A DNA stretch of 63,699 nucleotides, the filler included, from Candidatus Fermentibacterota bacterium (GTDB lineage Bacteria; JAFGKV01): the NCBI GenBank assembly GCA_016928395.1. It is 9 parts of 9 records of this genome, joined end to end, with 100 filler letters (N's around TTAATTAATTAA, not from the genome) between each part and the next. Parts side by side here need not be neighbours in the genome. Positions count along the whole stretch, not along the records: positions 7,008 to 35,520 come from JAFGKV010000254.1; 8 more parts are not named here. The stretch is one strand, 5' to 3'. Every line of letters starts with the position of its first letter. Positions within the stretch are counted from its first letter, which is position 1. Positions 1-63,699 of the stretch are shown here, in pieces. Position numbers and translations under genes: made by a program. Under the pieces are notes generated by a model, which worked only from the letters and a program-made list of their open reading frames with translations, had not been told where the DNA came from and did not search any database.

Positions 1-137
1 CCGAAGGCCAGGCCGGTCATGTCGTCCCGCTTCACCAGGAGACGGGGGCCTCCCAGGAGTTGGGAAAGCCGGGGCAACTCCTGGATGGGTGTTGGCAACA
101 CGGCCAGAGGAACACGGGGCAGATTGTCGCGGGTCAT
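1..137 (-). CDS. D-cysteine desulfhydrase / ACC deaminase family PLP enzyme, N-terminal part (runs off window start)
   Basis: Manual translation, not in the ORF track: MTRDNLPRVPLAVLPTPIQELPRLSQLLGGPRLLVKRDDMTGLAFG. PTP...KRDD.TG is the family N-terminal signature. GGAGGG RBS upstream. Confidence 0.85.
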   Translation of the reverse strand, partial: MTRDNLPRVPLAVLPTPIQELPRLSQLLGGPRLLVKRDDMTGLAF

Positions 138-661
138 GATGTCACCCTCCATGGTTCGGCTGCCGACTCCGGCTATTGTGGGACGCGATGATCCCGCGCA
201 CACATACGCCAACCTTCTCTCCAGTGAAAAGCCAACCCTCTCCAAGCTATGACTCCCGCATCGATCCCGCACGGATGCCGTGGGCGCTCCATGGGGAGGG
301 GCAAACCCCTGAAGGACGGGGACTACCCACGGTAGCCAACGCTCATGGTCCCGGACCTTGCCCGCGGGCACCTCCACATCGTCTTCTACAGCGAGGGGCT
401 TCCTGGAATAGTCCGGGAGGTGTTGGCTCATCCCCTGAAGACTGGACCTATCTCATCATGGCGGTGGACGCTGGGGAAGGGGAGCTTGTGTGCTCGGATC
501 GTGCGGGAGCCCGTGACTTTGCAGCAGAAGCTCCATAAGTTCGAGCCCTCACGTACGACGTTCCAGGGCGTAGGAATGACTTCCATAGGCCGGGCTGCCC
601 GCCGAGCGCGCCGCGGCGTATGCGCCCTCCCACTCAATCCCATTCATGCGAGGTTGTGACG

Positions 662-1228
662 ATGGACTTCACCCAGGGGTGGCCCGTGTGGGCCCTGGCT
701 ATAACGGTGTTCGTGCTTCGTATCGTCGACGTGTCCCTTGGCACGGTGCGAACCATCGCGGTTGTACACGGCCGGACGAAGGTGTCGGTCTTCCTTGGCT
801 TCATCGAGGTGCTCATCTGGATTACGGTGGTTTCGCAGGTGATCGTGCGGGTCAAGGACGATCCTCTGCTTCTCTTCGCCTATGCCTGTGGTTTCGCGGC
901 GGGCAATGCCACGGGGATCTGGCTGGAGCGCAAGCTTGCGTTCGGGCTGGTGGTGATCAGGATGATCTCAGCCGAGCACGGCCATGGCATCGCCGACAGG
1001 CTCAAGGCCATGGACCAGCCCTACACCATCTTCCACGGTGAGGGGCGAACCGGAACCCGTACCCTGTTCTACATCCTGTGCGCCAGAGCCACCATGGATC
1101 GCATCATTGCGGTGGCCAAATCCGTGGATCCGGGGCTCTTCTACGCAGTGGAACGGGCATCGGAGGCCCGGCACGTCACCATGCACCCGAGTCCGACAGG
1201 GTGGCGCGCCGTGGCCAAGAGGAAGTAG
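662..1228 (+). CDS. UPF0316 / DUF5698-DUF2179 family membrane protein
   Basis: RIVDVSLGTVRTI...GFIEVLIW...YACGFAAGNATGI motif; three N-terminal hydrophobic segments plus a soluble C-terminal domain. Confidence 0.85.
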   Translation: MDFTQGWPVWALAITVFVLRIVDVSLGTVRTIAVVHGRTKVSVFLGFIEVLIWITVVSQVIVRVKDDPLLLFAYACGFAAGNATGIWLERKLAFGLVVIRMISAEHGHGIADRLKAMDQPYTIFHGEGRTGTRTLFYILCARATMDRIIAVAKSVDPGLFYAVERASEARHVTMHPSPTGWRAVAKRK

Positions 1229-1332
1229 GGGAGAGGCGGGTAGGCGTGGGGCCGATGGGGGTTGCGTTGATGGGGGAACGTCATGCGAGAGTTCGAGTCA
1301 GGGAGGAATGGGGGGAAGAGGACCTATGGGAG

Positions 1333-1369
1333 CATATAGGACCTATCCTATATAGGACAGGTCCTATAT
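1333..1369. repeat. AT-rich palindromic element between convergent genes (near-identical copy at 49969-49990)
   Basis: catataggacctatcctatata (1333-1354) matches catataggacgtatcctatata (49969-49990) at 21/22 positions. An overlapping second palindrome tataggacaggtcctata follows. Confidence 0.65.
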
Positions 1370-1382
1370 CATTTGGAGACGC

Positions 1383-1766
1383 CTACTCTTCCGTGATGGG
1401 TTCCTCCACAGACTCGCCCCGCAGCAGCCGCTCGGCGGTGTCAACGTCGATCTCTCCCGCCCGGAGTCTCCGAAGCACTGCGGTGGGGTGCGGAGGAGTA
1501 GGGCCGTGGCCGAGCTCCAGGAACATGCCCTCGATGCGCTGACGGGCGGTGGGGTATGACACGCCCAGAGCACGCTGCACGTCACGCACATTGCCGCGGG
1601 CAGTCATGTAGAGATCGAAGAGCCGCCGGGTGTCGGCGTTCAGTCGGCACACGGGACACAGTGGATACTGGCCCGTGACCTCGGTCTGACATACGGGGCA
1701 TTCCAGTTTCACCACGGTGAGGCTCGCCCCGCAGGACGGGCAGTGCGGGGGAACTGAACTACTCAT
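1383..1766 (-). CDS. DUF2089 family protein (zinc ribbon + HTH)
   Basis: CPSC...CPVC zinc ribbon, GNVRDVQRALGVSYPTAR HTH, and C-terminal GEIDVDTAERLL. Confidence 0.85.
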   Translation of the reverse strand: MSSSVPPHCPSCGASLTVVKLECPVCQTEVTGQYPLCPVCRLNADTRRLFDLYMTARGNVRDVQRALGVSYPTARQRIEGMFLELGHGPTPPHPTAVLRRLRAGEIDVDTAERLLRGESVEEPITEE

Positions 1767-2686
1767 CGGTCCTCCGTACGGTGATGCTGCCGCCCATCGT
1801 CTTCAGCGCCAGTGAACCGGTGACAGGGCCCGTTCCCAGAGACAAATTCACGACCTGTTTGCCCGCAGCCTTGGACCGCTCCACCTGTGCCAGCCCACCA
1901 TCGACCTCGATAGTGCCGCCTAGCGTGACGGCATGGACCGTGCAGGAGACGTCGACGGGTACCGTGGCGGTGATGGATCCGCCCATGGTATGCAGGCGCC
2001 CATCGCCATGGAAACCGGAGCCAAGATCGAGGGCGATTCCACCGCCCATGGTCTTGGCATCGAAGGGATGGAGAACATCCTCCAGAGCGAGTGTGCCGCC
2101 CATGGTTCGCAGGTGAACCGGGCAGGAGACACCCCTGGTGTGGATACTGCCGCCCATGATCTTCGCCACCACCTTGGCCGCGGTCCCGGGAACCATGATT
2201 CTCAGGTCGCCTTGGGACCAGCGGATACTCAGGCGGCCCTCATGGCGATGGATGCGCACGTCGGCGGTACTCTCCGCGTCCAGCGCGCACTCCTCGCCGG
2301 GGACACCCTCGATGGTGAGTTCGACGGCGCGACGCACCGACATCCTGCGTCCGCGCAGTTGCAGGATTTCCAGTGTCGTACCCGGTGCCACAGTTAGGGG
2401 ATTGCCGTCCCACGGAAGGTGTTCCGCATCGGTTTCCTCCGACTCGTCGGCTCCGAACCCGATGCCGGAGACGGCATCTTCCACGGCAGTGCGCACCATT
2501 GGGCCGATGTCGGAAATGACCTCGCCCAACGCATCGAACGCGGCACCGACGCCACCCCGATCCTTTCCAGTTCGGGGCTCCTGGGCGCGAGACCCCTCAT
2601 CCAAGGCCTTCAGGAGACGCTCGGCCTCCTCCACGGTGATCACCTTGTCGGCGACCATCTTCAGAATCTCCCGCTGTTCGTCACTC
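1759..2686 (-). CDS. SHOCT-like N-terminus + DUF4097 beta-strand-repeat protein (5' end truncated)
   Basis: ILKMVADKVITVEEAERLL N-terminus and repeated (K/T)TMGG-I units. Overlaps the DUF2089 gene as an operon. Confidence 0.75.
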
Positions 2687-2786
2687 NNNNNNNNNNNNNN
2701 NNNNNNNNNNNNNNNNNNNNNNNNNNNNNNTTAATTAATTAANNNNNNNNNNNNNNNNNNNNNNNNNNNNNNNNNNNNNNNNNNNN
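2687..2786. other. Artificial contig linker (also at 6908-7007, 35521-35620, 40828-40927, 43555-43654, 53290-53389, 57619-57718, 60724-60823)
   Basis: Identical N44-TTAATTAATTAA-N44 spacers that place stop codons in all six frames. Confidence 0.98.
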
Positions 2787-3755
2787 AGCGAACTGGGCGA
2801 CACGTGGGGTACGGCGTTGGCCTTCATGGCCCTGGGAGCCGCATCCCGCTGCCGGGGCCAGTTCGCCGTAGCCAGGACCTACTACGAGAAGAGCCTTGCC
2901 GCGCGGCGCGAGTTCGGCAGGGATCCCATCGGTGTGGCGCAGTGCATGTGGCATATCGCGACCACCGCAACGGTGGAGGGCCGCCATGAGGAAGCGATGG
3001 GGCAATTCAGAGAGGCCGGGTGCGCGGCGAAACAAGCCGGGGATCTGGGCCTCGCGGTCCGAAGCCTCACGGGCCTTGCTCGTGCGGCCCGGGCCGAAGG
3101 TTGCCTGGCTGATGCCGGGGGAGCTCTGGAAGAGAGCCTGGCTCTCTGCCAGGCGGCGGGCTTCCGCGAACAACACGCGGAAATTCTTGCAGAGCAGGCC
3201 GACATCGCGCTTGGCCATAACGATGCCGCCGCTGCTCGGCAGGCGGCGGAATGCGCCCTGGCGCTGGATGAGGCGAATCCCCACGCTGGTCTTGTCGCTG
3301 CCCGGTTGGAGCTGCTGAGAGGAAAACGCTCCCAGGCCCTTCGCGACTTGCGCGAGGCTCTGCGCCATGCCCTCCGCCGGCGGGACTGTGAGGTCATTGC
3401 CGAGGTTGCGCTCACCCTTGCTGAGCTTTGCATGCAAGATCGTGATCCCGTTGATGCCGCCACCATGGCCTGGGCCGTGCTGGATAGTCCGGCCACACGC
3501 CTTGACCAGCGCGCCCGCGCCGAGGCTATCCTTGGAGCCCTGGGGCCACGGGATAGCCTATTCGCCCCGCGGCAAGGGAGCAATCCGGAGTCGTCGTTGG
3601 GCGCCGTCGCCGCCCTGGTGCTGTCCCGTGTTCTCCGCTCCTCGTCGTGCGGGGCCGCGGCGGGCGTCGTGCCCCTTTCCCGCCGCAGCCCACGACGCGT
3701 CATGCCTGCGCCCTCCAACCCTAGCGGATCACGACGCACGGCCGCGATGTGCTGA
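2787..3755 (+). CDS. Tetratricopeptide-repeat protein, C-terminal part (5' truncated)
   Basis: Repeated TPR-like helices (ARTYYEKSLAARRE, ALEESLALCQAAG, AAECALALD). Confidence 0.7.
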   Translation, partial: SELGDTWGTALAFMALGAASRCRGQFAVARTYYEKSLAARREFGRDPIGVAQCMWHIATTATVEGRHEEAMGQFREAGCAAKQAGDLGLAVRSLTGLARAARAEGCLADAGGALEESLALCQAAGFREQHAEILAEQADIALGHNDAAAARQAAECALALDEANPHAGLVAARLELLRGKRSQALRDLREALRHALRRRDCEVIAEVALTLAELCMQDRDPVDAATMAWAVLDSPATRLDQRARAEAILGALGPRDSLFAPRQGSNPESSLGAVAALVLSRVLRSSSCGAAAGVVPLSRRSPRRVMPAPSNPSGSRRTAAMC

Positions 3756-6390
3756 AGCTTCCCGCGGTCATGTGCGCGAAGTAGAGCCCGGAGGCAACAC
3801 CCCGTCCCTGCGCATCGGCGCCATCCCACACCACTGTGTGCACTCCTACGCTCTGCGGTCCTGAGGTGAGGGTCTTCAGGAGACGGCCGTCGAGGTCGTA
3901 GATCTCGACTCTGACCTCACCCATATCGGGCACCGCATAGCGCAGCGCCGTTCGTCCGGTTGTGGGATTCGGGCAGGGAGGCGACAGGGTGAACCGGGCT
4001 GGGAGGGCGGCGTCATCCCACTTCTCTTCTCCACTCACGGATGGCACAAACGGTGTTCCGGCAACCCATGTTCCGGCAATGAGCTCGCCGTTGTTTCCAT
4101 GGGGAGACCAGTCGTCAATGGCAGTGCCATTGCCCTCGTTCATCCGCCAGTAGCCGACCAAACCGAGCTCACTCCCTCCCAGATACACGCCCATCGCCGC
4201 GCTGATCTCGGTCGCGGAGCGGACGGTGTTCCACACCCTGACTTCGTCAATGGCGCCGTCGAAGGTGTAGTTCTGGGCACTCCCGTTCCCGATGAACAGC
4301 GCCTCGGTGGCGTTGTCACGGATGGGGCCGGAAGGCTGGCTGGAAAGGGTCAGCGGCTGCTCGAGGCCGTTGATGTACATGCGGACTGAGCCGGTGGCCC
4401 CGTCGTAGGTCGCCGCCACATGATGCCAGTTGCCCAGCACGATAGACGAGTCGGGCGTGCAGCAGACCCGCGGCGGACCGCTGGTGTTCCTCAGAAGCAG
4501 CACAAGGCTGTGAGAGGCATAGGCGTTGCCCGTGCCATTGAGGTAGAGCGCAGTTGCGCTCTTGTCAACGATGCGGCCTGCACCGGAGTTCTGCACTTCG
4601 CCCCAGCCTTCAGGGCATATCCATGCCTCGACGGTTGCGGCGTCGGTGAGAGCGAGGGACGGCGATGCGGCACATTCCACACCGCCACTGGAACCGTCGA
4701 AGCTCAACGCACTCTCCCCATCGAACACCGAGACAAAGGATTCCCGAACCACGGTCTCCGAGACGCTGCCATTATCGACCGTCAGCGAGACGTTGTATGA
4801 ACCTGGAAGAACGTATGTCCACGCCGGGTGCCGCTCTCGGGAATCAACGGTACCATCGTTGTCGAAGTCCCATGCCCAGGCGATTGCGGCGGGGATGGAC
4901 TCAGAGAGATCCGTGAACTGCACCGACAGCGGCGCATGTCCCGTAGAGGGCTCGGCATGCATGTCAGGAACGACATAGGGAGGATGCAAAGACTCGTTTC
5001 GGAAGACCTTGGTGTAGCTCCATTCGGTGATGGCGAGGTCAAGGTCAAGGGAGTAGACGTAGGTGACGGCGACCGTGTCACCCGGAGAGGCGGGCACGCC
5101 CAGGGAGACCCAGCCGCACAGAGGATCGTAGCAGAACTGCGCAGGCGTCAGTTCTGTCCCGTTCAGTTCGATCGCCAGAAGCTCATGCATGGGCGCATGC
5201 GAGACGTAGAACAGACGCCGCCCGTCCGCGACGAACGCCTCCCGAGTTGTGAACAGGGAATCCTCGTCGAAGTCTGCGAACGCGATCTGCTGGGCGCCTG
5301 TGCAGCTGTGTGACCAGGAGGGCTGCTCGGCCAGCATCCCTCCGATGTTCTCGAAGATGAAGGCAGGCCCGCTCCATGACCCGGTTGCCAGGTCGAGATC
5401 GCCATCCCCGTCCAGGTCCGCCCATGCAACCGCCGAAGCCTGTGCTTGGGTTCTGTATGACCACGTCGGAACCGAATCGAGGACACCCGCAGTGTTCTTG
5501 AACACGTGGAAGCCTCGGGGCACATCGGCGACCGCCAGGTCCAAGAAGCCGTCGCCATCCATATCGCCGAAATTCATCTGAAGGCCCCCGCTGACGGCGG
5601 CGGTCGTCCATGTGGGGGTTGTCTCCAGTACTCCTCCATGGTTCATGAATACCGCGATGCCCGTGGAGTCGCCCCACCCGATTGCAAGATCGAGGTCGCC
5701 ATCCCGATCCACATCACCGAACACAGCCGCGCAGCCGTAGTGAAGATCGGCGGTCTCCCACCCCGGCACGGTGTCGAACACTCCGCCGTTGTTGAGGAAC
5801 ATCTTCGACGTCTTCAAGCCCCCGTCGAGCCAGTGACCCTCAGGAAACACGAGGTCAAGGTCACCATCGCCGTCAGGATCACCGCCCGCACAGGCGAAGG
5901 CGTTGCCGGGAGGTGACAGCCAACCTGGTGACGGCTCCAGACCGCCCGCATTGTAGTAGACCACGTGTGGTTCGGGGGCCAGGTTCTGCGTTATCAATCC
6001 CAGTGTGGCGACTGCCACGTCGGGATCACCATCGTTATCGAGATCGCCAATGAACATGCAGTTGGAGGTTCGACTGTCGGTGGAAGTCCATCCGGGAGAG
6101 GTCGAGAGCTGGCCATCTTGGTTGAAGTAGACGAAGTTCGGGCTGTTCGTAACATCGAGACCATGGGTCACCGCCAGGTCCATCCAGCCGTTCGCATCGA
6201 AGTCTGCCCAGCCCAATCCCGTGGGGTAGCTCCCCGCCCTCTGCCAGATCGGCTGCGAGGACATCCGGATCGTGGCGCCAGCGGGAAGACATAGGATTGA
6301 CAGCGCGCCCAACGCGAAGGCGAGGACGACGGGACGACGTCGCGGGCCACCTCCGATCAAGGTGGCGGTGAGGTGACGTGATGCGTGCAT
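3721..6390 (-). CDS. Secreted FG-GAP-repeat + PKD + LamG-like protein with C-terminal FlgD-Ig/T9SS-type domain
   Basis: Multiple DxDGDGDLDLA FG-GAP repeats, a PKD motif (WAWDFDNDG), a LamG motif (WHHVAATYDG, FDGAIDEVRVW), and a PNP...YDLDGR...WDG...SGLYF tail. Start re-called at ATG 6390 after a GAGGAGG RBS. Confidence 0.85.
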   Translation of the reverse strand: MHASRHLTATLIGGGPRRRPVVLAFALGALSILCLPAGATIRMSSQPIWQRAGSYPTGLGWADFDANGWMDLAVTHGLDVTNSPNFVYFNQDGQLSTSPGWTSTDSRTSNCMFIGDLDNDGDPDVAVATLGLITQNLAPEPHVVYYNAGGLEPSPGWLSPPGNAFACAGGDPDGDGDLDLVFPEGHWLDGGLKTSKMFLNNGGVFDTVPGWETADLHYGCAAVFGDVDRDGDLDLAIGWGDSTGIAVFMNHGGVLETTPTWTTAAVSGGLQMNFGDMDGDGFLDLAVADVPRGFHVFKNTAGVLDSVPTWSYRTQAQASAVAWADLDGDGDLDLATGSWSGPAFIFENIGGMLAEQPSWSHSCTGAQQIAFADFDEDSLFTTREAFVADGRRLFYVSHAPMHELLAIELNGTELTPAQFCYDPLCGWVSLGVPASPGDTVAVTYVYSLDLDLAITEWSYTKVFRNESLHPPYVVPDMHAEPSTGHAPLSVQFTDLSESIPAAIAWAWDFDNDGTVDSRERHPAWTYVLPGSYNVSLTVDNGSVSETVVRESFVSVFDGESALSFDGSSGGVECAASPSLALTDAATVEAWICPEGWGEVQNSGAGRIVDKSATALYLNGTGNAYASHSLVLLLRNTSGPPRVCCTPDSSIVLGNWHHVAATYDGATGSVRMYINGLEQPLTLSSQPSGPIRDNATEALFIGNGSAQNYTFDGAIDEVRVWNTVRSATEISAAMGVYLGGSELGLVGYWRMNEGNGTAIDDWSPHGNNGELIAGTWVAGTPFVPSVSGEEKWDDAALPARFTLSPPCPNPTTGRTALRYAVPDMGEVRVEIYDLDGRLLKTLTSGPQSVGVHTVVWDGADAQGRGVASGLYFAHMTAGSFSTSRPCVVIR

Positions 6391-7372
6391 GGTTCTCCTC
6401 CTCATGAACTGAGGCGCAGTGCCGATTCCGCGGACCCAACCGTATGGCAGTCCACGCGGGTGCGGCGTGTCGTGGAGAAAGATCCGTGCCGGCCGTCTCA
6501 GAATCGTCTCACGGCGTACTCTGCCGCTGCCCGGAAGGTTCCCGTTCACGTGCGTTTCTCTGTCGCGATCATCCCTGGATCCGAGAAGGCGGGGCCGAAG
6601 GCCGCTTGACTCCCCGCGCCGGGGAAACGAGCTTGCGTGTGATTGGATGGTACGGCGCACTATACCGGTGATTCGGGCATGCGGGGTCGAACCGAACGCC
6701 GGCAGAGCTCTGGCCTCCAGCCACGAGAGGGGTGCGTATGGATCCTTCTTCCGAGCCGGTGTCTTCCCCGCCTCCTCGTTCGCTCCACCCTCCCAGCTCT
6801 CTAGGCAGAGCCGCCTCACCATACCATTGGTTCAGCCATGTGTTCTCATTCCATTGTACTCGGGTTCATCAGTACGAGGACTAGTGATGATCAGGAATGC
6901 CTACGGANNNNNNNNNNNNNNNNNNNNNNNNNNNNNNNNNNNNNNNNNNNNTTAATTAATTAANNNNNNNNNNNNNNNNNNNNNNNNNNNNNNNNNNNNN
7001 NNNNNNNGAACCTCCTTGGGAGCAACGATGCTCAGGTTCGGGGGTTCGGGGTCCAGAATTGTGCTCGCGAAAGCTCCCATTCGAAACCCCATAGGAGCAC
7101 GGGGCAACGGAGAAGGCCGAGGAGAGCCGATGGTGACAGCCTTCCGCACTTCAGAACAACCGTGGAATCCACGCAGCGAGTAGACCAGGGCCCGATCATC
7201 CCACGCCCACCCCGTACCCTTGACATGTCATCAGGTACCGCAGGCATCGGTTGTCCTTCTCCACGTGGTGGTGGCCAAGGAGTACTTGACCAGCCCCACT
7301 GGCAAGGCTTTCCTTGCGAGCCTCTGCCGCGTTGAAGCGGCTTCTATATACTCTGACGAGGTTTGACGTCTC

Positions 7373-8125
7373 ATGCATCTTCCCTCAGCCCTTCTTCTCT
7401 TCCTCGCCGCCTGGGCTGGACAGTCCATGGCGGCAGCCGCCTTGGAGGTGATCCGGCCCCAGGGGGGTGATCCAGCCCCGGCGCCTAATCCGCCGTTCGT
7501 CGAGGCCCTCGTCACTGAGGCCCTCGTCGACGAAGGCGCCTTTGACATCACCATCGACGGCATCGCAGGCGATTTGGATGCTGAAGCCGATGGTATTGAC
7601 AATGACGGCGATGAGCTGGTGGACGAACCCGGCGAACGGCTGGTGACCTGGCCGAGTGGCTCCATGAGCAGGCTCATCGCGCGCTGGCCATGGTCGCTGA
7701 CCGAGGATGATCCCGCAACCGCCGCGAATGAGGGGCTCCACCTGCTGAACATCACGGTCACACTTCCCGGGGGGGAGGTCGTGGAGCAGCGGGTGGCCTT
7801 CGCCGTGTTCAGTACCGGGGGTCTGGACAGCCTCATGGTATGCCCCAGCCCCTTCGACCCGTTTCACCAGGGGGCACGAATCATCTATCGCACCAAGGTC
7901 TCTGGCTCGGTGCGAATACGGATCCATGACTTCCAGGGGCGTGTAGTGACGACGCTGCGTGACTGGAGTGTCACTGATCCGGGGGGCCATTATCGAGGCG
8001 ACACATGGAATGGAAGAGACCGAGAGGGCAGGCCTGTACCCAACGGTGTCTACTATGTTCGGGTCGAATTCGATGATGGGTGTGCCCGAAACGACGTAGT
8101 GGAATCATGTCTCGTTACGCACTGA
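7373..8125 (+). CDS. Secreted protein with C-terminal FlgD-Ig-like domain
   Basis: Signal peptide, a DGIDNDGDELVDE acidic loop, and PSPFDP...IHDFQGRVV...WNGRD...NGVY. Confidence 0.75.
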   Translation: MHLPSALLLFLAAWAGQSMAAAALEVIRPQGGDPAPAPNPPFVEALVTEALVDEGAFDITIDGIAGDLDAEADGIDNDGDELVDEPGERLVTWPSGSMSRLIARWPWSLTEDDPATAANEGLHLLNITVTLPGGEVVEQRVAFAVFSTGGLDSLMVCPSPFDPFHQGARIIYRTKVSGSVRIRIHDFQGRVVTTLRDWSVTDPGGHYRGDTWNGRDREGRPVPNGVYYVRVEFDDGCARNDVVESCLVTH

Positions 8126-8970
8126 TCCTCTTGGCCGGCATCGCGTGGGCGGATCGGGTGGATCCGCCCCTGGAGCCCCACCTCTTCGGCACCCATTCGG
8201 TGGCGCTGGCCGGTGCCTCAGTGGTGGGAGCGCAGGGAGTCGAGGCGCTCTTCGTGAATCCCGCCGGGCGAGTCGTCGGCGCGCGGGCACAGGCCGGTGC
8301 CGGGGTCCAGACGCTTTCGTGCGGGCGCACGGTCGCATGGACTGGCCTCGTGATTCCCCACGGGTCATGGGGCGTCTCGGCCTCCTGGGGAGCGGTTTCG
8401 GCGGTGGACATACCACTGCGAGACGAGGGTGGCGCTCTCATGGGAACGGCCTCATGGGGGAGGCATCGCATTGGAGCCGGGGTTGCACGGGCGCTGGACT
8501 TTCTGACCTATGCAGGCCTTGATGTCCACTACCTGCGCGTTGGCGGGGCAGGTGTGGAGGCCGATGGCTTCGGGGTGGACGCCGGTGTGGTCCGCTTGGT
8601 CTTGCCGCCTCTGCTTGCCGTGGGCGGCGCGGTGCATGATGTCTTCACATCGCTGGCCTATCGGGAGGGCGCCAGTCGACGTGAGACGATCCGGCCCCGC
8701 TTCACCGCCGGGGTGAAGATCGGGCTGGCCGAGGGAAGAGTCCAGATGGAATGGAATCTTTTCACGAGACGCGATTGGAGCCGATGGCGTGCGATGGCTG
8801 GCCTTCAGGCCAAGGTCGGGCGCGGGCTGGTTGCCCGTATCGGTTATGGTGACAGGGGACTGACGGCCGGCATCGGTCTGTCATCCGGCCACGTGGGCAT
8901 AGGGTACGCAATGATGCCAGACGGCTTGGGCAGCCTTGGCCGCGGCGTGGAGGCAGTATGGACGCGATAG
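8107..8970 (+). CDS. PorV/PorQ-like outer-membrane beta-barrel protein
   Basis: ALAGA...ALFVNPAG, DIPLRDEGG, GFGVDAG and RIGY pattern typical of the PorV/UPF0164 family. Confidence 0.65.
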   Translation: MSRYALILLAGIAWADRVDPPLEPHLFGTHSVALAGASVVGAQGVEALFVNPAGRVVGARAQAGAGVQTLSCGRTVAWTGLVIPHGSWGVSASWGAVSAVDIPLRDEGGALMGTASWGRHRIGAGVARALDFLTYAGLDVHYLRVGGAGVEADGFGVDAGVVRLVLPPLLAVGGAVHDVFTSLAYREGASRRETIRPRFTAGVKIGLAEGRVQMEWNLFTRRDWSRWRAMAGLQAKVGRGLVARIGYGDRGLTAGIGLSSGHVGIGYAMMPDGLGSLGRGVEAVWTR

Positions 8971-11435
8971 GCAGAGCGATCGTGTTGGTGCTTGACGGGG
9001 TAGGAGTCGGCGCGCTCCCAGATGCCGCGGAGTACGGAGATGAAGGCTCGGACACGCTGGGTAATGTCGCGAGGGCCCTCAAAGGTTTGACGCTCCCCAA
9101 TCTTCAGCGATGGGGGCTGGGGAACCTCCATGAGATAGCCGGCGTCGGCACCGAGCCACAGCCCGTGGCCAGCTACGGCAAGATGAGCGAAATCAGCCCT
9201 GGGAAAGACAGCACTTCGGGGCATTGGGAACTGATGGGTTGCCCCGTTGAGGCGCCATTTCCCACCTATCCCGATGGGTTTCCGCCGGAAGTAACGCGGA
9301 TTGTCGCCGAGGTGGCCGGAAGTCCGCCCCTGGGCAATGTCGTTTCATCGGGAACGGAGATCATCGAGGAACTGGGCTCGGAGCATCTTCGCACCGGGAG
9401 GCCGATCCTGTATACCTCCGCAGACAGCGTCTTGCAGCTGGCCGTACACACCAAAGTGTGGCCCACGGACAAGCTCTACGCCGTGTGTACCGCGGTTCGA
9501 GAACGGCTTCTCCCCCCCCACCAGGTCGCCCGGGTCATCGCGCGGCCATTCTTTGGGGACCCAGGAACGTTCGTTCGGACGCAGGAGCGGAAGGACTTCA
9601 CCGTGCCGCCGGTGAAGACAACCCTGCTGGACCTGCTCAAGGAGGCGGGTCACCCGGTGGTAGGCATCGGGAAGATCGATGACTTGTTCGGCGGTCGCGG
9701 CCTCACGGCATCTCGTCCGGCCAAGGGCCTGGACATCTGTCTGGAGGAGATTCTCGCCGTCATGGAGATTACTCATACCGGATTGGTCTTGGCAAACCTG
9801 GGCGATTTTGACACACTGTGGGGACACCGCAACGACGTCGCGGGGTTCGGGAATGGTCTCCTTCAATTCGATACATGGTTGCTTGCGTTCGAGGCCCTCC
9901 TCAGACCCGGGCATGATGTGGCCATCATCACGGCAGACCATGGGTGTGATCCGACCACCCCCTCCACCGATCATTCCCGCGAGTATGTGCCTCTCCTGGT
10001 GTGGAGCGGTGGAACTCCGGGTGTAGAGCTAGGGGTTCGGGCATCCTTCGCTGATGTGGCGGCGACTATCGGCGCCTTCTTGGGTGTATCCGCCAATCTG
10101 CCAGGTTCCTCGTTTCTTGCTGACTTGCCCCCCCCTCTCGCGTACGACACCCCAACGGAACCTGGATGCCACGACCTTCCTCCCGCCGACAGCGAATCCC
10201 CACCCGCCGGCGAGGATGTTCCTGGGAAGGGTTTCCTTCCCCTCGACGGGATTCTTCCGACCGGCACCGATTCGGTGGGGCATGGCGAGGAGATTGCACA
10301 ACTGGTCAGGGAGATTCAAGAGGAACTCCCCTTTGGCGGCAACCTGTTCGTGACGGTGCTCCACCAAGAGGGGCAGATCCCCGTCGAGCTTCTCACGCGC
10401 CTCGGATCGCTGGAACGGGAGCACGGAGCGTTCATCGGCGTGCGATTAGTGACAGATGGGACGCTCAGTCACGATGAACTCACGGAGTTCCTCAATCTGG
10501 CGTTGGGCCGCTGGCTGGATCAGGCCGGGCTTCTCAGCGGTGAGGTTCGCCGGGTCTTCGAGGGCCGTCAGAAGTCGACTTTCGCAGGTGAGGATCTCCT
10601 GGATGAGGGGCTGCTATCGGAAGAGCAGCTGGCGGCGTTCTATGTTCGCTCCTGCGGGATACCCTATATCCAGCTTTCGGGCTATCGCGTACCCAAGGAG
10701 GCATCGGGGATTGTTCCCCGGGAAGCGGCCGTGGCTGGCGGGGTTCTGCCCATCGCCAAAGAGGGCGACCTCATCACTGTGGCGACGTCCCGTCCCGCTG
10801 ATTCCCGACTGGTTGAAGAGGTCGCATCATGGACGGGCTGCCAGGTTCGCACGGTGCTGGCCATGCGAGCCCAGCTCATGGAGGCACTCGGCAGCGTGTA
10901 CGCCCATTCCGATGCGGATGCGCCGCAGGCGCTACCCCAAGATGCGCCGGAGCCGAGTGCCGCCGATGCTCCCGATTCGGGGTCTATCCCCGGCTCTTCG
11001 GATGCCGCGACCACGCTCAGCGAGTCGTTTGAGAACATCGAAATGGCCTGGCTTCTCCATGCGGCCAAGGCCATGACCAAGAACGCCTATGCCCCTCATT
11101 CCGGGTTGAAGGTCGGTGCGGCCGTCCTCGCCGACAATGGTGAGGTGTTCGCGGGATGCAATGTCGAGAATGATTCCTTCGGCCTCTCGATGTGCGCGGA
11201 GCGAATCGCGATCTTCAAGGCCATCAGCAGTGGCCGCAGACGCATCAAGGCGATCGCTGTCGTCGCTGATGGCCTCAGAGGTATCAAGCCGTGCGGGGCG
11301 TGCCTGCAAGTAGTCCGTCAATTTGGCCCGGATGCGGTACTCATATTCGAGTCCGAGACGGGCGGTGCGGAGACCAAGACTCTCGCCCAGTTGCTGCCCT
11401 ACGCCTTCACGCTGCCGGAAGGGAAGGCCGAATGA
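8958..11435 (+). CDS. deoB: Phosphopentomutase fused to a GspE-N/MshEN-like domain and cytidine deaminase
   Basis: N-terminal ~390 aa has LDGVGVG, GKDSTSGHWE, YTSADS, GHRND, TADHGCDP and TDHSRE. The middle has GEDLLDEGLLSEEQL...GIPYIQL...VP...LITVA...TGCQV. The C-terminus has NAYAPHS, GCNVEN, CAER and PCGAC. Single ORF. Confidence 0.85.
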   Translation: MDAIGRAIVLVLDGVGVGALPDAAEYGDEGSDTLGNVARALKGLTLPNLQRWGLGNLHEIAGVGTEPQPVASYGKMSEISPGKDSTSGHWELMGCPVEAPFPTYPDGFPPEVTRIVAEVAGSPPLGNVVSSGTEIIEELGSEHLRTGRPILYTSADSVLQLAVHTKVWPTDKLYAVCTAVRERLLPPHQVARVIARPFFGDPGTFVRTQERKDFTVPPVKTTLLDLLKEAGHPVVGIGKIDDLFGGRGLTASRPAKGLDICLEEILAVMEITHTGLVLANLGDFDTLWGHRNDVAGFGNGLLQFDTWLLAFEALLRPGHDVAIITADHGCDPTTPSTDHSREYVPLLVWSGGTPGVELGVRASFADVAATIGAFLGVSANLPGSSFLADLPPPLAYDTPTEPGCHDLPPADSESPPAGEDVPGKGFLPLDGILPTGTDSVGHGEEIAQLVREIQEELPFGGNLFVTVLHQEGQIPVELLTRLGSLEREHGAFIGVRLVTDGTLSHDELTEFLNLALGRWLDQAGLLSGEVRRVFEGRQKSTFAGEDLLDEGLLSEEQLAAFYVRSCGIPYIQLSGYRVPKEASGIVPREAAVAGGVLPIAKEGDLITVATSRPADSRLVEEVASWTGCQVRTVLAMRAQLMEALGSVYAHSDADAPQALPQDAPEPSAADAPDSGSIPGSSDAATTLSESFENIEMAWLLHAAKAMTKNAYAPHSGLKVGAAVLADNGEVFAGCNVENDSFGLSMCAERIAIFKAISSGRRRIKAIAVVADGLRGIKPCGACLQVVRQFGPDAVLIFESETGGAETKTLAQLLPYAFTLPEGKAE

Positions 11436-12790
11436 GTGCCTCTCGTATGCCTCGGATGATCGATCGCAAGAAGCGGGGTGGTTGTTTGCGGGACGAAGAG
11501 TGGCGATGGATCGTGGAGTCATTTACCGCTGGGCTCGTCCCTGACTACCAGATGTCGGCACTGCTCATGGCGGTATGGTTCAGAGGGCTCTCTGACACCG
11601 AGACAAGCGCGCTCACCCGTGCGATGATGGAGTCCGGCAGCTGCCTCGATTTCTCGACTCTGGCGCGCCCCACGGTAGACAAGCACAGCACCGGTGGCGT
11701 TGGCGACAAGGTCTCACTGGCCCTGGCGCCGTGTGCGGCCGCGGCCGGCCTGGCGGTGCCTATGGTGAGCGGGCGTGGATTGGGACATACGGGAGGAACT
11801 CTGGACAAACTGGCGGCTATACCCGGGTTTCGTACGGTACTCACCATGACCCAGTTCATGGATCAGGTCCGGAGTCTGGGGTGTGCAATCACCGGGCAGA
11901 GCGACGACATGGCGCCGGCGGACGGGATGATCTATGCCCTGCGTGACGTGACCGCCACTGTGGACTGCATACCGCTCATCGCGGCCAGCATCATGAGCAA
12001 GAAGCTGGCAGCTGGCCCCCAGGGGATTGTCTTCGACGTGAAGGTCGGCCGAGGCGCATTCATGCAGAACCTGGATGATGCCCGCCGTTTGGCCGGCGTA
12101 TTAATCCGGATCGGTGCCGCGGCCGGAAGACGCTGCACTGCCCTTCTGACGAATATGGACCAGCCCCTGGGCGTTGCCGTCGGCAATGCCCTGGAAGTGT
12201 CGGAGATCATCGACCTCCTGCGCGGTGGCGGCCCCGAAGATCTGAAGGAGATCACGGTGGCATTGGTCGCTGAGATGCTCATCACGGGGGGACTGATCGC
12301 CGAGGCAGGCGAGGCATGGGTCGCGGCCACACATGCCTTGGAAGGTCCGGCTCTCCAGTGTTTTTCAGACATGGTAGAGGCGCAAGGGGGTCAGACCGCT
12401 ATCATTGCCGATGCTTCGCTGCTTCCTTCCGCGCCCGTCATCCGGACTCTGGAGGCCCCCCGGGGAGGGTTCGTTGCCCAACTTGATGCCAGGGTCATTG
12501 GCGAGATCGCCGTTGTGTTGGGCGCAGGGCGATCTACGGTGCACGATGCTGTAGATCCCCGGGTTGGCATCATGTGCGACGTCAAGGTCGGATCGAGGAT
12601 AGGCGCGGGTGAGGCGCTCCTGACGGTCCACGCAGCGGATGAGGCATCGGCTGAGCGCGCTCTGCGGGAGCTATATGAGGCGGTCTCCATCGTTGATCAA
12701 CCCGTGCCGGCCCCTCCCCTGATTCTAGAACGCATAGACGAGACGGGAGCCACCCCATGGGTTCATCCGATGAGCGTAGCCCATGGCTGA
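11432..12790 (+). CDS. pdp: Pyrimidine-nucleoside / thymidine phosphorylase
   Basis: DKHSTGGVGDK, SGRGLGHTGGTLDKL, YALRDVTATV and SIMSKK. The start overlaps the upstream stop (ATGA). Confidence 0.93.
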   Translation: MSASRMPRMIDRKKRGGCLRDEEWRWIVESFTAGLVPDYQMSALLMAVWFRGLSDTETSALTRAMMESGSCLDFSTLARPTVDKHSTGGVGDKVSLALAPCAAAAGLAVPMVSGRGLGHTGGTLDKLAAIPGFRTVLTMTQFMDQVRSLGCAITGQSDDMAPADGMIYALRDVTATVDCIPLIAASIMSKKLAAGPQGIVFDVKVGRGAFMQNLDDARRLAGVLIRIGAAAGRRCTALLTNMDQPLGVAVGNALEVSEIIDLLRGGGPEDLKEITVALVAEMLITGGLIAEAGEAWVAATHALEGPALQCFSDMVEAQGGQTAIIADASLLPSAPVIRTLEAPRGGFVAQLDARVIGEIAVVLGAGRSTVHDAVDPRVGIMCDVKVGSRIGAGEALLTVHAADEASAERALRELYEAVSIVDQPVPAPPLILERIDETGATPWVHPMSVAHG

Positions 12791-13553
12791 GCATGATGTG
12801 CCCGCTCGCCGGTCTCCCGGCGCCGCCCTTCGACAGCTTCGCGAATCTAAGGGATTGACCCTAGAGGCAGCGGCGGAAGCCACCCATGTGAAGCTTCGTT
12901 TTCTCCAAGCCTTGGAACAGGAGGATACTGGCTCACTGCTGAACCCCGCATACGCCAAGAGCTTTCTCAAGGCGTACGCTCGGCTCCTGGACGCCGATCC
13001 TGATCTTGTGGAAGACTATCGAGGATTGCTGGAGACTCGCCACAGTAGGCCTGCGGCCCCGGCGTTTCCGCACCATGGCCCTCGTGCTCGCCGTCGCTGG
13101 TGGGCAGGGCTTCTGCTTGTGCCGATTGTCGTGTCTGCCGCGCTGTGTATCCGACGCACATCGCGAGTCGAGAAGACTCTGACGGCGACCATTGCCATGC
13201 CTGATTCTGCCGAGTCTTTCCTCGATGACCCCGTCTTCGCCGCAGAGACGCTGGCGGTTGCTCCCATCGGTCAACCGATGCTTCCTCCCGACGCGCTCTC
13301 TGCGCTGCAGATCGTCGCCGTGGAGAGTACTTGGGTTGAGGCCAGCAGCGATGGACAGATCCGTCTCCATGAGTTGCTGGTGCCCGGCGAGGTACGCATC
13401 GTCGAAGCGGCTCATCAGTACCGTTTGACGCTGGGGAATGCCGGTGGAGTTGAACTCACACTGAATGGAGAGCACATGGCGCCTCCAGGGCCTCGGGGTA
13501 TGGTCATCCGCAACATGCTTATCGATGTCTCCCGGGAGACGGCCGAGCCCTGA
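12783..13553 (+). CDS. rodZ: RodZ-like cytoskeleton protein (HTH + TM + DUF4115)
   Basis: LRQLRESKGLTL...FLQALE...YAKSFLKAYA HTH, one transmembrane segment, and LGNAGGVELTLNG C-terminal domain. Confidence 0.8.
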   Translation: MAEHDVPARRSPGAALRQLRESKGLTLEAAAEATHVKLRFLQALEQEDTGSLLNPAYAKSFLKAYARLLDADPDLVEDYRGLLETRHSRPAAPAFPHHGPRARRRWWAGLLLVPIVVSAALCIRRTSRVEKTLTATIAMPDSAESFLDDPVFAAETLAVAPIGQPMLPPDALSALQIVAVESTWVEASSDGQIRLHELLVPGEVRIVEAAHQYRLTLGNAGGVELTLNGEHMAPPGPRGMVIRNMLIDVSRETAEP

Positions 13554-13554
13554 G

Positions 13555-15555
13555 GTGTCGCGTTTCTCGCTGAGGGCACCCTATGGCCCAGCAGGCGATC
13601 AGCCTGTCGCCATAGAGATGCTGGTTCAGCGAATCCGGTCAGGGAACCGTGCCTCGGTGTTGCTGGGAGTCACGGGCTCCGGAAAGACCTTCACCGTAGC
13701 GAATGTCATCGCTCGTGTCGGGCTTCCCACTCTGATCATCAGCCACAACAAAACATTGGCGGCCCAGCTGTATGGCGAGTTGCGCGAGTACTTCCCCCAC
13801 AATGCCGTCGAGTACTTCATCTCCTACTACGACTACTATCAGCCCGAAGCGTACGTGCCTCAGACTGACACCTATATCGAGAAAGACGCCTCGATCAATG
13901 AAGAGATAGAAAAGCTGCGCCTGAAAGCGACCTCGTCGCTCATGGAGCGTGAAGATGTGATTGTGGTAGCCAGCGTCTCATGCATCTACGGCCTTGGCAA
14001 TCCGAGAGACTGGGGTGACCTCTACGTGGTTCTCGAAGTCGGCGGGTCTATTGCCCGCGAGTCTCTCGTGGAGCGGCTGCTCAACCTCCAGTATGAACGG
14101 AATGATGTCGCACCCGTCAGGGGATGTTTCAGGATCAGAGGCGATGCGGTGGAGGTGTTCCCTGCCTACGGGGATTCTCTGATCCGCCTGGAGTTCTTTG
14201 GCGCTGAACTGGAGAGGATTTGCACGGTTGATCCCGTAGCCGGCGCCACCGGGCAGAGTCTCTCTCGGACAACCATCTACCCGGCACATCACTTCGTCAC
14301 TACCACCCATCGGATCGTTCGCGCCATCGGTTCCATTGAAGAGGAGTTGGCCTCACGCCTCGCGCAGTTGCGGCACGACGGGTTGCTGCTGGAGGCGCAG
14401 CGGCTGGAGTCCCGAACCCGGTACGACCTGGAAATGCTCCGGGAAACAGGATTCTGTGCCGGCATCGAGAACTACAGCCGTCATCTGGACGGGCGAGCTC
14501 CTGGTGAGCGGCCTGCCTGCCTTCTGGACTACTTCCGCACCCCGTTCCTTACCGTGGTTGACGAGAGCCATGTTACTCTGCCCCAGCTTCGCGGCATGTG
14601 GGCGGGCGATCGGAGCCGGAAGATGACCTTGGTGGAACACGGATTTCGGCTTCCCTCGGCCCTTGACAACCGGCCCTTGGTGATGGAAGAGTTCATGGCC
14701 ATGGCGGGGCAGATGGTTCTGGTATCGGCCACGCCGGGCCAGGAGGAGATCGATCTCGCCGGTGGGGAGGTCGTGGAGCAGATCATCCGGCCTACGGGTC
14801 TGGTGGATCCGCCCGTGGTGGTGCGACCGGCCGCCACGCAGATGGACGATCTGCTCTTCAGGATCCGGGAGCGGACGGCGCGCGCTGAGCGAGTGCTGGT
14901 CACGACGCTGACCAAGCGTCTTGCGGAGGATATTGCTGACTACTTGACGGGTTTGGGCATACGGGTGCGCTATCTACATTCGGAAATCGATGTGTTGGAG
15001 CGGGTGCAGATCCTGCGCGACCTCCGCCTGGGCGAGTTCGACGTAGTGGTGGGCATCAACCTGTTGAGGGAGGGGCTTGATCTCCCTGAGGTCTCACTGG
15101 TGGCCATCCTGGATGCAGACCGTGAAGGATTCCTCAGATCCAGCACCAGTCTCATCCAGACGGCCGGTCGCGCCGCCCGTCACGCCCGAGCCGAGGTGGT
15201 CATGTACGCGGATACTCTCACCGGTTCGATGCAGCGCGCCATGCGTGAAACCGACCGCCGCCGCACCCTGCAGCTCGAGCATAATCAGCTCCATGGTATC
15301 GTTCCCACAGGGGTCATCAAGACCAGGGACGAGATTCTCAAGACCGCGTCGGTCGCCGGGAGTACCGGCGAGAGTGAGCCGGCCGTGCCGTCTCACCTCG
15401 ACCGGGAGACTCTCATCGAGCTGCTGCGGGACGAGATGCTCAAGGCCGCCTCCCGGATGGAGTTTGAGACTGCGGCAAGGCTGCGAGACAGGCTCAGAGA
15501 GTTGTCAGGCACCGTTTCCGAGAGAGCGCCCTCGCGTCGCCGACGCCGGCGATAA
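13555..15555 (+). CDS. uvrB: Excinuclease ABC subunit B
   Basis: GVTGSGKT, SYYDYYQPEAY, DESH, GINLLREGLD, QTAGRAAR and a C-terminal UVR domain. Confidence 0.97.
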   Translation: MSRFSLRAPYGPAGDQPVAIEMLVQRIRSGNRASVLLGVTGSGKTFTVANVIARVGLPTLIISHNKTLAAQLYGELREYFPHNAVEYFISYYDYYQPEAYVPQTDTYIEKDASINEEIEKLRLKATSSLMEREDVIVVASVSCIYGLGNPRDWGDLYVVLEVGGSIARESLVERLLNLQYERNDVAPVRGCFRIRGDAVEVFPAYGDSLIRLEFFGAELERICTVDPVAGATGQSLSRTTIYPAHHFVTTTHRIVRAIGSIEEELASRLAQLRHDGLLLEAQRLESRTRYDLEMLRETGFCAGIENYSRHLDGRAPGERPACLLDYFRTPFLTVVDESHVTLPQLRGMWAGDRSRKMTLVEHGFRLPSALDNRPLVMEEFMAMAGQMVLVSATPGQEEIDLAGGEVVEQIIRPTGLVDPPVVVRPAATQMDDLLFRIRERTARAERVLVTTLTKRLAEDIADYLTGLGIRVRYLHSEIDVLERVQILRDLRLGEFDVVVGINLLREGLDLPEVSLVAILDADREGFLRSSTSLIQTAGRAARHARAEVVMYADTLTGSMQRAMRETDRRRTLQLEHNQLHGIVPTGVIKTRDEILKTASVAGSTGESEPAVPSHLDRETLIELLRDEMLKAASRMEFETAARLRDRLRELSGTVSERAPSRRRRRR

Positions 15556-15576
15556 GACTACCTCACGGGATCCGCG

Positions 15577-18500
15577 TCACGGCTCAGGGGTTGCAGAGCC
15601 GGTGGCCGGCTCTGCGTAGTTGAACCTCCAGTCAAAGGCTAAGACCGCGTAGTAGTAGTTCTGGCCGTTCGTGAGATCGGTATCAACCACTGTCGTCAGA
15701 CTGGGGCCCAAGATCGCCACGATGGCGGATGTCCCGATGGCGGTTTCACCCGCGTAGTCCTCACCCTGGACGGGAAGATCAACCACCGGATCGGTCTCGC
15801 GACGGAGTACGATGGTTCCGATGCGATCCGGGTCCGCTGGGTTCTCCCACGACAGAGTATCGACACCGTCTCCGGCATCGATCGCAAGATGCAGAACCTG
15901 CCCTGGGGCAGTCACATCATACGTGGCGCTGTCGGTCTTGGCAGTCGAGTAGTTCGGCACCTCGTCCATGGCAAAGGCCGAATAGAAGTAGCGTTGCTCC
16001 ACCGGTGAGGCATGGAGAATGGAGTCGGGGGTGGATGGTGTCCCCGGCTCAATACCCAAGAGAGTTCCGGAGGTCGGCGTGGCGGGGTACGAGGCCGTTC
16101 CATACCGCACCATCACGCTCTGAAAGTCAGCCGTCGACGGGCTGTTCCAGGTCAGCCGGATGCCTTCCTGCACCTGCCGGGCCGTGAAGTCAGTCACCGG
16201 AGCCGGGGAGGTCGTGTCCGCGGGGGTGCCGGAGGCCTGGCGGCCCTCAGAGTAATTCCATGCCATGTCGTAGCTGTAGGCGCGGTAGTAGTACGTGGAA
16301 TCATTGACCACGCTGATGTCGGACCACTGAGTACCGGTGCCGATGTAGACCACCGTGCTTGCGCCGTCGGGAAGGAACTGCCCAACTTCATAGTCAACTC
16401 GGGGCACGGGGTTGGTGTTGACCGGTTGGCCCCTGCGCCTGCCGATGAGCACGCCTTCGTAGTCGCTGCTGGTGGGCGGTGTCCACGCCAGATGAAGCTT
16501 TCCATCATCGGATTGCACGGCGAACGTGATCACATCAGGCGGCGGCGTCAAATCCGCCCCGCTGGCCACACCGGGAGAATTGGAGAGCACTGACCAATTC
16601 CCGGCATCATCCCTGACCTTGAGGGCGATGTAATGCACTACATCGGGGGGGAGGCCGGTGATGAGAAGCGAGTCAGTAACGTCCGGCTCGGAAGGAACAG
16701 GTTCATCGGGCGCCTGTGTGGCAGCTTGGAATGCCGCCTCGGTGGTGATGGGAGAGCCTGTCCGATAGCGCAGGTCGTACTGCACGGCAGGGCCACCCCA
16801 CGTCGAGTCGTCACCCACCGCAACCCATCGCGCCTTGAGCGTTCCCTGGCTCGGCCCCGTCAATGCCTGCAGGGTAGTGACTTTCGCCGGCGGCGTGACA
16901 TCCACCTGCACCGTATCCGACGGGCTGTTGGACACTGCCGATTCGTTCGCATGATCGTCGAATGCCTTGCAGGCAAAGTACAGCACTGCGCCGGACGTGA
17001 GGTTCTTGGCGATGAGGGTGTCTTGGGCGAGCGGAGGTGAGAGCGACGGGCCCCGGAGGATTTGTGAGGATTGGAGTACAGTCGCGGTATTCCAGTTGAA
17101 CTCGGTGATGAGCTGGCCCGGCTGATAACGGAACTCATAGCCCGAGACCGTGCCGGTGAGCGAGTCGTCTCCCACGGCGGTCCACGTGAGCTGGATTTGG
17201 CCCTCAACCAGAGTCGGTGCATTCCCGGAGGCGATCAGGTCATCCACCCGCGCAGGACGGGTGACATCAACCTGGGGCATTGACTGCGGGCTATTGGACA
17301 CACCCGACATGATGCCCGCATCATCCTCGGCGCGAATGGCGAAGAAGTACCAGATTCCTGGAGTGAGCGAACTCACCACCAATGACTCGGGCTCATCGGC
17401 ACTGGCGGGAGGGAATGGCACCGGCACCGTGATGCAGGCCGGATTATCCCAGTCATTGGGGCCGATCTGCGCCCCTTGCCGGTACTTGAGATGATACGTC
17501 GATGCTGAGCCGGAGAGACTGTCATCACCGGTGGCGGTCCATGTCAGCAGCACCTGGCCCTCCACCAAGCCGGGCGCGGTGCCGGATGCCGATAGATCAT
17601 CGATTGGCGCCGGAGGCGTCACGTCGCTCTGCGCGAACTCGGTGGCCTGCGCGGACATGACGGAGGCATTGTCCACCTCGTCGAGTACCCGAAGCCTGAA
17701 GTAGTACTTCACGGTCGGCGTCAATCCTGCGGCCGCGAAGCTCTCCTCTTGCCCCGACGGTTTTGGCACCGGCGGGTTGGGCAGATCTATCGCGGCTTGG
17801 AACTGCTGCAGGGTAGTAATCGGTGACTGGGAAGCCCGGATCTCGTAGCGCGTGGCTGTTCCCACGTCGCCGTCATCGCCCGTGGCTGTCCACGTGAGTA
17901 GCACCTGGCCTTCGAGGGCGCCCTGCTGGGTGGCCGCAAGGTTCGCCACATAGCCCGGAGGCGTGACGTCGGCCTGGGCCGAGGTGGAGGCAGCATTCGA
18001 GAACGGGGACATGTTCTCTCTCGCGTCGGTGGAGCGAATGCAGAACCACACCTCACCGGTGGTGGGCAATCCCCGGGCGGTCATCTGTTGCGGCGTACCG
18101 GCCACAGACGGCGCCGGAACCCCTTGGGTAACGGCCGTGGCCGAGTTCCAGGCAGTCTCGGTGGCGATGGAGTCGGCGGCGAACTTGACGAAGTAGGCCG
18201 ATGCCGTGCCTTCATCACCGTTATCGCCCGGTGCGGTCCACGTCAAGATCGCCTCTCCCTCGAGCTGCCCGGGCACCGCCTGGAGGTCACGGATCGCGGC
18301 AGGCGCCATCTCGTCATCAGATGACACCGGGCCCGCCTCATTTGAAGGGGCCGATTCCATCGAACCCTCGAAGGCAGTCACTCGATAGAAGTACGGTGTC
18401 AGATCCACAACCCCAGTGTCCACGTACTCCGTCGTGCCGGGAGCGACCGACGTCAGGGGATTCCCATACACGCCGCTCTCGGTAGTACGGTAGAGGCGGT

Positions 18501-19629
18501 ACCCATCGATGCCGATTCCCCCGTTGTCACTAGGACTCTTCTGCCAGAGCAGTTGGATGCGGCCGCCACCGTCGGGTGAAGGGTTGAGTGCCTGCAGGTT
18601 ACCGGGAGGCTCGGGAGCACCGTTGTTTACGGCCATGGAGGAGTCCGCCGTGGAAAACGCGGAGAGACTCGTCGAATCCTTGGCTCGGACCCTGTAGTGG
18701 AAGATGCTGCCGGGCTGCAATCCTTCGTCGGCATAGTCCGCCGATCCGGCGCCTACCGTTCCCACACGGCTCATGGTGGTCGAATCCGGCCCAAAGCCTC
18801 GGTAGATCTCATACAGGGAAACGTCGTTCGCGCCGGTGCCATCGTCAGGGGAGAGCTCCCATGCCACCACGATGGCGGTCCCCGCATCATCGGGCCTGTC
18901 AGTCGCCGTCAGGGCGGTGGCAGGCCTCGGCGGGATATTATCCACCGGGTTGGCGCTATGGGGGCCTGCTGGGTGCGAGAGCAGAGTATCAGCCAGGGCA
19001 CTGACGCGGTAGTAGTAGAGCTTGCCTGGCGTGAGGCCGCAGTCAGTCACTGTGCCGATTCGGGCGGCTACCGTGGCAACGGGAGGGTACGAGCCTTCGA
19101 GCACGGTATCCCGCGCCACCACATAGCCGGTGATCTCGCTCCCCACCGTGTCCATGGGTGACAACTGCCACTCGACAATAAGGCAGGTGCCCTGGTCGTT
19201 CGGCTCGTCTCTCACAACAACGCCATAGGGTGCGTCGACGCCCCGAGGATAGGCGGGCACGATGCCGGAGCGTCTGCTGGTCTCTCCGCGGGCGTAGGAG
19301 GCCACCTGATACTCATACCGCACATCCGGGGATACATTCCGATCGGTGTACACGGACTCCGGGCACGCAACGCGGGCAATCATCAGAAACGATGTGGTGT
19401 CCGTTCCACTATCCATCCGGAACACGACGGTGGAATCGAGCCCCGGAACTGCAGGGACATCCCATGCCAGCCGTACTCCGCCTAACTGTCCTTCGGCTCT
19501 GAGGTCGAACGGATCATCGTTCGCGGGATCGAGAGGGTTCTTGTGATCTCTGGTGCACGATGGGCTCAGGGCGATGGCAACCAAGAGGGCGCCGAGCGCT
19601 CCTGCGCCCAACCCCATACGTATCGACAT
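15577..19629 (-). CDS. Large multi-fibronectin type III lipoprotein
   Basis: Signal peptide with lipobox-like LSPSC followed by NPLDP, then more than ten FN3-like units. Start re-called at ATG 19629 after AAGGAG. Confidence 0.8.
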   Translation of the reverse strand: MSIRMGLGAGALGALLVAIALSPSCTRDHKNPLDPANDDPFDLRAEGQLGGVRLAWDVPAVPGLDSTVVFRMDSGTDTTSFLMIARVACPESVYTDRNVSPDVRYEYQVASYARGETSRRSGIVPAYPRGVDAPYGVVVRDEPNDQGTCLIVEWQLSPMDTVGSEITGYVVARDTVLEGSYPPVATVAARIGTVTDCGLTPGKLYYYRVSALADTLLSHPAGPHSANPVDNIPPRPATALTATDRPDDAGTAIVVAWELSPDDGTGANDVSLYEIYRGFGPDSTTMSRVGTVGAGSADYADEGLQPGSIFHYRVRAKDSTSLSAFSTADSSMAVNNGAPEPPGNLQALNPSPDGGGRIQLLWQKSPSDNGGIGIDGYRLYRTTESGVYGNPLTSVAPGTTEYVDTGVVDLTPYFYRVTAFEGSMESAPSNEAGPVSSDDEMAPAAIRDLQAVPGQLEGEAILTWTAPGDNGDEGTASAYFVKFAADSIATETAWNSATAVTQGVPAPSVAGTPQQMTARGLPTTGEVWFCIRSTDARENMSPFSNAASTSAQADVTPPGYVANLAATQQGALEGQVLLTWTATGDDGDVGTATRYEIRASQSPITTLQQFQAAIDLPNPPVPKPSGQEESFAAAGLTPTVKYYFRLRVLDEVDNASVMSAQATEFAQSDVTPPAPIDDLSASGTAPGLVEGQVLLTWTATGDDSLSGSASTYHLKYRQGAQIGPNDWDNPACITVPVPFPPASADEPESLVVSSLTPGIWYFFAIRAEDDAGIMSGVSNSPQSMPQVDVTRPARVDDLIASGNAPTLVEGQIQLTWTAVGDDSLTGTVSGYEFRYQPGQLITEFNWNTATVLQSSQILRGPSLSPPLAQDTLIAKNLTSGAVLYFACKAFDDHANESAVSNSPSDTVQVDVTPPAKVTTLQALTGPSQGTLKARWVAVGDDSTWGGPAVQYDLRYRTGSPITTEAAFQAATQAPDEPVPSEPDVTDSLLITGLPPDVVHYIALKVRDDAGNWSVLSNSPGVASGADLTPPPDVITFAVQSDDGKLHLAWTPPTSSDYEGVLIGRRRGQPVNTNPVPRVDYEVGQFLPDGASTVVYIGTGTQWSDISVVNDSTYYYRAYSYDMAWNYSEGRQASGTPADTTSPAPVTDFTARQVQEGIRLTWNSPSTADFQSVMVRYGTASYPATPTSGTLLGIEPGTPSTPDSILHASPVEQRYFYSAFAMDEVPNYSTAKTDSATYDVTAPGQVLHLAIDAGDGVDTLSWENPADPDRIGTIVLRRETDPVVDLPVQGEDYAGETAIGTSAIVAILGPSLTTVVDTDLTNGQNYYYAVLAFDWRFNYAEPATGSATPEP

Positions 19630-19658
19630 CACTGCTCCTTTGGTAACAACACGGTATG

Positions 19659-20588
19659 TCAGAATCTGCGCGACACCATCATCCCCACTCCCCGGGGACA
19701 GACGGCCAGGACGGGAGACCAGGTCTTCGCCGAGGACGGCCCCGCGGACCACTGCTCGGATGAACCAAAGTCATGATTGAACCAGTAGTGTATGGTCAGC
19801 GCTAGGCCTCCCGCGGCAAGGACCGCCACGGCGTTGCGGGCCAGGAGATAATCACTGGACTTGTTGTAGAGACGGGTGATTTCGTATTGGCCGATGGCAC
19901 GGAGATACTCATCCCACGTGTCGGAGGCGCGCGAGTCGTAGTGATAGGTCAGGTAGCCCAGGGCGATGGTTGCACCGATGGCCGCCCATGGTCGCACATG
20001 GAGAAGTGGCGAAGAGCCTTTCCCCGTTCTGGCGACTGTAGGAGCCCGCTGCGGCGCAGACCCTACCGGTGTAATACCTGCTATCTGTCCCTGCACGACG
20101 CGGGCCGTCTCCATGCCCGCCTGGTCGGAGGTGATGTCGAAATTGGTCTCGATCTGTTCTATTGTGTGCACCGTCTTTGCCACGCAGTTGACGATGTATG
20201 TCTTAATGTTGACGATGTCCCCAGTACGGGTGAACGAGCCGAAGACCACTTTTTCTGCATTCACGCTCTCGCCCAACCGGAACGCCTGGCGCTCATTCGT
20301 CAGATACCCGAGCTCCGGAGCCAGCGTGTCCAGTACCGCGGATACTTCTTCCTGAGACACGATGAGGATCCGCCCTGTGGAGATGAGACGGGATGCAATT
20401 GCCTGCCGTATGATGCGCTGGAACGCATCCAGCGAGTCAATCTCGGTTCTGTTGCGGAAGTCAAGGACCGCAACTCTCGGCAGCTCATGTTGTTCCGGAG
20501 CGAGAAGCTCATCCTGTGCCAGGGATTGGGCGACGCCCGCGGTGACGAGCGCCGTCACGATCCAGAGAGTCAATCTCACCTTGCTCAC
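19659..20588 (-). CDS. Secreted CsgG/FlgO/TolB-N-like protein with C-terminal hydrophobic hairpin
   Basis: RVAVLDFRN...LGESVNAEKVVFGSF N-terminal domain and two C-terminal hydrophobic segments. Start re-called at GTG 20588. Confidence 0.6.
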   Translation of the reverse strand: MSKVRLTLWIVTALVTAGVAQSLAQDELLAPEQHELPRVAVLDFRNRTEIDSLDAFQRIIRQAIASRLISTGRILIVSQEEVSAVLDTLAPELGYLTNERQAFRLGESVNAEKVVFGSFTRTGDIVNIKTYIVNCVAKTVHTIEQIETNFDITSDQAGMETARVVQGQIAGITPVGSAPQRAPTVARTGKGSSPLLHVRPWAAIGATIALGYLTYHYDSRASDTWDEYLRAIGQYEITRLYNKSSDYLLARNAVAVLAAGGLALTIHYWFNHDFGSSEQWSAGPSSAKTWSPVLAVCPRGVGMMVSRRF

Positions 20589-21047
20589 CTCTAGAGTTCG
20601 ATGTGTACGCCGCCCATCCAACCTGTTGGCCTCATGCCGAAAGGGAAACTTCCTGCCCAGGTCTGCCGCTATCACATACACCTCGTTCCGCGGCTTCGTT
20701 TCCCAGCTTCCCACCCGGCCTGCCCTTGCGTGGAAGAGCTTGGTGCCCAACGCGAGCCAGAGGGAATGCTGATCTGCCCAGGCCTGAAGGGTAGAGGCGC
20801 CTATCCATGCCCGGAACATCGGGCGACTCCGAGGCGCATACCGTGGAGGAATGGGAGCTAGAGTTTGAGAAGAAACCTGAGCCCAAATTGCGGGTGCAGC
20901 AGCTTCGTGGCAAGTCCCGTGCACACACGCGTCCTCAAAGCGAGGGCTGCGTCCCGCCCCAAAGATGCCACGCCGCCAGCCTGGTCCATCGTTGCGGAGT
21001 GGCGCCCTGCGCCATACGTTTCGCGGTCTCCATTACAAGGATCAACA

Positions 21048-21395
21048 ATGGGATCGGATATTCAAAGACAGATACCCCGGGCCGAGCGGTTTGACACTCG
21101 GGCTCGGGAGTTGGTGTTGGAGGCCTTGGAGCGCGTGGCGCCGCCACGGACGCATGTTTCGGGGTCCACGGTCGTCAAGAAAGTGTGCGCCTTGGCCCAG
21201 GAGCGTTTCGGTATCGCGGCCCGTCTGGTCTTGGAGTACTGGGGAATTCGATCTACGCGCGACATCGGGCTTCTGGTCTTCGACATGGTCGAAGAGGGAG
21301 TCATCGGCGTTTCGCCCGAGGACTCCATAGATGACTTTTCCGAAGTGGTTGATCTTCATGAAGCCTTGGAAGTCGACTATCCGTGGGGAGGATAG
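21048..21395 (+). CDS. Minf_1886 family conserved protein
   Basis: HVSG...ERFG..ARLVLEYWGIRSTRDIGLLVFDMVE...DSIDDF motif. Confidence 0.75.
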   Translation: MGSDIQRQIPRAERFDTRARELVLEALERVAPPRTHVSGSTVVKKVCALAQERFGIAARLVLEYWGIRSTRDIGLLVFDMVEEGVIGVSPEDSIDDFSEVVDLHEALEVDYPWGG

Positions 21396-21462
21396 GCCGC
21401 GGGCGCCACGGAACATCGGTCGACCGTGATGCGCTCGTTCTCTGACACCGAAGGAGGCACGC

Positions 21463-21912
21463 ATGGATGAAGCCCCCGATGTTCACCCGGAATCGGCTGC
21501 CGCGGAACTCCTTCGGTGGCGGGTGCACCCGGCCGCCAGACACCCCCGCAAGGCCACGCTGGTCGTCATCATTATTCTCTCGTTGGCGCTGGCCAGCGCC
21601 CTCTACGCCGGGGTGGCGCTGGGAGTCATGGCCTGTGTGCTTCTCACGGCAAGCCTCTGGCCTTTCTTCGTTCCGACCGACTACCTCATCACGGCCTGGG
21701 GCATCGAGCAGATTCGCTGGCCAACCAGGCAGCGGCGGGCATGGTCGACATTCCGACGGTTCCAGGTTGATCGGCGTGGAGTTCTGTTGAGCCCCTTCCC
21801 TCAGTCGTCGCGGTTGGATCCCTTCCGGGGCATGTACGTTCTCACCAGTCCGGATGTCGATGTTGAGGCGATGATTCGTTCGCTTATAGCCACGCCCCAG
21901 GAGTCTGAGTGA
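21463..21912 (+). CDS. Hypothetical membrane protein
   Basis: AAGGAGG RBS, two hydrophobic segments, and a GVLLSPF...RLDPFRG C-terminal motif. Coupled to miaA. Confidence 0.65.
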   Translation: MDEAPDVHPESAAAELLRWRVHPAARHPRKATLVVIIILSLALASALYAGVALGVMACVLLTASLWPFFVPTDYLITAWGIEQIRWPTRQRRAWSTFRRFQVDRRGVLLSPFPQSSRLDPFRGMYVLTSPDVDVEAMIRSLIATPQESE

Positions 21913-22832
21913 CGGTCGAGATCTGGGCACTTCTTGGACCGACGGGTGTAGGGAAGACAGACGTGGCTGTTTCCTTGGCGGATCGTGTTCCCCTGGAAGT
22001 CGTCGGCCTTGACAGGGGGCAGCTCTACATCGGTATGGATATCGGCACGGCCACGCCTTCCGCGGCACAGCAAGCCATGGTGCCGCATCATATGCTGAAT
22101 CTTATCACGCCTGATATCCGGTGGGATGCCATGACCTATGCCCGGGCCGCGCGCACGATTATCGAGGAGATTCACGCCCGGGGTCGGCACCCGATGGTCG
22201 TGGGAGGAACAGGGTTCTACTTCAGCGCATTGTCGGGCCAACTCAGCAAAAATCTGCCGCCCAGGGATGAGGCGTTACGCGAGTCCCTGCGTGCCAAAGC
22301 GCGGGTCATCGGGTCCGGTGGTCTGTGGGAGGAGCTGTGCGCCCGTGATCTAGCCACGGCAACGAGATTGCACCCCAATGATTTGTCCCGCATCATCCGG
22401 GCATTGGAGATTGTGACTCTTACTGGCAAGCCCATGGCGGAGCACACGGCCGCGGCCCCGCCGACGCCGTGGGGGCGGTGGCGTATCGTGGTGCTGACCA
22501 TGGAGCGTGAGCGTCTGAAGGCGGCGATCCGTCGCCGCGTAGAGGCCATGATCCGGGCGGGATGGGCCGACGAGGTGCGGGGCCTTCTAGAGACAGGGTT
22601 CGGGCCCGAAAGCCCCGGCATGGCGAATCTGGGCTACCGTGAGATGATCGATCACGTCAGGGGAGCGCTCCCTTTGGATGAGGCGGCACAACGTATCGTG
22701 TTGCGTACCTGGCAGTATGCGAGGCGGCAGCTCACCTGGTTCCGTCGCGTTCCCGCGGACCGGTGGGTCACGACCGGCGATGTCGTCGATGCCACGGCGC
22801 GTGTCTGGCGGCTATTGACTAAAGAGGCGTGA
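21909..22832 (+). CDS. miaA: tRNA dimethylallyltransferase
   Basis: GPTGVGKT, QLYIGMDIGTA, VPHH, VGGTGFY, RIIRALE and YARRQLTWFR. Confidence 0.95.
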   Translation: MTVEIWALLGPTGVGKTDVAVSLADRVPLEVVGLDRGQLYIGMDIGTATPSAAQQAMVPHHMLNLITPDIRWDAMTYARAARTIIEEIHARGRHPMVVGGTGFYFSALSGQLSKNLPPRDEALRESLRAKARVIGSGGLWEELCARDLATATRLHPNDLSRIIRALEIVTLTGKPMAEHTAAAPPTPWGRWRIVVLTMERERLKAAIRRRVEAMIRAGWADEVRGLLETGFGPESPGMANLGYREMIDHVRGALPLDEAAQRIVLRTWQYARRQLTWFRRVPADRWVTTGDVVDATARVWRLLTKEA

Positions 22833-24544
22833 TGCGGCGGTATTTCCCCGCGGGCGTGGCCCTGCTTGCCCTGGCCGCGAACGGGGCCGTGGCGGCGTGG
22901 ACTGAGCGGCCAAGTCTCGGGGCCTCCTTGCGCCTGTTCCGCAGCGATCGTGAGCTGAAGCTTTCGGGGGCCGGCGCATACTCCCTGACAATGCCGTGGC
23001 TCCCGTCTCTTCGTTGGGAGAGCAGTGGCCGGATGACCAGAGTGGGGGCGCTCAATCGTGACAAACGGGACTCCTCGATGAGGGCAAGCCTCGACGTCGC
23101 CCCGTGGGATGGTCTCTCCCTCCGGCTTTCCACCAGTGGATGGCGTCGGAGGGATGAGGGGAGCCAGCTTCTGGAACGGGCCACGGGGGCCGCGGCCGAA
23201 GGCCGAATGGTGCTGGATCTACCCGCGGGCTTAACCTTTGCCCAAGGGGTTGCCGCCATTCGAGACCGCGTTGCGTCCGCCGGTCTTTCCGGGGGCGATA
23301 CCGACAATGGCGGCGAACGAGCCGACACTGAGATTGGTTTTTCCCGGCGATGTGGCGATCGATCAGTCGCGGTACAATGGCGGCGCGCGGTCAAGAGGCT
23401 CAGGCTGGATGGCCTTGATGAACGAGGGGCGACTCTCAGGCTGGATGGTGGGCTTGGGCAGGCGGATGTGGAGGGGTTTTCCAACAGGAGGCGCTACGTC
23501 ACCGGCTCAACACAGGAGCGCCGCACCGACCGAGGCGGCTCCCTCCGGATGGCGGGAGCGGTGGGAGATGGGTTTTCATGGGAATACCGAGGTTCCACAT
23601 CGAGCACCGAGTATCTGGAGGGGACAAATCAGGACTTTGCCACAGGCTCGCATGCACTGCGGATTCAGATCCAGACTCGTCTGGGCTCCGTGGCCCCATT
23701 CATCAGGATGAACCTTCGGCACCGGTCATATGACGAACACGCCCGCACGATCTACGATCGAGAGGATGTAGGACGGGCCGTTGAGGCGGGCGTCCAGGCC
23801 GCTGGTCTGGACTCGGTGATGACTGCCCGGTTGACACACCAGGTATCGCTGGACAGAAACACCTATCTTGATGTGACCAACTTCAGTGACCACGATATCC
23901 GTGATCAACGAATCGCCGCGGATCTTGCCTGGCAGCCCGGTCCGTGGTCCTGGAAGCTCACTCTGTCTCGAAGGCGGAACGATTTGGTGTACATCGATGC
24001 GGAACGTTCGGCCAACACTGTCAAGAATCTGGAGTATTCCGTATCGTTGGCCTATGGCCTTCAATTGCCCCTGCTTCGATGGTCGCAGAGCTGCCTCATT
24101 TCGGCCCGGTATGCCGACTATCGTTTCAAGCCGGATTCGGATGCCCTCAGCAGGCGAGGTGTGGTGGAGAGTAGGCTGGGCACTCAGCGAGGCATGTACG
24201 AGTTTGAGGTGTACCAGAAGTGGCTCTGGGATGACAACGGCCCCTTCCGTGACGAGCGATTTGCCCGGCTTGAGCTGATCGACGATCTCGAACTAGGGGC
24301 TCGGATGGGTGCAACGTGGGGGCGCTGGAGAACGGCGCCCAGTGTGCGCCAGCGCTGGCGGTTCCTCTACGGCCCACAAGGGCGTCAAGGTGGGTTGTCC
24401 AGGTCGGCACAGCGCGAACGCCGCGTTGGCATCGATTTGCACATGCCCGTGGGATCACGTGGCGTGACGGTGGCGGCAACCCGGGTCACCACCGGAGGCG
24501 CCGGGTACTGGGAAGCCTCTGCCGAGGTGGGGTATGGGCTGTAG
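22829..24544 (+). CDS. Hypothetical secreted / probable outer-membrane beta-barrel protein
   Basis: Signal peptide, alternating amphipathic strands, and a terminal YWEASAEVGYGL. Confidence 0.55.
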   Translation: MMRRYFPAGVALLALAANGAVAAWTERPSLGASLRLFRSDRELKLSGAGAYSLTMPWLPSLRWESSGRMTRVGALNRDKRDSSMRASLDVAPWDGLSLRLSTSGWRRRDEGSQLLERATGAAAEGRMVLDLPAGLTFAQGVAAIRDRVASAGLSGGDTDNGGERADTEIGFSRRCGDRSVAVQWRRAVKRLRLDGLDERGATLRLDGGLGQADVEGFSNRRRYVTGSTQERRTDRGGSLRMAGAVGDGFSWEYRGSTSSTEYLEGTNQDFATGSHALRIQIQTRLGSVAPFIRMNLRHRSYDEHARTIYDREDVGRAVEAGVQAAGLDSVMTARLTHQVSLDRNTYLDVTNFSDHDIRDQRIAADLAWQPGPWSWKLTLSRRRNDLVYIDAERSANTVKNLEYSVSLAYGLQLPLLRWSQSCLISARYADYRFKPDSDALSRRGVVESRLGTQRGMYEFEVYQKWLWDDNGPFRDERFARLELIDDLELGARMGATWGRWRTAPSVRQRWRFLYGPQGRQGGLSRSAQRERRVGIDLHMPVGSRGVTVAATRVTTGGAGYWEASAEVGYGL

Positions 24545-25118
24545 ATCCTTTTTCTTTGCCGCCGTACTGGCCATGGCCTGCGGTTGGTTTGACGCGAGGA
24601 CTCCGTCGGAGCCCTCGGAAAACAATGTGCCATGGCGCCAGCCAACGCAAGCTCGGTATGTGGTCGAAAACCTGATCACTACGCTTGAAGGCCTGGACCT
24701 GACTCTCTATGGGAGGTGTTTCGATACCCAGGCCTTTTGGTTTGACGCGGATCCCGCCTTGGTTCAGCTTGACCCCGCGCGATACGAGAACTGGACCTGG
24801 AGTGTGGAGGAGGCAGGAACGCGCAGGTTGTTCCAGACGGTGGAGCAGTACTGGGGGGGTGCCGATTCAGCCATCGTGGTATCGCTCGGCCAGGAGGAAT
24901 GGATGCTGAATGAAGCCGACTCGGCCATGGTGCAATTCGACTATGCCTTCACGGCCCACCACGGGAGAGCCGGAGTTGACAGCGTGGCATCGGGCACTCT
25001 TCGCTGGTCGTTTCATCGCGCCGAAGTGGACCGCCTGTGGTATCTGGCCGCATGGTGGGACTTCGCCGTGGAGGGGCAGCCGTCGTGGAGCGCGATCAAG
25101 GGTGCGTTTCGGGAATAA
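24534..25118 (+). CDS. Hypothetical lipoprotein
   Basis: LAMAC lipobox followed by GWFDARTPSEP. Overlaps the upstream stop. Confidence 0.65.
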   Translation: MGCRSFFFAAVLAMACGWFDARTPSEPSENNVPWRQPTQARYVVENLITTLEGLDLTLYGRCFDTQAFWFDADPALVQLDPARYENWTWSVEEAGTRRLFQTVEQYWGGADSAIVVSLGQEEWMLNEADSAMVQFDYAFTAHHGRAGVDSVASGTLRWSFHRAEVDRLWYLAAWWDFAVEGQPSWSAIKGAFRE

Positions 25119-25635
25119 GGAAAGCTGTTCAGGAACAAGGATTCAGCTTTCAGTCGGGCATCGGTCCCGCCGCGCTGTGCGGTTCTCAGTTCTCAGTGGG
25201 ACTTCTGGGCGCGGAGCCACCCAGGGTTTCCAGGGTTGAGAGCACGCCGGGGGTGTGGTTCGGGGCCGGTATCGGTTTCGTTGTCGTAATCGTGGTCGTG
25301 GTTGACGAGCGGGGCAATCGAGCATGAGTTCGCGTCCGTATATGAGCACGAGCCATGCATGTACTCTCAAGCAGGTTGCTGGTTCTCAGTCACGCCGGGA
25401 GTGCCGGCTGACAAGGGCTCGGGGTCGCCATTGATATCGCTCTCGACACCCGGCCTGTTGACTGAACTACGGCGGCGATTGCGAAGAGAGGCAAAGCGGT
25501 GTACTCTAAGAACAAGGCCACGTCGCCTTCTCCCTCGATGGGAGCAGGCGAAGATGAGGGTGACATGGCCGGAGCGCGACGCCTGCAACCCGTGAGCAAC
25601 CGTGAACTGTGACCTGCGAGTGAAGTGAGCAGCCC

Positions 25636-26475
25636 ATGAGATACAGCGTTGCTATCCCTGCCTTTGACGCCGCCGATACTCTGCCTGCGGTTCTTCGCGG
25701 GGTCCGATCTCTTCATTGGAAGCCCAGCGAGGTCGTCGTCGTGGACGATGGCTCCCGAGATGCCACCGCAGAGGTCGCCGAAGCAGCCGGCGCCCGCGTG
25801 GTGCGCCACGGCAGCCGACGCGGATTGGCCGGCGCGAGGAACACCGCCCTGGCGGAAATCGCCGATCCCTTTGTGCTATGGTTTGACGCCGATTTCGTGC
25901 CCGAGCCGCAGGTGCCTGAGGTGCTATGGGAAGGGTTTGACGGCGACGAGGTTGCGGCCGTGGGAGGCCGGGCCAGGGAGGTCGCGGGATCCCGCGCGGA
26001 TCTATGGCGGCGGGTGCACGCACCCCAGGATCACGGGGGAAGGCCCCGCGGGTCTGTCTGGATGGTGATGGGTTTGTGCGTCATGCACCGGGTCGATGCC
26101 TTGCGGGGTGTCGGCGGATTCGATGAACGCTTCCTCTCCTGCGCGGAGGATGTGGAAATGAGCCTCAGGTTGCGACGGTCAGGGTTTCGACTGGCGTACC
26201 GGCCTGCGGCCGTGGGCGAGCACCTGCGCCATGATGATAATGACCGCGTGGTCGCCCGCATGCAGGAGTATGTCAGGCAGACGAGCCTGGCGCTTATGCT
26301 GCACGGCACGCGGCCACGCCGCTGGTTTGCGCCCATCCTACTGAAGCAGCTCATTACACATCCCCTTGGCGATGTGATTCATGGGCGGTTCGATCTGATT
26401 CCGCTGGACCTGCGCGTGTGGCGGGCGCGATGTCGGGCTCTGCGGTCATTGGATTGGCCGAGTGACACGCCCTAA
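25636..26475 (+). CDS. Glycosyltransferase family 2
   Basis: SVAIPAFD, VVDDGSRD, ARNT, FDAD, GGFDERF and EDVE. Confidence 0.9.
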   Translation: MRYSVAIPAFDAADTLPAVLRGVRSLHWKPSEVVVVDDGSRDATAEVAEAAGARVVRHGSRRGLAGARNTALAEIADPFVLWFDADFVPEPQVPEVLWEGFDGDEVAAVGGRAREVAGSRADLWRRVHAPQDHGGRPRGSVWMVMGLCVMHRVDALRGVGGFDERFLSCAEDVEMSLRLRRSGFRLAYRPAAVGEHLRHDDNDRVVARMQEYVRQTSLALMLHGTRPRRWFAPILLKQLITHPLGDVIHGRFDLIPLDLRVWRARCRALRSLDWPSDTP

Positions 26476-26511
26476 GCGGCCTTCGTCGTCGAGGCATGGG
26501 AGGCATGCATC

Positions 26512-27360
26512 GTGTCGCCCTGTCTGAGCGTCGTGATCCCCACGCGTGACCGGTGCGGCATACTGAAAGGTGTGTTGGCGGAGTATCTGGCTCAGGCCGG
26601 GCAGGTGTGCGCCGAAGTCATAGTTGTCGATGACGGATCATCAGACGGCACTCGCGACCTGCTCGACGGCATTTCAAACACCGGAATCGCGCTCCGCTGG
26701 GTTTCCTGCCCGGCCGCGGGGCCGGCGGCCGCACGCAATCGCGGGGTTGCCATGGCACGAGGCCCTCTCCTGCTCTTTACGGGCGACGACATGTTTCCCC
26801 AGCCTGGGCTGCTGGCGGGGCATGTGCGTGCCCACGGGACGCTGCGCCGGGCCGCGGTGCTCGGTCATGTGCGGTGGGACCCCGCCATGCGAGTGTCGCC
26901 GCTCATGCGCTGCATGGCGCCCAATGGGCCTCTGTTTAACTACCGCAAGCTCATGCGGAGCGAGACGGGCCGGTATCGATTCTTCTACACGGCGAATCTT
27001 TCCATGACAGCGGAAACCCTGGGCAAAGAGCGGTTCCATGAAGGCTTCAGGACCGCGGCCTTCGAGGACGCCGAGCTGGGATTCCGGCTTGAACGATCTG
27101 GTGTCCGCCTCGTGTATCGACGCGAGCTTGTCGTGCGCCATCGCCACGCCATGAGCGCCCGGGATATGGCGAGGAGGCTGCACACCTTGCGGCAAGGCCG
27201 TGAGTACCTGAGTACCCTGCATCCCGAGTTGAAGCCCAGCGTGATGACCCGGGTTGCAGGACGTGCGCTTCTGGCCGCGGTGAAGGCCTGGGCGCCGCTG
27301 GAATCCCTGCTGTCGTTGGAGCCTCGAGTGCCAAAGAGGTGGACAAACGGGCGGTTGTGA
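26512..27360 (+). CDS. Glycosyltransferase family 2
   Basis: SVVIPTRD, VVDDGSSD, ARNRG, FTGDD and FEDAELG. Confidence 0.9.
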   Translation: MSPCLSVVIPTRDRCGILKGVLAEYLAQAGQVCAEVIVVDDGSSDGTRDLLDGISNTGIALRWVSCPAAGPAAARNRGVAMARGPLLLFTGDDMFPQPGLLAGHVRAHGTLRRAAVLGHVRWDPAMRVSPLMRCMAPNGPLFNYRKLMRSETGRYRFFYTANLSMTAETLGKERFHEGFRTAAFEDAELGFRLERSGVRLVYRRELVVRHRHAMSARDMARRLHTLRQGREYLSTLHPELKPSVMTRVAGRALLAAVKAWAPLESLLSLEPRVPKRWTNGRL

Positions 27361-27414
27361 TGCACATTGGTTCTTTCGCGTTGTACGTGGTTGTGTGCAT
27401 TGGGTGGAGGGCCC

Positions 27415-27774
27415 ATGGACGACCCTGCGGGCTCGGTTGAGCCTCGCCATTCAGATGTGTATGAAGCGCAAGGTATGGCTGACAGCCCCACCTGCGGTGA
27501 TGTGGTGCGCGTCGCTCTCACCATCGACGGCAGCATCATCGTGGGCACTGGCTACCGCGTGTACGGGTGCGGTTCCGCCATGGCGCGCACTGCGGAAGCG
27601 CTTAGTGCCGTGAAGGGCCGGACCGTAGAGGTGGCTCGCGAGTTGATCGAGGCGGCCATGGAACGTGAGGCCGGCCCGGGCAATGGGAACGGCGGATGCG
27701 CGGCCGCGGAGATGGCGGTGCTGGCGGCCCTCGACGAGTTCACCCTGCATCGGGCGGACGTTTCGGGGTCTTGA
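27415..27774 (+). CDS. NifU-N/IscU-like Fe-S scaffold protein
   Basis: SPTCGDVV, YGCGSA and a third Cys in GGCAAAE. Confidence 0.75.
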   Translation: MDDPAGSVEPRHSDVYEAQGMADSPTCGDVVRVALTIDGSIIVGTGYRVYGCGSAMARTAEALSAVKGRTVEVARELIEAAMEREAGPGNGNGGCAAAEMAVLAALDEFTLHRADVSGS

Positions 27775-27848
27775 CTGGAGATGGCCGGCGAGTACCTTGA
27801 ATGCTTCTTTAGGCTGAGCGGTTGACGCTTGTTCACGGGATGGTAGGT

Positions 27849-28055
27849 ATGGCAGCGCGCGCCCAGAAGCAGAACGGACAGTTTTCCATCGACAAATGGC
27901 CATTTCGCCGGAAGAACTATTTGGTGTTCGGGATTGGCCTTCTCAGCATCGCGCTGGGCTACGTGCTCCTCTCCAAGGGATCGATCACGGCGGCGCCGAT
28001 TCTCCTGGTGCTGGGTTACTGCGTGCTGATCCCCATCGCCATCATGCTGAAGTAG
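27849..28055 (+). CDS. Small membrane protein (DUF3098-like)
   Basis: PFRRKNY...GYVLL...APILLVLGY..IPIAI pattern. Confidence 0.65.
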   Translation: MAARAQKQNGQFSIDKWPFRRKNYLVFGIGLLSIALGYVLLSKGSITAAPILLVLGYCVLIPIAIMLK

Positions 28056-28056
28056 C

Positions 28057-28133
28057 GGGCGAATAGCTCAGCTGGTTAGAGCGCCTGCCTTACACGCAGG
28101 AGGTCACAGGTTCGATCCCTGTTTCGCCCACCA
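28057..28133 (+). tRNA. tRNA-Val(TAC)
   Basis: Cloverleaf with GGGCGAA/TTCGCCC acceptor stem, CCTGC-CTTACAC-GCAGG anticodon arm, GGTTCGATCCC T-arm and encoded CCA. Confidence 0.97.
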
Positions 28134-28159
28134 GGGCGATAGAAATCGCCTTCATGCAC

Positions 28160-28238
28160 GGGGCCGTAGTGCAGTTTGGTTTAACACGTCGGCCTGTCAA
28201 GCCGAAGATCGCGGGTTCAAATCCCGTCGGCCCCGCCA
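28160..28238 (+). tRNA. tRNA-Asp(GTC)
   Basis: GGGGCCG/CGGCCCC acceptor stem, TCGGC-CTGTCAA-GCCGA anticodon arm, GGTTCAAATCC T-arm and CCA. Confidence 0.97.
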
Positions 28239-28246
28239 GAGAGAAG

Positions 28247-28280
28247 AGCCGGAATCCTCCACCGAGGGTTCCGGCTTTTT
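28247..28280 (+). terminator. Rho-independent terminator after tRNA-Asp
   Basis: agccggaatcctc-cacc-gagggttccggct hairpin followed by a T-run. Confidence 0.85.
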
Positions 28281-28292
28281 GCATTGGAGCAT

Positions 28293-28323
28293 GTGGGTTG
28301 GATGAGCGCAGCGTAACCCGACA
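28293..28323. repeat. REP-like palindrome, copy 1 (others at 29481-29512, 30055-30092, 32819-32850)
   Basis: Consensus G(T)AGGTTGGGT(T/G)AGCG(A/C)A(T)GCGTAACCCAACA with an internal hairpin. Confidence 0.75.
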
Positions 28324-28552
28324 GATAGCGGGGACTTGTCCCCGCATTGTAGGAGCGCCGACAGGCGCGAACACCTCATGGAATGCTGGAAGACCTGATA
28401 TTCCAGCCATAGAATATTCTATAGGTAGAATATGCGATGAATGAGTCGCTCGCTGAGGAGTGAGGAGATAGGAGTGACAGCCGAGAGCCGGCTGCCGCGA
28501 TCCTTCTCCCCTGCCAAGGGGGAACGAGGGGTCACTTGGCCTCTTCTCTCGG

Positions 28553-28581
28553 TTGACGGGCGGCGCGTCTTCCCATATTCT
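28553..28581 (+). promoter_or_regulatory. Putative sigma70 promoter upstream of the TlpA-like gene
   Basis: TTGACG-17 nt-TATTCT. Confidence 0.4.
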
Positions 28582-28636
28582 GATTCGGATATGTACCCGA
28601 ATCGGACTCTTGCCGGATCCATCCCGGGGGATCAAG

Positions 28637-29170
28637 ATGCATCGATTCCGTGCCTTCGCCCTAGCCGCTGTGCTGATCTCCTCTTCGGGCCTTGCCCTCG
28701 ATGTGGGAGATCCCGCCCCGACCTTCGTGCTTCCCTCGCTGGGGGGCGACGACATCTTCCTCCGCGACTTCTGCGGGGAGAGGCTTCGCGATCCGTCCGC
28801 CACGCCTCGCGTGGTGATCCTGGACTTCTGGGCCACGTGGTGCGCCCCCTGCCGCAGGTCTTTGCCGGCCATCCGTGAAACCGTCGCGCGGTTCGATTCA
28901 ACCAAGGTCGTTCTGATCATCGTCAGCGAAGATGACGCCAAGACTCGATCCCGCGTCGCGGGAGCCCTCCTTCCTCTGGCAGGCAACGAGTACTGCGCCC
29001 TGGATACGTATCGCTGGGTGATGCAGAAGACCTACGGCCTCTCGGCCATCCCGAGGACGTTTGTGATCTCGCCCCGGGGCAAGATCGAGGCGATCCTGGC
29101 ATCGCATGAGGATCCGGCCGTGTTGTCGAATGAACTCTCGAAGGCCCTCGCACGTGTGCGTGCGGAGTGA
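28637..29170 (+). CDS. TlpA/redoxin family thiol-disulfide oxidoreductase (exported)
   Basis: Signal peptide, GDPAPTFVL, DFWATWCAPC and the cis-Pro motif IPRTFVI. Confidence 0.9.
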   Translation: MHRFRAFALAAVLISSSGLALDVGDPAPTFVLPSLGGDDIFLRDFCGERLRDPSATPRVVILDFWATWCAPCRRSLPAIRETVARFDSTKVVLIIVSEDDAKTRSRVAGALLPLAGNEYCALDTYRWVMQKTYGLSAIPRTFVISPRGKIEAILASHEDPAVLSNELSKALARVRAE

Positions 29171-29273
29171 GGAGTGACATCTGACGGCTTCCCCCTTCGT
29201 GAAGGGGGATCGAGGGGGATTTCCTGTCTCGCCACTCGCCACGTGCCCTGTCGTCGGTCGGAGAGTGGGGGCC

Positions 29274-29301
29274 TTGACGTTTGCACACATACGTGTAGAC
29301 T
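29274..29301 (+). promoter_or_regulatory. Putative hicAB promoter with palindromic operator
   Basis: TTGACG-16 nt-TAGACT with ACAC-N4-GTGT in the spacer. The ATG lies 6 nt after the -10 box. Confidence 0.5.
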
Positions 29302-29307
29302 TCCGCG

Positions 29308-29493
29308 ATGAAGCGCACTGAACTCGAGAGACGCCTGAGACATCTCGGGTGGAGGTTTCTTCGTCACGGTGGCAAGCATGACGTGTGGGCGAAAGGCGAT
29401 CGGGAGGTCATTGTGCCTCGACACAATGAGATCAACGAGTACACTGCCAAGGCCATTCTTAAGGAAGCCGGGGCAGACACGGAGGTTGGGTGA
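29308..29493 (+). CDS. hicA: HicA family toxin
   Basis: 61 aa with RHGGKHDVW...VPRHNEINEYTAKAIL. Confidence 0.9.
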   Translation: MKRTELERRLRHLGWRFLRHGGKHDVWAKGDREVIVPRHNEINEYTAKAILKEAGADTEVG

Positions 29494-29544
29494 GCGAATG
29501 CGTAACCCAACAAGGCTTCCGAGCCAGGATCGAGGAGTGGACGG

Positions 29545-29991
29545 ATGAGGTTTCAGGGCCGCGTGTTCAAGGCAGGGCGATACTGGGCCATCGAGGTGTC
29601 CGTTCTGGGCGTTGTCACCCAAGGCAGAACCAAGAAGGATGCGTATCTGATGATCGCCGACGCCATCGAGGCGTTGGTGAACAAGGAAGGATTCACGGTT
29701 CAGGTGTATCCCGGAACCGGGGAGTACTTCGAGATCGGCGCATGGGATCAAGGTGCCCTGACCGCCCTGTTGCTTCGTCGCGAGCGCGCCCGCGCCGGTC
29801 TGAGTCTCTCGCAAGTCGCCCAGCGAATGAACGCTCGATCTCTCAATGCGTACGCCCGTTATGAACAGGGCCGGTCCGTGCCCACGGTTCAGAAGCTGAG
29901 TGAGTTGGTTGCCGCGGTGTCGCCAGATAGGGACTTCGTGCTGGTCGAGAGCCGGGTTTCCGAGAAGTCGGGCAGAGAAGGATCGTCTTGA
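29545..29991 (+). CDS. hicB: HicB-like antitoxin with C-terminal XRE HTH
   Basis: TQGRTKKDAYLMIADAI HicB core plus GLSLSQVAQRM...YARYEQG HTH. Directly follows hicA. Confidence 0.8.
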   Translation: MRFQGRVFKAGRYWAIEVSVLGVVTQGRTKKDAYLMIADAIEALVNKEGFTVQVYPGTGEYFEIGAWDQGALTALLLRRERARAGLSLSQVAQRMNARSLNAYARYEQGRSVPTVQKLSELVAAVSPDRDFVLVESRVSEKSGREGSS

Positions 29992-30270
29992 TGTACGCAT
30001 CCATTCAAGGCCAGCCGAGCAAGGCGTTACGGACCTGGCTGCGTTTCAGCAGACGTAGGTTGGGTTACGCTGCGCTCGCCCAACCCAAATACGGTGCATA
30101 TCTTGGCGCGAAACCCTGATCCGTGAACTCCCATTGCAGCGACGACCGGAGGGAATGCCCGTGAAACGAGGAATGATGAAGCCGAAGAATCTGTTGAGCC
30201 TCCTGAGGAACTGCTTCGGACGACACAGAGGTCGTCGCGGCGTAGCCCACTATGATCGACGGAGGATGCG

Positions 30271-30477
30271 ATGAAGACGTTGGCGGAAATCGTGCAAGAG
30301 CTGCCGCCTGAATTGCAGCAGGAAGTGCACGACTTCGCGCAATGGTTGGCTGAGACACGAACGTATCCCAAACGGACGAGGTTGCGACAGGACTGGGCGG
30401 GCGCGTTGAGGGATCTGCGCGGGCAATACACCTCGGTGGAGTTGCAGCACAAGGCGCTAGAGTGGCGGGGAGACTGA
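30271..30477 (+). CDS. DUF2281 family antitoxin-like protein
   Basis: LPPELQQEVHDFAQWL...WAGAL...SVELQHKALEWR. GGAGG RBS; TGATG-coupled to the PIN gene. Confidence 0.8.
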   Translation: MKTLAEIVQELPPELQQEVHDFAQWLAETRTYPKRTRLRQDWAGALRDLRGQYTSVELQHKALEWRGD

Positions 30478-30914
30478 TGACATACCTTGTAGACACGAAC
30501 GTGTGGCTCGAGCGCCTACTGGACCAAGAGCGTTCTCGGGAGGTTGCGCTTTTCCTTGATGCGACCCGTCCAGCGAGTCTTTCTATGACTGACTTCTGCC
30601 TCCATTCCATCGGCGTGGTGTTGACGCGACTGTCGAGAGGAGAGGCCTTCGGGAAGTTTCTGTCTGACACGATTGTGGACTCTGGCGTGAATCTGATCCG
30701 CCTCGATGCTGAGGATCTTCGAACGCTGCTCCAGGTACATGGGCGATATGGGCTGGACTTTGATGATGCTTACCAGTACGCCGCCGCCGAGAAGTACAAC
30801 CTGACCATTGTGAGCCTGGATTCTGACTTCGATCGCACCGACCGCGGCCGGAAGACCCCGGGCGACGTGCTCAAGGAGATGACATCCGGGCCACGCCCGA
30901 ACCATGAACCGTAA
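30477..30914 (+). CDS. PIN-domain (VapC-like) toxin
   Basis: YLVDTNVWLE...LDFDDAYQY...IVSLDSDFD. Confidence 0.9.
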   Translation: MTYLVDTNVWLERLLDQERSREVALFLDATRPASLSMTDFCLHSIGVVLTRLSRGEAFGKFLSDTIVDSGVNLIRLDAEDLRTLLQVHGRYGLDFDDAYQYAAAEKYNLTIVSLDSDFDRTDRGRKTPGDVLKEMTSGPRPNHEP

Positions 30915-30974
30915 ACCGTGCACTGTGAACTCGTCGCGTGGCGACGACCGGAGGGGATGCCTGTGCAACGACGA

Positions 30975-32735
30975 ATGAAGACTCTGCCCGCCCTCGCCCT
31001 GATGTTGGCATCGCTGGCCGTGCCCGCCCTCGCCTTGGAACGCCTCGCCGTGCTCGATCTCCGCGCACAGGACGATCGGGTGGATGCGCGGGACGTGGCG
31101 CAGATCGGCGACGAATTGCGCACGCAGATCGTTGTCCTCGGCAGCCGTCGAGGCACCTTCAGATGCCTTGATCGCCAAGAGATGGAGTCGCGGCTGCGGG
31201 AGATGGCGTTCTCCCTCACGGATTGCGTAGACAACGAGTGCGTGTTGGAGGTCGGGCGTGCCCTGACCGCGAAGAAGATGGTGGCGGGCCAGGTCGGGAA
31301 GGTCGGAACCCTATTCAGGATTTCCGCCCACCTTCTCGATGTTGAAACCGGCGAGATCGCGCAAGCCGCGTCGGTGCAGATAACCGGTGGCATCGAGGAA
31401 GTGCTGCGGACCGGCGTGCCGCAGATCGTGGCGAAGCTTTTCGGCCTTGCCGAGCCCACACCGACGCGTCCTCCAGCGCCCGAGCCCTCGCGTCCCACGG
31501 TTCAACCTCCCGCGACAACCGATGCGGCCGATCTTTTCGCCCAGGCGGGAAAAGCCTATACGGCGGGGAGGTGGCTGGAGGCGCTTCGCCTCTATGAGCG
31601 GGTTGACGCGCTCGAGCCCGGCAATCCGGTGGTGGCGATGCGCATCAAGGAGTGCGCTACCAAGGCCGATGAAGCCAGCAAGGCAGCCGAGTATGAGGCG
31701 TGGCGGCAGGATGCCCTGCGGAAACGCGACTTCTACGTCGAGACCGCTCGGGGCCTCCTGAACGCCAACCGGTCGTGTGAGGCAGGGAAGTACGTCTTGC
31801 TGGCTTTTGCCGGTGATTGGCAGTGGAAGCAGGGAAGAGATCTTGTTGAAGACGTTCTTTGGAAGTCGTCGACGCCTGACCAGTGCTGCGATGCGGACGG
31901 GGCGTTCAGTTCGCTCTCACTGGATGCGAAGTATATCAACGACCTGAAGCAGAACGCCCGGCAGGTCTGCGCGGGGCTCAAACCTGGCTCGCTGGTCATC
32001 GAAGTCTCGGAGGAGGGGGCTTCGGTGGCGCTGGATGGCTCACGCATCGGCGCAAGCCCGCTTCCGGCGCGCAAGGTCAAGGCTGGGAGTCATCAGATAG
32101 CTGCGACGAAGCAGGGCTTCCAGGATGCGCGGACCACCGCGGTGGTCTCGCCGGGAGCGACGGTGACGGCATCGCTGAGGCTGGTTCCCGACACCGGTGC
32201 CGCCGACATTCTGTCTACCCCCACGGGGGCTCGGGTAGTGGTCAATGGCGTCGAGATCGGCGTAACTCCTCTTCAGGGCGTGCGCCTGCCGGTGGGTCGG
32301 CAACCGATCACGCTGACCATGCCGCGGCACGAGTCGTGGAGTGGATGGCTTGATCTCGGCCCCGAGCGTGCGACGCGGCTTTCGGAGACGCTGCTCCCCA
32401 AGACCAAGGGCAAGGCGCTGGCACGATCTGCCGCACTCCCGGGCTGGGGACAGCGCTACATGGAGCATCCGGGACGGGGATGGGCGTACACGGTAGTGCA
32501 GATCGCGGCGGTCGGCGCGGCCGTGTACGGCTACTCGGCGCACAGTTCCGCCCTCGACGAATACGACGAGGCGCGGGCCGCGTTCGTGAACGCGACTGCG
32601 GGTCACGAGGCCCTGTGGGAGACGATGGAGGCGAAGCACCAAGAAGCGACCGACACGCAGAAGACCGCGAACCTGACGATGTCGCTGGCGTTGGGCATCT
32701 ACCTCTGGAATCTCGCCGATGCGCTGCTGTTCTGA
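30975..32735 (+). CDS. Secreted CsgG-like + TPR-like + PEGA-domain protein with C-terminal DUF5683-like membrane region
   Basis: Signal peptide, LAVLDL...CVDNECVLEVG domain, two PEGA repeats (GASVALDG, STPTGARVVVNG..IGVTP), and RSAALPGWGQRY. Confidence 0.75.
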   Translation: MKTLPALALMLASLAVPALALERLAVLDLRAQDDRVDARDVAQIGDELRTQIVVLGSRRGTFRCLDRQEMESRLREMAFSLTDCVDNECVLEVGRALTAKKMVAGQVGKVGTLFRISAHLLDVETGEIAQAASVQITGGIEEVLRTGVPQIVAKLFGLAEPTPTRPPAPEPSRPTVQPPATTDAADLFAQAGKAYTAGRWLEALRLYERVDALEPGNPVVAMRIKECATKADEASKAAEYEAWRQDALRKRDFYVETARGLLNANRSCEAGKYVLLAFAGDWQWKQGRDLVEDVLWKSSTPDQCCDADGAFSSLSLDAKYINDLKQNARQVCAGLKPGSLVIEVSEEGASVALDGSRIGASPLPARKVKAGSHQIAATKQGFQDARTTAVVSPGATVTASLRLVPDTGAADILSTPTGARVVVNGVEIGVTPLQGVRLPVGRQPITLTMPRHESWSGWLDLGPERATRLSETLLPKTKGKALARSAALPGWGQRYMEHPGRGWAYTVVQIAAVGAAVYGYSAHSSALDEYDEARAAFVNATAGHEALWETMEAKHQEATDTQKTANLTMSLALGIYLWNLADALLF

Positions 32736-32875
32736 AGAGTGAAGAGTGAAGAGTGAGGAGAGTGCTGCCTCGTCGGAGTCTTTGGAGCTCGGCGTGGACG
32801 CCGCAGAGCGGCGTCCACGTAGGTTGGGTTAGCGAATGCGTAACCCAACATTGACCTGTGGAAAGTGACGTGACG

Positions 32876-33178
32876 ATGACCGAACAGGACAAGCAGGCGG
32901 TCAAACGGATGCTGGCGCAGTGTTTGAGTCGTGATCGCGAGGTCACCAAGGTCGTGGTGTTCGGGTCATTCCTGACCAGCGAGACGCCACATGACATCGA
33001 CGTGGCGGTCTTCCAGGACAGCGGGGAGGGCTACCTCCCTCTCGCCCTGAGGTATCGCAAGAGGACACGCGCCGTCTCTCGGATCATTCCTCTCGATATC
33101 ATACCCGTCGGCTCGCGTGCCGGGAGCGGGCCATTCCTTGCGGAAATAGCCAAGGGAGAGGTGATCTATGAGCGGTGA
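32876..33178 (+). CDS. Minimal nucleotidyltransferase (MNT) antitoxin-like protein
   Basis: VFGS...DIDV...LDI motif; overlaps the HEPN gene. Confidence 0.85.
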   Translation: MTEQDKQAVKRMLAQCLSRDREVTKVVVFGSFLTSETPHDIDVAVFQDSGEGYLPLALRYRKRTRAVSRIIPLDIIPVGSRAGSGPFLAEIAKGEVIYER

Positions 33179-33545
33179 GTCTCTTCGCTGGCTGAGCTAC
33201 GCCGCGGAGAACCTACGATCCGCCGAGGTCTTGCTGGAGAGTGGATTGTACAACCCGAGTCTGCAGAATGCGCAACAGGCCGTCGAGAAATGCCTCAAGT
33301 CCCTCCTCATTCGGCACTCGCTGGAGTTCAAACGGACGCATAGCATTGCGGGCCTCAGAGCGCTCCTTGCCGAAGCCGGTGTGGTGGTTGACCTGAGCGA
33401 TGACGAATGTGATCTGCTCGATTCGATCTATCTTCCGTCGAGATACCCTCTCGGCAGTGCTCTGCCGGATTTCGAACCCGATGAGGAGCTGTGTCACCGG
33501 TGCAGCGAGATCGCCGAACGAGTGCTGAATGCCGCTGGGTTATGA
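33168..33545 (+). CDS. HEPN domain protein
   Basis: W...A...L...AQQAVEKCLK...THSI...YLPSRYP. Confidence 0.88.
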   Translation: MSGESLRWLSYAAENLRSAEVLLESGLYNPSLQNAQQAVEKCLKSLLIRHSLEFKRTHSIAGLRALLAEAGVVVDLSDDECDLLDSIYLPSRYPLGSALPDFEPDEELCHRCSEIAERVLNAAGL

Positions 33546-33679
33546 GACGATGTCGTCAGTTGGAGCCCCGGATCCAGCGGAGCTGGACCAAGCGCCGACA
33601 GGCGCGAACGAACTGAGAGCTGAGAGCGGATAGTCGATAGCAGATAGCTTCGAGCGGAGCTCGGACACGGGAGGATGAG

Positions 33680-34807
33680 ATGCGAACATTGTTGATCGTG
33701 GCGGGTCTGGCGACGATTGGGTTCTTGTTGGTCCCACGTTGCGCCAAGGAGCCGACGGCGTTGCCAGCGCAGGAGTGGATTGACCTACTGTCGCCGACGC
33801 AGGGAACTACCTGGACGGTCGGCGACACCGCCAGCGTCACCTGGACCTCCCGCGGAACCTCGGGCCAGGTGAAGATCGAGCTGAGCCGAGGCGGGTCATC
33901 GTGGACAACTCTTGGGACCGTTTCTGCCAGTGCAAACGCATACGACTGGGTCGTGACCGGGCCTGAGGCAACCGGGTGTCGGGTGCGGGTGAGTGATTCC
34001 GCCGACGGGAGCCCAAGCGTCCAGAGCGGCGCCCTTGCCATCAGCGAGTTCCACTCCCTTCTCGACATGGTCTCCCTCTCAGGCGGGACGTTCCAGATGG
34101 GGTCGACGTCGTCGTGGGCGTACTCCTGGGAGCAGCCGGTGCACCAAGTGACCGTATCGGCCTTCTCCATTGCCAAGGATGAAGTGACGCAGGCCCAGTA
34201 TCAGGAGGTGATGGGGACGAATCCGTCGTATTTCCAGGGGGCGAACCGGCCGGTGGAGCAGGTGACATGGTGGGATGCGGCGAAGTTCTGCAATGCGTTG
34301 AGCGCGAGGGAGGGGTTGACGAAGTTCTACAACGATGATGATTTGAACAGTCAGGCGAGCACGGTGCGGATGACGTGGAGTGCGAACGGGTATCGGTTGC
34401 CGACCGAAGCGGAGTGGGAGTATGCGTGTCGTGCGGGGAGCACGACAGACTTCTACAACGGGAACCTGACGAATCCGTACTGTGAGCCATTGGATCCGAA
34501 CCTGGATCTTATCGGGTGGTACTGCGGGAACTCGAACGACCAGACCCACGACGTGGGCGGCAAGCAGCCGAACACGTTTGGGTTGTACGACATGAGCGGG
34601 AACGTATGGGAGTGGTGCAATGACTGGTATGGGGACTATTCCTCGGGGTCGCAGACCGATCCGACTGGGCCGAGCAGCGGGTCGACCCGGGTGCGACGCG
34701 GCGGCAGCTGGTACAGCTACGCGCAGAGCTGCCGCTCCGCGTACCGCTACGACTACTCGCCCGGCTACAGCTACTACGACATCGGCTTCCGTCTCGTTCG
34801 CCGTTAG
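33680..34807 (+). CDS. DGR target: lipoprotein with Ig-like domain and FGE-sulfatase-type C-type-lectin domain
   Basis: Signal peptide ending in Cys (LLVPRC), an Ig-like Ser/Thr-rich domain, and FGE-fold motifs FQMGS, EVTQAQY, RLPTEAEWEYACRAG, GLYDMSGNVWEWC, RGGSW and GFRL. HRDC and avd-like genes follow. Confidence 0.9.
   Translation: MRTLLIVAGLATIGFLLVPRCAKEPTALPAQEWIDLLSPTQGTTWTVGDTASVTWTSRGTSGQVKIELSRGGSSWTTLGTVSASANAYDWVVTGPEATGCRVRVSDSADGSPSVQSGALAISEFHSLLDMVSLSGGTFQMGSTSSWAYSWEQPVHQVTVSAFSIAKDEVTQAQYQEVMGTNPSYFQGANRPVEQVTWWDAAKFCNALSAREGLTKFYNDDDLNSQASTVRMTWSANGYRLPTEAEWEYACRAGSTTDFYNGNLTNPYCEPLDPNLDLIGWYCGNSNDQTHDVGGKQPNTFGLYDMSGNVWEWCNDWYGDYSSGSQTDPTGPSSGSTRVRRGGSWYSYAQSCRSAYRYDYSPGYSYYDIGFRLVRR
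34688..34807 (+). other. DGR variable region (VR), with IMH-like 3' end
   Basis: 13 codons (8 TAC, 3 AGC, 2 GAC) lie between the invariant GGSW, CRSA.R and IGFR scaffold. Each is one A-substitution away from AAC. Confidence 0.8.
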
Positions 34808-34847
34808 GTTTGGGATTTTGAAATTCTTACCTTTTGCGGGTCTTGGG

Positions 34848-34935
34848 CGCGGGGCCACAGCCGACGCGGCAGCGAAGCGGAGCCGCGGGCTGTGGCCCCG
34901 CGGGAGACGCCGGAGCGCCCTTGGGCGTTCCGGCG
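34848..34935. repeat. Two GC-rich inverted repeats downstream of the VR (candidate DGR homing hairpin/cruciform)
   Basis: Perfect 15-bp stem at 34848-34862/34888-34902 enclosing cgcggc..gc-GAA-gc..gccgcg. Second stem at 34908-34920/34923-34935 with one mismatch. Confidence 0.8.
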
Positions 34936-34944
34936 CAGCCGAAA

Positions 34945-35442
34945 ATGGCGGATCTTCCCGATAGCGGTCTCGATCACCGTTTGAGGATCTTCACGGTGGC
35001 GTTCGACGCGGAGACGAAGACATTCCGCGATGAGGAGCTACGGCTGTTCCTGGCCGGCAGGCGGCTCCTGCGCTCGGAAGCCGCGTTCTTCCAGGTGGAC
35101 GGCGTTCCCTTTTGGTCGGTGCTCTTGGAGTATCGGGAGGGGCCGCACGAAGGAGAACCCAAGGAGGAACCGCTGGCCGGGCCGGCGGGAGCGCTCATGG
35201 AGCGGCTTCGCGAATGGCGCAAGGAGGAGGCCGCGCGGCGAGGGCTTCCCGTGTACGTGATCGCCACGAACAGCGAGCTTCGGCAGGTGGCTGCCCGCAT
35301 GCCGCACTCGTTCGAGGGGCTGCGTTCCATCAAGGGTTTCGGGAAGCGCAAGATAGAGGAGTACGGCGCCGCGATTCTGGAGGAGGTCAAATCGTTCGTA
35401 GGGGAGCGCGCGCGCGCCGAAGGAGGCAGCCCTGATGCGTGA
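34945..35442 (+). CDS. HRDC-domain protein (DGR accessory)
   Basis: LMERLREWRKEEAARRGLPVYVIATNSEL...IKGFGKRKIEEYGAAIL HRDC domain, preceded by an N-terminal domain (FTVAFD...FWSVLLEY). Confidence 0.88.
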   Translation: MADLPDSGLDHRLRIFTVAFDAETKTFRDEELRLFLAGRRLLRSEAAFFQVDGVPFWSVLLEYREGPHEGEPKEEPLAGPAGALMERLREWRKEEAARRGLPVYVIATNSELRQVAARMPHSFEGLRSIKGFGKRKIEEYGAAILEEVKSFVGERARAEGGSPDA

Positions 35443-35520
35443 AGACTATCCGGTGTTCGTGCACTGGTATCGCTTGCTGGATTGGATCCTCGACACCGTG
35501 GAGCGCTTCCCCAAGAGCGC
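35435..35520 (+). CDS. avd: Avd (accessory variability determinant)-like four-helix-bundle protein, 5' fragment
   Basis: Manual translation after an AGGAGG RBS: MREDYPVFVHWYRLLDWILDTVERFPKS. The L.W...(K/R)FPK N-terminal pattern is typical of Avd. Cut by the contig end. Confidence 0.78.
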
Positions 35521-36142
35521 NNNNNNNNNNNNNNNNNNNNNNNNNNNNNNNNNNNNNNNNNNNNTTAATTAATTAANNNNNNNNNNNNNNNNNNNNNNNN
35601 NNNNNNNNNNNNNNNNNNNNCGCCCGTCGCGAGGCTCGTACCATGCTGTCTGCAGCATATGCGGCGAGGAGAAGAACTTCCCCGAACAGGAACCCCGGTA
35701 CAGATTCGCTACGCAGAGGAAGCCGGTTCCACCGCCGATCGCGGACACCACACCGCTGGGTGGTTGAAGGCGCACGTAAGGAAACCTGGGGACAGCCCAG
35801 ACCCCACTCCCCATCAGGCGGACACTGTTCTGTCTTTCCCTCGAAGGCGGGGAGAGGGAATCCAGGACGTGACTTGTCTGTATCTGCTCTCTCTTCAACC
35901 CCTTGGAATCCCCCATTTCGCCTGAGACAAATCTTCGATGCTCCTGAGGCGTCCGCCTTTGGCGGATTGGGGGTAGAATAGTAAACGCAGAGGGGCTTCG
36001 ACCCTCTTCTCCTGAGGCGCATCTTCGATGCACGCCCCAATAGATGGAGCTTGCGCAGCAGAGCGCCGGGTAGCCGACCCGACGGCCAGAAGAGAAACGG
36101 CAATTGTGGCGCACTTCTTCGCTTGGTATGATGGGGCCGACA

Positions 36143-38596
36143 ATGTCAGACACCGAGGGCACTGTAAGCGTTCAACACTCCGGGCGAGATCCGGAGATGG
36201 CACTTCGGGCTAGGCTTGGCATTCCGGCAGATGCGAGGCGGATCATCGTGTTCGCGGAGTCCAGCCACTGGGACCCGAACTGGAGGTTCACTTCAGAGGA
36301 GTACTTCGAACGGCTGGTCGGTCCCAACCTCGATAAGGCCGTCAGCGAGCTGCTCAGGGAGCCACGCCGCGTATTCTCGATCGAGTGCGTCTTCTTTCTT
36401 CGCATGTACTGGGACAAGAGGCCCGAGAAGCAGGATACCGTCCGGACGCTGGTCAACGAGGGCCGGCTCCGCCTCACCTCAAGCGGAGTTACCACCGCCG
36501 ACACCCTGTTGCCCGGCGCCGAGGCGATCCTGCGGGACCTGCTGATTGGCCAGGAGTGGCTCCGCTCCAACGGCATGTCGCAGGAGCCATCAGTGGCTTA
36601 CTTCCCCGACAGCTTCGGCCATTCCCCGGCCCTGCCGTCGCTTCTCAAGGCGGCCGGTTTCAGCCTGGCTGCCATAACGCACGTCGACGGCATGCTGCAT
36701 CCCAGTTCCTATCACGAGTTGATCTGCAAGCGGTTCCCCCGGCCGCACTCCAGCGCGGCACTGTTGATGAAGGAGAGCCGATGCGCCGATTTCATCTGGC
36801 GTGGCCCGGACGGAGCCGAGGTCCTGTGTCATTGGAACGTGCATGACTACCGTCAGGGTGACATGCTGGCTCACCGCGGAATCGCGCGGGTGCATCTCTT
36901 TCCGACGGCAATTCACGACCCTTCCGACCGGAATGTGTCAGGCAAAATCCGGCGCTTTGCGCGCCAATTGGCCTCCTACTCTTCAACGCCGTACCTGTTC
37001 TGTCCCGTCGGCGGCGATTTCATCGACACCATCCCCGACCTCGTGGCCTTGCTGGACCGCTACAATCGAATTCACTACCCCGCCACCGGCATGTGGGCCC
37101 TCAACGCCGGGTTGGATGATTATCTGGCGCTGGTCGATTGCCGCCGTGATGTGCTACCCGTCCTCGAGCTTGATCCCAACCCGCGCTGGATGGGGTTCTA
37201 TGCCTCCCGCCCCACTCTGAAGAGGAAGTGCCATGAACTGGTTGACCTGTTGTTGCTCGCCGAGCAGCTCGCTGTCCTGCCGGAGAACGAGGGGCAGGCA
37301 GAGCAGACAACCAAAGACATCGAAGAAGCCTGGTGGCACGCCGCCGCCTCCAACCACCATGACTTCGTCACCGGCACAGCGACTGACCACGTGGTGCGCA
37401 CCGAACAGGAGCCGTGGCTCGACAAGGGGATAGCGGAGGCCAACGCCGCCATCGAGGGTCTGGCGCCGCGGGGTGACCGGCGGGTGAGGACTACATCAGC
37501 GCCGCTCCCAGAGTGGCGCCGGCATGGCGACATTCTGGAGATAAGCACGCCCCGCTACGTCATCGAGCTTGCGGAGAACAAAGGCGGCTCAATCCTTCGC
37601 GCCTGGAACCCGGTCACGCAAGCACCACTCCTGTCGGTGTCCAACTACCTGGTCAGTTACCGGGATTCCGGCGGCTTGTGGAGAATGGGTCATGAGTTCT
37701 GTGGCGGGTCACTCAAGGAGGCTGGTCGCTCGTCCAACCGCCCCGCCCCGCTGGAGGTGTATGACCGTGACGGCTGCCTGGAGGCTGCCTGTACCGTTGA
37801 GGTGGACGGCCAGACGGTTCGTCAACTGTACCGATTCAGCTCAGGCTCGACCGCAGTCAGATTCCGGGTGGAGGGACAAGCTGCCGAACGCCGCACGGTG
37901 ACCATACGGTTTGGCACCGGCCTGGCTCCCAGCCGGATGGCCATGGATGTGCCCGGCGGCATCGCGCTGAGGCCGCTGCAGAAGATATACGCCCCGACGT
38001 TCTGGCCTGCCCAGAGTCTCGTCCATTTCCAGGACAGCGCCAGCGGCAGGGGTATTGCCCTCTGCCTGGCTATGCCTGGGGCTGTGGCCTGTCGGCCTGA
38101 CGGAACACTGGAACTGGTGGCCCTGCGCAACGCTACTTCTGAGCGTGCCTTCGGTTTCCTGCCGCTCCTCGGGATGACGGTGTCCGGTCATGAGCGATCC
38201 CGCCATGTCTGCGAATATGCGCTGCTGTTCACCGAAGCCGGCGACTGGCGTGAGAACTCCATCCCGCTGATGGCCCGGAATCTCCTCGCCCGCCCGTGGG
38301 ACTCAAGCGCCCGTGCCGGACTGCGCGAGCTGGCTGCGTCTCTGGTGACCACCGATCAGCCGGAAGTCATGGTAACTGCGGTCAAACCCGCCTCGCGCGG
38401 AGGCGGGACCATAGTGCGCCTGAGTACCTGCGCGCCTGCTGGTCTGCCTGTCGAGGTGAACGTTCGCGGCCGCCCATTGAAGGCCGCCTTTCTCTGTGAT
38501 GCACGTGAGCGCGACCTTGGGCCGTTGCCGATCACCGGGCAGGGCGTGCGGCTGACCATGCCGGGCGCCATTGCCTCCGTTCGGATGTTGACTTGA
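36143..38596 (+). CDS. Glycoside hydrolase family 38 (alpha-mannosidase-like)
   Basis: SHWDPNW, YFPDSFGH (nucleophile Asp), FIWRGPDG and HHDFVTGT. Exact start is uncertain. Confidence 0.8.
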   Translation: MSDTEGTVSVQHSGRDPEMALRARLGIPADARRIIVFAESSHWDPNWRFTSEEYFERLVGPNLDKAVSELLREPRRVFSIECVFFLRMYWDKRPEKQDTVRTLVNEGRLRLTSSGVTTADTLLPGAEAILRDLLIGQEWLRSNGMSQEPSVAYFPDSFGHSPALPSLLKAAGFSLAAITHVDGMLHPSSYHELICKRFPRPHSSAALLMKESRCADFIWRGPDGAEVLCHWNVHDYRQGDMLAHRGIARVHLFPTAIHDPSDRNVSGKIRRFARQLASYSSTPYLFCPVGGDFIDTIPDLVALLDRYNRIHYPATGMWALNAGLDDYLALVDCRRDVLPVLELDPNPRWMGFYASRPTLKRKCHELVDLLLLAEQLAVLPENEGQAEQTTKDIEEAWWHAAASNHHDFVTGTATDHVVRTEQEPWLDKGIAEANAAIEGLAPRGDRRVRTTSAPLPEWRRHGDILEISTPRYVIELAENKGGSILRAWNPVTQAPLLSVSNYLVSYRDSGGLWRMGHEFCGGSLKEAGRSSNRPAPLEVYDRDGCLEAACTVEVDGQTVRQLYRFSSGSTAVRFRVEGQAAERRTVTIRFGTGLAPSRMAMDVPGGIALRPLQKIYAPTFWPAQSLVHFQDSASGRGIALCLAMPGAVACRPDGTLELVALRNATSERAFGFLPLLGMTVSGHERSRHVCEYALLFTEAGDWRENSIPLMARNLLARPWDSSARAGLRELAASLVTTDQPEVMVTAVKPASRGGGTIVRLSTCAPAGLPVEVNVRGRPLKAAFLCDARERDLGPLPITGQGVRLTMPGAIASVRMLT

Positions 38597-38719
38597 ACGA
38601 CAGCGCGCATGCCCGGTCGCGCGGATTCCTGAATCCGCATACTCTCCACTTGCAGGCCCGCGATCCTGGCGGCGCACCGCTCCCGGGTGAGCACGATTCG
38701 GGTCGATTGCCGCCGGGGA

Positions 38720-39490
38720 CTAGTCCTCGAAGGCAAACCTCCAGATGCAGACGGGTTCGCCGGGCGTCCTCTCGAAGCTTTCGGGTATCTTGAGCAGGTC
38801 CACCTTGATCTTGCGCTGGCCGGGGTAGTTCAGCATGGTCATCGCATATCTGGGCTCCACGTACTGGCAGACATACCGCAGCATGTTGATATCGTCAAAC
38901 ATCAGTTTCTTGTCCATTACGGCACACCGGTCGTAACGCAGTATGACCTCGCTGTCGCTCTTCACTTCATATAGACCGGGATAGTGGTCGGCCATGTTGT
39001 CCATGCAGAGGCCGCCTGCCTTCACCCTGCCCTCGACGGTATCCGCGTTGAGTCTGGATACCTCGGCTATCCTGGCGAATATGGGTGGGTTCACTTCCTC
39101 CATGGTCCTGGCCAGCAGGTCCGCGGCTTTGAGCATATCCATCCCTTCTATCTGCGACCCTATGCCGATGACCTTGTTGGTGAACAGCTCCCATTTCTCC
39201 TGCCACTGTCTCATCATTTTCAGCGTGTCGCTCTTCGACCTCGCGGAGACTTCCACCGTCTTGCCGAAAACCGGAGGTTCCACTTCCTCATTGACCCTGG
39301 CCAGCAACTCCTCGGCTTTCTGCCGGCCAACACCGTCCATTTGGGATCCCACCTTGACCAATCCCTTGGTGAACGCTTCCCATTGCTCCTGCCACAAGGC
39401 CATGATCTTCGACAGGAACTCTGTCGAGAATTCCTCCCATGGCACCCTGTCCCCGATCGGACCGCTGAAATCGTTTCGCTCCCTGGCCAT
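38720..39490 (-). CDS. Hypothetical protein with internal ~55-aa duplication (DUF6125/V4R-like C-terminus)
   Basis: AAGGGG RBS, two similar helical blocks, and three spaced Cys residues (DRC, YVC, VCIWRF). Confidence 0.6.
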   Translation of the reverse strand: MARERNDFSGPIGDRVPWEEFSTEFLSKIMALWQEQWEAFTKGLVKVGSQMDGVGRQKAEELLARVNEEVEPPVFGKTVEVSARSKSDTLKMMRQWQEKWELFTNKVIGIGSQIEGMDMLKAADLLARTMEEVNPPIFARIAEVSRLNADTVEGRVKAGGLCMDNMADHYPGLYEVKSDSEVILRYDRCAVMDKKLMFDDINMLRYVCQYVEPRYAMTMLNYPGQRKIKVDLLKIPESFERTPGEPVCIWRFAFED

Positions 39491-39551
39491 GCTGGTGCCC
39501 CCTTTCACGATGATTCGTTGCAGCCTGGAAACGCCGGGCCCGGTAGCTCTA

Positions 39552-40827
39552 CTACTTCATATCCTGCAGCACCCGCTGCGCGCCGTTCCAGCCCGGCACG
39601 CAGGTGATGCCCGGACCGGGGTGGCAGGCGGAACCGCACATGTACAGGCCCTTGATGGGCGTGGTGTACCCTCCCCAGCCGGGCACGGGGCGGTCGGTCC
39701 ACATCTGCCCGGGATGTATCAGTCCCGAGGCGAAGTCGCCACGCGTGACGCCGTAGGTGCTCTCGAAGTAGCGCTGGTCCAGGACCACCTTGTCGATGAT
39801 GGCGCGGCGGAAATTCGGAGCATACCTGGCTATCTGGTCGATGGCCCGCTCCGCCATCAGCCGGCTGAGCTCCTTCTGTTCATTGGGCGGCGCGCCGAAC
39901 GGGGCGTAGTGCGAGAAGAGAGTGGCCGTGTAGTAGCCCGCCGGCGCCAGGCTGGGGTCCAGAACGCTGGGGAAGCCGCAGTAGGCCACCGGCTCGTCGG
40001 GCACCTGCCCCTGCCGGGCCTGCTCATAGCAGCGGGCCAGATGCTCCGGCGACGGAATGTAGGCCATGATCCAGCGGACATTGTTCTCGTTGGCGAACGC
40101 GACATGGCCGGTGAACTCGGGCATCTCCTTCAGCGTCATATGGACCTGGATGTATCCGTTCTGGTATTCGATCTCCTTCACCGCATGCACGTAGTCGGAG
40201 GGAAGACGGTCTTCACCCACCAGGCCCAGGAACGTGGCCCGGGCGTCGATGCTGGACAGCACGACCCCGGCGGACAGCTTCTCACCGTTCTTGAGCTCAA
40301 CGCCCGCGGCCTTCCCCTTCTCGATAAGCAAGCTTCTGATTGGAGCCTCGTACTTGATCTTGCCGCCGTGGTCCTCGAACGCCGTCACCAGCGATTGAGA
40401 GAAGGCCCCGATGCCGCCTTTCGGGGTGCGGAAGTCGTACGCGTCGCCCATACAGTAGTGATAGGCCAGCGAGAGCGCACTGCCGGGCGAGAAAGGGCTC
40501 TTGTGGGTCCCGTCAATGGTGGAAGCACTGAGCGAGGCCTGGATGATGCGGTGCTTCGAGGGGTCAGGGAAGAACTGGCGGATGATGTCTATGCTCCGGC
40601 CCTGGAAGACCTTCAGGATGATGCTCCTGGTCTCGTCGTCGGGGGCCTCGGCGATCAGCCTGTCCAGGGGCCGGGGCTCGGTGAAGAGGTCCTTGTCGAT
40701 GGCGGCCTTGAACTTCTGCAGGAAGTTGTACAGCCCCGCCAGCCCCTCCAGGGCGTCCATGCCGTGGTCCTTCATCAGGTGGTTGGTTATCTCGTTGGTG
40801 TCCGTGTAGCCGACGAAAGGCACGTCC
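39552..40827 (-). CDS. Phytoene desaturase-like NAD(P)/FAD oxidoreductase (5' truncated)
   Basis: PKGGIG, GVELKNGE and TPIKGLYMCGSACHPGPGITCVPGWNGA. Confidence 0.85.
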
Positions 40828-40927
40828 NNNNNNNNNNNNNNNNNNNNNNNNNNNNNNNNNNNNNNNNNNNNTTAATTAATTAANNNNNNNNNNNNNNNNN
40901 NNNNNNNNNNNNNNNNNNNNNNNNNNN

Positions 40928-41335
40928 GGAGGCCTTCTGGAGCCGGGGGAGGTCTTTCTCCGGCACGCCGTTCGCGCGGAGGATTTCTGCCGTCTGGTCA
41001 AGTAGTCCGTCCATGTTCATGTAACGGGAGTCGATGAAGTCCTTCTCGATCTGGTGCAGAGCCACCTTGGCGCCGGAGGCCTGAACCAGCCGCCCTGCCA
41101 GGCCGTAGTGATCGGGGTGGAAATGGGTGATGAGTATCAGGGTTATGTTCTCGAACCCGAGGCCGATCTCGCGCAATTGCCGCTCCATGGCCGAAAAGGC
41201 CTGGTTGGTGTTCCAGCCGGTGTCGACCAGCAGCCACCCCTTGTCCCCCTGGATGAGGTAGGCGTTGACGGCCAGCTGGTCAAGCTGAAGCGGGAAGGGC
41301 AGCTTCAGCAGGTGTATGCCCGGGAGGATCTCCAT
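40928..41335 (-). CDS. MBL-fold metallo-hydrolase (3' truncated)
   Basis: VNAYLI...LVDTG...THFHPDHYG. Confidence 0.88.
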
Positions 41336-41338
41336 GGC

Positions 41339-42637
41339 TTACTTGCCCAGGCTGAAGAAGGCCTGCTGCCCGGGGAAGCGGCCCTCGGGGCCCAGTTCCT
41401 GCTCGATCCGGAGAAGGCGGTTGTACTTGCAGTTCCTTTCGGAGCGGCAGGGAGCACCGGTCTTGATCAGTCCGGTATTCATGGCGACGGCGAGGTCGGC
41501 GATCGTAGTGTCCTCGGTCTCGCCGGAGCGATGGCTGATCACGGAGGTCCAGCCCACCTGACGGGCTCTGCGGATGACCTTGATGGATTCAGTGAGGGTG
41601 CCGACCTGGTTGGGCTTCACCAGGACGGAGTTGGAGGCGTGGCCGGTTATGCCCCGTTCCAGACGCTTCATGTTGGTGGCGTACAGGTCATCACCGACGA
41701 GCTGCACCTTCTGGCCGAGCTTGTCCCGCAGGGCGTGCCAGCCTTCCCAGTCATCCTCCGCCATGCCGTCCTCGATGCTGATGATGGGGAAATTGGCCAC
41801 CCATTCGGCGTAGTAGTTCACCATATCCTTGCTGGTCAGGGAGGCCTTCTCTTTGGCCAATTGGTACTTGCCCTGCTCATAGAAGGAACTGGCTGCCGGG
41901 TCGAGGGCGATGAAACAGTCCTTGCCCGGCTTGTAGCCGGCTTTCTCGATGGCCTTGATGATCATTTCGACGGCCTGGCGGTTTGATTTCATAGAGGGGG
42001 CGAACCCGCCTTCGTCGCCCACGTTGGTGTTCAGTCCGTTCTCCTGCAGCACTGACCTGAGGGCGTGGTAGACCTCGCTGCCGATTCGCAAGGCTTGAGC
42101 GTAGTTTTCCGCCCCGCTGGGCACCACCATGAACTCCTGAAGGTCGGTGGAGTCGTGAGCGTGCTTCCCGCCGTTGAGGATATTGAGCATGGGCACCGGC
42201 AGAGTGCAGGCGGCGCTGCCGCCTAGGTGGCGGTACAGGGGAATATTGAGGAACTTGGCAGCGGCGTGCGCTGCCGCGAGGGACACGCCGAGTATGGCAT
42301 TGGCACCCAGCCGTGATTTGTCGTCCGTACCGTCAAGAGCAATCATTTTCTGGTCGATGCTGATCTGGTCCGTGACCGAGATGCCGACGACGGCTGCCCT
42401 GATTTCCTGGTTGACGTTCTTCACTGCCTGAAGGACGCCGAGGCCGCGGTAGCGCTTCTTGTCTCCGTCACGCAACTCCAGCGCCTCGTATGTGCCGGTG
42501 CTGGCTCCCGAGGGAACGGTGGCCACCGCCGATGTGCCGTCAAACAGCTTGACCTCCACCGCCACCGTGGGGTTGCCCCGTGAGTCCAGGACTTCCCAGG
42601 CGGCAACGTCTTTGATCGTCCCTGTTCTTGACAACAT
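41339..42637 (-). CDS. eno: Enolase
   Basis: [35 protein letters not shown] and SHRSGETED. Confidence 0.98.
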
Positions 42638-42639
42638 GA

Positions 42640-43125
42640 CTAGTCCCTCCTCTTTCCTGCCGCTGCAATGGCTTTCTCGACGGCTTCCTCTGCATCCCGC
42701 GCCGGGATTATGGACCGGTCCGCCTGTCCGTGGAGGGAGAGGTCCCAGGTGCCGAGTCCTATCACTTCGATACCGTTCTGAAGTGCGAGAGCGATCTCAG
42801 ACAGCGTGCCGTAGCTGCCGTCTACGGCGATGACTGCCTGGGCGGTCTTCACCACGATGGCATTCCGGGCATGCCCCATGCCGGTGACCACGGGAACGTC
42901 CACGTGGGGGTTGGCTGATCGGCGGTCATCTCCGGGCAGGATGCCCACGGTGAGCCCGCCGGCCGCCTTGGCCCCGCGGCAGGCGGCCTCCATGACGCCG
43001 CCCATTCCCCCGCATACCAGCGTGGCTCCCCGGCTGGCCAGCCCCCGCCCCACCGCCTCCGCCACCCGGGCATCTTCTGCGGAGCAGGTGCTGCCACCGA
43101 CAACAGCAACGAACATGTGTGGCAT
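42640..43125 (-). CDS. TIGR00725 / LOG-SLOG family protein
   Basis: [22 protein letters not shown] and [10 protein letters not shown]. Confidence 0.88.
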
Positions 43126-43330
43126 TTGCTGGTCTGACCTCTCCTGGGTCTAGGAGGGTTCAACGGGCCAAATTATAGCACCCCGATCGTGGAGGTAACA
43201 ACACGTGCCAAAGGCCGGCCTCACTGGCGACGAGGACCTTGGTGCGAATGGCAGGCCCTGTCTCCGGGGGCTTGTGCCGGAGGCGGCAGTGAGTGACAAT
43301 TGGGTTCAATGCTCGATAGGAGAAGCCACC

Positions 43331-43554
43331 ATGAGTGAAACGATTGCAGTTGAGACGATCGGAACAATCCACTCCCCGTTCAAGAGACTGGAGAACATGC
43401 CTGTCCAATCCCTCGGCGCTCTGAGCGCCGAGGGCACGGTGGTGGTCGAGGAGAGATCTGCGGAAGGCCTGCGGGATCTTGACGGATTCAGCCACATCTA
43501 CCTGGTGTACCGTTTTCACAAAGCGACGCGTACGGAGCTTCAGGTGGTTCCATA
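43331..43554 (+). CDS. TrmO/TsaA tRNA methyltransferase-like protein (3' truncated)
   Basis: IGTIHSPF...PVQ...GLRDLDGFSHIYLVYRFH. Confidence 0.8.
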
Positions 43555-43654
43555 NNNNNNNNNNNNNNNNNNNNNNNNNNNNNNNNNNNNNNNNNNNNTT
43601 AATTAATTAANNNNNNNNNNNNNNNNNNNNNNNNNNNNNNNNNNNNNNNNNNNN

Positions 43655-44273
43655 ACCGGGAGTGCCGGAGGTGGTGAGCCCCATCGATGGCGCGACGTTG
43701 ACCGACCAGCCAAGCCCGGTGCTGGTGGTGGGAGGATCGGTCGATCCGGACAGCGGCGATGTGGTCACGTATGGGTTCCGGGCGTATCGGGACAGGTTGT
43801 GCACCGACATGGTCGCCTCGGCCGAACGGGTCCCCGCCGTTGGCGGCAGGGCCGAGTGGTGCGTGGACGTGTCGTTGGCGGATGGGGACTACTGGTGGCG
43901 TGCGTATGGTGACGACGGGAAGGAGTGGGGGCTGATGACGCCGGCGGCGAGGTTCACGGTGGAGACCAGCGAGGAGGGGCTGCCGAGGGAGGTACGGCTG
44001 CACGGGCCGAGCCCGAACCCGTTCGGGAACGAGACGACGATACGGTATGACCTCCCGACAAGGAGCGAGACGAGGCTGGGGGTCTTTGACCTGATGGGGC
44101 GCCAGGTGCGGGTGTTGATCGATGGCGAGCGGGGACCGGGGCGGTTGAGCGTGACGTGGGATGGTCGCGACGGCGTGGGCGGAAGAACGGCGAACGGCTT
44201 CTACGTCATGAAGCTGACATCGTGTGGCTCAAGCAGCTCCGTCCCCGTGGTGGTGCTGGGAAGGGCGCGATGA
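43655..44273 (+). CDS. C-terminal part of a secreted protein with FlgD-Ig/T9SS-type domain
   Basis: YWWRA Ig-like unit, then PNPFGNETTIRY...FDLMGRQV...WDGRD...NGFY. Confidence 0.8.
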
Positions 44274-44340
44274 CGCGGAGAAAGGGCCCGGTGCTGTTGT
44301 CTCAGGCGATCCCATTGGGGATCTTCATGGAGGTGTGCTG

Positions 44341-46689
44341 ATGACATGCCCAAAGCGTGCGATCGTGATGTTCGCTGTGGTCGTTGGGGCGGGGACACTG
44401 CCTGGCACCGCAGACGAGGATTGGGTGACCGAGGGTGTCGACTGCCCGCACTTCGTCGTCAACATCAAGGAACGGGGCCTCTGCGTCGACACGGAAGGGA
44501 ACCCTCACATGGTCTATGGCGGCCGGGATGGTTTCTACTACGCGCGCCGCGACCCGACGGGCTGGCATGTGGAGCAGATCGCCGGCCTGTGCGGGGAGTA
44601 CATCTCCGTATCGCTGGTGCTCACCGCCGGAGACGAACCTCACATCGCATTTTCGGGCGACAGAGAGGATGGACCGGGCTCGTATCTGGGCTATGCCGCC
44701 AGAGACGCCGCGGGGTGGCATTTGGCGATGGTCGACAGCGCCGGTGACACAGGCGGATTCCCTTGTCTGGCCATGGACGGGCTCGGCCGCCCCCACATAG
44801 CCTACCATGCCAATGAATGGGCGCCAGGTTCGCTCAGGTATGCAGTGTGCGACGAGGGTTCATGGCTCATCGAGACCATTGAGGTACCTGAGACGCCCGG
44901 GGTCGGCCTCTCGTTGGCGGTGGATTCGTATGACTACCCCCACCTCTCCTATGTGGACGGTGTCAACGGCGCGCTGATGTATGTGTACTTCGACGGCATC
45001 ATCTGGGATCGTCAGGTGGTCGATGGGCAAGGCAGGGCGGGCATGCACAATTCCATCGTGCTGGATGCTCAAGACCATCCGCACATCGCGTACTACGACG
45101 AGCGGACACACGATCTCAAGTATGCTCGATTGGATGGGATCACGTGGTTCACCGAGGTAGTCGACAGCATCGGTTCCGTCGGCCAGTATTGCTCGCTGGC
45201 GTTGGACGAAGCTGCCGTCCCGAACATCAGCTATCAGGATGCCACGACTCCTTCGCTGAAACACGCCGCCAAGTCCGGGCAGTTGTGGATCCTCGAGACC
45301 GCAGTCACCGGGATCTATCCCGTGGGCTCGTCTTTGGCCTTCGGGCCCGACGGTGCGGTCTGCATCGGTTTCACCGACGTGAGCCAGGAGCTTGTCGGCC
45401 TCGTGTGCAAAGAGGGAGCGGGATGGGAACTCCAGGAAGTGGAACGCGCGGGAGTCGTCGGCGACTGTCAGACTCTGGTGCTGGATGCAGCCGGCACTCC
45501 CCATCTGCTCTACTACGAGGCCCTGCGTGGGCAGGTTCGGCATGCGTGGCAGGTTCGGGAGGGATGGCTGATCGAGGTCGTCGACGACGGTTCCGTGGGC
45601 GAATCCATCTCTGCGGGGATGAGCCCGTCGGGCGTGCTGCACGCGGGCTATTGGGACGGCGCCAACGCCGACCTCACGCATGCCTGGCATGATGCCTCCG
45701 GATGGCATACAGAAACGGTGGATGCGGCGGGGCAGGTCGGCCGGTACGCATCGGTGGCCGTGGACGAAGCCGGATGGCCGCAAATCGCCTACTTCGATGA
45801 TTCGAACACTGCCCTGAAGCATGCTCGGCTCAGCAGCAGCGGGTGGATCATTGAGCAGGCAGCCACTGCGGGGGGGCGCACCCCATGCATCGCTCTTGAC
45901 GCGGATGAGCTTCCCCACATCAGCCATTACGACGGTGCGGCGAAAGACCTCAAGTACTCGTATGCGGACGCCTCGGGATGGCACACGGAGAGCATCGACA
46001 AGCCCGGCGACGTGGGGAACTGCAGCTCGATCCTGATCGACGGGGCAAGGCGGCCCCACATCAGTTACACGGAAACGATCTCGGGAACGTGTCCAGGGCT
46101 CGCAATGTTGAGGTACGCGCATTTCGATGGGAGCGCTTGGCTCATTGAGACCGTTGCGGAGGCGAAATGGTGGAATGCAACGTCTATCGCGCTGGATGAT
46201 GCCGGTCGAGTGTGCATCGCCTTTGGGGCCTTTGGGAGCGGCCTTTCCCTGGCGACGAAAGGCAGCTCGGGATGGGATGTGCAGGAGTCCTGCCCAAGCC
46301 CGGGAGGCATCGGCCCTTCGCTGGCCTTCAACGACGATGGCCGCCCCTGCATTGTACACGGAGACAATGCTGCCAAGGATCTTCTCTACACCTACTCGAT
46401 CGGTGTCGGCACTGAAGACCATGGGGCCGGACCACACACAGGCGCGCTGCTGTCGATCAGCCCCAACCCTGCGCGGGATCGGGTGTCGATCGTGTATGAT
46501 AACGGTGAAGCCGGGCCCGTCACGCTGGGGGTCTACGACCTCTCGGGGAGACTTCTGCGTGGGGAACGGAGAGGCTTTCGATCGACCAGATGGGAGATTC
46601 CCGATGGCCTCCTCCCGAACGGCACCTACCTGATTCGCCTGGAAACGCCTTCGAGGGAGACGCAGCGCCGGCTGGTGGTGGTGCGGTAG
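44341..46689 (+). CDS. Secreted beta-propeller-like repeat protein with T9SS-type C-terminal domain
   Basis: About 14 repeats of W..E.VD..G.VG...SLALD..G.PHI.Y....LKYA, then a SPNP...YDLSGR...GTY tail. Confidence 0.8.
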   Translation: MTCPKRAIVMFAVVVGAGTLPGTADEDWVTEGVDCPHFVVNIKERGLCVDTEGNPHMVYGGRDGFYYARRDPTGWHVEQIAGLCGEYISVSLVLTAGDEPHIAFSGDREDGPGSYLGYAARDAAGWHLAMVDSAGDTGGFPCLAMDGLGRPHIAYHANEWAPGSLRYAVCDEGSWLIETIEVPETPGVGLSLAVDSYDYPHLSYVDGVNGALMYVYFDGIIWDRQVVDGQGRAGMHNSIVLDAQDHPHIAYYDERTHDLKYARLDGITWFTEVVDSIGSVGQYCSLALDEAAVPNISYQDATTPSLKHAAKSGQLWILETAVTGIYPVGSSLAFGPDGAVCIGFTDVSQELVGLVCKEGAGWELQEVERAGVVGDCQTLVLDAAGTPHLLYYEALRGQVRHAWQVREGWLIEVVDDGSVGESISAGMSPSGVLHAGYWDGANADLTHAWHDASGWHTETVDAAGQVGRYASVAVDEAGWPQIAYFDDSNTALKHARLSSSGWIIEQAATAGGRTPCIALDADELPHISHYDGAAKDLKYSYADASGWHTESIDKPGDVGNCSSILIDGARRPHISYTETISGTCPGLAMLRYAHFDGSAWLIETVAEAKWWNATSIALDDAGRVCIAFGAFGSGLSLATKGSSGWDVQESCPSPGGIGPSLAFNDDGRPCIVHGDNAAKDLLYTYSIGVGTEDHGAGPHTGALLSISPNPARDRVSIVYDNGEAGPVTLGVYDLSGRLLRGERRGFRSTRWEIPDGLLPNGTYLIRLETPSRETQRRLVVVR

Positions 46690-46957
46690 ATCCGGGGTCT
46701 GCTTTCGGGAGAGTGCAGACAAGTCCGGTCTTTGCCGGGCGACTCCAGGATCCATGGGACGGCCGGAGGGTTCCTGCCGCGACTTCCCATGGTAGTACCC
46801 GGTACTATGCTTCGCCTTGCTTCCCGCCGTCGACTGGGCATACATTCCGAGTGATCGTGTTGCATCCCTTCCGCCGCACGGGAAAGTCAGATAGCCTCCC
46901 CGAACATTAGGCGGGGCATCCGATGCTTGTGCTAGACCGTGCAGGAGGTTCGCGTCT

Positions 46958-47206
46958 ATGTTAGCTCAGTATCTTCGTGCAGCAATGCACCACGCTCGAT
47001 ACGAGATTCTCGAGGACGATGGGACGTTTTTTGGAGAAATTCCCGAGTGTCGTGGAGTCCATGCGAATGCCGGCACTCTTGAGGAGTGCCGGGAAACACT
47101 CGAGGAGGTGCTCGAGGAGTGGATTCTGTTGAGAGTGAGCCGCGATCTCCCGTTGCCGACGATCGACGGTGTTGAACTGAATGTAAAGGAAGAAGTCGCG
47201 GCCTGA
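46958..47206 (+). CDS. hicB: HicB family antitoxin
   Basis: YEILEDDGTFFGEIP...GVHA...TLEECRETLEEVLEEW...LP. Confidence 0.85.
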   Translation: MLAQYLRAAMHHARYEILEDDGTFFGEIPECRGVHANAGTLEECRETLEEVLEEWILLRVSRDLPLPTIDGVELNVKEEVAA

Positions 47207-47382
47207 TGGCCGGACTGGGCCCGATCTCGCGAGCGGAGCTCGTGCGAGCCTTGAGAGCTCTCGGTTTCGATGGCCCCTATTCGGGCGGGAAGCACAATTC
47301 CCGCGGACGAATAGCACCAGCAGACTTCAACACGGTGGTCCGGGAGTTCTCGTCAACGGAGACTGACGGAACATCACGGTGA
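47206..47382 (+). pseudogene. Truncated HicA-like toxin
   Basis: Manual translation: MAGLGPISRAELVRALRALGFDGPYSGGKH, then sequence with no HicA similarity to a stop at 47382. TGATG-coupled to hicB. Confidence 0.65.
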
Positions 47383-47407
47383 ACATGAAGACAGGAGATT
47401 CCAGCAG

Positions 47408-49879
47408 ATGACAACCAGCTACTCTTCGAGGGCCATGGCTGCCCTGATCATTGTGTGGGCATGCGCAGCCCTTGCCCAGCCACCCGCCAGCTTCGACCTG
47501 CGCGATGTCAATGGCATCAATCTCGTCACCAGCGTGAAGTCACAGATCCAGGGCACGTGCTGGACCCATGGCGCCATGGCTGCCATGGAGGGCAACCTCC
47601 TGATGACCGGGGCATGGGCGGCGGCCGGCGAAGTCGGCGAGCCTGACCTGGCCGAGTATCATCTTGATTGGTGGAACGGCTTCAATCAGCACAACAACGA
47701 TGACATCGTGCCGCCCTCGGGCAGTGGCCTGACCGTGCATCAAGGCGGAGACTACATGGTGACGGCGGCGTACGTGGCACGGGGCGAGGGCGCGGTGCGC
47801 GATATCGACGGCCAGTCCTTCAATGCCCCGCCCGAGCGCTGGGCGCCAGGCTATCACCTCTACTACCCCCGCGACATCGAGTGGTACGTAGCCGGGGATG
47901 ACCTCTCCAACATCGAGACGATCAAGTATGCCGTCATGGAACACGGGGTCATGGGCACGTGCATGGCGTACAATGTCGCCTTCATCAATAGCGAGCACGT
48001 GCACTATCAGCCGCCGAGCAGCAGTATGGACCCGAATCATGCCGTGGCCATCGTGGGCTGGGATGACGCGAAGCAGTGCGGCGCGCCCGCACCCGGAGCG
48101 TGGCTGTGCAAGAACAGTTGGGGTGAAGACTGGGGAAACGGCGGCTTCTTCTGGATCTCATACTACGACAAATGGTGCTGCAAGCATCCCGAGATGGGCG
48201 CCGTATCGTTCCAGGAAGTCGAGCCGCTCCACTACGACCGGATCTACTCCCATGACTACCATGGGTGGAGGGACACCAAGACTGACTGCTTTGAGGCGTT
48301 CAATGCCTTTGCCGCGGATGACGACGAGTTGATCGAAGCCGTGAGCTTCTGCACGGCTGCCGACAGCGTCTGGTACGAAGCAATCATCTACGGTGCTTTT
48401 GACGGGGAGCTGTCGGATGAGCTGGGGGGTTCGTCGGGATTCATTCAACGTCGCGGGCTCCACACCGTGAACGTGCCGGTACCCATCCTCATACGCGCGG
48501 GGGAGGGCTTCTTCGTCTGGCTCTCGCTCTCCCAAGGCGGCCAGGCCTTCGATCGCACCTCCGACATCCCCGTGCTCCTGGGGGCATCGTACAGGGTCAT
48601 CGTGGAATCCAGTTCCCAGCCGGGGCAAAGCTTCTACCGGATGAACGGCGAATGGGAGGATCTCTACGAGGTAGATTCCTCGGCCAACTTCTGTATCAAA
48701 GCGCTAGCGACCCATACCGGAATCAGAGTGAGCCCCGAGGAGGCCTTCCGGGCGACGGGCGAGATAGGAGGCCCGTTTGAGCCGGCGAGCACCGTGTACT
48801 GTGTGACGAATCGCTGCCTGGAGACGATGACCTATGAGGTCTCCTGCGACTCGTTGCCTGCCTGGCTTGCGATCACGGGACCAATCTCGGGAACACTGGC
48901 TCCCGGCGATTCGGCGCAGATCACGGTCGTTATCGAACAAAACGAAGCGACCCTGCTGCCGGCCGGCGCCCATTCCGCACGCATCTCTTTTGTCAATACC
49001 ACCAATCATCTGGGCGACACCAGCAGGTCGGTGATCCTGGCCGTGGGCCAGCAGCGAGTGTATCACCAGTGGCTGCTGGATGAAGACCCTGGCTGGACCA
49101 CCGAGGGAGCCTGGGCCTTCGGCCAGCCGACCGGAGGCGGCGGCAGCCACGGCGGGCCTGACCCGACGGCCGGGTACACCGGTGTGAACGTTTACGGCTA
49201 CAACCTGACGGGCGATTACCCCGACGACCTGCCGGCCCGCCACCTGATTACCACTGCCATTGACTGCACCGATCTGTACAATGTGCGGCTGCGATTCTGG
49301 CGGTGGCTGGGCGTCGAGACGCCGGAGTATGATCAGGCATCCATCAGTGTATCCGGCGATGGGATCAGCTGGACCAGGGTCTGGACGAACCCTGCCGAGA
49401 TCACTGATCAGTCGTGGGTGGCGCAGGAGCTCGACATCTCCGCAATGGCCGATAACCAGGCCACGGTGTATGTGCGCTGGACCATGGGGCCCACCGATGA
49501 GGGATGGACCTACTGCGGCTGGAATATCGACGATATCCAGATCCTCGCCCATGCCGAAGGCGAGGTGCCGTGGAGCGGCGACGAGAGCCTCACGACCCCG
49601 GAGGTCTTGAGAATCGAATCGATCCGACCGAATCCGACGGGCGGGGCGGCAGCTATCCGCTACACCCTACCGGAGGCATCACATGTCACGGTCACACTCT
49701 ATGACATCCAGGGCCGGCGCGTGGCCACGATGCTCGACGAGGCACAAGGCCGTGGGGTGCATACGATCCGCTGGGATGGCAATGATGCCCATGCACGGCC
49801 CGCCGGCCAGGGCGTCTACCTGCTCAGGATTGAAGCAGAAGCGACCATCCGGACCAGGGCCTTGGTCGTGGTTCGGTGA
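47408..49879 (+). CDS. Papain-family (C1) cysteine peptidase with lectin-like, Ig-like and FlgD-Ig C-terminal domains
   Basis: QIQGTCW (Cys), NHAVAIVGW (His), KNSWG (Asn), and a PNP...WDG...GVY tail. Confidence 0.88.
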   Translation: MTTSYSSRAMAALIIVWACAALAQPPASFDLRDVNGINLVTSVKSQIQGTCWTHGAMAAMEGNLLMTGAWAAAGEVGEPDLAEYHLDWWNGFNQHNNDDIVPPSGSGLTVHQGGDYMVTAAYVARGEGAVRDIDGQSFNAPPERWAPGYHLYYPRDIEWYVAGDDLSNIETIKYAVMEHGVMGTCMAYNVAFINSEHVHYQPPSSSMDPNHAVAIVGWDDAKQCGAPAPGAWLCKNSWGEDWGNGGFFWISYYDKWCCKHPEMGAVSFQEVEPLHYDRIYSHDYHGWRDTKTDCFEAFNAFAADDDELIEAVSFCTAADSVWYEAIIYGAFDGELSDELGGSSGFIQRRGLHTVNVPVPILIRAGEGFFVWLSLSQGGQAFDRTSDIPVLLGASYRVIVESSSQPGQSFYRMNGEWEDLYEVDSSANFCIKALATHTGIRVSPEEAFRATGEIGGPFEPASTVYCVTNRCLETMTYEVSCDSLPAWLAITGPISGTLAPGDSAQITVVIEQNEATLLPAGAHSARISFVNTTNHLGDTSRSVILAVGQQRVYHQWLLDEDPGWTTEGAWAFGQPTGGGGSHGGPDPTAGYTGVNVYGYNLTGDYPDDLPARHLITTAIDCTDLYNVRLRFWRWLGVETPEYDQASISVSGDGISWTRVWTNPAEITDQSWVAQELDISAMADNQATVYVRWTMGPTDEGWTYCGWNIDDIQILAHAEGEVPWSGDESLTTPEVLRIESIRPNPTGGAAAIRYTLPEASHVTVTLYDIQGRRVATMLDEAQGRGVHTIRWDGNDAHARPAGQGVYLLRIEAEATIRTRALVVVR

Positions 49880-50029
49880 GAGAGGAAGACCTGGCGCGTC
49901 AGGGCCTGGCTGGGAGGACTCCGCCCCACAGGAATCCGCATCAGAGTGAGACTGTATAGGACACGTCTCATATAGGACGTATCCTATATATCCTCCATAT
50001 TCTCGTGTGTCGCAAGACCGTGTTTCGCG

Positions 50030-51172
50030 CTAGGCTTTCGCGGTCAGAAGCTTCTCCGCCTCGGCCAGGAGATCGGGGATGGCGATGTGCTGCGGGCACA
50101 GGGGTTCGCAGTGGCCGCAACGGGTGCACCGGCTGGCTCGATTCTCCTCCTCCACCCAGCGATACGACATGCTGGCCCGGGGTAAGTCGTCGTAGACCAA
50201 CGCGTCATTGTAGAACATGAACACCTCGGGAATGTGCACGCCGTTGGGGCACGGCAGGCAGTACCCACAGCCCGTGCACGGCACTCCCCGGCGCGCCATG
50301 AATGCCTCGCGGACGCGCTCGATGAGGCCGTGTTCGTCGTCCGTCAGTGCTCCTACGCGTGATCGGTTCGCGCTGGCCAGGTTCTCGTCTACCTGCTCCA
50401 TGGTGCTCATGCCTGAGAGCACGACCGAGACCTCGGGCTGATCCCACAACCACTGCAGCGCCCAATCCGCCAGGGTGCGCTGGACGGGCGCCGTCGACCA
50501 TACCTCCTGCACTACCTGTGGAGGCTTCCGGGCCAGTTGACCTCCCCGCAAGGGCTCCATCACGACGAGGGGAATTCCCCGTTCAGCAGCGTATCGCACA
50601 CCGGCGGTTCCGGCTTGGGAGAAGGCATCCATGTAGTTGTACTGCACCTGGGCCAATGCCCATTTGTCATAATCATTGACGATGTCGATGAATACCGGCG
50701 CGCCGTCATGGAAGGAGAATCCCATCCCGCCGATGCGCCCCGACGCGACGGCCCGCTCCCCCCATGCCAACACATTTAGGGCCTTGAGCTTCGGCCAGAT
50801 CTGATCGTTGAGCGAGTGAAGCAGATAGAACTCCAGGTGGTTTGTGCGGAGCTTGCCCAACTGCTCGTTCAGGTAGCGGTCGAAGTCTGCTTCGGATTCG
50901 ATGAGCCAGGTCGGCATCTTGGTGACCAGCGTCACCCGCTCACGATAGCCATCGGCCAGCGCTCGGCTGAGAAAGAGCTCGCTGTTCCCTCCGTGATACG
51001 GATAGGCGGTATCAACGTAGTTCACTCCCCCATCGATGGCGGCCCGAATCATCCGCGTTGCCTCAGGCTCGTCGATGCGACTCACGTCGCCATCGACAGT
51101 GGGTAGGCGCATGGCGCCGAATCCCAACGCAGACACCTTCCTGCAAGACCTGCCGAACTGACGATAGTACAT
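50030..51172 (-). CDS. Aldo/keto reductase with C-terminal 4Fe-4S domain
   Basis: LGFGAMRLP, DTAYPYH, GFSFH, MEPLRGG, CTGCGYCLPCP and CTRCGHCEPLCPQ. Confidence 0.92.
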   Translation of the reverse strand: MYYRQFGRSCRKVSALGFGAMRLPTVDGDVSRIDEPEATRMIRAAIDGGVNYVDTAYPYHGGNSELFLSRALADGYRERVTLVTKMPTWLIESEADFDRYLNEQLGKLRTNHLEFYLLHSLNDQIWPKLKALNVLAWGERAVASGRIGGMGFSFHDGAPVFIDIVNDYDKWALAQVQYNYMDAFSQAGTAGVRYAAERGIPLVVMEPLRGGQLARKPPQVVQEVWSTAPVQRTLADWALQWLWDQPEVSVVLSGMSTMEQVDENLASANRSRVGALTDDEHGLIERVREAFMARRGVPCTGCGYCLPCPNGVHIPEVFMFYNDALVYDDLPRASMSYRWVEEENRASRCTRCGHCEPLCPQHIAIPDLLAEAEKLLTAKA

Positions 51173-51190
51173 CAGAGACCCTCACCACGA

Positions 51191-52516
51191 TCAGGGAAGA
51201 GACGATCGGTGAACGGCGAAACGGAAACCCCGCGTGGCCATTTCGTCAAGCACGGGGCCATAGAGCTCCGATGAGAACGGCCCAAGGACCCCGCGCGCCT
51301 TCACCGCTCCTTCCACCACAAGCTTGGTCGCGATGCCCGCGGTCAATCCGACCGCCCGCGCCATGGCGGAGTCACCGTTGGGCACGCCCTCTGCCATCAG
51401 GGTGGCGGTATGGCGACGGGTCGTTTTATCCTCTGATCGGCTCACCACTTCGTTGTGCACAACGACCATGTCCTGCTCGCCGGGGCCGTATGCCAGCTTG
51501 GCCACCGCCAGATCAAGGAAAATATCCAGGGCAGTCCCCTCGGCCCGCCGCGGGCTCGTTGAGCCGCAGAGCCCAAGCCACTCGAGCCTTTCGATGATGG
51601 GATCATACGGGCCGATCCCCAGCCGCCGCGCAAGCGCGGATTGCAGATCTCCTTCGTCGCATCCCAGAAGCGTCGAAAGGAAACTGGCATGCGTCATCCT
51701 ATCGAACCGGTGTATCTCGCTATCGTCCAACAGCCCCAGCGCCCCGATCGCCCGCATCATCGCACACCATCCCCGGTGCCGCAGGAGACCTCGGTAGAGC
51801 GACACGTGTGGCTCCAGCCCATACGGTTCCAGGTAGCGGGTCGCATCCCGATTGGGATAGGTCTCGAACACCCCCACTTTCTGGATATCGGCGAGCCGGG
51901 GATGTGTGAAAAGTTCCTGGGACGCAACGATGATCCGTCTGCCCCGCTCAAGGTAGACTGCCGGAGCCTGGACTGCCTTGAACACGCCCCGAGGGCTCCA
52001 GGAGAACTTGTATCCCCAGGGATTCGTATTCCAGCGAAACGCCGGAAGTCCGCCCGCATACGAGCGCAACTCAAGGATCTCCTCTCCCTCTCGTCGCGCG
52101 TCGTCCAGCAACGCCAGGGCGCTCATGTGGTCAAGCCCCGGAGACTCGCCAACCTCGTTGAGGAAGATGAGGTTGCGCGCCCGGGCCTCCCCGTCCAGCG
52201 CCGCCATGGCGTCGCTGATATACGAGGTAGTCACGAGATGTCTTCGATGGGCGAGGCATGTCTGGGCGACCTGGGGATGCAATGCGGGTGGGAGCATGCT
52301 GACCACGACGTCGGCATCCCGCACGAGACGCTGGAGGAGGGCAGTGTCTCGTGCGGTCCAGGCCGTCGGGACCCCCAAAGGACGGCCTCGGATGATACGC
52401 GCGGCGCCTTCCGCGGAAAAATCGGTCAGCACGACACGGTAGCGGCAGGTGTCGATCAGGTAGTCCACCAACGGCGTGGCCACCATCCCGGAACCCAAGA
52501 TCAGCGCGGTCGTCAC
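51191..52516 (-). CDS. Saccharopine dehydrogenase family protein
   Basis: LGSGMV, VTTSY, PGLDHM, YKFSWSPRG, YPNRD and SAMARAVG. Confidence 0.9.
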   Translation of the reverse strand: MTTALILGSGMVATPLVDYLIDTCRYRVVLTDFSAEGAARIIRGRPLGVPTAWTARDTALLQRLVRDADVVVSMLPPALHPQVAQTCLAHRRHLVTTSYISDAMAALDGEARARNLIFLNEVGESPGLDHMSALALLDDARREGEEILELRSYAGGLPAFRWNTNPWGYKFSWSPRGVFKAVQAPAVYLERGRRIIVASQELFTHPRLADIQKVGVFETYPNRDATRYLEPYGLEPHVSLYRGLLRHRGWCAMMRAIGALGLLDDSEIHRFDRMTHASFLSTLLGCDEGDLQSALARRLGIGPYDPIIERLEWLGLCGSTSPRRAEGTALDIFLDLAVAKLAYGPGEQDMVVVHNEVVSRSEDKTTRRHTATLMAEGVPNGDSAMARAVGLTAGIATKLVVEGAVKARGVLGPFSSELYGPVLDEMATRGFRFAVHRSSLP

Positions 52517-52558
52517 GACGATCTCCTACTCAGATCTCGGCCTCACTGTGCGGCAGTT

Positions 52559-52598
52559 CATCCACCCTCACCTCTGTCCTCTCCCATCGAGGGAGAGG
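52559..52598. repeat. 40-bp direct repeat, left copy (right copy 53191-53230)
   Basis: catccaccctcacctct(g/a)tcctctcccatcgagggagagg, 39/40 identical, containing a CCTCTCCC/GGGAGAGG hairpin. Confidence 0.9.
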
Positions 52599-52758
52599 AG
52601 ATCCGCCTTGACTCATGGAGAGGTTCACCGCCACTCCGCTTCTGCGGGGCGCGGCGGTTGCCATGGCCGTTCGATGCCCCTTCCCCCCTCTCCCATCCAA
52701 TCAGAGGAACCATCTTCGCGGAAAGCAAGACTATCGGACCTCCTACGCTGCAATGAGT

Positions 52759-53193
52759 TCACGTCTCGCCCTGCTCCCCCCTCTCCACTTTGGGAGAGGG
52801 TCGGGGTGAGGGCTCCGCACCATCAGATGTAGTGTGAGGGCATTCCAGTTCCATCCGAATGCGCTCCACCACGCTCTGAGTGTGAGCCAACACCTCGTGA
52901 TTCCAGAACCGCAAGATCTGATAGCCTTGGCTCTTCAGCCACGCATCTCGTGCCACGTCGGCCTCGCTCTCGAGATGGTGGCCCCCATCGACCTCAATGA
53001 CGAGCCCGACCTCGTTGCTTACAAAGTCAACGATGTACTGACCTATCGGATGTTGGCGGCGGAACTTCACTCCTCCCATGCGACGGCCGCGGAGGTGGGC
53101 CCACAGCTTCCGCTCAGCGTCAGTGCTCCGTTGGCGAAGGTTGCGTGCCAAATCCGTCGCATCGTTGGGCTGAGCGGAGCGCATCCGCATCAT
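52759..53193 (-). CDS. DUF559 (Vsr-like) endonuclease-domain protein
   Basis: ARNLR...TDAERKLW..LR...KFRRQHPIG.YIVDF...IEVDGGHH...RD..L...GY.ILRFWN. Confidence 0.9.
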   Translation of the reverse strand: MMRMRSAQPNDATDLARNLRQRSTDAERKLWAHLRGRRMGGVKFRRQHPIGQYIVDFVSNEVGLVIEVDGGHHLESEADVARDAWLKSQGYQILRFWNHEVLAHTQSVVERIRMELECPHTTSDGAEPSPRPSPKVERGEQGET

Positions 53194-53404
53194 CCACCCT
53201 CACCTCTATCCTCTCCCATCGAGGGAGAGGTTTCCCCTGTGCATCCCCTTTTCCACCTGGATTCCCGCTTCCGCGGGAATGACAAGGAGNNNNNNNNNNN
53301 NNNNNNNNNNNNNNNNNNNNNNNNNNNNNNNNNTTAATTAATTAANNNNNNNNNNNNNNNNNNNNNNNNNNNNNNNNNNNNNNNNNNNNATGGTGGAATC
53401 ATGG

Positions 53405-53452
53405 GATGGTGGAACGATGGAACGGTGGAACGATGGAACGATGGAACGATGG
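53405..53452. repeat. Short tandem octamer repeat (GATGGAAC)n
   Basis: Directly visible next to a contig end. Confidence 0.8.
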
Positions 53453-53774
53453 AGCAAGCGCCCAGCCAGCCAGAGGGCACGGTGAGACATAGGGCAAAGC
53501 GGTGGCAGGTTTCTTGCATCTTCTCAATCTGAATGGTCAAGGTTCTTGACCGGGCCGCCGCGTCGTGGTACTTCGTCGCCACTGTCTGGTCCCACGCCCG
53601 GCGCTTCTACCTGTGCGCCGCCGTATCGCGTCCAGCTCACACCTGTCAGGAAACCGGGTGCGACGACGTGATGCTTGGCACGGGGGGTTGATGCTGCTTA
53701 TTTAGAGTGATAATCAGTATCATTAGCTTCACTCATCTCCCCAACTCCCCGTATGTGCGGAAAGGAAGCGCCCC

Positions 53775-56700
53775 GTGAGCAGCCTCCGATTCTTGGCCTC
53801 TCTTGCATGTGCAGCCAGTATCTCATTGGCCCAGCCGCCTCTTCCCGAGGAAGGTGTGGGTGGCCTGCCACTGGTTCCCGCTCCATTCACCATGTCGTCC
53901 CAGGTCCTCTCGTCCACGAATGAGTCAACCGTGCTGGAGGTATCATTCGCACCGACCGACATGCGGCGCCTCCCAAACTCCGCCGAGGGGATACTGGGGC
54001 TGGTAGCCATCGCGCCCACAGGCAATGTCTCGGCATCAGTCATCCAGGCGGATGTCGCTCGCGTGTCCGATATAGACAATACTCTGCCCTCCTCCGGCGC
54101 CGACATCCCTCCTCTCGTCCGGCTGGGCACTCCCGCGATCTGGCGTGACCTCAGGGTGGTGGAAGTCACGGTCGCCCCGTCGTGGGCGACGCCCCAAGGC
54201 GGCCTGATGGCGCGGCGGCTCGTGATGGAGATCACGAATACCGGCGGAGCCAGCATCAACGAGAAGACCCAAGCCCCTCGTCCAGTGTCGCCTGTCTGGG
54301 ATCGCATGTACCGCAGCCACGTCCTGAACTATGACTCCCTGAACCTTCCCCGGCTCACCCGCGGCAACGGCAATCGCTATTTGGTCATCTCGCGGACGGC
54401 CTTCGACGCCCAGACCCCCCAGTTTGTCGAGTGGAAGACGCGACAGGGCTATGGGGTCGAGGTTGTCACGCTGGAGAGCCTGGGCTACTCCGGCAGCGCC
54501 ATCACCGGGACCACCTGTCTGAACGCAACGAAGAACTACATCCTGAACGCATACAATACGTGGCCCGACGGGCTCGACTTCGTGCTGTTGATCGGCGACA
54601 TGTATTCGAGCAACTACGCCGGTTCAGTGTGGACTCAGACGTTCTACAACTACTTCTACGGTCAGGGCAATCGGCCACATGACCAGTGGTACGGGTTTCT
54701 GGAAGGGAATGACGTCTTCGCCGACATCATGGTTGGCCGCATGTCCGCCTCAAGCACTGCTGACATGACCACGCTCCTGGGCAAGACCGTCGGCTACGAG
54801 AAGACTCCGTACATCGACGGCACATGGCAGAAGCGTGCCATCATGACGCTGGATGCCGGTATCAGCGAGACGATCAATGTGAAGAACCTCGTGAGCGACC
54901 GTCTCAGCGCCTGGGGCATGAACGTATCCGAGTATTTCTCATCGCCGTGGAATGTGACTCCCGCGATCAACCAGGGCGTGACCTTCTACAACTACCGAGG
55001 CGACTACTGCGATGCCAACGGCTGGGGCAGCACCTTTGACACCTACGATGTTGGCTATGTCAACAACCTGAACAAGCTGGGAGTCTGGACGATACTCTCC
55101 TGCTCATCGGGCTCGTTCGACTATTACAATGCCATTCTCGCAGAGCAGATGCTCCGGCTCGGGACTGCCGAAAACCCCAAGGGCGCGGTGGCATTCGTCG
55201 GTTCCCAAGCCTACACGGCGTATGAGTACAACAATCCCCTGGATGAAGGATTCTACCGCTGCTGGGCCGATTCCGGCAAATCACTCCTCGGCGAAGCCCT
55301 TCTCTCGGGCAAGGTGTTCGCGTGGAACCACATGTACCCCGGCTTTGACCCGAATCGCCGCGACTGCATGATGAAGGAATACACCATTCTGGGCGACCCA
55401 TCGCTCCAAGTCTGGACCGATGTGCCCAAGACCACCACCGCGAACGTCGTCCCGTCGACTCTCGCGGCCGGTCAGACCTCCAGCATCACGGTGACGGTCA
55501 CCAATCCCACCCGCGGCCCGGTGCCAGACGCCTTGGTCTGCCTGCGCAAGGGAGGCGAGGTCTATGTCTGGGGCTACACCAACGGTGCGGGCCAGGTAAC
55601 GCTCAGCGCGACGCCGGCCACGGTCGGTGATGTTGAACTGACGGTCACGGCCTGCAATCAACAGCCGGTGCTCTCCACCGTGCCGGTGACCGCCTCGTCG
55701 GGCCCGTATGTCGTCTATGACGGAAACACCATTCTGGGCGACGGCTACGCGGATGTCGGGGATACGGTGTCTATGAACATCCAACTGCGCAATGTGGGAA
55801 CTCAGACGGCGCCGTCCGTGCAGGCTACATTGAGCACGATTCAACCGTCCATCACCATGATCAACGCGACCAGGAACTACGGCAATATCGCCGCGGGCGC
55901 CACCGCCCTTCCCTACTCGCCGTTCAGGTTCCAGGTCGGCACCTTGGCCGATCAGACCTCGGTACCCTTCACCTTGGCCATCAACTCGGGTGACTCGCTC
56001 TGGCCGGGCTCATTCTCTATCACGGCCCGGGCACCAATCCTGGCGGTTCTTGGATCGACGGTCGTAGACCCGACAGGTAACGGCAATGGCAGACCCGACC
56101 CCGGTGAGACCGTGGACTTGCAGGTGCAGGTACAGAATAACGGCACCGGTCCCGCCAGGTACGTCCAGTTGGCCCTGAGCGAATCCGATCCCTATGTGTC
56201 GCTGTCGGGCTCCACGACCCAGAGTCTCGGCACCATCAACTCGGGTAGCCAGGTCACCAGCCCCGCCTTTGCCGTAGTTATTTCTCCGTCGTGTCCCCAG
56301 GCCCATCCCGTGACCCTCGACCTGGTCTTCTCATCGAACTACGGGACCTATACCCATGCGGCCTCACTGACGCTGGTGGTTGGTCAAAGGGAGCTGCTCT
56401 ACGTGGATGCCGACGACGAGGCCACGGAAGGCAGAATCACCACGGCACTGGGCGCGCTGGGAGTAGACTACCGCCGTTGGAACACGTACGAAAGCGGGAT
56501 GAGCATCATCCCCCTGGATACCCTGCAAAACTATGTCACGGTCTTGTGGGCGGCGGGTGATCAGAACGCCTCCAGCGTCACCGACGACAACAGGGCCAAT
56601 CTGGCGTCCTACCTCGATCAGGGAGGGAACCTGCTCCTGTCCGCGGAGAACTACCTGACGAGCTATGCGTCGGCTTCATTTACGACAGAGTACCTCCATG

Positions 56701-57326
56701 TCGACTCCTACCAGACGAGCATCACCGGCAGCGGGGTCGGGGGAACGACTGGCGATCCCATCGGTGATGGCATAGCCGTGACCCTGAGCTATCACGCCGA
56801 CCTTTCCGATGCGCCGGATCGCATCAACCCGGCGACGGGTGCAAGCACGGTGTTCCGTTTGTCGCCCAACGATGATTCCGCGGTCATCCGCTACCCGGCC
56901 ACCGGCTCAGCAACCTACCGGATGGTGTTCTTCGGAGCGGCCTTGGAGGCCTTCCCCACGGGAGCCGCAGATCCGGACAACATCGAATCGGTCATTCAAC
57001 GATGTCTGACGTGGTTGGGAGGCGACGTACTCGCCCCGACCGCGCCCTCGAATCCCGTGCTGACCCAAGACGGCACGTTGAGCTGGAGCCCCGCGTCCGA
57101 CAATGTCGGCGTTCATCACTACTGCATCTACCGCAGCCTCCTCGCCTACTTCGAGGTGCAGGGCATGACGCCTTTGACCACCACGACGGGCACGAGCATA
57201 CAGCTCACGGCGGGCCTGAACGACCCCTCACTGGATTATACGTACCGTATCACCGCCCAGGATGCGGCGGGCAATCAGTCGGCTGCATCGCCCCCTGTGG
57301 GTGAACGAGAGTTTGCCATTCAGTGA
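53775..57326 (+). CDS. Peptidase C25 (gingipain-like) multidomain secreted protein
   Basis: Propeptide, WKTRQG, VLLIGD, D.WY...VGR, NYRG, LSCSSGSFD, PKGAVA and ILGDPS, followed by Ig-like repeats (GNGRPDPGET) and an FN3-like end. Confidence 0.88.
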   Translation: MSSLRFLASLACAASISLAQPPLPEEGVGGLPLVPAPFTMSSQVLSSTNESTVLEVSFAPTDMRRLPNSAEGILGLVAIAPTGNVSASVIQADVARVSDIDNTLPSSGADIPPLVRLGTPAIWRDLRVVEVTVAPSWATPQGGLMARRLVMEITNTGGASINEKTQAPRPVSPVWDRMYRSHVLNYDSLNLPRLTRGNGNRYLVISRTAFDAQTPQFVEWKTRQGYGVEVVTLESLGYSGSAITGTTCLNATKNYILNAYNTWPDGLDFVLLIGDMYSSNYAGSVWTQTFYNYFYGQGNRPHDQWYGFLEGNDVFADIMVGRMSASSTADMTTLLGKTVGYEKTPYIDGTWQKRAIMTLDAGISETINVKNLVSDRLSAWGMNVSEYFSSPWNVTPAINQGVTFYNYRGDYCDANGWGSTFDTYDVGYVNNLNKLGVWTILSCSSGSFDYYNAILAEQMLRLGTAENPKGAVAFVGSQAYTAYEYNNPLDEGFYRCWADSGKSLLGEALLSGKVFAWNHMYPGFDPNRRDCMMKEYTILGDPSLQVWTDVPKTTTANVVPSTLAAGQTSSITVTVTNPTRGPVPDALVCLRKGGEVYVWGYTNGAGQVTLSATPATVGDVELTVTACNQQPVLSTVPVTASSGPYVVYDGNTILGDGYADVGDTVSMNIQLRNVGTQTAPSVQATLSTIQPSITMINATRNYGNIAAGATALPYSPFRFQVGTLADQTSVPFTLAINSGDSLWPGSFSITARAPILAVLGSTVVDPTGNGNGRPDPGETVDLQVQVQNNGTGPARYVQLALSESDPYVSLSGSTTQSLGTINSGSQVTSPAFAVVISPSCPQAHPVTLDLVFSSNYGTYTHAASLTLVVGQRELLYVDADDEATEGRITTALGALGVDYRRWNTYESGMSIIPLDTLQNYVTVLWAAGDQNASSVTDDNRANLASYLDQGGNLLLSAENYLTSYASASFTTEYLHVDSYQTSITGSGVGGTTGDPIGDGIAVTLSYHADLSDAPDRINPATGASTVFRLSPNDDSAVIRYPATGSATYRMVFFGAALEAFPTGAADPDNIESVIQRCLTWLGGDVLAPTAPSNPVLTQDGTLSWSPASDNVGVHHYCIYRSLLAYFEVQGMTPLTTTTGTSIQLTAGLNDPSLDYTYRITAQDAAGNQSAASPPVGEREFAIQ

Positions 57327-57534
57327 AGCGATCGGCCGGCGACCCCGGTTCCCATCGCCAACCGCACGGAGGCACCGTCGTGGTGGCAATCCTGGGGACT
57401 CTGGGATGTGCGGATATGTCGACCATCGTTCAGTCTCATCGCCCGTGTCCAGCCTGCCGGTGTCCTTCCTTTTCTGCTGAATCGGCCTCCTTCGGGCGCC
57501 GCCTGTCCGTCCCCATCTCCAAAGGAGCACTTCC

Positions 57535-57618
57535 ATGAGCTTCATCCCACGGCTTCTCGCCTTGGCCATCTTTGCGTCGACCCTTCCCGCATCGGCCCAG
57601 ATGCGGCCCGAATCCCCC
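57535..57618 (+). CDS. Start of a secreted protein (truncated)
   Basis: AAAGGAG RBS, then the signal peptide MSFIPRLLALAIFASTLPASAQ. Confidence 0.55.
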
Positions 57619-57718
57619 NNNNNNNNNNNNNNNNNNNNNNNNNNNNNNNNNNNNNNNNNNNNTTAATTAATTAANNNNNNNNNNNNNNNNNNNNNNNNNN
57701 NNNNNNNNNNNNNNNNNN

Positions 57719-58195
57719 AAGGTATACTGGGAAGCCAACCGCATGAGGGTGGAGACATACACCGTCGCGGGGGTTATGATTGAGATTCAGAACGGCAAGA
57801 CCCTTTACGCATATAACCCTGCCAAGAAAGAGGCCGTCAAGACCACATTGCCCAGCGCGTCCATCACGGTACAGGCTAGGCTCGAAGCCATGGCCGCCCC
57901 GATCAAGGGTGGCAAGAAGGTCGGCACGGAGACGGTTTCGGGACTCAAATGCAGCGTGTTCATTCTTTCCACCAAGCAGGGAAATGCTCGCGTGCACGTC
58001 AGCACGGATTCCCGCTTTCCTTTGAAGATGAAGACACACATAACCAAAGGAAACGCCAGCGAGACCACGGAGATACGCAACCTCAAGCTGAACTACAACG
58101 TTACCGATGCCCTGTTCGCTCTTCCCAAAGGGACGAAGGTGGTGGAAGCGAAGGCGGCTATCCCTCCGAAGACGGGATCGTCTGGCAAGAAGTAA
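57719..58195 (+). CDS. LolA/DUF4412-like protein (5' truncated)
   Basis: MRVE...Y.YNP...KKVGTETVSGLKC...D..FPLK...DALFALPKG pattern. Confidence 0.55.
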   Translation, partial: KVYWEANRMRVETYTVAGVMIEIQNGKTLYAYNPAKKEAVKTTLPSASITVQARLEAMAAPIKGGKKVGTETVSGLKCSVFILSTKQGNARVHVSTDSRFPLKMKTHITKGNASETTEIRNLKLNYNVTDALFALPKGTKVVEAKAAIPPKTGSSGKK

Positions 58196-58215
58196 ATCAT
58201 ACGGAGGCATTGTTC

Positions 58216-59067
58216 TTGTACGAAGTGGTTTCCAAGAAACGACTGGCGGACTCTGTAACTCTCTTGGAGATACAGTGTCCCGCGATCGCTGCCAAAGCGA
58301 AGGCAGGGCAGTTCGTAATCGTCAGACAGAAAGAGAACTCGGAACGGATACCGCTTACCCTTTCGGATTGGGATGCGGAATCCGGGACGATCACGTTGAT
58401 CTTTCAGCACGCCGGCAGGTCCACCCACGAGTTGGCGCTTGTCGAGGAGGGGGAGACCATCCGCGATGTAGTTGGTCCGCTTGGCCGCCCGACGGAGATC
58501 GAAAAGTACGGTACAGTCGTCTGCGTAGGTGGTGGCATCGGGCTTGCTGTTCTAAGACCGATCGCCCGCGCGATGAAAGAAGCTGGGAACACAGTCATCT
58601 CGATCATAGGTGCTCGCGACAAGTCCCTGCTAATCCTCAAGGACGAGATGCACTCAGCGAGCAGCGAACTCCACGTGACCACCGACAACGGTAGTTACGG
58701 GCGTCATGGCTTGGTGAGCGACGTGCTCGACGAGCTGATCGGTGAAGGACGTGCGATTGATCTGGTAGTCGCGATCGGGCCGGTCCCCATGATGCGGGGA
58801 ATATCCGACAAGACAAGACCGCATGGTCTCAAGACTGTCGTCAGCTTGGATTCCATCATGATCGATGGCACCGGCATGTGCGGGGGCTGTCGGGTCACGA
58901 TCGGAGGGGAGACGAAGTTCACCTGTGTTGATGGTCCAGATTTCGATGGGCATATGGTAGATTGGGACGAGTTGGTGACGCGCAAGAAGATGTACTCCGA
59001 GCATGAGAAGGAGTGCATGGCTTTGTTCCGGGCGGAATGTGGTGGAGGTGCTGGCGGCGATGAGTAA
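58216..59067 (+). CDS. NfnA/SudB-like FAD/NAD-binding 2Fe-2S subunit
   Basis: GQFVIVR..ERIPLT, GPLG, GGGIG and DGTGMCGGCRV...CVDGPDF. Confidence 0.92.
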   Translation: MYEVVSKKRLADSVTLLEIQCPAIAAKAKAGQFVIVRQKENSERIPLTLSDWDAESGTITLIFQHAGRSTHELALVEEGETIRDVVGPLGRPTEIEKYGTVVCVGGGIGLAVLRPIARAMKEAGNTVISIIGARDKSLLILKDEMHSASSELHVTTDNGSYGRHGLVSDVLDELIGEGRAIDLVVAIGPVPMMRGISDKTRPHGLKTVVSLDSIMIDGTGMCGGCRVTIGGETKFTCVDGPDFDGHMVDWDELVTRKKMYSEHEKECMALFRAECGGGAGGDE

Positions 59068-60526
59068 GGAGATCAGAGCGCGCGAGCCGATGCCGCGACA
59101 ATCCGCGGAAGAGAGACGAGGCAACTTTGACGAAGTTGCTTTGGGCTACAGCAAGGAGCAGGCCGTCCGAGAAGCACAGCGCTGTCTCCAGTGCAAGAAG
59201 AAGCCATGCGTATCCGGCTGCCCGGTAGAGATTGATATTCCTGAGTTCATTCGGCTGATCGCTGAAGAGAAGTTCGAAGAAGCGGCAAAGGAAATCAAGA
59301 AGACCAACGCCCTTCCTGCGATCTGCGGCAGGGTCTGCCCTCAGGAGGAGCAGTGCGAGCAAGTCTGCGTACTGGCGAAGCGGGGCCAGCCCATAGCAAT
59401 AGGAAGGCTCGAGCGGTTTGTGGCAGACTGGGAGGCGACGCACAGCGCCAACGCGGGCTTGTGCGATGTTACGACCTCGCCGCCGCCCAAGGCGAAGTTG
59501 GGACGGGTGGCCGTTGTCGGTTCCGGGCCCGCCGGTCTGACGGCTGCGGGTGAGTTGTCGTGTCTCGGTCACGAAGTCACGGTATTCGAAGCGCTTCACG
59601 ACCCGGGCGGCGTACTCGCTTACGGAATCCCGGAGTTCCGTCTGCCGCGTACCATATTGCATCGCGAGATCGAGTATGTGAAGTCGCTCGGTGTCAAGAT
59701 CGAAACCAACGCCATCATCGGCAAGCTCTACACCCTTCAGGAGTTGCTGAGCAACGGATATGATGCCATCTTCATCGGCACGGGTGCGGGTCTGCCGGTA
59801 TTTATGAACATCCCGGGCGAGAACCTGAATGGCATTTACAGCGCGAACGAGTTCCTGACGCGTGTCAACCTGATGAAGGCATACAAGTACCCCGAGTATC
59901 CTACGCCGGTAAGGGTCGGCAGGAAGGTGGCGGTTGTTGGCGCCGGCAACGTCGCGATGGACGCCGCCAGGTGCTCACTTCGACTGGGTGCTGACGAGGT
60001 GAGCATAGTGTACCGCAGATCCCGTAATGAGATGCCTGCTCGTGAGGAAGAGATCGAGAACGCCGAAGAAGAGGGCGTGAAGTTCCACTTGTTGACGGCT
60101 CCGATCCGTTTCATCGGAGACGATCAGGGGTTTGTGAACGCGATGGAGTGCATACGAATGGAACTGGGCGAACCCGACGACTCGGGCAGGAGGCGTCCTG
60201 TTCCTATGGCGGGCTCGGAGTTCATCATGGAAGTGGACACGGTGGTAGTCGCAATAGGCCAGAGCCCCAATCCTGTTGTCAGGCAGAGCGAGCCGGGCCT
60301 TGCGACTACCAAGTGGGGCGGCATCATAGTGGACGAGGAGACCGGCGCCACTTCCATCCCCGGGGTCTATGCAGGCGGGGATGCAGTCACTGGCGCGGCC
60401 ACCGTCATAACGGCAATGGGAGCCGGGCGGAGGGCGGCACACGCCATTGATAAGTACATCCGGGAGAAGCACGGTGCCTCCAGTGCCGCTTCTCCTGATG
60501 GCGAGGAGTGCCTGCTCCAGCGCTAA
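59060..60526 (+). CDS. NfnB/SudA-like (GltD-family, homotetrameric GltA-type) NADPH-dependent oxidoreductase
   Basis: RCLQCKKKPCVSGCP, CGRVCPQEEQCE, GSGPAG, GAGNVAMD and AGGDAVTG. Coupled to the NfnA-like gene. Confidence 0.92.
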   Translation: MSKEIRAREPMPRQSAEERRGNFDEVALGYSKEQAVREAQRCLQCKKKPCVSGCPVEIDIPEFIRLIAEEKFEEAAKEIKKTNALPAICGRVCPQEEQCEQVCVLAKRGQPIAIGRLERFVADWEATHSANAGLCDVTTSPPPKAKLGRVAVVGSGPAGLTAAGELSCLGHEVTVFEALHDPGGVLAYGIPEFRLPRTILHREIEYVKSLGVKIETNAIIGKLYTLQELLSNGYDAIFIGTGAGLPVFMNIPGENLNGIYSANEFLTRVNLMKAYKYPEYPTPVRVGRKVAVVGAGNVAMDAARCSLRLGADEVSIVYRRSRNEMPAREEEIENAEEEGVKFHLLTAPIRFIGDDQGFVNAMECIRMELGEPDDSGRRRPVPMAGSEFIMEVDTVVVAIGQSPNPVVRQSEPGLATTKWGGIIVDEETGATSIPGVYAGGDAVTGAATVITAMGAGRRAAHAIDKYIREKHGASSAASPDGEECLLQR

Positions 60527-60587
60527 CGCGTGCAGACGCAGGGCGCGTGAGGCGTAGAATGAACAGACGTACGGAGGCTTGACGGAT

Positions 60588-60723
60588 ATGGTGAAGCTGT
60601 TTGGTGGCGAGTATTCCAAAGCGGATCTGCTCGCAAGGGTAGGGGACATGTCGCAAGTCGCCGGTGTTCGGACGCACACCTTGGGCGATGGATCGGAGAG
60701 CGGTGTCCGAGCTGTGGATTTCC
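60588..60723 (+). CDS. DUF4432 / aldose-epimerase-like protein, N-terminal fragment
   Basis: LLARVGDMSQVAGVR...DGSESGVRAVDF. Confidence 0.65.
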
Positions 60724-60823
60724 NNNNNNNNNNNNNNNNNNNNNNNNNNNNNNNNNNNNNNNNNNNNTTAATTAATTAANNNNNNNNNNNNNNNNNNNNN
60801 NNNNNNNNNNNNNNNNNNNNNNN

Positions 60824-60950
60824 AGGGTTCAGGGTTCAGGGTTCAGGGTTCAGGATTCAGGATTCAGTCGGGCCTCCGAGAGTCAAGGCACTCAAGTCTT
60901 TCGGGGTTGAGAGGACGAAACATTGGAACATTGGAACATTGGAACGATGG
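60824..60950. repeat. Short tandem repeats (AGGGTTC)4(AGGATTC)2 and (AACATTGG)3
   Basis: Directly visible at the contig start. Confidence 0.85.
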
Positions 60951-61216
60951 GGATGGTTGGATGAATGGATGGAGCTTCTGAATCCTGAGTTCTGACTTCT
61001 GTGCACAGAGTCCCGGGCAGAGCTCTGCAAGGAACCGTTGCCTCGTAGGGGCGATCGTCCCTGGTCGCCCGCCGACGGCTCAGGGTCCGTGTCGGTGTCG
61101 TAATCGCAATTGTACTCGACGCGCCGGGAATCCAAGCTCGAGCACGAGTACCAGCTTTGCATGTTCTCTCACACAGGCCGGCCAACCGTGTCGTTCTCAT
61201 CCATCAATCCGGTCGT

Positions 61217-62650
61217 TCAATCCTGAATCTCCATCCGTGGCTGCGGTGCTGCATCCTCGAGAGCTCGCGATGATCCCCCTGCCACTTCCCCCAACGCTGC
61301 GGCCAGGTCCCGTTCTTCCTCGGGGAACACGGTTCGCACGTCGACGATCAGGCGGTCGTTGGTGATGCGCACGAACACGGAAGGCGAACCCTGCCGGAGG
61401 CGCCGGGCCGCCTCGGTCGCACCCAGGGGGCCGGGATCGACCTCGATCAGTGTGGTGGGCAGGTCCAGGACCGGGAATGCTCCGCTTCCGGCCCTGGAGG
61501 CCCCGGGTGAGACTCTGGTCTCGAGGTGATACCGGCGACGGAGTCTGAGGGCCAACCGCTTCGCCCGGGGCTGCAGGTCACTATTCTGGGCGGTGATCAT
61601 TCGCAAGGCCGGTATTCGGGATACTGCCTCCTGCGGGTCGAGCATCAGCCGTAGGGTGGCCTCCAAGGAGGCCAGCACCAGCTTGTCAACCCTGAGGGCC
61701 CGGGCCAAGGGATGGGACCGTATCCGCTCGATCAGGGCGCGGGAGCCGATGATGAGGCCGGCCTGCGGACCGCCCACCAGTTTGTCGCCGCTGAAGGTGA
61801 CCACATGGGCGCCCTGCTGGATTGAGAGCCCAGCCGGAGGTTCGCCCCCCAGTCCGTGGGCCGCAAAGTCGATGAGTGATCCGGAACCCATGTCGTGGAC
61901 GAGGATCAAGTCTCTGGTTGACGCCAGGGGCGAGAGTTCCTCCAGCGACACCGAACTGGTAAAACCCTGGATAGCATAGTTGGAGGTGTGCACCTTCATG
62001 ATGGCGACGGTCTGCTCAGTGATGGCAGCCTCGTAGTCGCGCAGATGGGTTCGATTGGTGCAGCCGACCTCCACCAGAACCGCGCCGCTTTGGGCCATGA
62101 CCTCGGGGATGCGGTATGAACCGCCGATTTCGACAAGCTCGCCCCGCGAGACGATGACCTCCCTGCCCTTGGCAATAGCAGCCAGGGTTACCAAAGTCGC
62201 CCCGGCATTGTTGTTCACGATGGTGGCGGCCTCACAGCCGGTCAGGTGACAGAGCAGGGATTCGGTGTGGGCCTCGCGCAGACTGCGCATGCCCTCGTCC
62301 AGATCAGCCTGCACATTGCAGAACCGGGCCGCAGCCACCAAGGCGGCTATTGCCTCGTCGGCCAGCGGCGCCCGCCCGAGCCCCGTGTGGAGCACGACTC
62401 CCGTGGCGTTGATGACCCGACGCAGGCCGGGGGCTAATGCTGCCGTCACATCCCCCGCGATCTGGGCCAGAGTCTCGGCCTTGCCCATCCGCTGCATCGC
62501 GCCTGCCATGATGCCGGCACGATGGGCCTCGATGACCTCCCTGGCGCGGAGGACAATCAACGCCCGAGATTCCGATGCCCGCAGGAGAACGGCTTCGACT
62601 ACGTCGTTCACCGAGGGAAGACTGGTGAGGGTATTCTTCATCTCGTGCAC
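61217..62650 (-). CDS. selA: L-seryl-tRNA(Sec) selenium transferase
   Basis: VINATGVVLHTGLGRA, VNNNAGA, SRGELVEIGGSYR, KVHTSNY and FSGDKLVGGPQAG. GTG start after AGGAGG. Confidence 0.96.
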   Translation of the reverse strand: MHEMKNTLTSLPSVNDVVEAVLLRASESRALIVLRAREVIEAHRAGIMAGAMQRMGKAETLAQIAGDVTAALAPGLRRVINATGVVLHTGLGRAPLADEAIAALVAAARFCNVQADLDEGMRSLREAHTESLLCHLTGCEAATIVNNNAGATLVTLAAIAKGREVIVSRGELVEIGGSYRIPEVMAQSGAVLVEVGCTNRTHLRDYEAAITEQTVAIMKVHTSNYAIQGFTSSVSLEELSPLASTRDLILVHDMGSGSLIDFAAHGLGGEPPAGLSIQQGAHVVTFSGDKLVGGPQAGLIIGSRALIERIRSHPLARALRVDKLVLASLEATLRLMLDPQEAVSRIPALRMITAQNSDLQPRAKRLALRLRRRYHLETRVSPGASRAGSGAFPVLDLPTTLIEVDPGPLGATEAARRLRQGSPSVFVRITNDRLIVDVRTVFPEEERDLAAALGEVAGGSSRALEDAAPQPRMEIQD

Positions 62651-63009
62651 GGCACCTCCTTCATGCGAGATCACACAAGTAGCATGTCGAGCGAGGAAGG
62701 TCAAAGGAGAGGACCCGACCGAGGTGTCGTCGACAGGTCACGGTTGGGGATTCACAGTCATCTGCTTTCGCGAACGGTGGGGTGTGACCGGCCTATGACA
62801 TGAGGCAAGACTCATCAGTCGCCGGGAATGCTCCCAGCGGAGTATCTGAACCAAGGCTCAATTCGACAACCGGTTGCGCGGTCTCAGCCATGGGTGCGAG
62901 ACTCCTTCTCCATTCCAGTGGATACGGATGGATCCGAAGACGGAAACGTGGTTTATATTGTATGAAGACGCGGCCAAGAGGCCGACATCTGCGAGAAGAG
63001 AGGTGTGGA

Positions 63010-63246
63010 GTGCCCATCTACGAATATGCCTGCCGTGCCTGCGGCCATGAGTTTGAGAAGCTCCTGTTGCGGTCCTCTCAGGTTGTTGCCTGCCCGGCCT
63101 GCGAGGGCGTTGAATTGGAGAAGAAGGTCTCCTGCTTCGGGTTCGCCTCAAAAGGAAGAGCATCGTCCATGGCGGCCGCCACGAAGGATTCCAGCACGTC
63201 AAGCTGTGCTGGTTGCTCCGGCACTCACTGCTCGACCTGCCATTAG
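63010..63246 (+). CDS. FmdB-family zinc-ribbon protein
   Basis: (M)PIYEYACRACGHEFE...CPAC...CAGCSGTHCSTCH. Confidence 0.88.
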   Translation: MPIYEYACRACGHEFEKLLLRSSQVVACPACEGVELEKKVSCFGFASKGRASSMAAATKDSSTSSCAGCSGTHCSTCH

Positions 63247-63699
63247 CCGTCGCTTCGGCAATCGGCAGTCCGGGCTGAACCCCGAATCCTACGCTGTAAC
63301 TTCACAGGGGAGCAGAGGTTCCTCCGCAGAGCATGAGAACGAGCGGGAGGAATGAGGAGCACGAATGTCATCACCCGGCTTGGCCGGGTGATCCAGTAAC
63401 GTAATAACCCAACAGGGAATACTCCGTGGTTGGAGCCTCGCATCACGCGCGAACGGTGGGGCTGGATTTTCGGTCTGTCTCCGTTGGAGCGGTGTACACC
63501 GCGACAGTTTCTCGTAGCGCTGGGCGGGCCTGATAGCTGAGGGCCGATAGCCGACAGCCAACTGCCGGCCCTACTCTCAACCCCGAAACATCTCAGCGCG
63601 CCCGCGCCCTCAGAGGCCCGACTTGTTTGAGAGAACATGGGAAGGCTCGTATTCGTATTCGTACTCGAATGCCCAGCTTGTCGATTCCGATGGCAATGC

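Follow-up and report, generated by a model that had tools for sequence, protein, structure and literature searches.

A tyrosine-rich stretch in a TvpA-like gene followed by HRDC and Avd-like genes: a probable DGR variable region at a contig end in a sediment bacterium

Diversity-generating retroelements (DGRs) rewrite a binding site through error-prone reverse transcription; the system itself is well known, and the locus described here is confirmatory, not surprising. In the model set out in the passages cited, a transcript of the template repeat (TR) is copied by reverse transcription, with random insertion opposite adenines, and the resulting cDNA takes the place of the variable region (VR) (PMC3240598, PMC6328139). 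AAY is given as the TR codon that recurs most often, and its mutation cannot create a stop (PMC6328139). In the Bordetella phage BPP-1 (Mtd, Avd, TR, Brt), AAY codons are rewritten in a C-terminal CLec VR, and there are an Avd protein and 3' inverted repeats (PMC3240598, PMC6328139). The phage DGR hairpins described have stems of 7-10 bp and GRNA loops, and lie 4-34 bp away (PMC3240598). Mtd, TaqVP and TvpA of Treponema denticola share a common FGE subtype of the fold (PMC6328139). In T. denticola an accessory gene is reported between TR and reverse transcriptase (RT) (PMC4891356). HRDC genes are infrequent in such elements; a 2017 survey counted them in 14 of 372 DGRs (4%), as architecture C, typified by Treponema, about half of which also have avd (PMC5758913).

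The locus analysed here resembles that of T. denticola in its target: the C-type lectin fold is of the FGE subtype, as in TvpA, and the VR lies at the very end of the protein, at the C-terminus. As in T. denticola and other architecture C DGRs, the target resembles a lipoprotein or a secreted protein and an HRDC gene adjoins it; the host, unlike Treponema, is a sediment bacterium. Here and in four related loci (L006, L029, L063 and L065), the HRDC gene is directly 3' of the FGE target, whereas the T. denticola accessory gene is placed between TR and RT; in the four related loci, RT comes later and TR last. An Avd-like gene follows the HRDC gene, the combination given for about half of the 14 surveyed HRDC DGRs (PMC5758913). 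Compared with BPP-1, the locus differs in its chromosomal context, its extra HRDC gene, its longer hairpins (15+6 and 12 bp) and the absence of a GRNA loop.

Gene order is the same, as far as visible, as in L065, on a contig labelled as a Blastocatellia MAG, which has target, HRDC, bAvd, RT and TR. The VR scaffold of L065, from W to GFR, has the same length as that of the present VR, its HRDC protein is 28% identical to the one encoded here (E 7e-15), and the N-terminus of its bAvd resembles the Avd-like fragment. Its target domain, however, has just ~44% identity, and its VR, in which both adenines are changed at 7 of 12 Asn codons, is Gly/Ser-rich, whereas the VR described here is Tyr-rich. 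As far as it can be seen, the present locus probably fits the HRDC-containing class (architecture C, Wu et al. 2017) and carries avd in addition.

The whole stretch of DNA that was analysed (the window) is 63,699 bases long and consists of nine contigs, joined by artificial linkers of the form N44-TTAATTAATTAA-N44. The longest contig (7008-35520) carries the target gene close to its 3' end. It stops 713 nt past the VR, 85 bases into the Avd-like gene. The features of the locus are as follows.

33680-34807, plus strand: DGR target (variable protein) gene, 375 aa (ORF and translation; Pfam; PDB match)
34685-34807, plus strand: proposed VR, placed by the homology limits of related TR/VR pairs and by the codon-style shift; 5' limit uncertain (34679-34700)
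To about the stop codon, plus strand: 3' end of the VR with a presumed IMH-like stretch (related TR/VR pairs)
34712-34780, plus strand: VR core, 23 codons, 13 of them TAC, AGC or GAC (codon reading, statistics, TRs of relatives)
34848-34902, no strand: GC-rich inverted repeat with a 15-bp outer stem, a 6-bp inner stem and a GCGAAGC apex (DNA fold)
34908-34935, no strand: second hairpin, 12-bp stem with a 4-nt loop, CTTG (DNA fold)
34945-35442, plus strand: HRDC-domain gene, 165 aa from ATG 34945 (PF00570, E 5.9e-22, residues 83-148)
35435-35520, plus strand: Avd-like (bAvd) gene, first 28 codons, cut by the contig end (hhalign, tblastn)
35521-35620, no strand: artificial linker N44-TTAATTAATTAA-N44, which marks the end of the 28.5-kb contig 7008-35520

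Upstream of the target, the contig carries ordinary cellular genes, namely uvrB, miaA, glycosyltransferase genes and one for a PEGA-domain protein, together with a nucleotidyltransferase/HEPN pair. With uvrB, miaA and glycosyltransferases upstream, the context is chromosomal and not that of a phage. The encoded UvrB has 80% identity to a UvrB labelled Candidatus Eisenbacteria; an Eisenbacteria-like lineage was preferred on this basis to Fermentibacteria, which the name of the homolog P0015 had suggested. Comparison of UvrB across ten genomes carrying related loci gave identities of at most 61%, with one genome lacking a match, and revealed no near relative amongst them.

The target protein matches PF03781 (FGE-sulfatase) over residues 129-374 of its 375 (Pfam, E 9.8e-57), and also contains a weak Ig-like segment (Kre9_KNH, E 2.5e-4, below the family cutoff). 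Its best PDB match is TvpA (2y3c), the T. denticola DGR variable protein (phmmer, E 2.1e-42); true formylglycine-generating enzymes match far more weakly in the PDB search (E 1e-20 or worse). The VR aligns to the C-terminal RGGSW...SPG...GFRL segment of TvpA, and is situated at the 3' end of a gene for a CLec/FGE-fold domain, as is usual for a DGR. Catalytic FGE/SUMF1 proteins are expected to have a pair of active-site cysteines in the C-terminal segment, the second of which we take to be positioned as in human FGE. The segment GGSWYSYAQSCRSAYR of the target holds a single Cys. On the strength of the TvpA match, the target is classified here as a putative TvpA-like binding protein rather than an enzyme. 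Its N-terminus looks like a hydrophobic signal segment with Cys21, suggestive of a secreted or lipid-anchored protein, and homologs of the target likewise have a Cys after a hydrophobic segment.

An earlier note on this DNA had proposed that the 3' end of the gene is a VR with an adenine-mutagenesis signature, in which 13 codons between invariant ones are limited to TAC, AGC and GAC. The codons read exactly as claimed. There are 8 TAC, 3 AGC and 2 GAC codons, starting at 34712, 34715, 34718, 34727, 34742, 34748, 34751, 34754, 34766, 34769, 34772, 34775 and 34778, and the core that holds them is flanked by GGC GGC AGC TGG (34700-34711) and ATC GGC TTC CGT (34781-34792). The encoded peptide is GGSWYSYAQSCRSAYRYDYSPGYSYYDIGFR. 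TAC, AGC and GAC make up 13 of the 23 core codons compared with 31 of 352 elsewhere in the gene (Fisher one-sided p 6.8e-8). Across the six frames of the 63.7 kb, no further run of 23 codons equals this number, and the sole other place with at least eight such codons per 23 is on the minus strand, at about 16200-16300.

All 13 codons are of the form NNC and contain no stops, in agreement with the NNY variable codons of DGRs. Each is one substitution from AAC, as had been stated, a finding that is in part a selection effect because the sites were picked as lying one step from AAC. The shift in codon style that the note described was likewise borne out, with C in the third position in 72% of codons within 34688-34804 (28/39) and in 32% of the 336 upstream codons (p 1.4e-6); G drops in the same comparison from 49% upstream to 18%. 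Of the 26 other codons of 34688-34804, 15 end in C as well.

Related loci were collected in two scans, one of genome contigs with a four-protein alignment and one of metagenome contigs with the homolog P0029, which together gave at least 159 loci and at least 190 complete FGE C-termini. The best match listed has 54% identity in the genome contigs and 50% in the metagenome contigs; P0029's own contig is absent from the metagenome matches obtained with P0029. A TR is present for at least 14 VRs in at least 11 loci, and 250 of the 273 mismatches between copies are at TR adenines. These 11 loci with an adenine-specific second copy are bona fide TR/VR pairs. Most of the FGE C-termini in the 159 listed loci (176/190) have no TR within reach, and one TR may serve several VRs, two in L063 and three in L096. 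The homology between TR and VR begins in the relatives at the GS-N-RV codons or at RV-x-RGGSW, and stops 10-30 nt past GFR.

The VR scaffold of the window aligns column for column to the TRs and VRs of these relatives. At the 13 sites, taken in order, AAY is present in 11, 11, 7, 11, 10, 11, 5, 9, 11, 0, 10, 9 and 11 of the 11 TRs, so that 10 of the sites are AAY in at least nine TRs. None of the 11 TRs has AAY at W, C, R, S, A, R, P, G, F or R of the scaffold. This comparison supports by analogy the earlier prediction of an Asn template at 12 of the 13 sites, strongly at 10. GAC 34751 is equivocal, with AAC in 5 of 11 TRs. At 34769, the predicted AAC is probably wrong: the counterpart is AGY in two TRs, AGG in four, ACG in one, CGC in three and TCG in one, and because it is never AAY the AGC at this position was probably templated as AGC. 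Three codons that the note had treated as fixed may, by their TR counterparts, be mutable, namely ACC 34685 (AAY in 6/7), AGC 34706 (AGY in 5/11) and GGC 34763 (GAY in 7/11).

Comparison with the three closest homologs, P0015, P0025 and P0029, points to the same sites. Over residues 130-340 of the target protein, these have 166/204, 153/201 and 144/211 identical residues, respectively (68-81%); BLASTP gives 77% identity for P0015 and 71% for P0025. At the 13 sites only 3, 3 and 0 residues are identical, whereas at the 18 interleaved scaffold positions 16, 16 and 14 are. Hypervariability amongst the three is confined to the 13 sites, and all 39 residues that they have there can be encoded by NNC codons.

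The outcome of the changes is also similar to that in the relatives. In the related loci, adenine is replaced by G in 120, T in 94 and C in 32 of 246 substitutions; the spectrum deduced for the VR of the window is 8 to T, 5 to G and 0 to C. Tyr is the commonest outcome at TR-Asn codons of the relatives (38/168), and the VR of L006 is similarly Tyr-rich, with 8 Tyr at 14 Asn codons. Since Tyr enrichment is common in the family, the Tyr-rich tail seen here is not a special sign of the selection for a Tyr-rich binding surface that the note had suggested as possible.

The HRDC gene lies downstream of the target, and its start is uncertain; the longest ORF begins at TTG 34834, and the protein database contains a 173-aa form. 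A search of a 5.8-billion-protein database returned no near homolog of the HRDC protein besides itself. Amongst the 159 related loci listed, homologs are encoded only in L006, L029, L063 and L065 (tblastn E 2e-8 to 7e-15); their identity to the window's HRDC protein is 25-29%, and all four loci have TRs. The HRDC stop codon (TGA, 35440-35442) overlaps the start of the next gene (ATG 35435). Against a profile built from four Pfam-confirmed bAvd proteins of related DGR loci, the 28-aa fragment encoded by this gene has an hhalign probability of 85% (E 6.2e-6, columns 10-34), and in tblastn it matches L128 (E 3e-4) and the bAvd ORF of L065 (E 0.003). Pfam reports no bAvd match for the fragment. 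The assignment to Avd is provisional because the gene is truncated and 28 residues are visible. The locus has, in the HRDC gene and provisionally in the Avd-like gene, accessory genes of the kind associated with DGRs. A Delta_lysin match of the same fragment (Pfam E 0.009) was rejected as spurious.

Strong hairpins are present 3' of the VR (fold z -5.7; 0 of 200 shuffles fold as well). The first begins ~41 nt past the target stop codon, and at the corresponding place after the target stop of L065 there is a GC hairpin whose apex is likewise GCGAAGC. Both hairpins differ from the phage consensus in stem length, distance and loops, CTTG not fitting GRNA. The repeat at 34848-34902 is a candidate DGR target-site hairpin or cruciform; both hairpins may instead be terminators.

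Neither a TR nor an RT was found in the window. A blastn search with 7-nt words gave no second copy of the VR in the window longer than 16 nt at 94% or 26 nt at 81%, a repeat search of the window revealed no template repeat, and the NNC pattern with up to three mismatches matched only the VR itself across the window. The exact NNC scaffold pattern had no matches in collections of viral, genome and metagenome contigs. RVT_1 is matched by none of the 58 ORFs of at least 70 aa on the nine contigs. The lack of TR and RT in the window follows from the contig ending within the Avd-like gene, ahead of the position that RT and TR occupy in the relatives.

Of the sampled words, 79% are present in sequencing run X1, a sediment metagenome (Logan contigs), which may be the source sample. 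Contigs of X1 and X2 were aligned at 80% likeness, giving 455 and 55 records, respectively, most of them less than 95% alike and many from unrelated FGE genes; they reach only 42 nt beyond 35520. At 35325-35463, X1 has two haplotypes (contigs of similar depth that show 0 or 14 differences), which may explain the assembly break. The differences listed for X1 and X2 at predicted sites include 34686 C>A, 34716 G>A, 34754 T>A and 34772 T>A. Each of the four is a change towards AAC; the contigs are of unknown origin, and the differences are not counted as evidence.

By analogy with L065, the cassette would continue past 35520 with avd, RT and TR, and on that model the RT would lie ~0.3 kb and the TR ~1.3 kb beyond the contig end. 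Both activity and the presence of the RT are things that we infer. The TR transcript would be reverse-transcribed with misincorporation opposite adenines, and the cDNA would replace the VR from its 3' end, so that AAC (Asn) codons of the TR become NNC codons in the VR. Each recognisable site would have undergone one change, namely A to T at position 1 in eight cases (Tyr), A to G at position 2 in three (Ser) and A to G at position 1 in two (Asp). If AAC codons of the TR are changed at adenines only, this mechanism would account for the final C of 13 of 13 codons, where the rest of the gene favours G. The FGE-type C-type lectin fold at the C-terminus of the target would display ~12-15 variable residues.

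Several other explanations of the pattern were considered. That the gene has no connection with a DGR, and encodes an ordinary FGE-family protein with a C-terminal loop rich in Tyr, Ser and Asp and a local codon quirk, might be suggested by the 176 of 190 FGE C-termini of the listed loci that have no TR within reach. This is extremely unlikely, however, given that the codon pattern is improbable by chance (p 7e-8), that 13 of 13 codons end in C in a gene where 32% do, that the sites coincide with Asn positions in the TRs of relatives and are the sole hypervariable ones amongst close homologs, and that two DGR accessory genes are downstream. It is very unlikely, too, that this is a remote VR whose TR and RT act in trans from a cassette at another place in the genome. 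The HRDC and avd genes are directly 3' of the target, an arrangement that marks the core cassette in 4/4 HRDC-bearing relatives, with the RT downstream, although DGRs with multiple or remote targets do occur amongst the relatives (two VRs in L063, three per TR in L096).

The main rival is a relic or orphan VR, written once by a DGR that is now inactive or incomplete, so that the pattern is its frozen last state. Such a reading would agree with the retention of no AAC in the VR, with the lack of a visible RT or TR in the window, and with the fact that no within-sample variation is demonstrable in the X1 and X2 contigs, which are noisy at 80% likeness and, as contigs, do not reveal rare variants. 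The contig end, however, fully explains the missing RT and TR. No break interrupts the reading frames of the target gene, the HRDC gene and the Avd-like gene as far as it is visible; their order is canonical, and the overlapping stop and start codons are as expected of a maintained operon; a relic is considered distinctly unlikely. The stretch is likely to be a true DGR VR that the contig break has separated from its TR and RT. Against this count the lack of a TR or RT in the window, the shortness of the Avd-like fragment, the distance of the HRDC protein from its homologs, and the 13 sites themselves, none of which keeps AAC, whereas the relatives keep Asn at 28 of 168 sites. The earlier proposal of a VR with an adenine-mutagenesis signature gains from the domain, the accessory genes, the confinement of variability to the sites and the TRs of relatives, while the search for TR and RT in the window gave it nothing.

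A stronger reading is that an active HRDC and Avd DGR, in an Eisenbacteria-like sediment bacterium, has converged on a minimalist Tyr/Ser/Asp paratope, with one adenine change per Asn codon and no Asn left. In the HRDC-bearing loci L006 and L063, single changes account for 30 of 40 Asn codons, while no more than half could be single if the two adenines mutated independently. This reading is unlikely. Were it true, HRDC-class DGRs may mutate with a spectrum of their own, in which each adenine changes at a lower rate and T and G are favoured; another possibility is strong selection for Tyr-rich surfaces in the target family.

For the more probable reading, a genuine VR cut off from its TR and RT, the locus indicates that the codon pattern and scaffold of one copy are enough to recognise a DGR VR and to predict most of its template. 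This would be useful for fragmented metagenome bins in which TR and RT are on other contigs. If the cassette is complete, the bacterium would have a surface binding protein that is variable at ~12-13 Asn-templated sites, with a potential repertoire of ~15^12 to 15^13 sequences (15 residues per NNC codon), and the locus would add to the rare class of DGRs with both HRDC and Avd, from a poorly studied candidate phylum.

In the window, GCGAAGC forms the apex of a long hairpin located 3' of the stop codon of the diversity-generating retroelement (DGR) target gene (34870–34880). The hairpin after the target stop codon of L065, a related FGE-type locus that shares the HRDC and Avd gene order, has the same apex (about 4725–4735), and a similar hairpin in the related locus L006 carries ACGAAGC. 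From comparison of these sequences, a GCGAAGC-type apex could be a target-site element conserved within this class of DGR.

The N-terminal part of the HRDC protein, about 80 aa ahead of the HRDC domain (34945–35190), has no Pfam match. L006 and L065 have HRDC genes in which this part is conserved, with tblastn alignments beginning at residues 12–14. In addition, a weak match to this part alone lies just 3' of the FGE gene of a third related locus, L014 (tblastn, E 0.004). Judged from these alignments, the region may represent an undescribed domain particular to DGR HRDC proteins.

The HRDC/avd junction (35325–35463) is covered by two 139-nt contigs from X1, a sediment metagenome run and possible source sample of the window. 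These have similar depth (8.2 and 8.5); one matches the window exactly, while the other has 14 differences. The same sample contains a second strain or paralog, approximately 10% divergent, and its co-occurrence may account for the assembly break near this junction.

Features located outside the target, HRDC and avd genes are as follows.

Features of the window outside the target, HRDC and avd genes
32858–33545, + strand: pair of genes, one for a nucleotidyltransferase (Polbeta, PF18765) and one for a HEPN protein (PF05168, E 2e-26), from Pfam matches
61220–62704, - strand: SelA (L-seryl-tRNA selenium transferase) gene, E 1e-137, on a different contig of the bin
29478–29512 and 32816–32850: 35-nt repeat on one contig, two copies 94% identical, from a repeat search
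53386–53468 and 60900–60950: tandem 8-nt units, TGGAACGA and variants, from a repeat search
2687–2786, 6908–7007, 35521–35620, 40828–40927, 43555–43654, 53290–53389, 57619–57718 and 60724–60823: linkers, N44-TTAATTAATTAA-N44

The nine contigs are joined by these identical linkers, and contigs side by side here may lie apart in the genome; any feature spanning linker positions is an artefact. Two contigs carry the tandem 8-nt units, close to where each contig begins. The 35-nt repeat holds an internal inverted repeat (GGTTGGGT...ACCCAACA) and could be either a REP-like element or a terminator. Apart from the variable region of the target gene, the only site in the window with 8–9 TAC, AGC or GAC codons per 23 consecutive codons is at about 16200–16300 (- strand). 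It falls in an ORF (15580–19752) whose 1391-aa product is a fibronectin-III repeat protein, and probably reflects nothing more than repeats rich in Tyr, Ser and Asp.

The Polbeta and HEPN genes overlap at their ends, lie directly upstream of the DGR target and look like a MNT/HEPN toxin–antitoxin-type module. A nucleotidyltransferase (AbiEii-like) gene is also present within the DGR cassette of the related locus L040.

The presence of SelA indicates that the organism probably uses selenocysteine. Among the related FGE-type loci, L063 has a single template repeat and two FGE-type targets (variable regions ending at 818 and 5297), and L096 a single template repeat and three such targets (7055, 8690 and 10645). 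Multi-target cassettes are therefore common in related FGE-type DGR loci.

Follow-up and report, generated by a model that had tools for sequence, protein, structure and literature searches.

Can a gene cassette that runs into a contig end 86 nt into its last readable gene still be recognised as a diversity-generating retroelement (DGR), and if so, as one of which kind? This question is raised by the 3' end of a contig from a Candidatus Fermentibacterota bacterium (assembly GCA_016928395.1). The window, i.e., the whole stretch of DNA analysed here (63,699 nucleotides, filler included), joins 9 contigs of the genome. A preliminary description had noted an FGE-type gene, GC-rich hairpins, an HRDC gene and the start of an open reading frame with an AGGAGG ribosome-binding site, and had proposed that the reverse transcriptase (RT) and template repeat (TR) of a DGR lie just beyond position 35520. 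All of these features were found where it had placed them, as four features on the plus strand in the order target gene, hairpin pair, HRDC gene and avd start (33680-35520). In detail, the region comprises:

33680-34807, plus strand: target gene (DGR target, 375 aa), from the PF03781 and TvpA matches
34679-34804, plus strand: predicted variable repeat (VR), the last 42 target codons, from alignment to the TRs of relatives
34808-34838, plus strand: AT-rich/T-rich motif directly 3' of the target stop codon, from its match to the subgroup consensus
34848-34902, plus strand: hairpin 1, a long GC-rich inverted repeat with a 15-bp outer stem and inner stems, from DNA folding
34908-34935, plus strand: hairpin 2, a 12-bp GC-rich stem with the 4-nt loop TTGG, from DNA folding
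34945-35442, plus strand: HRDC accessory gene, 165 aa from ATG 34945, from the PF00570 match
35421-35426, plus strand: avd ribosome-binding site AGGAGG, 8 nt 5' of ATG 35435, read from the sequence
35435-35520, plus strand: start of avd, readable for 28 complete codons up to where the contig stops, from BLASTP, an Avd HMM and alignment

The contig end is real: positions 35521-35620 are occupied by one of the window's 8 spacers, N...TTAATTAATTAA...N, and the assembly breaks 86 nt into avd. The neighbouring genes on the contig encode UvrB, MiaA, RodZ and glycosyltransferases. With these chromosomal neighbours, no phage families on the contig and no phage record containing a full-length relative of the HRDC protein, the cellular, non-phage setting proposed earlier stands. 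PHROGs returned no match for the HRDC protein or the 28-aa avd fragment. The host had further been assigned to a poorly characterised lineage, which fits a UvrB whose identity to the 80 best-matching species representatives does not exceed 60%. The genome has a G+C content of about 62%, and most relatives of the cassette are AT-rich.

The target gene and its predicted variable repeat

Residues 129-374 of the target match the FGE-sulfatase domain (Pfam PF03781, E 9.8e-57). Among solved structures, the best sequence match is TvpA of Treponema denticola (2y3c_A, E 2.1e-42), which covers residues 147-373 and thus includes the VR, whereas true FGEs match the target at only about 1e-20. By this match the target is TvpA-like, in agreement with the C-type-lectin (CLec)-fold, FGE-type target initially suggested, and the predicted C-type-lectin fold of the protein is taken from its solved relative. 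The gene is preceded by GGGAGGA 5 nt 5' of its ATG. It encodes an N-terminal hydrophobic signal or anchor followed by a weak Ig-like region, for which the Ig-like matches in Pfam fall below the cut-off. The signal peptide of a bacterial lipoprotein closes with a lipobox of the consensus [LVI][ASTVI][GAS]C. In the translation, read by eye, the hydrophobic stretch is followed by V-P-R-C at residues 18-21. Because V-P-R preceding Cys21 does not form a canonical lipobox, the term 'lipoprotein' appears doubtful for this target.

The predicted VR (34679-34804) and 7 TRs from verified DGRs can be aligned gap-free. With these TRs of other organisms serving as a proxy for the window's own TR, the VR differs from the 7-TR consensus at 15 of 29 TR-adenine columns versus 2 of 48 conserved non-adenine columns (Fisher p 1.9e-6), and 4 validated VRs behave like it in the same test. 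At the AAY-codon columns, all 10 window codons end in C and none is AAC; against a background of 31.5% C-ending codons among the 333 upstream codons, this corresponds to a binomial p of 1e-5. The adenine-mutagenesis pattern expected at the 3' end of the target is thus apparent in both measures, and by sequence this end carries the fingerprint of a DGR VR. An exact look-up among 15 billion proteins returned both the target and the HRDC protein as singletons, so that there are no population variants of the VR to compare. A word-index search of 5.8 billion protein clusters gave 445 candidates, among which only the query itself was recovered.

The HRDC accessory, the avd fragment and their relatives

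The HRDC gene ends at 35442, and its start is uncertain. ATG 34945 agrees with the N-termini of relatives, while the public gene call uses TTG 34921 (173 aa) and a mechanical ORF list TTG 34834. The protein consists of a small N-terminal beta-alpha-beta-beta domain and a C-terminal HRDC domain (Pfam PF00570, E 5.9e-22). In an AlphaFold model (pLDDT 88.7), the HRDC part superimposes on the RecQ HRDC domain 2rhf with a TMt of 0.91. The N-terminal domain, modelled alone (pLDDT 90.2) and compared with 48,161 chains, gave a best structural match of Z 5.0 with no family prominent, and no fold was assigned.

The 4 closest relatives of the HRDC protein among 185,579 species genomes are encoded in two Nitrospirota MAGs (loci L087 and L088), a Melioribacteraceae MAG (L089) and a Spirochaetales MAG (L090). 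All four loci have the order FGE target, HRDC, Avd and RT, with the RT directly after avd. Of the mismatches between TR and VR in these loci, 20/21, 19/22, 18/26 and 20/21, respectively, coincide with an adenine of the TR. The window's protein aligns with the accessories of these verified DGRs over its full length, N-terminal domain included, at 42, 36, 33 and 32% identity for L087 to L090. This full-length alignment, unlike the RecQ-type matches, bears out its interpretation as a DGR accessory. In a quick tree, the protein falls into a set (SH-aLRT 99) comprising 22 Avd-type entries, 2 entries without a detected next gene and itself; of the 53 entries on the other side, 52 are RT-type. No other entry has an end branch as long as that of the window's protein (1.17), whose composition is atypical. 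The full-length match and the tree together place it in the DGR accessory family and not with RecQ or RNase D. A scan of genome contigs with the single HRDC protein had retrieved only HRDC domains of RecQ-type helicases (L001-L006), which are irrelevant here. The best HRDC identity found anywhere in the genome and metagenome scans was 42-43%. None of the complete cassettes detected thus comes from a close relative, and since a metagenome scan with the HRDC alignment yielded nothing closer than 43%, the missing half of the cassette was not recovered from it.

The reading frame that follows starts at ATG 35435, overlaps the HRDC stop by 8 nt and is readable for 28 full codons to 35520. BLASTP aligns the fragment residue 1 on residue 1 with the Avd N-terminus of L089 (17/28 identical, 61%; 23/28 positives; E 4e-14). 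An HMM of the 4 syntenic Avds scores it at 36.8 bits. Among the 3,494 28-mers of the window that begin at a start codon, it is thereby the sole outlier, beyond what chance would give, as the runner-up reaches 3.8 bits. In an ungapped alignment with 22 Avds, the invariant residues W11 and P26 are present. On the curated model NF033474 (DivGenRetAVD), residues 6-28 align with positions 2-24 of the ~104-position profile at 12.4 bits (E 0.15), below the cut-off of 80 bits because only 28 residues are available; a Pfam search of the fragment gave no Avd match (family PF22296, bAvd). The Avds of L087-L090 reach 95-107 bits on NF033474, above the curated cut-off, and just two of the four match the generic four-helix-bundle model, at only 18-20 bits. 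On the distinction raised in the preliminary description, these matches taken together point to a DGR-specific Avd and not to a generic 23S-IVS protein, and we assign the start of the 35435 frame, as predicted from these matches, to the N-terminus of a DGR Avd. A complex prediction for the Avd and HRDC accessory of L089 scored 0.00, which is evidence neither way.

The cassettes of relatives divide by what follows the HRDC gene. The HRDC-Avd-RT type (L087-L090 and about 20 distinct metagenome loci) shares the gene order target-HRDC-avd with the window, and in L087 and L089 the HRDC stop and the avd start also overlap as they do here. In the metagenome scan, avd comes after 30 of 32 accessory-type HRDC genes (one lacks it, and one locus is too short). 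Behind avd matches scoring 130 bits or more, an RT is encountered a few hundred bases on at most, provided that the sequence reaches far enough. At their N-termini the targets are diverse, with a trypsin part in L087, a kinase part in L089, caspase-PEGA in L186, and a signal with an Ig-like region in the window. In 60 of 66 accessory-type genome loci, the RT directly follows the HRDC gene. Such HRDC-RT DGRs, mostly from Bacteroidota, share with the window an FGE-type target and a two-domain HRDC accessory with 25-27% identity to its own; three examples (L041, L062, L065) have 17/19, 16/16 and 21/22 TR/VR mismatches on TR adenines. Unlike the window, they have no avd and no T-rich motif flanking the VR (0/57), and they form a separate clade in the HRDC tree. 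Finally, three related lineages contain RT-less remnant cassettes with avd cut near residues 45-58. In L007, the avd frame passes near residue 45 into a fused sequence resembling a TR 3' end; in L180/181/182/185/186, unrelated genes come after an avd of 60 aa; and in L187-190, avd has 58 aa and the next two genes encode tyrosine recombinases (PF00589, 1.6e-34 and 2.7e-41).

The T-rich motif and hairpins behind the predicted variable repeat

Directly 3' of the target stop codon, HRDC-Avd-RT DGRs carry a T-rich motif, with GC-rich hairpins behind it in several loci, as in the window. The subgroup consensus, derived from 20 non-identical copies, is stop-TTTTTGGATTTTTAC-N-TTTTTACCTTTT. The window motif at 34808-34838 corresponds to it with one good and one degenerate unit, the last unit being TCTTACCTTTT at 34825-34835. 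On both strands of the 63.7-kb window, the pattern T[TC]TTA[CAG]NTTTT has a single match, at the expected place 3' of the VR. Within 450 nt upstream of the HRDC gene, the motif is present in 26/28 HRDC-Avd loci versus 0/57 HRDC-RT loci, at a background frequency of 0.04-0.06 per kb, and it was not found after the TRs of relatives. A conserved T-rich motif directly after the VR is thus, as judged from these counts, specific to the HRDC+Avd subgroup. In the open-access literature searched, no paper was found that links this motif, or RT-14, with DGRs.

The GC-rich hairpins first noted by inspection proved to be two, at 34848-34902 and 34908-34935, with a folding z of about -5.3: the DNA fold of 34800-34945 has an energy of -50.2 kcal/mol (z -5.29, range -5.3 to -5.4), and none of 200 shuffled sequences was as stable. 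Hairpin 2 is not followed by a T-run, and 33400-35520 contains no terminator-like site and no promoter consensus. An Rfam search of 33000-35520 gave nothing credible, the sole match being a C. elegans snoRNA model at 24 bits. Inverted repeats downstream of the VR are reported for 34% of DGRs and are not universal (Wu et al. 2018, PMC5758913). In the prototype DGR of Bordetella phage BPP-1 (mtd-avd-TR-brt), a GC-rich inverted repeat downstream of the VR is described as required for efficient homing (Guo et al. 2011, PMC3240598). It shares with the window an Avd, an inverted repeat and a C-type-lectin-fold gene that terminates in the VR; unlike the window, it is phage-borne, lacks an HRDC gene and diversifies Mtd instead of an FGE-type target. 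The BPP-1 hairpin, as described, has an 8-bp stem and a GRNA loop and lies 4 bp after the VR, and a 4-nt GRNA loop is given for phage DGR hairpins (PMC3240598). Those of the window have stems of 12 and at least 15 bp and loops that both differ from GRNA, and hairpin 1 begins 41 nt 3' of the target stop, behind the T-rich motif.

A sediment metagenome, run X1, contains 0.67 of the sampled words from the window. A 129-nt contig of this run matches 35434-35520 without differences and extends 42 nt past the contig end. No long contig of the same strain was recovered from run X1 at 80% likeness, and the run is silent on VR heterogeneity and on the TR. Matching at this likeness gave 453 contig records, mostly FGE genes of other organisms. 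A 771-nt contig that matches 34602-34841 with 44 differences reads through the T-rich motif and is therefore another target gene, not the TR.

Readings of the truncated cassette and its place among DGRs

We consider it likely that the region represents the 5' half of an HRDC-containing DGR in a chromosomal location and belongs to the avd-carrying subgroup; with neither RT nor TR in the window, an intact element is likely by inference. Among the 57 ORFs of the window, Pfam identified no RVT_1 domain, and 1,530 six-frame stretches searched with an HMM of 7 DGR RTs contained neither an RT nor, for the Avd search, a further Avd. The segment 34500-34830 has no second copy in the window (best non-self match 26 nt, E 0.16). 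By synteny with relatives, RT and TR would be placed just beyond 35520, as the preliminary description had supposed, and the TR would be expected ~1.3-1.5 kb past the contig end because 3 of the 4 closest relatives have the order Avd-RT-TR. On the same grounds, the missing part would comprise ~85 more avd codons, an overlapping RT gene of ~330 aa and, directly 3' of it, a TR of ~120-130 nt, possibly followed by a structured spacer RNA.

The cassette could instead be decayed or interrupted, with RT, TR or the remainder of avd lost by deletion or separated by an inserted mobile element, and the VR left as a frozen record of past diversification, while target, HRDC gene and avd start survive. The RT-less state of three related lineages (see above) lends this reading some weight, as does the position of the contig end so shortly into avd, where an inserted repeat could explain the assembly stop; nor do the other 8 contigs of the window contain an RT or TR. 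These 9 contigs are all that the window covers of the genome, however, and where sequence continues in other distinct Avd-type lineages, a full avd and RT are found. Moreover, the 28 avd codons are intact, highly conserved and equipped with their own ribosome-binding site, the HRDC and target ORFs are intact, and the run X1 contig continues 42 nt past the end, so that we regard a decayed element as unlikely.

A cassette split across the genome, in which avd is complete past the contig end, RT and TR reside elsewhere and the gene seen here is a remote target with local accessories, would have precedents: seven remote targets are on record for the Treponema DGR, and 45 of 372 surveyed DGRs have such targets (PMC5758913), and the position of the TR varies among relatives, lying between target and HRDC gene in L090. 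We judge this arrangement very improbable given that an RT follows at short distance wherever a strong avd match has enough sequence, and that, truncated remnants excepted, no HRDC-avd pair without an adjacent RT was seen. Barely credible, and largely refuted, is a reading with no DGR at all, by which three genes would be neighbours by chance, the first for a lipoprotein or an enzyme of the FGE family, the second for an HRDC protein that acts alone, and the third for a generic four-helix bundle of the 23S rRNA IVS type. The first scan with the HRDC protein alone, which gave only RecQ-type domains, and the 12.4 bits of the fragment against a cut-off of 80, as must be with 28 residues, are compatible with it. 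Against it stand the significant VR fingerprint, the DGR-specific scores of the relatives' Avds (95-107 bits versus 18-20 bits, in 2 of 4, on the generic model) and the recurrence of gene order, HRDC N-terminal domain, Avd N-terminus and VR-flank motif in verified DGRs.

For the 5' half of a chromosomal DGR, the following course of events may be proposed. The target would be a secreted or membrane-anchored TvpA-like protein whose C-terminal CLec (FGE-type) ligand-binding surface is encoded by the ~126-nt VR. In the established DGR model, an RT-Avd complex would reverse transcribe TR RNA, misincorporating opposite template adenines, and the cDNA would replace the VR. The T-rich motif and hairpins, which would follow the VR and be missing behind the TR, would render the transfer one-directional, and binding of nucleic acid during transfer is presumed for the HRDC protein. 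The data show what the target, the HRDC accessory and the Avd start are, together with the mutagenesis fingerprint of the VR and its conserved flank; that RT and TR exist intact, that the element is active today and what the HRDC protein does belong to the conditional account.

Among published systems, the closest description is Architecture C of Wu et al. (2018, NAR 46:11, PMC5758913), the HRDC-containing DGRs of Treponema type, in a survey that lists 11 architectural variants; its target category 'b' denotes a CLec1 VR within an FGE-sulfatase domain. The survey lists HRDC DGRs as 14 of 372, about half of them with avd. It also agrees with what had been stated earlier about HRDC accessories and FGE targets in Treponema: like the window, the T. 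denticola TvpA DGR has an FGE-type target with a C-terminal VR and an HRDC accessory gene. As in Architecture C, the window's cassette is encoded on one strand in a chromosomal, non-phage setting, with avd as in about half of the HRDC DGRs. It differs from Treponema-type DGRs, with cassettes compared by published description, in its unplaced host lineage and in an HRDC protein at most 43% identical to anything found.

An HRDC+avd DGR with an FGE target is a published architecture, and the window's cassette is an ordinary though divergent example of it. Since FGE-type targets and HRDC and Avd accessories are all known already, the find is ordinary for biology at large; it adds a divergent, high-G+C, chromosomal case from an unplaced lineage to a small published set (14/372). 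It also indicates that a cut cassette is recognisable by its front half alone, through VR fingerprint, flank motif, HRDC accessory and 28 Avd residues. As a by-product of the comparison, HRDC accessories split cleanly into an Avd-containing and an Avd-less clade, and only the former has the conserved T-rich motif at a fixed distance 3' of the VR and not after the TR.

A tentative and somewhat doubtful extension is that the T-rich element and hairpins constitute a VR-specific homing signal of the HRDC+Avd lineage, recognised by the HRDC protein or by Avd-RT to tell VR from TR. If so, the motif would replace or complement, in a sequence-specific manner, the IMH/cruciform logic established for BPP-1, and the HRDC accessory would gain a concrete, testable role. 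As a target-recognition signal, the motif would offer a handle for probing HRDC function and for locating remote targets in genomes.

A cassette cut by the end of its contig

The nine contigs of the window are separated by spacers of the form N...TTAATTAATTAA...N, and the cassette occupies the 3' end of contig three, the longest (7008-35520), beyond which the spacer 35521-35620 follows. The preliminary description had placed a target gene, hairpins, an HRDC gene and an ORF start with its own AGGAGG ribosome-binding site on one strand (33680-35520), and all are present as described:

33680-34807, +: target gene, 375 aa; Pfam FGE-sulfatase, E 9.8e-57, residues 129-374
34848-34902 and 34908-34935, +: two strong GC-rich hairpins in the 137-nt spacer between target and HRDC gene; z-score -5.3 to -5.4
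end at 35442, +: HRDC-domain gene; PF00570, E 5.9e-22
35435-35520, +: ORF start, putative avd 5' end; 28 full codons up to the contig end

Target residues 35-93 gave Ig-like Pfam matches only, all below threshold. None of 200 shuffles of the hairpin spacer folded with equal stability. Judged by sequence, the HRDC gene has more than one candidate start: ATG 34945 agrees with relatives, TTG 34921 is the public gene call, and TTG 34834 opens the longest ORF and would place the hairpins inside coding sequence. The ORF beginning at 35435 shares 8 nt with the end of the HRDC gene, and its AGGAGG sits upstream at 35421-35426.

A reverse transcriptase (RT) and a template repeat (TR) are the components that define a diversity-generating retroelement (DGR), and the evidence here comes from the front half of the element and from its relatives. 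Blastn found no second copy of the target 3' end in the window (best non-self match 26 nt, E 0.16), none of the window's 57 non-overlapping ORFs carries an RVT_1 domain, and the Avd and RT HMMs built in this analysis matched only the known avd fragment among 1,530 six-frame stretches of the window.

Genes on the contig encode UvrB, MiaA, RodZ, thymidine phosphorylase, glycosyltransferases and large surface proteins. The cellular, non-phage setting proposed earlier is upheld by these chromosomal neighbours, by a Pfam search that found no phage families on the contig, and by phage records, 0/14 of which cover at least 80% of the accessory protein, the HRDC domain alone being matched. Against its 80 best species representatives, drawn from many phyla, UvrB reaches no more than 60% identity, so the lineage is unplaced. 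Directly upstream of the target, a nucleotidyltransferase (Polbeta, E 6.7e-7; 32858-33178) and a HEPN protein (E 2.4e-26; 33168-33545) form an overlapping pair resembling MNT/HEPN toxin-antitoxin systems, and a PEGA-domain protein (30918-32735) lies two genes upstream of the target. Among related loci, the DGR target at L186:1617-3500 is a caspase-PEGA-FGE fusion, and FGE is fused to trypsin in L087 and to a protein kinase in L089. The contig also carries a 35-nt palindromic repeat (94% identity; 29478-29512 and 32816-32850) and a 69-nt repeat (77% identity; 30111-30179 and 30913-30981) across the starts of two neighbouring genes; tandem 8-nt repeats of the TGGAACGA / TGGAACAT type occupy the very starts of two other contigs (53390-53468 and 60900-60950).

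Relatives of the target, the HRDC accessory and Avd

The target had been described as a gene of the FGE-type C-type-lectin fold. By sequence, its best solved relative is TvpA, a variable protein of Treponema denticola (2y3c_A, E 2.1e-42), as against about 1e-20 for true formylglycine-generating enzymes. The target was used to scan 185,579 species genomes; 537 matched stretches included 509 relatives, and the best 80 were retained and compared with themselves for loci holding a second copy of the gene 3' end. Where the two copies differ, the downstream one has an adenine at 17/19 mismatches in L041, 16/16 in L062 and 21/22 in L065; by their sequences, these three loci are genuine DGRs. Each has the target, then a small HRDC protein, then RT directly. 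The HRDC protein of the window aligns with theirs over its full length at 25-27% identity, including an N-terminal domain of about 55 residues that belongs to no Pfam family.

A genome scan with the HRDC accessory alignment returned 80 loci, the closest being L087 (42%) and L088 (39%) from Nitrospirota MAGs, L089 (34%) from Melioribacteraceae and L090 (34%) from Spirochaetales. All four run FGE-sulfatase target, HRDC gene, 112-120-aa gene, RT. On NCBIfam NF033474 ('diversity-generating retroelement protein Avd'; cut-off 80) the 112-120-aa gene reaches 95-107 bits, and it also matches Pfam bAvd. Their TR and variable repeat (VR) mismatch at TR adenines in 20/21, 19/22, 18/26 and 20/21 cases (L087 to L090, in order), with the TR directly after RT in L087-L089 and between target and HRDC gene in L090. 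At L088:5514-5816, in a verified DGR, an ORF with a GIY-YIG nuclease domain (PF01541, E 7.8e-20) sits between the HRDC gene and avd. A metagenome scan with the same alignment added 50 loci (best identity 43%).

Gene following the HRDC gene (accessory type: HMM score at least 120)
Genome set, 80 loci: avd 4; RT 60; nothing detected 2; too short 0; non-accessory RecQ-like HRDC 14
Metagenome set, 50 loci: avd 30; RT 0; nothing detected 1; too short 1; non-accessory RecQ-like HRDC 18

In a maximum-likelihood tree built by a quick search from 78 accessory proteins, the window protein falls inside a set with SH-aLRT 99, together with 22 Avd-type rows (HRDC gene then avd) and two lacking a detected next gene; of the 53 rows apart from this set, 52 are RT-type (HRDC gene then RT, no avd). 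The end branch leading to the window protein is longer than any other in the tree (1.17). In a structural model from the 78-sequence alignment (pLDDT 88.7), residues 12-65 form a beta-alpha-beta-beta N-terminal domain and residues 79-158 a helical HRDC domain, with a disordered linker between the two; Foldseek matched the HRDC part to RecQ and RNase D HRDC domains (2rhf, TMt 0.91). Modelled alone (window 34972-35157), the N-terminal domain is confident (pLDDT 90.2) and conserved in both accessory clades; among 48,161 chains it had no convincing structural relative (best Z 5.0).

The 28-residue fragment at 35435, which the preliminary description had suggested running against Avd profiles, is too short for curated libraries: NF033474 gives 12.4 bits (E 0.15), in register, with residues 6-28 on profile positions 2-24. 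Its sole Pfam match, delta-lysin, is spurious. Scored with an HMM of the four syntenic Avds, the fragment reaches 36.8 bits; of the window's 28-mers that begin with a start codon and contain no stop (3,494 over six frames), the runner-up reaches 3.8. The fragment matches the L089 Avd from residue 1 to residue 1 (17/28 identical, 23/28 similar; pairwise E 4e-14) and aligns ungapped with 22 distinct Avds, both invariant residues, W11 and P26, being present. This identity to L089, the Avd HMM and W11/P26 rule out a generic 23S-IVS protein; by sequence comparison, the fragment is the start of a DGR-type Avd.

An adenine fingerprint and the state of the element

The VR region (34673-34812) aligns with seven TRs of verified DGRs, its core without gaps. 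At columns where at least 6/7 TRs agree, and with templates from other organisms in place of the window's own TR, the window differs from the consensus at 15/29 adenine columns vs 2/48 conserved non-adenine columns (Fisher p 1.9e-6). The same holds for the validated VRs of L087-L090, which keep 10-18/29 adenine and 42-47/48 non-adenine columns. At the ten codon columns with an AAC/AAT consensus the window reads ACC, TAC, AGC, AGC, TAC, GAC, TAC, TAC, TAC and TAC, never AAC (0/10), and the third position is C in 10/10; further upstream in the gene, 31.5% of 333 codons end in C (binomial p 1e-5). Adenine-specific mutagenesis yields change limited to positions 1-2 of AAC codons, and ordinary divergence does not; the templates compared here come from other organisms. 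That the locus is no DGR at all is barely credible.

Passages of Wu et al. 2018 give FGE-sulfatase targets with CLec1 VRs as the largest target category (71/372, example TvpA), HRDC genes in 14/372 DGRs ('Architecture C', with the Treponema DGR as representative, about half also with avd), and GC-rich inverted repeats after the IMH in 34% of DGRs. On every testable point the window element fits Architecture C as described there, and it appears from its sequence to be a divergent newcomer to the known HRDC-type DGRs.

We consider it probable that the DGR is intact. A decayed or interrupted cassette is a minor prospect with precedents: three related lineages keep target, HRDC gene and only the first 45-60 Avd residues, with no RT. 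At L007:6814-6987 avd is fused to TR-end-like sequence; in L180, L181, L182, L185 and L186 (L186:4342-4524) it is cut short with no RT; and in L187-L190 (L187:2179-2355) two tyrosine-recombinase genes follow the shortened avd. The window contig ends before the point at which avd is cut in these remnants and so cannot be told apart from them, but a 129-nt sample contig reaches 42 nt past 35520. The cuts near residue 45-58 in three related lineages may mark a recurrent break or insertion point. For the HRDC/avd junction (35325-35463), the sediment metagenome run X1 yields two 139-nt sample contigs with 0 and 14 differences; at least two related strains with the cassette thus coexist in the sample, and strain mixture is an alternative cause of the assembly break. 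A split cassette is highly improbable. The proposed DGR is supported wherever testable, with RT and TR unseen, and an intact element remains the reading we prefer.

A motif flanking the variable repeat

Right after the target stop codon, the window, which is 62% G+C, takes an AT-rich turn (34808-34838). At the same place, a fixed distance 3' of the VR, relatives (L087-L090, L168-L199) carry a T-rich direct-repeat motif, for which 20 non-identical copies give the consensus stop-TTTTTGGATTTTTAC-N-TTTTTACCTTTT. Across the two strands of the 63.7-kb window, the pattern T[TC]TTA[CAG]NTTTT has a single match, at 34825, 18 nt past the stop. The 450 nt preceding the HRDC gene contain the motif in 26/28 Avd-type loci (counting loci with 150 nt or more available; near-identical copies among some metagenome loci leave about 19 independent cases) vs 0/57 RT-type loci, against a background of 0.04-0.06 per kb. 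It was not found after TRs, whose ends differ and are followed by another conserved flank. In L089:3725-3868, L168:2522-2669 and L174:3604-3752 this flank scores 49.7-65.7 bits on the Rfam model RT-14 (RF02921; gathering score 48.1), with no match in the other 13 of 16 scanned HRDC+Avd loci; RT-14 RNA is probably the spacer RNA that flanks the TR in this group of DGRs.

The window and several relatives have GC-rich hairpins 3' of the motif. Efficient homing in phage BPP-1 requires a GC-rich inverted repeat immediately 3' of the VR, and no such repeat follows the TR (Guo et al. 2011, PMC3240598). By analogy, motif and hairpins would together act as a recipient-site signal, and likely do so here. 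Our search of open-access literature turned up no paper on the motif. This VR-flank motif, which tracks the Avd-containing HRDC clade, is the one point at which the element goes beyond the ordinary.
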